DNA of 63,543 nucleotides, counting the filler, from Octopus bimaculoides (taxonomy: Eukaryota): the NCBI RefSeq assembly GCF_001194135.2. It is 6 parts of 6 records of this genome, joined end to end, with 100 filler letters (N's around TTAATTAATTAA, not from the genome) between each part and the next. Parts side by side here need not be neighbours in the genome. Positions count along the whole stretch, not along the records: positions 7,248 to 15,355 come from NC_068985.1; 5 more parts are not named here. The stretch is one strand, 5' to 3'. The translations under genes and the position numbers were made by a program. Positions 1-63,543 of the stretch are shown here, in pieces. Position 1 is the first letter of the stretch; every line of letters begins with the position of its first letter. Below the pieces are notes generated by a model, which was not told the origin of the DNA, searched no databases, and saw nothing but the letters and a program-made list of their open reading frames with translations.

Positions 1-340
1 CTATTGTCATAGGTGCCCTGGGAATGACAACGAAACGTGCTGATTACTACCTAGCTCAGATACCAGGAAACCCCAAAATGGCTGAAGTTCAAAAGATAGT
101 GCTCATGGGAACTGCCCATATCCTACGTAAAATACTGTCTATGTGGTCTCAAATTTTAAAACAAACACATAATTTTCTTATGGTTTCTTAAACATTCTCT
201 AGAACAACACTATGTACAAATCCAAATATATGGTACCCTAGGTATAACACCTACATGAACTTCTAACTTGTTGTCTCTTGAGGTCTCTGGGTGAGACTTG
301 GATCTAACTTGTACAAATGCAAAACAAAAGTGAAACATAA
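1..340 (+). mobile_element. 3' end of a Dong/R4-like REL-endonuclease non-LTR retrotransposon, cut by the window edge and followed by (TAA)n at 341-361
   Basis: The frame from nt 3 reads IVIGALGMTTKRADYYLAQIPGNPKMAEVQKIVLMGTAHILRKILS, the PVVIGALG...QK..LLGTA.ILRK terminus shared with the other copies here. A 3' UTR and TAA tail follow. Confidence 0.8.
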
Positions 341-492
341 AATAATAATAATAATAATAATGACCTCTGCCGATCAAAGTCACAACCCACATCTAAGTCT
401 TAAGTGTATATATATATGGGCAACACACACACACACTAAATAAAAAAAATGTTAGTAAGTAAAAGTGTTTTAAAAAAGATTGGTAAATTTTC

Positions 493-586
493 AGATTAAC
501 ACCGGCACGATTTTCACTACACTGTTAGAGTTAGGGTTTTATGGTCAGGGTTAGGGTTAGGTAGGTAATCGTGCGGGTGTTAATCT
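493..586. repeat. Hairpin with ~20-bp arms enclosing TTAGGG-like repeats (small foldback/MITE-like module)
   Basis: agattaacaccggcacgatt (493-512) is a near-perfect reverse complement of aatcgtgcgggtgttaatct (ending 586). The loop contains ttagagttaggg and cagggttagggttagg. Confidence 0.7.
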
Positions 587-1221
587 CAAGATTTACGAAA
601 AGATTTTCCAAAAAAATCACAGTTTGTAGGGAATAAATGTTTGTCGATGGTATTTGAAAAAGATGTGTGGCTATTTTTTTTTTGTTATTATCATGGTGAA
701 GGACGAGTTAGAAATAACTTACAATTCCCGCCAATTAGAATGAGGTATGTATGTATATATGAATGTAGTATGAAAATGAAACCATTAAAGTGAAACTAAC
801 TGTCATTACACTATCAAAATGTGATTGTTTCAGTTTTGATACTGAAATAGTTTTCTTTTACTCTCAGTGTTTCTCCTTCCTTTCTTTTTGTATTTGTTGT
901 TGGATTGTTCGTAAAGGTTCATAAGAGAAAGTAGGAGTTGAAAGGATTTGTAAAGGTAGTAGAAAGAGGAAATTAGATTTTATTAGGGGGGAAAATGTTT
1001 ATTTGTGTAGTTTTATGGATTTTATTCGTTATTAGGAGTTATTTTGAGTGAAAAAATGATGCAGTGACCTAACTAATTGTATTTAGAATATTAATTACGA
1101 TTCTTTAATCCAAGAAATTTGGAATTGTGTAAATGTATGAATTTTAAACACACACACAGAGGAAATCTGCCTTTTATAGATAAGATTGCTATGTGGATAA
1201 AAATAAACCTTTTCTATAATG

Positions 1222-2335
1222 TTATTCAATGAAGCCACCTTCAGCTTCAACAACTGCTTCTATACGAGATCTAAATCATCTCCATGCTCGAATCAAGTGG
1301 TCCTGGTTCTTGGACATTACTCTGACTATGGCAGCTTTCAGAGTATCTTTGATGTTATGGGCATGTTCATTGACCGCTCTCTCTCAATGATTCTCCACAT
1401 GTAATATAGTCCAATGGATAGAGATCTGGGGAATTAGGAGGCCAAATGTTAGGGGTTATGTGATCATGAAAATTTTCAACAATCCATTTCTGTGTTATTA
1501 GAGCCATGCATGATAGTGCAGAGTCTTAGTGAAACAAATATGGCTTTCTATTGCATACACTGTCTATCCAGGGCTTAACAATTGTTTCCGGGACCTCAAT
1601 GTAGGCGACAGAGTTAACTCTAAGGCCTTGTGGAAAGAAGTAAGGAGGCATCACATGTCCTTCATTGCTGACAACGGCTAAAACCATGACAGTTGCAAGA
1701 AATTTTGTGTGCATAACACTTGGGACTTCAGAAGGGTCTGCACATAATCATTTGTCATTTCTTCTGTTAACTTTTTGATCTTGATCGAAGTTTTCTCATT
1801 TGAGAAAAACCAATTCAAATCTTCACCTGCTGGATTTTTCAACTTGTTTAAGAGCCTTTTAGATCTGATGTAGTGATTTTCTTTTGCTTTTTCTGACAAA
1901 TTGACCTTTCCTCATCATATAAAACATATCTGATGTCTTTGTGGACAACATTGCTGACTGCTTCTTATGACACATGGAGATCTTTTGCAATTGGCCTCAT
2001 GGATTTTCTGGGATTGTAATCGATGACCTGTTGAACTTGCTGGATAAATTCAGTTGTTCTGATGTTTTCAGAGCATTTAGAATGCTTTTTATGCTCTGAT
2101 ACTGGTGATACGTTTCCATCTTCAGTCTCTGGCTCCTTACAAACTTTTAAAAATTGAAATATTTCTAAATCGCTATGCTCAGCCTTTATAACCACAATAA
2201 CAGAATGCCTCTTCATTTCTTGAGTAAGATGAGGATCTGCCATTATTATTTTCTGAAACAAAGATTATACAGAGATAGCAAAAAATGCAGCAATGACCCA
2301 AAAAAGGTATGTCCTCAAATAACTTACACACCCTG
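1222..2335 (-). mobile_element. Decayed Tc1/mariner-superfamily transposon, maT-type (DD37D) transposase pseudogene
   Basis: Consecutive minus-strand ORF pieces: HTH region (NPRKSMRPIAKDLHVS), WFFS[N]EK (D1 mutated), VMVLAVVSNEGHVMPP, YLFH*DSA (D2), WPPNSPDLYPLDY (D3, 37 residues after D2 by hand count), and C-terminus RSRIEAVVEAEGGFIE*. One TIR end, TA|CAGGGTGT, lies at 2335-2337; the other TIR is not recognisable. Confidence 0.9.
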
Positions 2336-3199
2336 TATACAGAGAAGGGGGGAAGCAGGGGAGGGAAAGTAGNNNNNNNNNNNNNNNNNNNNNNNNNNNN
2401 NNNNNNNNNNNNNNNNNNNNNNNNNNNNNNNNNNNNNNNNNNNNNNNNNNNNNNNNNNNNNNNNNNNNNNNNNNNNNNNNNNNNNNNNNNNNNNNNNNNN
2501 NNNNNNNNNNNNNNNNNNNNNNNNNNNNNNNNNNNNNNNNNNNNNNNNNNNNNNNNNNNNNNNNNNNNNNNNNNNNNNNNNNNNNNNNNNNNNNNNNNNN
2601 NNNNNNNNNNNNNNNNNNNNNNNNNNNNNNNNNNNNNNNNNNNNNNNNNNNNNNNNNNNNNNNNNNNNNNNNNNNNNNNNNNNNNNNNNNNNNNNNNNNN
2701 NNNNNNNNNNNNNNNNNNNNNNNNNNNNNNNNNNNNNNNNNNNNNNNNNNNNNNNNNNNNNNNNNNNNNNNNNNNNNNNNNNNNNNNNNNNNNNNNNNNN
2801 NNNNNNNNNNNNNNNNNNNNNNNNNNNNNNNNNNNNNNNNNNNNNNNNNNNNNNNNNNNNNNNNNNNNNNNNNNNNNNNNNNNNNNNNNNNNNNNNNNNN
2901 NNNNNNNNNNNNNNNNNNNNNNNNNNNNNNNNNNNNNNNNNNNNNNNNNNNNNNNNNNNNNNNNNNNNNNNNNNNNNNNNNNNNNNNNNNNNNNNNNNNN
3001 NNNNNNNNNNNNNNNNNNNNNNNNNNNNNNNNNNNNNNNNNNNNNNNNNNNNNNNNNNNNNNNNNNNNNNNNNNNNNNNNNNNNNNNNNNNNNNNNNNNN
3101 NNNNNNNNNNNNNNNNNNNNNNNNNNNNNNNNNNNNNNNNNNNNNNNNNNNNNNATTTACTTGTCTCTAGGCTAAACCGATAATAACCATTCCCAGTTC

Positions 3200-3510
3200 T
3201 GTACTTTATTTATGAATGCATTTTCAATAATACACGGTTAACAAAAACTTATTTTAAGCTTACAAACAAATAATTTTTATTTTTTAATACAGTAAAAAAA
3301 AATGTAATCTAAATTTATGAATACAATTTGTTAGTGTTTGCTGTACATCGTGGATGCTTTATTTATGAATGCGGTTTGCAATAAAATACGGTAAAATAAA
3401 AGCCTTTTTTAAGCTTAAAAAACAAATTCAGTAATTATTATTATTTCACAAAAGTGAAAAAAACTTAATTATTTTAAATTTACCAATACGTACATACAAT
3501 TTGGTGATTT
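3200..3510. repeat. Two diverged tandem units of ~153 bp
   Basis: tttatttatgaatgc...ttttaagctt...aaacaaat recurs at 3205 and 3358, with further colinear matches (taaattt...atacaatttg). Confidence 0.55.
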
Positions 3511-3775
3511 AGTGATTTCATGATTTTGTTCACTAAGCTACACTACTTTATGGTGTGTATCTTAACATTTACTGTACGTATTTTAACATGATTTTATTCT
3601 TATTTATTGTACAGTAACACAATTTTATGTGCTTTTAACAGTTTTCTAGTGATTTTACGATTCCAATGTAAAGTTGAGTTAAATGACTTAACTTGATTTT
3701 TATTTTTCCATATATTATTTTTGAAAACTGATGTATTATCAAGAATGACTTAAATCAAAACGACTTAAGCCAAGG

Positions 3776-3833
<58 letters not shown>

Positions 3834-3884
3834 TATGTATTCATTTGCAAGATTCTTGATGTGAACTCGTGTGTTGAAACAGTT

Positions 3885-4093
3885 ATTGTTGTATTTGGGG
3901 ATGGTGACGTTGCCAGTTTAGCCAATGAAAACACACGTACCATATATTTGGTGTTAATTTGCTTCAGCTTTATTTCATATTAATTGTATTTGTATTAATA
4001 TGAAATAAAGGTGAAGCAAGTGAACACCAAATATACGGTGCATGTGTTTTCATTGGCTAAATTAGCAACATGACAGTCCCCAAATACAACAAT
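3885..4093. repeat. ~210-bp imperfect palindrome (100-bp arms, 9-nt loop)
   Basis: attgttgtatttgggga...tatttcatattaat (3885-3984) pairs with attaatatgaaata...tccccaaatacaacaat (3994-4093) with no net indel. Confidence 0.9.
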
Positions 4094-5678
4094 ATATATA
4101 TACAAATATTCTACAATTATAATCAGGGGTCAGTTAATTGCTTCACCACGCACCAAATTTAGAAATAGGCATCAAAATGCCTTTTCTGCTACCATAAAGA
4201 TCTCCCAGACAGTAACACATTTTTTTATGTAGGCAAAAAGAAAAAATAACGAATCCACACCACTCAGATTAGCTATATACTTTAATCTCGAAACACATAT
4301 GTATATTTGCCAAATAGATCCTGGCGAGCATTGACAACAGGTTGTAGATTAGGGGCTTGAACCCTAGTGCAGTTAGTAAACCTTGTCATTTTGGCCTTTC
4401 AATAGCTTAATACTGATAGGGGTCGCATACTCCTCCTGTAGATTGTATTTCCTCATTAGCAGAGACAGGATCTCTTATGGTGAAGCAGAAATTGTGTGGA
4501 CCCAATGAATCTGTTGAAGCTGGCATCCACAATTCAAGGCTGGGATTTTTTACCGTTGTAGTTTATTTATTCAAGGTAAGTTTTGTCCAGGACTGTTTAT
4601 TTTTATATTCACAGGTAACCTTCATACCTGAAGGCCTTTTCCCTATCCGCCACCTGGGTACACAGTAGATGGAAGCTTTCACCAGGGGCTGTCAGAAGAT
4701 GGCTCGACTCAGTCCTCCCCACCAACTGCCTTAGGGGCCCCCCTCCAGATTTTCTGTAAGAGTTTACTCTCTTAACCTTTCACACACTCGTGCGTATAAA
4801 CAGAAAGTATCTCTACACTATATGATATGTCTAACTTGTATGCTAGAAAATATGGTATTCATCTGACCCATGCTAACATAAAAAAACAGACTGCAAACGA
4901 AAAAACAAAGTAACATACTCCGTTTCTGGAGTTCCCTCTCGATATTTTTCAGGAGTTGAACAGAGTGTCGGCGCTCAGAGAAAATAACGCTCTCGCTCAG
5001 AAAATCTTTGTGATTTGGTGGCTCTTCAAGTATCATATGCCAGACACAGTCGAAGGAACCAACCTGTTAATAAACATAATTCAAAGGAATAGAGTACTTG
5101 CTTGCTCACAGAAATTACTCAGAGACGCCATCTGCATAAAAAAATAACAGTTAAGTTATAATTAACTTCTTTGCTTTTTTTTTGTTTTAACTGGTACTAG
5201 ACAGCTTAAAATGTGTGCCCACCTCTGCTGTCTTCGATAGTTTCTTTACATTTTTTTTTTCCTTCTGACATGCTAAATGAGAATTGTTTGCTTGTACTTA
5301 ACCCAAGAACATCTATTTCTTAGCAGAAAGGGACACTGCAAACAGGGCCCTCTCATTATACATTCACAATGTTATGTGAACAATTCAGAGAGGGCGTGGG
5401 TGGGAGAGGAAGAGAGAGAGGTGGAAAGGGAGACACGAAGAGAGAGGGAGAGAGGGAGAAGGTTTGAGCAAGGGGGTAGCAGCTTCTTACAGCACATCAC
5501 AAACAGATATGTCATTGGAACCAACACCATTAGGATCAAGTACAGCAAGGAAAGGAGGTGAATACATATATATATATATATATATATATAGTCTGGTGTG
5601 ATGATTCGAAAGCACAACACCTAATAATGCAATGGTATATCTTTTCTACCTCTCTGTTGAGATTTTGCCAAGTAGCTA

Positions 5679-5853
5679 GGCGCAGGAGTGGCTGTGTGGT
5701 AAGTAGTTTGCTTACCGACCACATGGTTGCAGGTTCATTCCCACTGCATGGCACCTTGGGCAAGTGTCTTCTACTATAGTCTCGGGCCGACCAAAGCCTT
5801 GTGAGTGGATTTGGTAGATGGAAACTGAAAGAAGCCCATCGTATATATGTGTG

Positions 5854-5894
<41 letters not shown>

Positions 5895-6128
5895 GTATGT
5901 ATGTGTGTGTGCTTGTGTATATCTTTGTGTGTCTGTGTTTGTCCCCCCAACATCGCTTGACAACCGATGCTGGTGTGTTTACGTCCCCGTAACTTAGCGG
6001 TTCGGCAAAAGTGATCAATAGAATAAGTACTAAGCTTCCAAAGAATAAGTCCTGGGGGCGATTTGCTCAACTAAAGGTAGTGCTCCCACATGGCCATAGT
6101 CAAACGACCGAAAAGAGTAAAAGAGTAA
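5679..6128 (+). mobile_element. Full-length tRNA-derived SINE (family 1) with an internal (TA)n/(TG)n microsatellite
   Basis: tRNA-like head (TGGCTGTGTGGTAAG A-box-like; GGTTC B-box-like), conserved body, and tail gactgaaacaagtaaaaga-type, colinear with the copies at 61893, 54826 and 11052. Octopus tRNA-SINEs (OK/OR1/OR2) are known; the exact family is not verified. Confidence 0.85.
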
Positions 6129-7272
6129 TATTATAAATGTAATTATGCTATTTAATCTTCTTGGCATAATTGAAACAGTTGCAAGATTTTTGCAGATAAT
6201 AAATTATATTAATGGCATATCTCCATTTCCTTAATATTTTTTTTAATATGCATAAACCAAGATTTATTTTTAAACCTATTATTTTATGAATGTTATTCAC
6301 AAAAAAAAAATATTAGATAATGAACAAGTAATTAATTGGATATTACTATCCTTTAATGAGGCTATTTTAACCTCTAATTGAATATATACCCAGCAATTTC
6401 TTAAAAAGTTGTCTGCATATATACGCTGAGATCTAAAAGGTTTTTTATGTAGATGTCTGTATAGTAACAATGCTTACGTATTCGTATGTGTGCGTCTATG
6501 CTTACGTATAGAGCCTAGGTTTACACTTGTGCATATACAGTTATAATTTCGTGTGTGTGCGTTTTTGTGTATACATGGGTAAGAGTATATGCTTATATTT
6601 ATTTACACATACATGCATCTATTCGCGTGTGTGCATCTATGTTATATATGGGAATGTGCGCTCAAGTCCACGCTCACACATACTTGAATGTGTGCATACG
6701 CATGTATACGGTTATGTTTGTGAGTATTTACGTACATATCCCCATATATATCTATATACGTGATGCTAATATACATTTTTGTATACACATATATACGCAG
6801 TCTAATTTTTGTGTTGGTTTACTATATACGTTAAACTACCGTCTCTTTCTCTACTTCTTTCTTCCCACTCCCACCTTTCTCTTTTTTCTTCCTTTCTGTC
6901 TTTCTTTCTTTCTTTCTCTCTTTCTTTCTTCCTTTCCTTCCTCACGATAGCCACACTTTCTCCCTTTCTATATTAGTAACGTTATTATCGATATGTTACC
7001 CTTTCCCCCTCTACTTCATAGGTTAAGATACAATTTTTGTTACCAGCGCATAAGTTTTTTCGTGCGCGAGCTTAAATGCATGTGTATGTGTATGGGGTTA
7101 AATAACAAACATTATATGAATGCACATTGGTGTAACAAGCTGCACTTNNNNNNNNNNNNNNNNNNNNNNNNNNNNNNNNNNNNNNNNNNNNTTAATTAAT
7201 TAANNNNNNNNNNNNNNNNNNNNNNNNNNNNNNNNNNNNNNNNNNNNATATATATATATATATATATATATA

Positions 7273-7625
7273 AAGTAATGTCCAGCGACTGTGTGTCGCT
7301 TGAATTTCTATATGTTGCGAGCAGAGGCTAGCTACTGTCATCTCTGGGGGACAAGATGTCCAGTACTGAAGAGAGGCAGAAATAGCCCGAAACCAAACTG
7401 GTATGCTGGTCCCGTCGTTAGAGTGTGGTAGGGGTTCGTTTCCCTGCTCACAGTATATCGGATGCAGCTGTGCATCGTTAACCAGTTAGAGGAGATGTCC
7501 TTTTTGGGTTAAAAAATCGTAGTAAATTCGCTCCAACGGAACAGCCATGCTGAAGTGGCTACGAGCATTACATGCCAGTACAACTGCGATCATCTCATAG
7601 AGAGATTTTAGAACTAGCATTTTAG
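7273..7625 (+). mobile_element. Structured non-coding unit carrying the hammerhead (retrozyme-like candidate), ending in a SINE-related segment
   Basis: GC-richer island between (TA)n tracts. Hairpins gcgac/gtcgc (7285-7299) and gatgca/tgcatc (~7461-7476). 7533-7570 matches caacggaacagc...aagtggct in the SINE at 21.6 kb. Confidence 0.45.
7348..7413 (+). ncRNA. Type I hammerhead ribozyme, structurally complete; predicted cleavage 3' of A7403 (GUA)
   Basis: Core CUGAAGA 7366-7372 and GAAA 7389-7392. Stem II: G7373-C7388 plus GGC/GCC, with a 7-nt loop. Stem III: A-CCA/UGG-U, loop AAC, triplet GUA. Stem I: CAGUA/UGCUG, an 8-nt 5' bulge, then GGGAC/GUCCC. Confidence 0.85.
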
Positions 7626-7629
7626 CTTA

Positions 7630-7773
7630 TATATATATACATACATATATACGTCGGGCTTCTTTCAGTTTCTTTTCAGTTTCTGGCCCGAGGCTACAGT
7701 AGAAGGCACTTAACCAATGGGCCACGGAGTGGGACTGAACCTGAAACCATCTAGTTGGGTGCAAGTTTCTTAC

Positions 7774-7775
<2 letters not shown>
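7630..7775 (-). mobile_element. SINE family 1, 5' half with internal deletion
   Basis: Reverse complement matches the head and body of 5679-5840 (gtaagaaacttgc...ggttcagtcccact...ctactgtagcctcgggcc...gaaactgaaagaagccc). Confidence 0.75.
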
Positions 7776-7823
<48 letters not shown>

Positions 7824-8049
7824 ACAGGAAGGGCAACAAAAGAAAGAAAAAGACCTCGATATTATGCAAAGAAATTTATCTGTAAAAATATGTGACACTT
7901 ATTCCAGTGAATTTTTTTTTTCACCGGAATTTTCAATTGGCCGGATAACTGAAGAGATGTTGGCGTGGGCTCCCTCCCTGGCATCCGAAACTCGGAGTTT
8001 TATCATAGCTACTGAATAAGTGTCACATATTTTTACAGATATATATATA

Positions 8050-8180
8050 TATGCAACGGGTTTCTTTCGATTCGCATCTCTCAAATCCACTCAGAAGGAT
8101 TTGATCGGCCCGGGAGTATGGTAGAAGACACTCGCTCACGCAATAGGACTGAACCCAGCAAGCAAACTTTCAACTCACAG
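8050..8180 (-). mobile_element. SINE family 1, degenerate 5' half
   Basis: aaatccactcagaagg...ggcccggg...tagaagacact...ggactgaaccc matches the family-1 body in reverse. Confidence 0.7.
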
Positions 8181-8236
<56 letters not shown>

Positions 8237-8965
8237 TACATACATACATACATACACACACACATACACCGTTTATTTTTCTTCATTTTACTTCTTGGAA
8301 GAATATTATACGTATGAATAACGATGTGGTTAAGAAGTTCAGTTATAATGTGGGTCTGAGTTCGATACCCAAAATTTCAGGCCTTGTGCCATTTGTAGAA
8401 AAGATTATTATTAATATTATTGTGCTATTGTTGTTGTAATTGGGTTTGTTTATCATAATTGAGCAATATAACATATGTTTATGAATTATAGTCTATGATA
8501 AATTATTACTTAAATGTGTTCTGCAAATTGTATTTGTGTGAGTAGTCGCTATATTTTCTCTCATAAATGTCATCTCTGAAGAGCGCAGGGTTAAATAATC
8601 GAGTTGTTATCAAACACCGCATTGAACTCCTAATGCGAAATTACAATTCTGTAAATAATAATGATAATAACAATAATATTTTATAAGCTTAACACTTATA
8701 AGCGAACACCATGCACTGACTAAGGTGCCCCAGTTTGTTTAAAACAGAACGAATTACTGACCAGATGGCAAATCGTTTAAAAAACAATAAGAGAAATAAT
8801 GAATGTACCCAGTGTATAATGAAAAGATAATGAGAAAATATACAGTTACCAGTGGTTTTAATGATAGCTCAAGAAATACGATACAGTTAAGCAAAGCGTT
8901 TTATCACAGTATGGAATAGAATTACTGAAAAGGCGATTTACGCTTTAAAAAAATTAATAATAACA

Positions 8966-9015
<50 letters not shown>

Positions 9016-9377
9016 AATGATAATAATAATAATACAATCAAACCTACTGTAAAGAAACTAGATCAAATATGTAACTGTAAAAAATGGAAATACATACAAA
9101 TGATGGTGATAAGGAATTTGTGTAAAATGGAAGGAATGCGGGTAATTAAAATAGGAAAAAAGTCGTAACGGAGAATGTAAAAATCTGACTTGGCTTTCCT
9201 GAATTACGGAAACGAACAAATGAATACTTTTTAAAAAATGTAAATCATGCACACCCTGCATATATATATATGTACATAGGCAGGTAGGGTTAGACATGTT
9301 CAGATGAATCAGACGAACATAACCCACCCGGCAGCTCTCTTTTAAATATAATTATCACATTTTTGGGGGGTACATTT

Positions 9378-9712
9378 TACTCATTTCAATCATTGGATTG
9401 CGGCCGTGCTGGCGTACGACCTTCAACAGTTTAGTCGAACAAATCGATCCCAGTACTTATAGAGGTTTTTTTCTCTTTCGTTTTTAAGTCTGGTACTTAT
9501 TCTTATGTGTGAAAGTTTGTCCCCCAACCCACAGCTTGACAAACGCTGTTGGTTTGTCTACGTCCTTGTAACTTAGCGTTCGGCAAAAGAGGCCAAGAAA
9601 ATACGTACCAGACTTTAAAACAAATATGTACACGGGTCGATTTGTTCGACTAGATCCCTTCAGGGCAGTGCTCCAGCATGACCGCAGTCCAATGACTGAA
9701 ACAAGCAAAAGA
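9378..9712. mobile_element. Two SINE family-1 3' halves in inverted orientation (9378-9505 minus, 9505-9712 plus)
   Basis: Left arm tttcaatcattggattgcggccgtgctgg...tagtcgaacaaatcga is reverse-complementary to tcgatttgttcgacta...ccagcatgaccgcagtccaatgactgaaa on the right. Confidence 0.8.
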
Positions 9713-10609
9713 TTTTTTTTTTGTACTATCAGAATATCCAGTATTCAAAACACAGAGATTCAGATAGTTTTGAAAATAAATAAATTGATTAATCAATTAA
9801 TTAATTAATTAATTAATTAATTAACGGAAAAAAACGCATTGGAGGGGCGATGCATACCCTGCGCACAGATAATTATTTTTTGCAAATTATAGTGTGGCTT
9901 ACAATGCTTTTTAATTGAGCTGAATTAAGCTTTGTAAGTGTTTGACTAAAAGATTTGAAGCCTAAGTAGTTGACAGTTAAAAGTAGACTTGATCGATGTC
10001 TGCGCCAAACGCATATGAGTAAAATTTGCATATGACTAAATAAATGATTATTCAAATAATAATCATGATTAGGAAAAAGAAAGTGAACAAAATGAAATAC
10101 TTATAGAAAATATTGCATAGTATTTGAGAAGTGTTTTCAACGTCTCTCAATGATGGCAGGTGAATCAAACGTACTGTAGTTCGTTGTAGGATATAAATAA
10201 TATGACCTCTTGCTAATGGGAAAATTTATAAGTTCGATTTTTTTTATTATCTTTTTTTTTCTAAATATCACCATTATATGTATTTATACTCAGGTGAAAT
10301 TAAGAAATCAAGTTACAAATAAAATAAACCCACTGTACACACACACAGTCGCATATCTGTCAGTATGTATGTATGTATGTATGTATGTATGTATATCTGT
10401 ATGTATGTATGTATGTATGTATATCTGTATGTATGTATGTATGTATGTATGCAAAGGCACACCATGATCTATATACACACGCAGACGAGGGTCAAATCAA
10501 ATTATATATATATATTTATATTGTGCACTGTTCCTTGATGGTAAGATCAGCAAAAAAAAGCTCCATCTGGTGAGAGATAAATAGTATCTAATAGACATAA
10601 TATATGTTT

Positions 10610-10904
10610 TATGTGCTAGTAATAGATTCTTGTGGTGAGAAAATGCCAAAACGATGCATAACCTGCGTGCACATAAATTCTTTTTCGCAAAATATTTCCA
10701 GCCAAAACATTTTGATTCACCCGTCCACCAGTTTTGAAGATAATCAAACTAGATTCTCATCATTTCGAGCTACTCACCCATTGAGTATTGCTGCTAAATT
10801 TAGAGAAAACCCGTTCGGCCGTTTTCCAGTTATTTTGCAAACACACAGGCAAACAGACGAATGACTACAATACCCTGCTTTCGCTTACACGCGCAGGGTA
10901 ATAA
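10610..10904 (-). mobile_element. DINE-1/Helentron-associated (HINE)-like non-autonomous element
   Basis: Minus strand begins ttattaccctgc...gcagggta (hairpin at 10871-10900), then a GTCY-like tract (cgtctgtttgcctgtgtgtttg) and ccgaacgggttttctctaaattt, the layout typical of DINE-1/HINEs. The 3' boundary is approximate. Confidence 0.55.
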
Positions 10905-11051
10905 ACACATTACCTACTTTGAAGTATTTGCTCCGGTGATTAAAGAAAGCCATATCAAATTTTGCATTCCCCATTACAACACTTACTGCATATTTACTGT
11001 GGTTAAGATTAGTAAAATTTATGGTAAATTTAACGAAAGTTTATTATTATT

Positions 11052-11330
11052 AGACGCAGACGTGGCAGTCTGTGAAGAAACTTGCTTCCCAACAAATGGG
11101 CTCCGGGATCAGTTCCACTACATGTGTGTGTGCCTTTAAGTTTGTCCTCCACCACCGTTTAACAACCGGCGTTGATGTGTTTACGTCCCCGTAACTTATC
11201 GGTTCGACAAAAAGTGAGCGTCAGAATAAGCACAAGGCTTCAAAAATAAAAATAAGTCATGGAGTCGATTCATTCGACTACAAATTTCTTCAAGCATGAC
11301 CGCAGTATAATGACTGAAATAGGTAAAAGA
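11052..11330 (+). mobile_element. SINE family 1 with internal deletion
   Basis: Head (gtggcagtctgtgaagaaacttgcttcccaac) is joined directly to the 3' half (gtgtttacgtccccgtaact...gactgaaataggtaaaaga). Confidence 0.8.
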
Positions 11331-11924
11331 TTAAAAAAAAAAAAAAAAACTCATTGGAAATCTAGACAGTTAAAATGTAGCATGCGGTATATATGTACTT
11401 TTATAACGTTTTCTGTTTTTTATCTATTGAAATATCTTTATGGCTAGCACTAGATTATCGTGTGCTATATCGGATAGCTCAATCTATTAGTTAGAAGTGA
11501 ACTTTTATCTCAAAAAAATTAAAATAATGATTGAAGACGATATATATCATGGGCGTAACCGGGATTTCGACAAGGAAGAATTCTCTATGATTAAAATGGA
11601 TCCACCTTTAGCCGTTTAAAAAACTAAATGTTTGATAATGATTATATTTCCATGGAGTAACGGTGGGGTAGATCCCTAAGCTATTAATGTTCTCTCTCAC
11701 TTCGTATATGCCTATATCCTGAGTCTGCTGAAGTCAAAACAAGACAACAGCTGTGCCGATGATCCCCTACCGGACAGGAGGAATACATGTCCCCAACTTA
11801 CCTCTTGTCTCCAGACAGACTATCTTTTATTTAATGATATGTTAATTCCGGATAATTATTCATCCTTAAGATGATCTCCCTTTTTCAATCGGATTCAGTT
11901 ACTGCTGCTGCTAGCCGTTTGATT

Positions 11925-12365
11925 TACCATTTCTAGAAGCGAAAATAATCCAATAACTCATTTCTACAGCTGAGTGAACTGGAACAACGGGAAATAAAGT
12001 GCTTTGCTCAAGAACACAACATTCAGCCTGATCCGGAAATCGAATTCACTACCTTGTAAGGGCAGGATTCGTGACAGACGAACTGTAGACAGAAACTTCG
12101 CTGCGGGCTAGCTAGGAAGTTGGTCAGTAGGAAAACAAAAGGGACTTCCGGTAGAAGAAGAAAAACTAAAGAATGTCAACATTGAATGTGAAATGAATGT
12201 GAGTGAACTAAACAGAAATAACTGACGACTTAAGCCCTGATGTACGTAAAGTAATAAACCTTTGATAAATGTATTCTCGTCTCCACTAGTTTGTTTGTGT
12301 ATAGCTTAACAAAGCTATAACCACATGATTGTGAGCCCGACGCTCGAACCACTGAGCCATGCGAT
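11925..12365 (-). mobile_element. tRNA-derived SINE interrupted by a 270-bp insertion
   Basis: Left part ends ...ggaaatcgaattcactacct (12054) and the tRNA-like head resumes as tgattgtgagcccgacgctcgaaccactgagccatgcg (12325-12362). Confidence 0.7.
12055..12324 (+). mobile_element. Putative solo LTR (TG...CA) nested in the SINE
   Basis: Begins tgtaag and ends ...accaca; has an internal AATAAA (gtaataaacc, ~12251) and is non-coding. No clear TSD. Confidence 0.45.
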
Positions 12366-12418
12366 TGTCACTTCGCAGACGAGTATGATCACTACTGACA
12401 AATTATTTTATCCTAGAT

Positions 12419-12625
12419 CAGTAGCTCTCAACCATCTTTTACCTATAGACCACCTTGATTACTATTTTAATCTGGTGGACCTCCATAGCCTCTCGATGTT
12501 TAAAAACTGGTTTTATAGATGCGTCTTTCAAAATTCCCATTTTGTTTTTCAAACATTAACTTGTGTAGGTTGAACTATGTAAAACGTTAAAGAAAGAAAC
12601 CTAGCTGTTTCTTCCAATAAATACA
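12419..12625 (+). mobile_element. Truncated hAT (Charlie-like) MITE, same family as 33718-34049
   Basis: Starts cagtagctctcaacc. The internal sequence (gattactatt...ctggtgga...gatgtttaaaaact...aaagaaacctagctgtttctt) aligns by eye with 33750-33900. Confidence 0.75.
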
Positions 12626-12629
12626 TTCT

Positions 12630-13082
12630 TTTATTCTTTTACTTGTTTCAGTTATTTGACCACGGCCATGCTGGAGCACCGCCCTGAAGGATATTAGTCG
12701 AACATATCAACCCAAGAATTTATTTTTTAAGCCTATTTTTTATTCTATCGTTCTCTTTTGCCGAACCGGTAAGTTACTCCCAGCTATTGAATGGCAACAG
12801 GTTATACTGGATCAGATCATACAGAAGCACCGAATGTGGCCTGACACATATACAAACATACATACCTCTTTTTTTCACTTATTTCAGTCATTATATTGCG
12901 ACCATACTGGGGTACCACCTTAAAGAACTTTTAGTCAAATGACTCGATCTCAGTGCATTTTTTTTAAAAACCTGGTACTTATTCTATCGCTTCTTTTGCC
13001 GAACCGCTAAGTTACGGAGACGTAAACACACCAACACACCAAGCGGTGGAAGTGGGGGACAAACACACACACACACACACTA
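12630..13082 (-). mobile_element. Two tandem SINE family-1 3' halves (12630-12778 and 12868-13082)
   Basis: Both contain tttcagtca/tta...gcacc/gtacc...tagtc...ttattctatcg...ttttgccgaacc in reverse orientation to 5990-6120. Confidence 0.75.
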
Positions 13083-13340
13083 ACTTCACAACTTTCGCCA
13101 CTCGAAACTGTCTTGGTCGCTGCACAAGATAAATTTTGTTAGTGATTAGGTCGCAGATTCGAACGACGAAAATTGTGAAGTTAACGGTATTTGTACATTT
13201 CTGAATGACTATCGTTTTAGCTTCAGCACACGATCTCAGATTAAAATATTTCCCAGGCAGATACATCACCCTAATAATATAATGTTAATATTTCCTCTTG
13301 TAAACATCTGCACTGAGACAAATGCAGAGGTGAAGAAGAT

Positions 13341-13349
13341 AAAAAAAAA
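13341..13349 (-). terminator. Pol III terminator (T9) of tRNA-Gly
   Basis: Nine-A run on plus (T9 on minus), 12 nt downstream of the tRNA 3' end. Confidence 0.8.
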
Positions 13350-13361
13350 TGAAGCTTTCAA

Positions 13362-13432
13362 TGCATCGGCCGGGAATCGAACCCGGGCCGCCCGCGTGGC
13401 AGGCGAGCATTCTTCCACTGAACCACCGATGC
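13362..13432 (-). tRNA. trnG-GCC: tRNA-Gly, anticodon GCC
   Basis: Reverse complement is GCATCGGTGGTTCAGTGGAAGAATGCTCGCCTGCCACGCGGGCGGCCCGGGTTCGATTCCCGGCCGATGCA: 71 nt, complete cloverleaf, intact A and B boxes. It matches the canonical invertebrate tRNA-Gly(GCC) as recalled, apart from T->A in the D-loop. Confidence 0.95.
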
Positions 13433-13989
13433 AGATGCCTAATATTCTTACAGTTATCTATATAATTGTATAGTCAGTCATTAGGCTATTGTTGATTTGT
13501 ATTGGTAAAGATCAGACTAGTCTTTATCATAGGACTACTCTCATCTCGCAGTCAAATAATACGATGTAGTCGGTCAATCGATTAGGTGCAAGCACTGTTC
13601 TATTGTTCCAGTTATATATATACCAAGCTCTTCCTCGCTGAGAAGCATATTGCAGATATGAATCGAATCTGATACAGTATAACAGACTGACTATGTGGCC
13701 TTCTTTCTCTTTATTGTTCATTTTACTTTTTTATAATTTTAATTCTGGCGGTGACCGCACATGGAATGGAACCAACCAAAGTTGTTCTGTGAATTCTTTT
13801 TCTACGTTTAACTTGGTGAAGACAGAGTTTTTGCGTTTTTTTGTTTTTTTTTTAGATAATGTTGAGGTAGTTTTCTAGTTTGGTGTATATGCGTCTATTG
13901 TTTAATGAGAATTTTTCATATAGTGATAGGGTCTCTGATGCTTGAAATTTCCCGTGGCAAAAAAAAAAACTACCTGTCGCACGTGCAGG

Positions 13990-14900
13990 TGGTCTCACAC
14001 TTAGTATATTTGTTTCATTGTACGGGTGGTCCACAGGTGTGAAGATCCTATGGTGATGTATAGGGCCATGTTGTCCATTATAATTTTTTGATTGTTTTGG
14101 TTTGTTGTGGCACTGTTAGAACCTCAGGTACGGCTGGTATGAATGGTGATGGTTCTAATACATTGTTTAAACATCAATGTTTATTCATGTTGGTAAAAAG
14201 TAGTAACTATGATTGTTCTAAGTATGTTTGTGCATTGTTTTACTTTCCTTATTTGCCTTCAATGTGTCCTGCAAACGTGGAAAGCTAGAACAGCTAGTAT
14301 TGTTATCTTCTGTGTGCAGTGTGTTAATCTGTTGCATGTGATTGTTGCTTGTATTTGGTAAAGAAGCGAATTAGTTAAGTGCTGCTCTAAATTCGATGTT
14401 TTGAATACACGTTTCTCGCTGACTGATATAGGGTCAGAATTACTGGGCAGTTTTGGGTAGCGAATAACGGAAGGATATGAGTACGATATCATCCTCGTAT
14501 GAGGCTGTGTATGTGTGTGGTTTGAGGAGGTACAGATATAGGTAGAAAAGAGTGGGTGAGACGACGGATTTATGTAGAACTTCACTGGGGAAATTGTACG
14601 ATTTGGAAACGTTATGTTTGTACACTGCTTAGACTTGGCGCCCTGACAAGTGGTTTGTTAGCCAAAAGTTTGTGTTGCTTCTTAAAGTGATATTTGTTGA
14701 GTATTTTGTGTGACTAGATAGCGGCATGGTCGAAAATTTTGCTGATGTCGATGATAGTTACAGTGGTACTTGTGAGAGATATTTTGTTTGCCTGTTTTTG
14801 CTAGGTTGTTCTTTTGTTTTTTGAAGCAGTTGAGTATCTCTTGTGTTAGGTTGATATATATTTTTCCTATGTTTTGAACAAAATACCTTACTGTCTGATA
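13990..14900 (-). mobile_element. Degenerate non-LTR retrotransposon reverse-transcriptase fragment (clade uncertain)
   Basis: Minus-strand pieces IIDISKIFD (DISKAFD motif), SVVSPTLFYLY (GSVLSPTLFNLY) and SYEDDIVL (YADD), in the correct order, with frameshifts. Confidence 0.7.
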
Positions 14901-15455
14901 AAATAAATAAAATGAGTTGATGGAAGTAATTCGAATAGACCAATGGCAAGATATTGAATACATAACCCACAAACTAAGAAAATAATACATAAACTAAGAA
15001 ATAATGTTCTGAATCCAATGCACATAAATTCTAACCTGCAGATTGTAAATAGTTATAGCATAATTATATAAATAACTACAAGCAATTTTCAATTGGAGGT
15101 TCCATGGAAGAATGTTCACCTTCCAAGCAGGATACCAAGATTCGATTTGCGGTTGTTGTGCTTTTCATTTATTTTTTCTATAAACGATTGCAAATAATCA
15201 TGCCTCTCCCAAGTTTTGGCTTCTGTAGAACTTCTTTGATATTGTTTTTCATAAAGACGTCCTTTTATATAACATTACAGTTCAACGTCAACGAAATCGT
15301 TCCCGCCAATCTGCAACAGTCATTGATACCACTCTCTCTCTCTCTCTCTCTCTCTNNNNNNNNNNNNNNNNNNNNNNNNNNNNNNNNNNNNNNNNNNNNT
15401 TAATTAATTAANNNNNNNNNNNNNNNNNNNNNNNNNNNNNNNNNNNNNNNNNNNN

Positions 15456-15509
15456 TAGTGCAATTTTCTGTATGTTATATATATTTGTAAGTCCTGGTGT
15501 TTTTGTTAT

Positions 15510-15512
<3 letters not shown>
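15456..15512 (-). mobile_element. Severely 5'-truncated young Dong/R4-like copy abutting (TAA)n; the 3' part lies in the gap
   Basis: 57/57 nt identical to 61101-61157. The 5' junction runs straight into the (TAT)n tract at 15512-15578. Confidence 0.85.
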
Positions 15513-15577
<65 letters not shown>

Positions 15578-15870
15578 GCTGTTGTTGTTGTTGCTATTTT
15601 CGTGGTTTGAGAAATACTTCAAATTTTCTTTCTGAAACGAGATTTTGGTCCATGTTGGAAAACTTGCATGAAAATGTTCAAGGTTAACAATACTGCGTAA
15701 GAAAAACCTAGCAACGGCCCAGTGTAGCTAATTTTAGGAACGTGTCTACGTCTGTTCTTATCGGTTATCTGTGTAGTCCTGTGCTTCTGCTAGAAATCAT
15801 CATCATCATATATCTTTTAAAATTAAAATATAAAAAAATTCAAAATAAAAAAAATTAAAAACAAATCAAC

Positions 15871-15905
<35 letters not shown>

Positions 15906-16679
15906 TTTTTACTGCAGTGGATGGCACAGCAAATAGCCATGTGATATTCTGCTTTCAAAATCCTATCTGGTCCAACCGACTACTGTTCGGCGTCATAATT
16001 ATAACAATCAAAACAACACACCAAAATGTCAATAATGTACCTATCTCAGTAATATGGTGGTGCATCTAGTAATGCAGTAAATGCTTGTGTATGAATTTTT
16101 TGCACATGTCATAAACAAAAGGCCGAATCAAAAAATTTAATAATACACCAAACGAATGGAGACTAAAACTACCTATGGCTATAATCATTCAAGGATTGGC
16201 AGAAAGGAAGTAAGCAAGAACGAAAACTAATGATGGTTTGAAGGGTCTGTATTAATAATAGAAGCGAAACATCATATTTTAGGTGCACATGAGAGTGCTT
16301 CGCTCAAATAAATGCAAGAACAAAATAATGAAATAAGAGGTTAACATAAAATGCAGACAGTTCTATCAGTACCATGTAAACAATTGATTATATTTCTGAA
16401 TGCCTAATCGTTGCAAACCTTTTGTATATCCACACATACAATCGACTCAATTATTATGTCAACTTAGGACTATAGCATCATTTCGATGTGGAAACGATTC
16501 AGAAGTGGTATAAATGTGCTTCAACGCTGTACATAAATATACTTCAACGACCTGGTTATAGTCCTTTCAGATAAGCCTGTGCAGTCTGACTTGGAAATAA
16601 AGGCAAGCTTTCAGATATAATTATTACCATCTCTGTGCGTTGATAGACAAATTTATCATTTCTCACTAAAACATCATCT

Positions 16680-16900
16680 AAAACTGAGGTGAAGAAACAG
16701 TTAAAGTATAAGAAACTTGAAATTGAAATAAACAAGTTGTCAAATATGAAAGTAAAATTACTGTCAATAATAATTGGAGGTTTAAGTATGATAAAAAGTT
16801 ATAAAACAAATAATTAAAGAATATACCACACGGCTCGGAATGGTTCTCGACAGAGTGCAAAAGAAAGCCCTGGTTGGTATAACCGATATCTTGTACAGTT
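16680..16900 (+). mobile_element. Old Dong/R4-like 3' fragment
   Basis: Reads KKQLKYKKLEIEINKLSNMKVKLLSIIIGGLSMIK...VQKKALVGITDIL, a degenerate REL C-terminus. Confidence 0.6.
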
Positions 16901-17493
16901 CACATTCAGTTTAATAGAACAAACTATATTCTATGCGTTGTCTATATATTCACGACTCATGAAAAAGAAAAGGAACACGAAACAATCATTGCCCAACAAG
17001 ATCCGTATCTATTCAACAAATATAGCACCATAAGTAGCAAAACAATTGCAATAGTCCCCACCCCATTCCCTAAACAGAAACTACTGTAAACATCTCAGAA
17101 ATACAACAGCTTTGATGAAACGGCTGAAATTTATATAAAACTGCTGAAAGCAAGATTAAGAATATGAATAATAAAAAAAAAAAAAATAAAGACAAGCAAT
17201 GGAAGATAAAGTAACAATAATAACAATAATGATGCAAGAGAAAAATGATATATCAGGATTTTTTTTTACTTCAAATGGTAAAACTGGCAATTAATTCATA
17301 ACAATAGCATTATAAAAATATAAAGCATTGCTATAAATACTGAAAGAAACACATGTCTTATAAATGGAAACGACATACCTGAAATTGCAAATCTATAAAG
17401 ATGACTTAACAGTATAATCCAATCAAATATAACATAGTAGTATACATACATATATAAATACATATACATTTTCATACATACATACATACATAT

Positions 17494-17552
<59 letters not shown>

Positions 17553-18027
17553 NNNNNNNNNNNNNNNNNNNNNNNNNNNNNNNNNNNNNNNNNNNNNNNN
17601 NNNNNNNNNNNNNNNNNNNNNNNNNNNNNNNNNNNNNNNNNNNNNNNNNNNNNNNNNNNNNNNNNNNNNNNNNNNNNNNNNNNNNNNNNNNNNNNNNNNN
17701 NNNNNNNNNNNNNNNNNNNNNNNNNNNNNNNNNNNNNNNNNNNNNNNNNNNNNNNNNNNNNNNNNNNNNNNNNNNNNNNNNNNNNNNNNNNNNNNNNNNN
17801 NNNNNNNNNNNNNNNNNNNNNNNNNNNNNNNNNNNNNNNNNNNNNNNNNNNNNNNNNNNNNNNNNNNNNNNNNNNNNNNNNNNNNNNNNNNNNNNNNNNN
17901 NNNNNNNNNNNNNNNNNNNNNNNNNNNNNNNNNNNNNNNNNNNNNNNNNNNNNNNNNNNNNNNNNNNNNNNNNNNNNNNNNNNNNNNNNNNNNNNNNNNN
18001 NNNNNNNNNNNNNNACCGGAGAAAAGC

Positions 18028-18078
<51 letters not shown>

Positions 18079-18594
18079 ATTTTTTATAGTTAAAATTGTG
18101 AGAAGCAGCAAATAAGGGTTGAATGATGTGTTTGTATGGGTGTCATGCGGGATGCATGTGGTTTGCAAGATAAGAAGCTGTTATGCATACGTTGACCATA
18201 GAACACGGCGCGATTGTGTCCGATATCAAGGTAGGAATGCGACAATCTGGAATGCCTAGTGTTAACTATGACATGTGCATCAGTCGGTCAAATAACCTGC
18301 CATTGTGGATGTGTGTGTAGAATTCAGGTGAGGTAGAAATACAAGTTTTCATGCATAATTTACATATACATACGAGTATGTGTGTGTGTGTGTTTTCATG
18401 TATATTTAATTTTACTGAATGTTCTTGTAAGTGAAATTGGTGGTGAATTGGAATACATGTGGGACGATTTTTATCTGATGTGATTATGGAATCTAATCAT
18501 AATTTGATAAAAAAACGTGCAACGCATATGAACTGTGAATGAATATATTGGTTAATTGATGTACTTCAAGTGTTTATATAGCCTGATACTAGAT

Positions 18595-18780
18595 CAGTAG
18601 TTCTCAACTGTTTATTTCTTTTGTCTGTGGACCCCATTTTATTCCTATTTTATTCGAGTAGACCCATTGCATTTTTATAATTAAATATTATTACGAATTG
18701 TAATAAACAAAATATTTTGTGTACTATAGAAGTATAACCAATTCCTTGTCATAAATTTTAACAACAAAGTCTTATAAGTA
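18595..18780 (+). mobile_element. hAT-like MITE remnant
   Basis: Starts cagtagttctcaact followed by gtggaccccattt...gtagaccca, like 12419 and 33718. Confidence 0.45.
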
Positions 18781-19060
18781 ATTTCGATTTTTGCACAAGG
18801 CCAGCAAATTTAGGGGCGGAAATAAGTCAATGACGTCGACCCCGGTGATCCACTGGTACTTATTTATCAACCCCGAAAGGTTGGAGGTGGTCGATAATTA
18901 ATTATATCTCGGTAGTAGGACTACCACGTAGTCATTGCTTTAGAAATTTTCAACAATAAACGAAGCTTATCTTGAAAGGCATTCCAGCTATGATAATCTT
19001 GTATTTTCATACATTAGAGGCTACATCTTCTAAGATGTTCTCTGTTTTCTAATACAGTAC

Positions 19061-19330
19061 TAGTGGAGGCACAATGGCCCAGTGGTTAGGACAGCGGACT
19101 CGCGGTCATAGGATCGCGGTTTCGATTCCCAGACCGGGCGTTGTGAGTGTTTATTGAGCAAAGTTCCATGAGGCTCCGGCAGGGGATGATGGCGAACCCT
19201 GCTGTACTCTTTCACCACAACTTTCTCTCACTCTTACTTTCTGTTTCTGTTGTGCCTGTAATTCAAAGGGTCAACCTTGTCACACTGTGTCACGCTGAAT
19301 ATCTCCAAGAACTACGTGTTAAGGGTACAC
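19061..19330 (+). mobile_element. tRNA-derived SINE (family 2); 3' end in gap
   Basis: A-box TGGCCCAGTGGTTAGG and B-box GGTTTCGATTCCC. The 3' region (ccttgtcacactgtgtcacgctgaat...gaactacg) is shared with 21530-21866. Confidence 0.8.
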
Positions 19331-19609
19331 NNNNNNNNNNNNNNNNNNNNNNNNNNNNNNNNNNNNNNNNNNNNNNNNNNNNNNNNNNNNNNNNNNNNNN
19401 NNNNNNNNNNNNNNNNNNNNNNNNNNNNNNNNNNNNNNNNNNNNNNNNNNNNNNNNNNNNNNNNNNNNNNNNNNNNNNNNNNNNNNNNNTCTAGGATAAA
19501 AACAAAAAAATGGTTCCAGCTGTGACTGTCTTGTCTTTTGGTATGCCAGGAACTTTAGTATTCAAAAATGTGTGAGCTGAGGGATGTGTTCTGGGTTCTA
19601 TGTACGAGC

Positions 19610-19666
19610 AGATTGGATTACCTCACAGTAGATTGGATTACCTCACAGATTGGATTACCTCACAGT
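19610..19666. repeat. Three tandem copies (20/17/20 bp) of agattggattacctcac(agt)
   Basis: Read directly from the sequence. Confidence 0.9.
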
Positions 19667-21529
19667 AGTTTCTCGCTGAGATCTGCTAATTATCATTTAG
19701 TATATTTACGTACATACATACATACATACATACATACATGCATGCATGCATACATACAAACATACATACATACATACATACATACATGCATGCATGCATA
19801 CATACATACAAACATACATACATACATACATACAAATGGGGGCTCATTAACAACTAGAACCTAAAGGCAAAATTAACAGAGGTCACAAAAATAACGGAGG
19901 GTACAGATATAACACACACACACACATACACACACACACACACACACAGACGCACACACACACAAACACACACGCACACTCACACACACACGCACACACA
20001 TTATTGATAGTGGAAGCTTGTGATCAAAAACATTCATTTCACACGCACGTGGTTTTTTCCCAATGACAAACGAAATCAAGACTATGTTGGGCATCGTGTC
20101 CAGTTCTAAACCAGCAGGATATCCCTTTCTCTCTACATGTGTGTGTGTCTGTGTGTGTTAATGTGCATCTGTATAAATATGTTCATGTATGCCTGTACGC
20201 CTTAGCGTACAGAGATACTACATTATGCATGACGGTGCCCTTTCAGTTTATGGTGATGATGATGATGATGAGGAGGAGGAGGAGGAGGAGGAGGAGGGGA
20301 GAAGGAGGAGGAGAAGGAGAATAAGAAGAAGGAGGGGGAATTATAGTTGCTACATTTAAGCATCATTCAAGAGACAATAAAGGCTCGTATTAATGCCATA
20401 CAAAACAGTATGACTGCGTTATGCTTTATTAAAATACTCACGGCAAACTGAATTTACAACAGAAAAGACCCCCCGCCCCACTCAGATCTTGATTCACCTC
20501 CATTCGTACAAGGCATACATACATGCACACATACATACATTATATAAATGTATATATATANNNNNNNNNNNNNNNNNNNNNNNNNNNNNNNNNNNNNNNN
20601 NNNNNNNNNNNNNNNNNNNNNNNNNNNNNNNNNNNNNNNNNNNNNNNNNNNNNNNNNNNNNNNNNNNNNNNNNNNNNNNNNNNNNNNNNNNNNNNNNNNN
20701 NNNNNNNNNNNNNNNNNNNNNNNNNNNNNNNNNNNNNNNNNNNNNNNNNNNNNNNNNNNNNNNNNNNNNNNNNNNNNNNNNNNNNNNNNNNNNNNNNNNN
20801 NNNNNNNNNNNNNNNNNNNNNNNNNNNNNNNNNNNNNNNNNNNNNNNNNNNNNNNNNNNNNNNNNNNNNNNNNNNNNNNNNNNNNNNNNNNNNNNNNNNN
20901 NNNNNNNNNNNNNNNNNNNNNNNNNNNNNNNNNNNNNNNNNNNNNNNNNNNNNNNNNNNNNNNNNNNNNNNNNNNNNNNNNNNNNNNNNNNNNNNNNNNN
21001 NNNNNNNNNNNNNNNNNNNNNNNNNNNNNNNNNNNNNNNNNNNNNNNNNNNNNNNNNNNNNNNNNNNNNNNNNNNNNNNNNNNNNNNNNNNNNNNNNNNN
21101 NNNNNNNNNNNNNNNNNNNNNNNNNNNNNNNNNNNNNNNNNNNNNNNNNNNNNNNNNNNNNNNNNNNNNNNNNNNNNNNNNNNNNNNNNNNNNNNNNNNN
21201 NNNNNNNNNNNNNNNNNNNNNNNNNNNNNNNNNNNNNNNNNNNNNNNNNNNNNNNNNNNNNNNNNNNNNNNNNNNNNNNNNNNNNNNNNNNNNNNNNNNN
21301 NNNNNNNNNNNNNNNNNNNNNNNNNNNNNNNNNNNNNNNNNNNNNNNNNNNNNNNNNNNNNNNNNNNNNNNNNNNNNNNNNNNNNNNNNNNNNNNNNNNN
21401 NNNNNNNNNNNNNNNNNNNNNNNNNNNNNNNACACACACACACACACACACACACACAAATTTCATAACTTTGATAGGTTTCGGTCAGTATAGGCCCAAG
21501 CCATGTCTAACTTAATAGTACCACTTGGT

Positions 21530-21866
21530 GAAGTCTTTTAGTCATAGATGGGGCACTCCATCGGTTACGACGAAAACGGTGCCAGCTGATACGATCAACG
21601 GAACAGCTTGCTCGTGAAATTAACATGCAAGTGGCTGAGCACTCCACAGACATGTGTATCCTTAACGTAGTTCTCAGGGAGATTCAGCGTGACACAGAGT
21701 GTGATAAGGCTGGTCCTTTGAAATACAGGTACTACTCATTTTTGCTAGCTGAGTTGACTGGAGCAACGTGAAACAAAATGTCTTCCTCAAGGACACAATG
21801 CGTCGTCAGGAATTGAACTCACGACCTTGCGGTCGTGAGCCGAATACCACTAAGCCACGCACCTTC
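21530..21866 (-). mobile_element. tRNA-derived SINE related to family 2 (CORE-like centre)
   Basis: Minus strand reads ggtgcgtggcttagtggt...gtgagttcaattcc...gtgtccttgaggaagaca...ccagtcaactcagc, then the tail shared with 19061. Confidence 0.8.
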
Positions 21867-23347
21867 ACTGTGTATGTATATATATAAACATATATACACA
21901 TATGTATATATACATACCTACATGCATATATACAGAAGTTCATATATTATTCTCTGCATATATACCTACATACCTTCACGCATACACTTTCAGGCATATT
22001 TACAAATACACATGCATCTACGAATATAAAACACATAGATAATCTATGTGCATACCCACACACACACGCCCACGTTGAGACACGTATATGCGTTCATAAA
22101 TATATGAATTCAAATGGCTTCTTATACGCCAGAGGATGCTGAGATCAAATTTTCTTCAAATAGAAGACAATCATATGTCTGGTGAACAAGTTTAATGCAA
22201 AATTTCTCCTAAATTGATATCCTGTAGTCTTGAAGAACGATCAAATATAAAATTCTGATCTTGGACGCCCAATTTTGGGAGAACATGCCACTACGAAAGA
22301 AGAATATCAATGTTAAACCATAATATTAAGCATGTTTAACTCATTTTCCATGAATGTACGGATGCACATACTTAGATACATTATTAATATTGCATCACAG
22401 AGTCTGTGGGTATTTTTGCTCTTGCTACTTTCAAGTTCGTCCTGGTCAGTATTAATCAAATATATATCTTATATTCTTTATATACATACATGCATACATA
22501 CATACATACATACATTCATATATATATATATATATATATATATANNNNNNNNNNNNNNNNNNNNNNNNNNNNNNNNNNNNNNNNNNNNNNNNNNNNNNNN
22601 NNNNNNNNNNNNNNNNNNNNNNNNNNNNNNNNNNNNNNNNNNNNNNNNNNNNNNNNNNNNNNNNNNNNNNNNNNNNNNNNNNNNNNNNNNNNNNNNNNNN
22701 NNNNNNNNNNNNNNNNNNNNNNNNNNNNNNNNNNNNNNNNNNNNNNNNNNNNNNNNNNNNNNNNNNNNNNNNNNNNNNNNNNNNNNNNNNNNNNNNNNNN
22801 NNNNNNNNNNNNNNNNNNNNNNNNNNNNNNNNNNNNNNNNNNNNNNNNNNNNNNNNNNNNNNNNNNNNNNNNNNNNNNNNNNNNNNNNNNNNNNNNNNNN
22901 NNNNNNNNNNNNNNNNNNNNNNNNNNNNNNNNNNNNNNNNNNNNNNNNNNNNNNNNNNNNNNNNNNNNNNNNNNNNNNNNNNNNNNNNNNNNNNNNNNNN
23001 NNNNNNNNNNNNNNNNNNNNNNNNNNNNNNNNNNNNNNNNNNNNNNNNNNNNNNNNNNNNNNNNNNNNNNNNNNNNNNNNNNNNNNNNNNNNNNNNNNNN
23101 NNNNNNNNNNNNNNNNNNNNNNNNNNNNNNNNNNNNNNNNNNNNNNNNNNNNNNNNNNNNNNNNNNNNNNNNNNNNNNNNNNNNNNNNNNNNNNNNNNNN
23201 NNNNNNNNNNNNNNNNNNNNNNNNNNNNNNNNNNNNNNNNNNNNNNNNNNNNNNNNNNNNNNNNNNNNNNNNNNNNNNNNNNNNNNNNNNNNNNNNNNNN
23301 NNNNNNNNNNNNNNNNNNNNNNNNNNNNNNNNNNNNNNNNNNNNNNN

Positions 23348-23405
<58 letters not shown>

Positions 23406-23442
23406 TGTGTAAGAGAAAGAGAGAGAAAGAGAAAGAGAACGA

Positions 23443-23605
23443 GAGAAGCACAGGCGTGGTTGTATGGCTACGAAATTTACTTTGCAAACTCGGTAATTTT
23501 GGTTTCGGTCTCACTGCCCAGCATCTTCGGCAAGTGTGTTCTACACAAATCCGGGCTCAACTATACCTTTTAAAGTGGGTTTAGTAGCCGGAAACTGAGT
23601 GGGAG
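23443..23605 (+). mobile_element. Degenerate SINE family-1 5' half
   Basis: gcacaggcgtggttgtatgg...ggcaagtgtgttctac...gtgggtttagtagccggaaactga parallels 5679-5830. Confidence 0.6.
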
Positions 23606-24408
23606 ATACATTTATAACGCATACACACACATACACATATTCACACACGTACACACACACACACACACACATACACACACACACACGCACATTCTGATAT
23701 CTGATATGTGACCTTAGAAGAGAAGTATGCTAAAACATTGAAACGGCGATTTGTAAAGTGACTTACATATACATATATGCGAGTATACATATCTGTGTTC
23801 TGTTAATGTCCATCCACAATTCGACTGATTGAATCCTATTCGTAGTAAACAACCAGCTACCCTGCACATGAAGTTAGCTTACAACATTCGAGAGAATAAT
23901 GGCGTGCTAAGCTTCAATACCGTCTCATCAAATCTGCTTTTAGGGTTACGTTTTCGTTTCGTATTTCTTTTTCCACCATCTCGTCTTCAGGGAGATTTAT
24001 TTCTTATCTGTTTAATGACCATTCCTGGTTTTTACAGGTTATGAGTAATCTAACTTCTTGACACCAAAAAAACCAAAAAAACCAAAAAAAAACGAAACAA
24101 TAGATTTCTCAATAGAGTTGCTGTTCTTAAGTCAGTGTAACTGAAGAAATAACTATAATCGCTTAATATGATTTCCAAAATGTGGGCTCGGTGAGATCGG
24201 CTGAAGATTTTAATATCATACATTTTTCTTACACTAAGAAACGGGAGCTCACCGACCTCAGGTTATATATGAAATTTTCACATGAATTCTAAGAAATGAG
24301 ATGAACTCTGAAATTGATCCCTCGATGCCTTTAAATAATAACCAAACCTTCAAGTCTTCCACTATCATCTTAAGTAGTGGCAGATACTTGTACAATGTTT
24401 CTCCTGAT

Positions 24409-37637: not shown

Positions 37638-37709
37638 AGGGAGAGAAAGAGGGAGAGAGAGGTGAGAGGGACAAGAAGGAAAGTCAAAGTGACAGGCAGA
37701 AACAATCTG

Positions 37710-39005
37710 GAAATGATGATGATGGTAATAATGAAGTTGATAATGTTAATGAAGATGATGATGATGGTGGTGGTGGTGGTGATGGTGGTATTGGTGATGG
37801 TGGTGATGTGGTAGTGATGATGATGATGATGATGATAATGGTGGCGACGATGATTGTGATGATGATGGTAATAATGAAGCTGATAATGCTAGTGGAGATG
37901 ATGATGATGATGATGATGATGGTAATGGTGGCGGTGATGATGATGATGCTAGTTGTATTGGTGGTGGTGCTAGTTTGACAGTTGATGTCATGTTGACCTT
38001 TTTAGAGGTTGTAGACAAGTTGAATTAATTAAGCATGTAGTACAGGTAGGAAGACATGGAGCTTAGACTAGAAAAACGGGGTGGACGAGGCGGGGTGAGG
38101 AGAGGGTATAGAGANNNNNNNNNNNNNNNNNNNNNNNNNNNNNNNNNNNNNNNNNNNNNNNNNNNNNNNNNNNNNNNNNNNNNNNNNNNNNNNNNNNNNN
38201 NNNNNNNNNNNNNNNNNNNNNNNNNNNNNNNNNNNNNNNNNNNNNNNNNNNNNNNNNNNNNNNNNNNNNNNNNNNNNNNNNNNNNNNNNNNNNNNNNNNN
38301 NNNNNNNNNNNNNNNNNNNNNNNNNNNNNNNNNNNNNNNNNNNNNNNNNNNNNNNNNNNNNNNNNNNNNNNNNNNNNNNNNNNNNNNNNNNNNNNNNNNN
38401 NNNNNNNNNNNNNNNNNNNNNNNNNNNNNNNNNNNNNNNNNNNNNNNNNNNNNNNAGGATGTAGGAGGAAGTTGAACTTTTTAATGTTGAGAAGTAGTGA
38501 TGGTGGTGGCAGTAATTGTTGTGCTGAGTGTTAGTGGTGGTGGTCGTAGCGGTGGTGGTAGTTGTGGTGAGAATGGTAGTGATGGGGGTGATAGTAGTGG
38601 TGGTAGTGGTAATAGTGATGGTAGTGGTGATATTGGTGGTAGTGGTAGAGGTAGTAGTGGGAGTGGTGGTGTTCATGATGGTAGCGGTAGTAGTGGTGGT
38701 AGTGATAGTTGTGGCGGTGGTGGTGTTCATGATGGTAACGGTAGTAGTGGTTGTGGTTGTGTTGGTGGTATTGCTTTGGTGATGGTTGTAATATGTGGTG
38801 ATGGTTGTGCTGGTGATGGCAGCGGTGGTGGTGATGGTAGTGGTAGTGGTTATGGTAGTGGTGGCAGTGGTGATGGTAGCGGTGGTGATGGTACTGGTAG
38901 TGGTGGTAGTGGTGATGGCAGCAGTGGTGGTGATGGTAGTGGTGGTAGTGGTGATGGTGGTGATGGTGGTAGCGGTGGGGCTGGTACTGGTGGTGCTGTA
39001 TTAAT
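37710..39005. repeat. Long (GAT)/(GGT)/(AGT) trinucleotide low-complexity tract, interrupted by a gap
   Basis: Read directly; it accounts for the G/S/D-, V- and T-rich ORFs. Confidence 0.9.
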
Positions 39006-39863
39006 GACTAACAACCACACCTGACGATTTTACCTTTGAAGTTTAGTCTCAATGTGTGATGAACGGACACTGCTTGGCTTAACACCACCACCTGACACTT
39101 TGGGTACCTTTAGTGGACCCCACTCAGTTTGTAAACATCAGGCCGTGTTTCCAGTTTGGGGACACCTTTCTCTCTCTTTTTCTACCCACCTCCTACCCGT
39201 CTTGGAGGCCCTGTAAAGGCTCACGGGCACTATCTTTCTGGTTAAAGGTTAAAAAATAATCTATGATGATTATGATGATGATGATGACGATGATCATTAT
39301 AATCATGATCATCGTCGTCATCATCATCTTCATCGTCTTGACCATTATTGTTGTCATCATCAACAGCATCGTCATCATAATCATCACCATGATCTCATTT
39401 GTGATCATTATCATCATCACGCATTGTCGTCGTCGAGGTTGATATCTTCGCATGTCACCACCACCTGTCTATCACACAATACTCAAGTAGCCGTAATCGT
39501 TTCCCTGTATAGCTTAATGTCTATTACGTCTAGCGTGGTCAGGTGAAAGCATTGTTTACTAAATTATAATAGTAATGAGAACAAAACTCACTAGTGATAA
39601 ACAAAATTAATTTCAAAAGCAGTAAGGGAGATAATTCAAAAAAATTTTCAATTGATTAAATATTAAATGTATTTCTGCTGGCAGATCAAGGACCCAAATA
39701 ATATTTGATTCCCCGCGGCGAATTGTGGCTGCGTCGGTGAGGTGGGTACACCAATTTACCCATTTTGCAGATTCATCTTAGTTGAGATAATATTGTGATA
39801 TATTGTTCTTTATTCTTATCTCTTTCAACTACTTGCTTTTAACTTCGCTGTTATATATATATA

Positions 39864-39924
<61 letters not shown>

Positions 39925-40779
39925 NNNNNNNNNNNNNNNNNNNNNNNNNNNNNNNNNNNNNNNNNNNNNNNNNNNNNNNNNNNNNNNNNNNNNNNNNNNN
40001 NNNNNNNNNNNNNNNNNNNNNNNNNNNNNNNNNNNNNNNNNNNNNNNNNNNNNNNNNNNNNNNNNNNNNNNNNNNNNNNNNNNNNNNNNNNNNNNNNNNN
40101 NNNNNNNNNNNNNNNNNNNNNNNNNNNNNNNNNNNNNNNNNNNNNNNNNNNNNNNNNNNNNNNNNNNNNNNNNNNNNNNNNNNNNNNNNNNNNNNNNNNN
40201 NNNNNNNNNNNNNNNNNNNNNNNNNNNNNNNNNNNNNNNNNNNNNNNNNNNNNNNNNNNNNNNNNNNNNNNNNNNNNNNNNNNNNNNNNNNNNNNNNNNN
40301 NNNNNNNNNNNNNNNNNNNNNNNNNNNNNNNNNNNNNNNNNNNNNNNNNNNNNNNNNNNNNNNNNNNNNNNNNNNNNNNNNNNNNNNNNNNNNNNNNNNN
40401 NNNNNNNNNNNNNNNNNNNNNNNNNNNNNNNNNNNNNNNNNNNNNNNNNNNNNNNNNNNNNNNNNNNNNNNNNNNNNNNNNNNNNNNNNNNNNNNNNNNN
40501 NNNNNNNNNNNNNNNNNNNNNNNNNNNNNNNNNNNNNNNNNNNNNNNACAAACTGTGCCCTGAAAAAGGTCATTATGATTCATCTTCTCGATCGTGACAT
40601 TTTCCCTTAAATCTCTTTCAAGTTTTGCATGCGTTATCCTGGCGTCTACAAACGCTTTCACGCCACATATATATATTCTCATTTTTGAACGGTCTGCGAC
40701 ATCTTGAGTTCTTTCGACAACAGCAGAAAGTAATATTGGTATTATTGCAGATACTATTATTGTTGTTGTTGTTGTTGTG

Positions 40780-40836
<57 letters not shown>

Positions 40837-40869
40837 TATATCACTCAATGGATTAGACTGTTGGAAATG

Positions 40870-42630
40870 AAAAGGATCCTAACATCGGTCTACAACAAGT
40901 AGCTTTAGATGCCAAGAACTCTCCTACTGGGTAACAGCAAGTAACTTTAGATGTCAGTAACCCTCCTAAGTATCCTAGCTGTCGTCCCTAATAACACTGT
41001 TTTCTGCAGCTGTACTAAACTGGGTTTTATGCCTATTTCCTTTATCCATCTGTTCAAATCTTTAGGGATAGTTCCCAATGCACCTGTAACTACTGGGATA
41101 CATTTTACCCGCACTTTCCATAGCCTCTGTGATTCAATAGCCAGGTCCTGGTACTTTGCTCTTTCTTCTATACTTCTCAAATGAATTTTTTCATCATTTG
41201 GGATTGTAAAGTCAATTATCTGGCATTTTCTATTCTCTATATTTACTACTACCAAATCAGGTCTTCTAGCTTCTAATTACTATGTCAGTATGAATGTTAA
41301 AGTCCCACAACACCTTATATTTTTTACTTTCTAGTACTTTACCCTTTTCATGTTCCTACTATTTGTCAGTTTGTTCAAATTCTAACTTTCTACATAGCTC
41401 CCAGTGGATCGCTCTCCCTAGATTGTCATGTCTTGTATTCTTTCTGTGTCAGCATGCTACATTCACTTGTTATATGAGTAACGCTTTCCTCTTTTGATTT
41501 GCATAATCTACATTGGGAATCTACTTGGTTTTGTCTATCTTGGCTTTTATCCAATTACTCCTTAATGCTTGATCTTGTGCTGCTACCAACAAACTTTCTC
41601 CCTGTTCAGCTTTCCTTTCTGCAGCCATAACCATGTCTCACTACCAGTATTTGCTGAAATTGTATCAGGGAATCTACCATGCAACGCCTTCTCCTACCTG
41701 TCAGTTTGGTGTTTTGGTTTCCCTATGTCTTGCTGTGACTCCAGCAGCTTTTGATAAACTTTCTTCACTATTACCCTACATAAGAGTCTATATCTACTCT
41801 AGTTAACTCCACGCAGTTTTCTATTGATATTAACCCACGTTCACTTTCCTTTCTAGGTAGGTATAATCTTCCTTTCTAGGTAGGTATAATCTACTCCTGC
41901 CCTGAGGTGGAATCCTCCATTCATATTGAATTCCTTCCTAGTTCTGTCTAGCTTTGCTAATTCAGTTTTTGCCCCATCTACAAAAGCTGCTGAGTATCTA
42001 AGTAATGATAGCGCCTTCACTAGATTCGGACCATTTAGCTTTGACTTCATTAGCTTCCTCTTCCTTCTGATGTGCTCCTTCTCAATTTTCGTTAACATTT
42101 CTGTAGTTAGTACTCTGTCAGATTCTAATACTCCTAGATACTTATAACTCCTTCCTCCTTTCAAAGATCTTAATGTCTGGCCATCTGGTAATTGGATGCC
42201 TTCACTGTTGACTATCTGTCTCCTTCTCATGACTAATATTGCACACTTTTCTATACCAAATTCCATGCCTATGTCTTTGATGAAGAGTCTTACAGTCTGT
42301 GTTAAGGAATCTGTCTCTTTTTCATTCTTACTAAAAAAGCTTCAGATCATCCATGTAGAGCAAATGGCTAATTTTTCAATTGCTATTTCTGAACTGATGC
42401 CATGCTATTGCCTTCCTTAATATTAAACTGAGGGGGATTAAACATAAGACAAATATTAAAGGGGACAACGAGTCCCTCTGGAAAATTCCTCTTTTGATAT
42501 TAACTTTCCCTAAGAGTGTGCCACCTGAGTAGAGATTCTACTTACCATTTCTTCATGCTAAAGCTAATTAATTCTCTTATGTTGTCTGCTATACTGAATA
42601 TAGTAGACATTACCCTCTCGCATTCCATAT
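40870..42630 (-). mobile_element. Dong/R4-like LINE A: 3' half (RT, CCHC remnant, REL, 3' UTR), next to (TAA)n at 40780-40840
   Basis: HLLYMDDLKL (~42340-42365), MEFGIEKCAIL, YKYLGVLESD, AAQDQAL, VLWDFNIHTD, PDLVVV...IIDFTIPND...KYQDL, and PVVTGALG...LQKTVLLGTTARILRRV*. Many stops and frameshifts. Confidence 0.92.
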
Positions 42631-45480
42631 AGTCTTGCTATTTCTACTTTCAATTCGGAGTACTTGGTGATTTTTTCAGCCTCTTAACTCACAACATTCA
42701 TGTCATTTGGTATGGCTACATCAATGATCTGACAGTATTTGTCTCTCGTATTCAATAGGACAATATCCGGCCGTCGGTGTTCGATTACATGATCCGTCTG
42801 AAAATCATAGTCCCAGGGTATCGTTACTTTTCCAGCCTTCTGCATAACTTTACTTGGTACATGCTCATACCACTTCTCTGTTATTTCATTTTGGTATTTA
42901 CGGCATAAGAGCCAATGAAAATACACATACACACTTTATCGTGGCGGTGCTTGTATGTGCAAGGCTCTCACATCCATTTACCAAGTGGGTCACATTTTCC
43001 ACACTCTTTCCACGGAGTCTGCATTTCTAGGTTTCAGAAGTTTTATAGGTGTAATACTTCACTGACTTGGTAGTGAAAGCCTGATCTTGTGCAGCAATGA
43101 TCAGGCTTTCGGTGGTACGCTTCAAATCCCCCCGCTCAAGCCATGCCCACGATGCTGTATTATCCTTAACATCTTGTGTATTCCTTTCAAATTGTCCATG
43201 CATTCTCATTTCAAGAAGGTCTTCTTTTCTCTTCTCCTCAGCTCTTTGGTTAAACTCTTTCTTGCTCATCATTTCATCTGCATTTACAGCCATATCTTCC
43301 GCGGTATATTGCAGCAGGTTTTCATCACAATTTATCAAATACTCGGCAAGCGTTCTCCTTTCACTCCTTATATAATGGTCAATACTCATTAGTCTTCTGC
43401 CACCATTCTTTCTTTTCATACAGTCTGTTTACGTTTGTTTTAGGGTATAGCGTCTCATGCAGCGTCATCAACTTTCTCGTCTTTATATCCAGTGTTGATA
43501 TTTCCTCCTTAGTCCATTTGAGGATGGATGTACTATATCTGACCACCACAACTGCCCAGGTATTCATTGCAGTAATCAAATGTTTGGCATTCAGGTTGGA
43601 TTTCAACACCATCTTCACCCTTTTTTGATACACCTCACTGACCTTGACTTTCATTTCTCTGTGTAGAATGTCATCCAGTTCCAAAACCCCTAAATATCTA
43701 TATCCACTACCGTCGGGTCCACCCATGGTTTCCTCATTTGGTAACCGAAATCCTCTGCAGGCTGCTTTCGTCCCTCTTTTCATATTAAGTACAGAGCATT
43801 TGGTAATCCCAAATTCCATACCGATGTCCCTACTGTTTTGGTTAAGGAATCTATCTGTTTTTCGGATTTCCCAAACAATTTCAGGTCATCCATAAACAGA
43901 AGATGGTTTAATGATGAGCCTTTCTTCCCACATCGCTAACCCATCATGACTTTCTTAAGTGTCCTTGTTATGGGTATTAGTGCAATTATAAACGGTAACA
44001 GAGAAACCGAGTCACCTTGTAAGGTGCACCTTTTAATATTAACTTCTCCAAGGAATACATTACTTGAGTACAATTTGGTTTTCCACTCTTTCATGCTATG
44101 CAACAGAAAATTTGTGATATTGTCAGCAACACCAAACATCTGCAGGCATTCAACGATCCAAGAATGAGGCATCCCTTTTATGCACCACACTGTTTCCCCA
44201 AAATCCGCTCCAGAACTCCTTGGCTTGATTTGCATCAGGAGCAACATTTTCCCCATTGTCTCCTAACGTTCGGAAGAATTGCTTTGGGTTATTTTTGAAC
44301 AATTTGTTCTCCTTGAACTGCTTATTTCTGTTCACAAATCTTCTGACTTTGTGGCTTTTTGCCATGATCTTCTGTTTTAACTACTCTATTACTGCATTAA
44401 ACCTGTTCTTCCATATTTTACATTTCTTCTCTAATTTTTCTCAGTCAGTCTTTTCCCCTTTTTTCCAGTTTCCTCTTAACCATTGCTCAACTTTCCTAAA
44501 TCTTGCGTTGCCCACATTATGTCCCTTTCAATGCGTCGTTTCCACCATAGTTCTTTTGCTCCACCATTTTTTTGGTTTCTTAAGTTGAAATTTCTCCTCA
44601 ACAAGTCGTGCAATAGCTCGGAGAAGATTTCTTGTTTGTGTTATGTCCTCCGTTTGGATGTATGGTATGACAGTATTTATCTTTTGTGTTACTTTATTTA
44701 TCATACTCCTATCCACCCTTCTCATATTCATGGGGATTTTTCTTCTGGAGCATTCATCAACTCGGTGAGTCGTCTTTGAATTTCAAGCAATTCCTTATCT
44801 AGTTGGTTCATTTCCCCAGCATGTCCACCCACCATAGTATCAGGGTTTACTGTATAACATTCCTGTTCCTCCTCCTTAACAACCCCATCACCATTTCCCT
44901 GTTCCTCCTGTCTACTCTTCTCCCCGCTTTCAACTTCTACTTCTCTGTTTTCGACTCTGATCACCCTTTGTAACCCATCCGCAGGGTGTCTCAGACTTTC
45001 AGGGTGTCTCAGACTTTCAGGGTGTCTCAGACTCTTAAGGTGTCTCAAACTCTCACTAATCCGAGATATTTCTACTCCATTTAAGTAACCCTTTCTCCTA
45101 ATCACTCTCACTTGGTGCATTAGTTTATTTTCTGACATTGGACACATGTCCATTTCCATCCAAAATTTCAAGGTATGTCGACCTACTCCGCAACTTCTTT
45201 CCAGCTTTGCTCGTTCATGACATTCAATAAGTGTATCGTATTCTTCCTTCGTCCATTTATGTCTGTTTTTGCGCACATCGTGTATGTGATCTGTTGTGAC
45301 ATAACGATCGTCCGAGGTCAGATCATTGCCCCTGATTCGGGTGGTTTCGGACGTGCCAGGCGGGAAACCTTCACAATGATCGGCTGTAGCTCCATTCTCG
45401 CCGTTAATTCTTTCATTGTTGTGTTGCATCGTGAAATCATGAGTCCTTCGTGGGGTTCCCACGAGAGTTGTTTTTGAGAT
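42631..45480 (-). mobile_element. Dong/R4-like LINE B: near full-length but frameshifted, 3' end truncated against element A
   Basis: N-terminus RNRHKWTKEEY...SENKLMHQVRVIRRKGYL; NKLFKNNPKQFFR; GDSVSLLPFIIALIP; HLLFMDDLKL (~43877-43906); IIAAQDQA; CRL[R]..ENVTHLVNGC; HRRPDIVLL...IIDVAIPND...KITKYSEL. Confidence 0.95.
44981..45052 (-). repeat. 18-bp tandem repeat inside the LINE B ORF, encoding (ESLRHP)n
   Basis: cagggtgtctcagacttt x3 plus one diverged unit; the protein reads ESLRHLKSLRHPESLRHPESLRHP. Confidence 0.9.
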
Positions 45481-45659
45481 ACCATCTCTCTCTTTCTCTT
45501 TTAATTTGTATATACATGTGCACATGTATGTACATATACACACACACATATATATATAAATAACGTACTTGCATTGAGTTACCTCCATAGCCACACTGAT
45601 TATCATTATGACCATCGTTCTACGTACAGCATTTAAAAATATCAATAATAATATGGGCC

Positions 45660-45930
45660 CCGGTATATTGCAGCAGATCTTCCTCACTACTTATCAAATA
45701 CTCAGCCAGCGTTCTCCTTTCACTCCTTATACAATGGTCTATACTAATTAGTCTTCTGCCATCATTCTTTCTTTTCATATACAGTCTCTTTGCGTTTGCA
45801 GTTAACACTTAATACTATCTTTTGCGTTCCCTGCATGAACGGTAATCCAAGGATCATTCTCAACTAATTTTTAGTTCTTTTAGTGATCATTTCAAGTGCT
45901 CCCACAATCACTGGTATTGTAACCGTCTTG
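45660..45930 (-). mobile_element. Two short Dong/R4-like fragments (C): a paralogue of 43310-43440 fused to a REL C-terminal piece
   Basis: KRLYMKRKNDGRRLISIDHCIRSERRTLAEYL is nearly identical to element B. 45800-45930 reads LKTVTIPVIVGALEMI...TQKIVL. Confidence 0.8.
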
Positions 45931-45951
45931 AGATGCTTATCATCATCATCA

Positions 45952-45999
<48 letters not shown>

Positions 46000-46009
46000 N
46001 NNNNNNNNN

Positions 46010-46740
46010 CATTTATTATCAGTTTTTAGGTTGTAGTGTTGGCATATTGTCCAGTGGATATAACTACTTACTCGGTCGTGTCTGTATATATATTCAGATT
46101 TGGCAAGGACTGGGCAGCCAGAGTTGATGTGGTCAAGTGTCTCATTGGGCTGGTGGCACATTCTGCATCTGGTGTTAGGACCTGTTTTCATTATTTTTCT
46201 TTTATAGTTGTTCGTTGTCAGACACTGGTCTTGTGCAGCGAGGATCAGTCCTTCCGTTTCAGCTTTCAGTCCAGAGCTTTTGAGCCATTATTGGCTTTTA
46301 CTTCGGCTCACTTCTTCTCTGTCGAGCCTTGCAGGGTATTGACAATGAAGTGCATTTTCTCTTCATTTCTTCTTTAGTATGTTTCGTAATTCTCTTTTCA
46401 TGTTGTTTTTTTTTGTCTCATTGACCATTTCTACTTTGTCGTCTAAGATCAGGGTATCAGTGTAATTTGTTTCTGTTTTATATCTTGCCACCTCCCTCTG
46501 TATGGAGAAAAGCGTTTTCTTTTTCTGGGGTTGCTTTATTACATGCAGTAGTTTTCCACTTTTGTTTCTAAGTACTTTTCTAGTCCAACTGTTGTTATTT
46601 GACAGTAGTTTTCTATATGTATCAGGCCACAGTCTCCTTCTGATGGAGGTAGATATATTCTGTGTGTGTGTCTGCTTTGGGGTGGTAGTTTCGGTATGCT
46701 GTTAATAGTTTTCTGGTTTTTCTACCTAAGTTTCTCAATT
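46010..46740 (-). mobile_element. Dong/R4-like fragment D (intact CCHC knuckle region)
   Basis: AQDQCLTTNNY...CRMCHQPNETLDHINSGCPVLAKSEYIYRHDRVSSYIHW; its downstream end meets a short gap and (TAA)n at 45940-45999. Confidence 0.88.
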
Positions 46741-46789
46741 CACTGATTTTTTCAGTTTATTATGTTGAAGCTATAATCTATAACTGGTG

Positions 46790-47181
46790 TCTATGAATAA
46801 TATCCATATCCTTGATACCCAGTTTCTTTAAATATCGAGGACCTTTCTTACAACCCTTGCTGTTCCAATTAGAGCAGATTTCTGACTAAGTGAAACTCTC
46901 GTAGTTGCACCAATCTCAATAAGGGAACTGCCAAGTCTGTTGGTGACGGTACCCAGGGAACCTATAACAACTGAGATTACTTTTGTAAGATCTCTCCACA
47001 GTCTTCGTATTTCCCTGGCCAAATCCTGATATTTTCCTATTTTCTCCTCTTTTTTGACCACTGTTGATTGCACACTTTTCTCCCTTGCCTAGAACCATAA
47101 TATCTGGTCGCCTTGCATGAAGTTCGCGATCAACCTATACATTAAAACCTCATAAAATCTTATACTGGTCGTTCTCTGCAG
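46790..47181 (-). mobile_element. Dong/R4-like 3' fragment E (REL domain and 3' UTR)
   Basis: ENDQYKIL*GFNV*VDRELHARRPDI...KIGKYQDLAREIRRLW...VVIGSLG...QKSALIGTARVVRKVLDI*. Confidence 0.88.
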
Positions 47182-47486
47182 CAGTGCTTCTCAAACTACC
47201 TGATGTGGCGTACCGGTAGTTTTTTTTCCACTGTGCCAAGGACCGGTAATATTTCTTAGTAATATAAATTTATACCGGAAGCAAATATATAATGAATATA
47301 ATAAAAGTTGACAACTTTTTTTTTTATCTTATATTTATTTTGTAAACAATATTTCATAAAATATTTCATAAGCATTTTATAAGTATTTTATAATGTTTCT
47401 TTCTTTTCTTGAAACTCGCCGCGTACAGGCAGCTGATGACTCGCAAACCAGCACCGGTCCGCGGACCACCACTTGGAGTAGCACTG
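47182..47486. mobile_element. hAT (Charlie-like) MITE between Dong fragments E and F
   Basis: TIRs cagtgcttctcaaa / ttggagtagcactg. The flanks ctctgcag and gtctactg match only 5/8. Confidence 0.75.
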
Positions 47487-47947
47487 GTCTACTGAACATG
47501 TTCTACCCTCATGTCAATTCTAATTTCTCCAGCTTATTTCTCATACTTGGTTGTTAGTGCTCCCACTGCCCCTACAAGGACTGGGATGACAGTTGTTCTC
47601 TTCATTACCCATATTCTTGCAATTTCGCCTTTTAGTAGCTTGTATTTTCTCATCTCTGCCAGGTTTTTGTCACTCACTCATGTATCCTCAGGTATGGTAA
47701 TATCTATAATCTTGGTTTCCTTCTTCTAATCCACTACAACAATCAATTAGAGCATCAGTTAGTGAGTCACATGGGATTGTAAAATCCTACAAGATCTTAT
47801 ATTCATTATTCTCAGTGACATTATTCTCACACAATCTCCAATGAACAAACTTAGTCACATTATCGTGCCTCCTTTTGTATTCCTTTTGGGGCAGTTTGCT
47901 ACTTTCACTCACAATATGTGAGCTTGTTTCGTTTTTACTGCCACGCA

Positions 47948-47949
<2 letters not shown>
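47487..47949 (-). mobile_element. Dong/R4-like fragment F with its 5' junction in (TAA)n
   Basis: NETSSHIVSESSKLPQKEYKRRHDNVTKFVHWRLC...EYKIL*DFTI...GEIARIWVMKRTTVIPVLVGAVG. Confidence 0.85.
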
Positions 47950-47984
<35 letters not shown>

Positions 47985-48060
47985 GAGTGAGAGAGCAGTG
48001 CATGCCATCAAAGTGACACTGGGGTAAAATATACTTATTATTGTTATTATTATTATTATT

Positions 48061-49093
48061 AGTTGTTTTCAGTTGTGTTTGTTTGTCCGTAGACAAGATA
48101 TCTCAAGAACCGCTGGATGGATTCGGATGAAACTTTCAGGGATTTTTGACCTCGTGACTGGCACGAATTGATTAGATTTTGGGATCGATCCGGTACTAGA
48201 CTAGGCTTCTGGATTATTTGTTATATTTACTTTACTTTACATGAGGTATTACGATCTTACGTTGATTTTCAAGTCTGTTCTGATTATCTCCTTTGAAAGT
48301 ACGCTCATGGTTTCCACGTGGGTTATGGTGGCGTTGCTGTTTCCAAAGTCTTATTTTCGTTTCTTTATTATTAATTAATTTTACTCGTGTCTCTATCTTA
48401 GTAGAAACTGATGGATAAAGAAATCAAACTACATAAAGACACGGCAGTAAAACCGTTCAGAAATTAAATGACACTAACGTATTCAGTAACAATAATTTAT
48501 TTAATTTATCCTCGACAATTTTTAGTTTTACCAATTTTGAATGTATCGTTCCTGTTTAAAACCTCTTACCTACTTGACAATTGCATTTCTAGCTCAGCTT
48601 TGAAGGAACCTTTACTTCTTGGACTCATGTTTTTGTGCGCAACGATATTGTTAAACCTCCGTTAACAGCACTGTATGCAGGTCCTTTCCATTTTCTTTCA
48701 CGCACGGGTAAATTTTTCACTATAGATCTTAATGGTCGTAAAGACACTATATCAGTGGATAGACTAAAAATGGCCTTAATAGAAAAAAAAAACTGTCCCT
48801 GTTCCCACTACAAACGACACACATACAGCATTACAAACGCAGCCCGCACACCTACCTCCACATTCCATGACTGCCATTGGGATTGATCAGGTACCAGACA
48901 AGGATTCTGGATTATTTTTCCTGTTTCTTTTTTACTTAATATTAGAGAGCGGTCGGGTCCATTTTTAGTATTCTGGTTTGTGAGAGCAGTCAAGTTTATT
49001 TCAGATATTCTCATTTTAAAAATCATCTCCGGCTAATCATTGAGAGGACGTTTGTGTTGCCTTGGCGGAGGTTTGCGCTTCCTGAGTGCTCTT
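48061..49093 (+). mobile_element. Two partial DINE/HINE-like elements (48061-48420 and 48878-49093)
   Basis: GTTT/GTCC tract then tggatggattcggatgaaacttt. A shared motif gggatYgatcMggtacYagacWaggMttctggattatt occurs at ~48181 and ~48880, and the 3' end is ccttggcggaggtttgcgc...gagtgctcttgtt. Class inferred from layout. Confidence 0.45.
48590..48800 (+). mobile_element. Gypsy LTR-retrotransposon integrase C-terminal (GPY/F) fragment
   Basis: WTHVFVRNDIVKPPLTALYAGPFHFLSRTGKFFTIDLNGRKDTISVDRLKMA matches the VFVR.D....PL...Y.GPF......K.F......G....VS.DRLKPA pattern. Confidence 0.85.
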
Positions 49094-49094
49094 G

Positions 49095-49131
<37 letters not shown>

Positions 49132-62719: not shown

Positions 62720-63395
62720 CCTTCATATTTGTTCAATATACGGTGCACTTCAACTACTACACTATTTTTTTTTCAATTTTTCCACCGGGTGTGGATCTAT
62801 ATAACCCACCTTTTCCTCTGAAAATATTTACAATTTGTTTTGTTTTTGTTTACCGAAAAGGCTTCTCCTATGGTTTTTAAGTTAAAAATGATTGGCCAAA
62901 ATTGGTCCGAAGCGGGATGGCAAAACTTTATTTTCATTTTATGAAAAAAAAGTTGCCTCCACCCCCCATAATTTCGAAGGCTGTGATGAAATTTTAAAAA
63001 TCGGAAAACACCCCGTCAAAACGGAGTAGTTCAAACTTATTTAGTCGACCTTATCCCAAACTCCGTTTTTTTTTCGGAACTCCACTCCTCACACCCTCGA
63101 AAAAAATTTTCCTCACAAATTTCTTTATAATCGTAATATATGTCGTTTGAAAGGTATTTTGATTAGAATTTCATTAAAAGATATCCATTTTCCTAGAAGT
63201 TATGAGGGGAAAAAGTTGGATCGTGTAAATCTTCCGAAACTCCTCTCTCTCCACCCCCTCGGTAAACACCTTTCCCATAAATCCCTATAAACTCTGAATC
63301 CACAACATCTAAGCAGTATTTGTTAAAAATTTCGCTAAAATGTGTCCATTTTTCTGGAAGTTATGAGGCAACAAAGTCAGGGGGGGGTACACATC
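62720..63395. mobile_element. Unclassified non-coding repeat, possibly DINE/Helentron-like
   Basis: The module tccatttt.ctRgaagttatgagg is duplicated at ~63184 and ~63345; no ORF. Confidence 0.3.
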
Positions 63396-63543
63396 TGTAG
63401 TTATACATATATATGTGTGTGTATATATATATATGCGTGTATGTGAGTGTATACATGTATGTGTATATGTGTGTATATATATGTGTGTGTGTATGTATAT
63501 ATATATATGTGTGTATGTGTGTGTGTTTATGTATATATAAATA

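What the first reader, a model, noticed from the sequence alone, without database searches (positions are those of the whole stretch)
7273..7625. Complete type I hammerhead ribozyme in a structured non-coding unit: candidate retrozyme-like system
Seen: every conserved core base is present (CUGAAGA, G10.1-C11.1, GAAA, A15.1-U16.1, GUA triplet) and all three stems pair. Stem I has an 8-nt bulge closed by a further 5-bp helix, opposite a 7-nt loop II, and extra hairpins lie on both sides. Established: this loop-bulge layout supports fast cleavage in natural type I hammerheads (e.g. Schistosoma Sm-alpha), and metazoan retrozymes are ~150-400-nt non-coding hammerhead repeats that yield circular RNAs. 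Inference: this is a member of a self-cleaving, possibly circRNA-forming mobile family. Its helper is unknown; a SINE-related tail segment at 7533-7570 suggests a chimeric or LINE-dependent history. A second ribozyme copy could be hidden in the gap at 7148-7247. Whether it has already been described cannot be checked here.
Basis: partly seen in the sequence, partly recalled or inferred. Interest (0 to 1): 0.88.

Follow-up and report, generated by a model that had tools for sequence, protein, structure and literature searches.

The report
Solo type I hammerhead ribozyme copy
The sequence holds a well-formed self-cleaving hammerhead ribozyme motif of the kind carried by small non-coding retroelements in invertebrate animals, but it is a single copy with no sign here of the tandem arrangement that makes circular RNA, so it is a fairly ordinary new example of a known class.

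Summary
At 7346-7417 (+) there is a complete type I hammerhead: core CUGAAGA, GAAA, A15.1-U16.1 and a GUA cleavage triplet (cut after A7403). Helix I has 6 bp, an 8-nt bulge and a distal helix. Helix III has 4 bp. Helix II has 4 bp with one unpaired base (A7374), so the stems do not all pair cleanly.

A motif this good is expected about 1e-6 times in the piece by chance. Rfam does not call it (best 18.6 bits against a cut-off of 52). Rfam also misses every copy of a bona fide animal hammerhead family that I recovered from metagenomes, and that family shares this helix II layout.

A second, different hammerhead-like motif lies 583 nt downstream on the same strand (7944-8004).

The retrozyme reading is only partly supported. 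The unit is non-coding, 353 nt and 46% GC, like mussel retrozymes. But only one copy is present, no homologue could be retrieved, and the predicted equilibrium fold is not the active one. The "SINE tail" is not significant.

Most likely this is a solo, probably immobile copy of a hammerhead-bearing retroelement related to Penelope-like elements. It is a new member of a known kind, of modest interest.

The parts
7273..7625 (+). Non-coding unit A (353 nt, 46% GC) that carries the ribozyme. It lies between (AT)12 at the piece edge and the (TA)n tail of a SINE copy.
   Evidence: No ORF over 50 aa, and the translations have no homologues. Fold z-score is -2.4. GC content. Microsatellites.
7346..7417 (+). 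Hammerhead ribozyme motif HHR-1, type I (helix I open), including the distal part of helix I.
   Evidence: Chance expectation is 1.2e-6 in the piece. Rfam best is HH9 at 18.6 bits, below the cut-off.
7352..7359 (+). Loop 1: the 8-nt 5' bulge CAAGAUGU. It is closed distally by G7348-A7351 with U7410-C7413.
   Evidence: Direct reading and the constrained fold.
7360..7365 (+). Helix I, 5' strand CCAGUA. It pairs with UGCUGG at 7404-7409.
7366..7372 (+). Catalytic core C3-A9, CUGAAGA.
7373..7388 (+). Helix II: G7373-C7388, A7374 unpaired, GGC with GCC, loop AGAAAUA.
   Evidence: The same layout occurs in 42 distinct metagenome hammerheads. [quoted passage not shown]
7389..7403 (+). G12 A13 A14, helix III (ACCA with UGGU, loop AAC) and A17. 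The predicted cleavage is between 7403 and 7404.
7404..7413 (+). 3' strand of helix I (UGCUGG) followed by the distal helix strand (UCCC).
7628..7775 (-). (TA)n/(ATAC)n tail plus a tRNA-type SINE copy. It bounds unit A on the right.
7944..8004 (+). Second hammerhead-like motif, HHR-2. Helix I is GAUAA with UUAUC. Core CUGAAGA is at 7949-7955. Helix II is GAUGUUGG with CUGGCAUC (8 bp), with one extra C (7985/7986). Helix III is ACU with AGU. U17 is 7999.
   Evidence: Chance expectation is 1.5e-5 in the piece. There is no Rfam hit.
7877..8041 (.). Palindromic, MITE-like element with 27-28-bp perfect inverted termini. It encloses HHR-2.
   Evidence: MFE -61.6 kcal/mol, z = -7.3; direct reading.

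Best explanation
HHR-1 is a genuine type I hammerhead ribozyme of the canonical metazoan architecture. A roughly 350-nt non-coding retroposed unit carries it, and the unit belongs to the hammerhead-bearing non-autonomous elements of animals (non-LTR retrozymes, that is, derivatives of Penelope-like-element terminal repeats).

Shown:
- The full core is present, with three helices in type I topology.
- The loop-1 bulge faces loop 2.
- The motif is non-random.
- The unit is non-coding.

Inferred:
- When the + strand is transcribed, the ribozyme folds transiently during transcription and cuts between A7403 and U7404. This leaves a 2',3'-cyclic phosphate and a 5'-OH.
- In a tandem array, two such cuts would release a unit-length RNA. 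An RtcB-type tRNA ligase would circularise it, and a Penelope-like reverse transcriptase would copy it back into DNA.
- At this locus only one unit is visible. It is most likely a solo monomer that can cut a read-through transcript once but cannot make a circle or transpose.
- The unpaired base in helix II and a more stable competing fold suggest weak or regulated activity.
For: - Core and helices are present at the stated coordinates.
- Chance expectation is 1.2e-6 in the piece and 0.15 per Gb.
- A second, independent hammerhead-like motif lies 583 nt away on the same strand. Its own chance expectation is 1.5e-5.
- The helix II layout CUGAAGAG-N-GGC...GCC-CGAAAC recurs in 42 distinct animal-DNA sequences recovered from metagenomes. 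Their helix I covaries through GC, UA, AU and CG at one pair. They lie in host DNA carrying a mariner fragment and an Ig exon.
- Rfam gathering thresholds miss all 20 of those loci that I tested. The lack of an Rfam call on HHR-1 is therefore uninformative.
[quoted passage not shown] Canonical metazoan type I motifs have a 6-bp helix I and a 4-bp helix II (PMC4209133).
- Validated coral and mussel retrozyme hammerheads have the same plan. The coral helix II is GCC-AGAAA-GGC.
- Mussel retrozyme repeats are 350-390 bp with GC below 50% (PMC7229834). Unit A is 353 nt and 46% GC.
- Solo monomers are common in retrozyme families (bioRxiv 10.64898/2026.07.22.740005).
- 235 Rfam Hammerhead_1 loci are reported in the giant squid genome (PMC6962438).
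Against: - There is no second copy or tandem repeat of the unit in 8.1 kb.
- No homologue was found by any accessible route, so there is no covariation and no copy number.
- The best Rfam score is 18.6 bits against a cut-off of 52.
- In the nearest-neighbour model the active fold (-18.5 kcal/mol) loses to a fold in which CCAGU 7360-7364 pairs with ACUGG 7397-7401 (-24.9 kcal/mol). Helices I and III have pairing probability near 0.
- In the PLE register, position 10.1 would be A opposite C, which breaks the conserved G10.1-C11.1 pair.
- There is no reverse transcriptase or GIY-YIG ORF in the piece.
- The (TA)n on the right belongs to a SINE tail, so it is not clean evidence of PLE-style targeting of microsatellites.
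Confidence: 0.6

Rival explanations
1. Fragment or solo terminal repeat (pLTR) of an autonomous Penelope-like element, rather than a retrozyme monomer. The ribozyme would be the one that PLEs carry in their flanking repeats.
For: - PLE repeats carry type I hammerheads with an unpaired base at the 5' end of helix II.
- PLEs insert preferentially into microsatellites such as (TA)n (PMC8557442), and unit A abuts (AT)n.
- Retrozymes and pLTRs are phylogenetically intermingled.
Against: - HHR-1 has the canonical plan (helix I 6 bp, helix II 4 bp, a 4-bp non-palindromic helix III). It does not have the minimal PLE plan of a long helix II, a short helix I and a tiny palindromic helix III.
- There is no RT or endonuclease remnant in 8 kb.
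- The right-hand (TA)n is a SINE tail.
Confidence: 0.2
2. SINE-like, polymerase-III-transcribed retroposon that carries a hammerhead and is mobilised by a LINE. This is the Schistosoma Sm-alpha model and the reader's "LINE-dependent" idea.
For: - Its size (353 nt) is close to Sm-alpha (own knowledge).
- A B-box-like GGTTCGTTTCC lies at 7433-7443, in a hairpin just 3' of the ribozyme.
- The region is packed with SINE insertions.
Against: - There is no convincing A box at the proper spacing, and no tRNA-like fold.
- There is no A-rich or microsatellite 3' tail of its own.
- The claimed SINE-related segment is a 15-nt match with E=8.
Confidence: 0.1
3. Dead relic. The motif descends from a real hammerhead element, but this copy no longer cleaves.
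For: - Helix II has an irregularity at its base. N=A is a minority state (2 of 42) in the related metagenome family, where G dominates.
- The active fold is 6.4 kcal/mol above the MFE.
- It is a solitary copy.
Against: - All 15 core positions are intact, and all helices are closed by standard pairs.
- G7373 can pair with C7388 and leave A7374 bulged.
- Natural retrozyme hammerheads tolerate a weak helix II base, for example the U-U mismatch in axolotl HHR_Amex2.
Confidence: 0.35
4. Chance resemblance: not derived from any ribozyme.
For: - The Rfam score is at noise level.
- The fold z-score of the 96-nt region is -0.4.
- The first stage may have screened a great deal of sequence.
Against: - Expected frequency is 0.15 per Gb for this quality, against hundreds of annotated hammerheads per cephalopod genome.
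- A second motif lies 583 nt away.
- There were no hits in 55 Mb of random sequence, even with loose settings.
Confidence: 0.04

Closest known systems
Metazoan non-LTR retrozymes (coral Acropora, mussel Mytilus, axolotl; Cervera & de la Pena 2020, PMC7229834)
   Same: - Type I hammerhead with a 6-bp helix I, a 4-bp helix II and a short A-rich loop 2.
- A non-coding unit of about 350 nt with GC below 50%.
- Mollusc-type host.
- A predicted stable alternative fold that hides the ribozyme.
   Different: - Only one unit is seen, whereas the family is defined by tandem repeats.
- There is an extra unpaired A in helix II.
- N7 is A, not U.
- Helix III is longer (4 bp, triloop) and non-palindromic.
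- Expression and circularity are unknown.
Penelope-like element hammerheads (min-HHRs in pLTRs; Cervera & de la Pena 2014, PMC4209133)
   Same: - Type I topology.
- CUGAAGAG...CGAAAC core flanks.
- One unpaired nucleotide on the 5' side at the base of helix II.
- The closest sequence matches to helix II in accessible databases are an animal hammerhead family with this min-HHR plan, though I found no PLE genes beside it.
   Different: - PLE min-HHRs have a 7-8-bp helix II, a 4-5-bp helix I, an ill-defined loop 1 and a 1-2-bp palindromic helix III that works as a dimer.
- HHR-1 has the canonical plan and a monomer-competent helix III.
- No RT or GIY-YIG gene lies nearby.
Schistosoma Sm-alpha hammerhead (Rfam Hammerhead_1, RF00163)
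   Same: From my own knowledge of the crystallised Sm-alpha sequence:
- A 5' bulge in helix I closed by a distal helix.
- A loop 2 containing AAAUA.
- A helix I ending in ...CCAG.
- A carrier repeat of about 335 nt.
   Different: - The sequence is otherwise unrelated.
- Rfam clan scoring gives at most 18.6 bits.
- The cleavage triplet is GUA, not GUC.
- Helix II is irregular.

Membership tests
Hammerhead ribozyme, type I | Conserved core: C3 U4 G5 A6 N7 G8 A9, G12 A13 A14, A15.1-U16.1, H17 not G | tested here: met
   CUGAAGA at 7366-7372, GAA at 7389-7391, A7392-U7402, A7403.
Hammerhead ribozyme, type I | Three helices around the core, with helices II and III capped and helix I open | tested here: met
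   Helix I 6 bp, helix II 1+3 bp with one bulged A, helix III 4 bp.
Hammerhead ribozyme, type I | G10.1-C11.1 pair | tested here: inconclusive
   G7373-C7388 forms if A7374 bulges. In the PLE register (extra nucleotide after A9), 10.1 would be A7374 opposite C.
Hammerhead ribozyme, type I | Score at or above the Rfam gathering threshold for a hammerhead model | tested here: not met
   Best is HH9 at 18.6 bits against 52. As a control, 20 loci of a covarying natural hammerhead family also score below threshold.
Hammerhead ribozyme, type I | Active fold is thermodynamically accessible | tested here: inconclusive
   The constrained hammerhead fold is -18.5 kcal/mol against an MFE of -24.9 kcal/mol. 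Pairing probability of helices I and III is near 0. The model ignores tertiary contacts and co-transcriptional folding.
Hammerhead ribozyme, type I | Mg2+-dependent self-cleavage at H17 | not testable with these tools
   Needs an in vitro transcription and cleavage assay.
Hammerhead ribozyme, type I | Compensatory changes in the helices among homologues | not testable with these tools
   No homologue of unit A was retrievable, because no eukaryotic genome collection is on hand.
Metazoan non-LTR retrozyme | Head-to-tail tandem repeats (at least 2 units of 150-450 bp), each with a type I hammerhead | tested here: not met
   There is a single copy in 7248-15355. Upstream is cut by the piece edge right after (AT)n, so a neighbouring unit cannot be excluded.
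Metazoan non-LTR retrozyme | Non-coding unit with GC below 50% | tested here: met
   46% GC. Only ORFs of 50 aa or less, without homologues.
Metazoan non-LTR retrozyme | Multi-copy family in the genome; expressed as circular RNA | not testable with these tools
   Needs the source genome and RNA-seq or northern data.
Penelope-like element (pLTR with min-HHR) | [quoted passage not shown] | tested here: met
   The 5' strand GAGGC faces the 3' strand GCCC. The feature is described in PMC4209133.
Penelope-like element (pLTR with min-HHR) | Very short, palindromic helix III (dimeric ribozyme), long helix II, short helix I | tested here: not met
   Helix III is ACCA-AAC-UGGU, which is 4 bp and not palindromic. 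Helix II has 4 bp and helix I has 6 bp.
Penelope-like element (pLTR with min-HHR) | Adjacent RT and GIY-YIG endonuclease ORF | tested here: not met
   The longest ORF is 108 aa. Ten of the twelve ORFs of 70 aa or more in the piece have no Pfam hit.

The most novel reading that the evidence does not exclude
The two different hammerhead motifs (cleavage at 7403|7404 and at 7999|8000, same strand) could act as a pair on one transcript. They would release a 596-nt RNA with ligatable ends: a heterologous "two-ribozyme cassette" that could circularise whatever lies between them, here a SINE and microsatellites. Alternatively, HHR-2 could show that hammerheads also ride in palindromic MITE-like (DNA-transposon-type) elements. 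That association has not been described, to my knowledge.
Probability: 0.06. Interest if true: 0.6.

Novelty: new member of a known kind. Interest (0 to 1): 0.3.

Why it matters
If this copy is active, it adds a cephalopod-type example to the hammerhead-bearing retroelements that generate abundant small circular RNAs in invertebrates.

It also shows that curated Rfam thresholds miss such copies. Both this one and a whole insect-DNA family score below cut-off. Hammerhead counts in genome papers, such as 235 in the giant squid, are therefore probably underestimates.

The one-base irregularity at the base of helix II recurs across distant animals. It is a small but testable structure-function point.

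None of this changes current understanding of the class.

Tried and rejected
- **Rfam, gathering and relaxed modes.** There was no call above threshold. I rejected this as evidence of absence after the control.
- **Homologues through spurious ORF translations across the element.** I tried exact look-ups, a word-indexed protein search and an exhaustive HMMER search. The only hit was an unrelated repetitive 1250-aa protein.
- **Locating the source contig or identifying the organism.** I tried longer window ORFs and a SINE-derived ORF. Nothing was on record.
- **Searching papers for SINE sequence strings.** Nothing was found. The cephalopod origin therefore remains my recollection of octopus SINE sequences, not a tested result.
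- **Genome contigs pattern scan.** It returned no matches, and the collection is prokaryotic anyway.
- **Homology between unit A, unit B and the region around the third CTGAAGAG (8576).** Alignment scores are no better than shuffles, so the three are not copies of one family.
- **The third CTGAAGAG as a ribozyme.** Its helices I and III do not form, so I rejected it.
- **(TA)n flanks as evidence of PLE targeting.** I weakened this argument because the right-hand runs are tails of minus-strand SINE copies.
- **PLE genes next to the metagenome hammerheads.** None were found. There was only a mariner fragment and an Ig exon.

Full report
**What is in the sequence**

The piece 7248-15355 is AT-rich (36% GC), non-coding animal-type DNA.
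- It holds microsatellites.
- It holds several copies of short interspersed repeats in both orientations.
- It holds one eukaryote-type tRNA-Gly(GCC) gene.
- No ORF exceeds 108 aa, and ten of the twelve ORFs of 70 aa or more have no Pfam match.
- The SINE copies resemble octopus SINEs as I remember them. I could not test this.

**The motif**

Direct reading and a descriptor scan I wrote confirm a type I hammerhead on the + strand.
- The distal helix is G7348-A7351 with U7410-C7413.
- Loop 1 is the 8-nt bulge CAAGAUGU (7352-7359).
- Helix I is CCAGUA (7360-7365) with UGCUGG (7404-7409).
- The core CUGAAGA is at 7366-7372.
- Helix II is G7373-C7388, then unpaired A7374, then GGC with GCC. Its loop is AGAAAUA.
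- GAA is at 7389-7391.
- Helix III is ACCA with UGGU and loop AAC (7392-7402).
- A17 is 7403, so the predicted cut is 7403|7404.

Two details are not. Helix II carries a one-base irregularity, and the distal helix has 4 contiguous pairs rather than 5.

**Is it chance?**

Rfam finds no hammerhead at gathering thresholds. In relaxed mode on 453 nt the best is HH9 at 18.6 bits against a cut-off of 52, E=0.06. Taken alone that is noise level.

A structural descriptor says otherwise. There were no hits in 55 Mb of first-order Markov sequence with the piece's composition, even at the loosest setting. A semi-analytic estimate gives these figures for motifs at least as good:
- 7.6e-11 per position.
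- 1.2e-6 expected in the piece.
- About 0.15 per Gb of genome.

Cephalopod genomes carry hundreds of hammerheads that Rfam does detect, for example 235 Hammerhead_1 loci in the giant squid (PMC6962438). A real origin is therefore far more likely than chance.

**Independent support from a second motif**

Listing every CUGANGA in the piece revealed a second complete hammerhead-like motif on the same strand, 583 nt downstream.
- The core is at 7949-7955.
- Helix I is GAUAA with UUAUC.
- Helix II has 8 bp, with one extra C before G12.
- Helix III is ACU with AGU.
- U17 is 7999.

It sits inside a 165-nt palindromic element with 27-28-bp perfect inverted termini (z = -7.3).

A third CTGAAGAG at 8576 does not form helices I and III, and I dismissed it. 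The three regions share no detectable homology.

**The helix II irregularity is a natural feature**

I scanned metagenome contigs with CTGAAGAGNGGC-N5-9-GCCCGAAAC. The scan returned 81 loci, mostly from one group of related samples that I take, from memory of the accession prefixes, to be termite-gut metagenomes.
- Forty-two distinct sequences form one hammerhead family with a palindromic ACAUGU helix III.
- Their 4-5-bp helix I has a fourth pair that covaries: GCUC/GAGC, UCUC/GAGA, ACUC/GAGU, CCUC/GAGG.
- They lie in animal host DNA carrying a mariner fragment and an Ig exon.
- Rfam's gathering thresholds miss all 20 loci I tested.

The literature describes exactly this trait. [quoted passage not shown]

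In the metagenome family the variable base is G in 35 of 42 sequences. This gives an extra G followed by GGGC with GCCC. In HHR-1 the base is A, so two readings are possible:
- G7373 pairs with C7388 and A7374 bulges.
- In the PLE register, 10.1 is an A opposite C, which would be a damaging change.

The sequence alone cannot decide between them.

**Architecture compared with known classes**

HHR-1 has the "canonical metazoan" plan: helix I 6 bp, helix II 4 bp, loop 1 facing loop 2 (PMC4209133). Experimentally validated coral and mussel retrozyme ribozymes in the supplement of PMC7229834 have the same plan. The coral one reads CUGAUGAG-GCC-AGAAA-GGC-CGAAAC.

HHR-1 differs in three ways:
- N7 is A.
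- Helix II has the extra A.
- Helix III is longer and non-palindromic, which should allow it to act as a monomer.

Unit A is 353 nt and 46% GC. Mussel retrozyme repeats are 350-390 bp with GC below 50%.

**What argues for caution**

- Only one unit is present. Retrozymes are defined by tandem units. No repeat of unit A exists in the piece, and the left side is cut at the piece edge just after (AT)12.
- No homologue could be fetched, because no eukaryotic genome collection is on hand. The trick of searching with spurious ORF translations failed.
- The nearest-neighbour model puts the hammerhead fold at -18.5 kcal/mol. A competing rod, in which CCAGU 7360-7364 pairs with ACUGG 7397-7401, is at -24.9 kcal/mol. 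Helices I and III are essentially unpopulated at equilibrium.
  - Such masking is usual for viroid and retrozyme RNAs, which cleave during transcription and are then protected.
  - It is equally what a decayed copy might show.
- The (TA)n to the right of both units is the 3' tail of minus-strand SINE copies. The attractive link to PLE insertion into (TA)n (PMC8557442) is therefore not clean.

**Most likely mechanism**

When the + strand is transcribed, the ribozyme folds transiently and cleaves after A7403. This gives 2',3'-cyclic-phosphate and 5'-OH ends.

In a tandem array this yields unit-length RNA. RtcB-type ligase circularises it (shown for axolotl and mussel retrozymes). A Penelope-like reverse transcriptase is then thought to copy it back into the genome.

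Here the unit is most probably a solo monomer, a dead-end product of that cycle. At most it can cut a host read-through transcript once.

- Shown: the motif, its non-randomness and its non-coding context.
- Inferred: catalysis, family membership, the helper, and the solo status.

**Verdict**

This is a real hammerhead-derived motif (about 95%). It most likely belongs to the retrozyme/PLE lineage (about 60%, plus about 20% for a PLE terminal-repeat fragment). I put the chance that this particular copy is catalytically dead at about one in three.

It is a new member of a known kind, of modest interest. The small novel angle is the second motif inside a palindromic MITE-like element, and the possibility that the two ribozymes bracket a 596-nt excisable RNA.

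Noticed in passing
window 7877-8041 (ribozyme motif 7944-8004, +): A second complete hammerhead-like motif (core 7949-7955, cut 7999|8000) lies inside a palindromic MITE-like element with 27-28-bp perfect inverted termini. Its helix II has 8 bp with one extra C before G12. I do not know of a described link between hammerheads and DNA-transposon-like palindromes.
   Followed up: partly
window 8576-8660 (+): A third CTGAAGAG lies on the same strand, with GAAA 61 nt later. Helix II could form with an internal loop, but helices I and III do not form. The 8-mer is expected about 0.1 times per strand in the piece but occurs three times, all on the + strand.
   Followed up: partly
loci L001-L081 (e.g. 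L007, L020, L024, L041): About 68 metagenome contigs, apparently insect host DNA in termite-gut samples, carry one family of type I hammerheads. The family has a palindromic ACAUGU helix III and a covarying helix I. Rfam gathering thresholds miss all 20 loci tested. L041 has two copies in inverted orientation.
   Followed up: partly
window 13361-13433 (-): A eukaryote-type tRNA-Gly(GCC) gene scores 63.8 bits in Rfam. A run of nine T follows 11 nt downstream, which fits a polymerase III terminator, so it is probably functional.
   Followed up: partly
window 7653-7775 (-) and 8052-8185 (-): Two diverged copies of a tRNA-type SINE share the blocks GGTTCAGTCC, GTGTCTTCTAC, CGGGCC and GAAAGAAGCCCG. 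Each has a (TA)n tail at its 3' end and a (CA)n run at its 5' end. From memory they resemble octopus SINEs.
   Followed up: partly
window 9390-9712, 11060-11335, 12635-12800, 12870-13040: Four copies, in both orientations and 70-90% alike, of another repeat of about 300 nt (…CATGCTGGAGCACCGCC…TTAGTCGAACAAATCGA…). They make up a large share of the piece.
   Followed up: no
window 7424-7452: A stable 11-bp hairpin lies immediately 3' of the ribozyme and contains a B-box-like GGTTCGTTTCC (7433-7443). No matching A box or tRNA-like fold was found.
   Followed up: partly
window 7396-7410: There is a near-duplicate, ACUGGUA|UGCUGGU, across the cleavage site. It gives the 5' strand of helix I (CCAGU) two alternative partners. 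This could act as a built-in switch between an inactive rod and the active ribozyme.
   Followed up: partly
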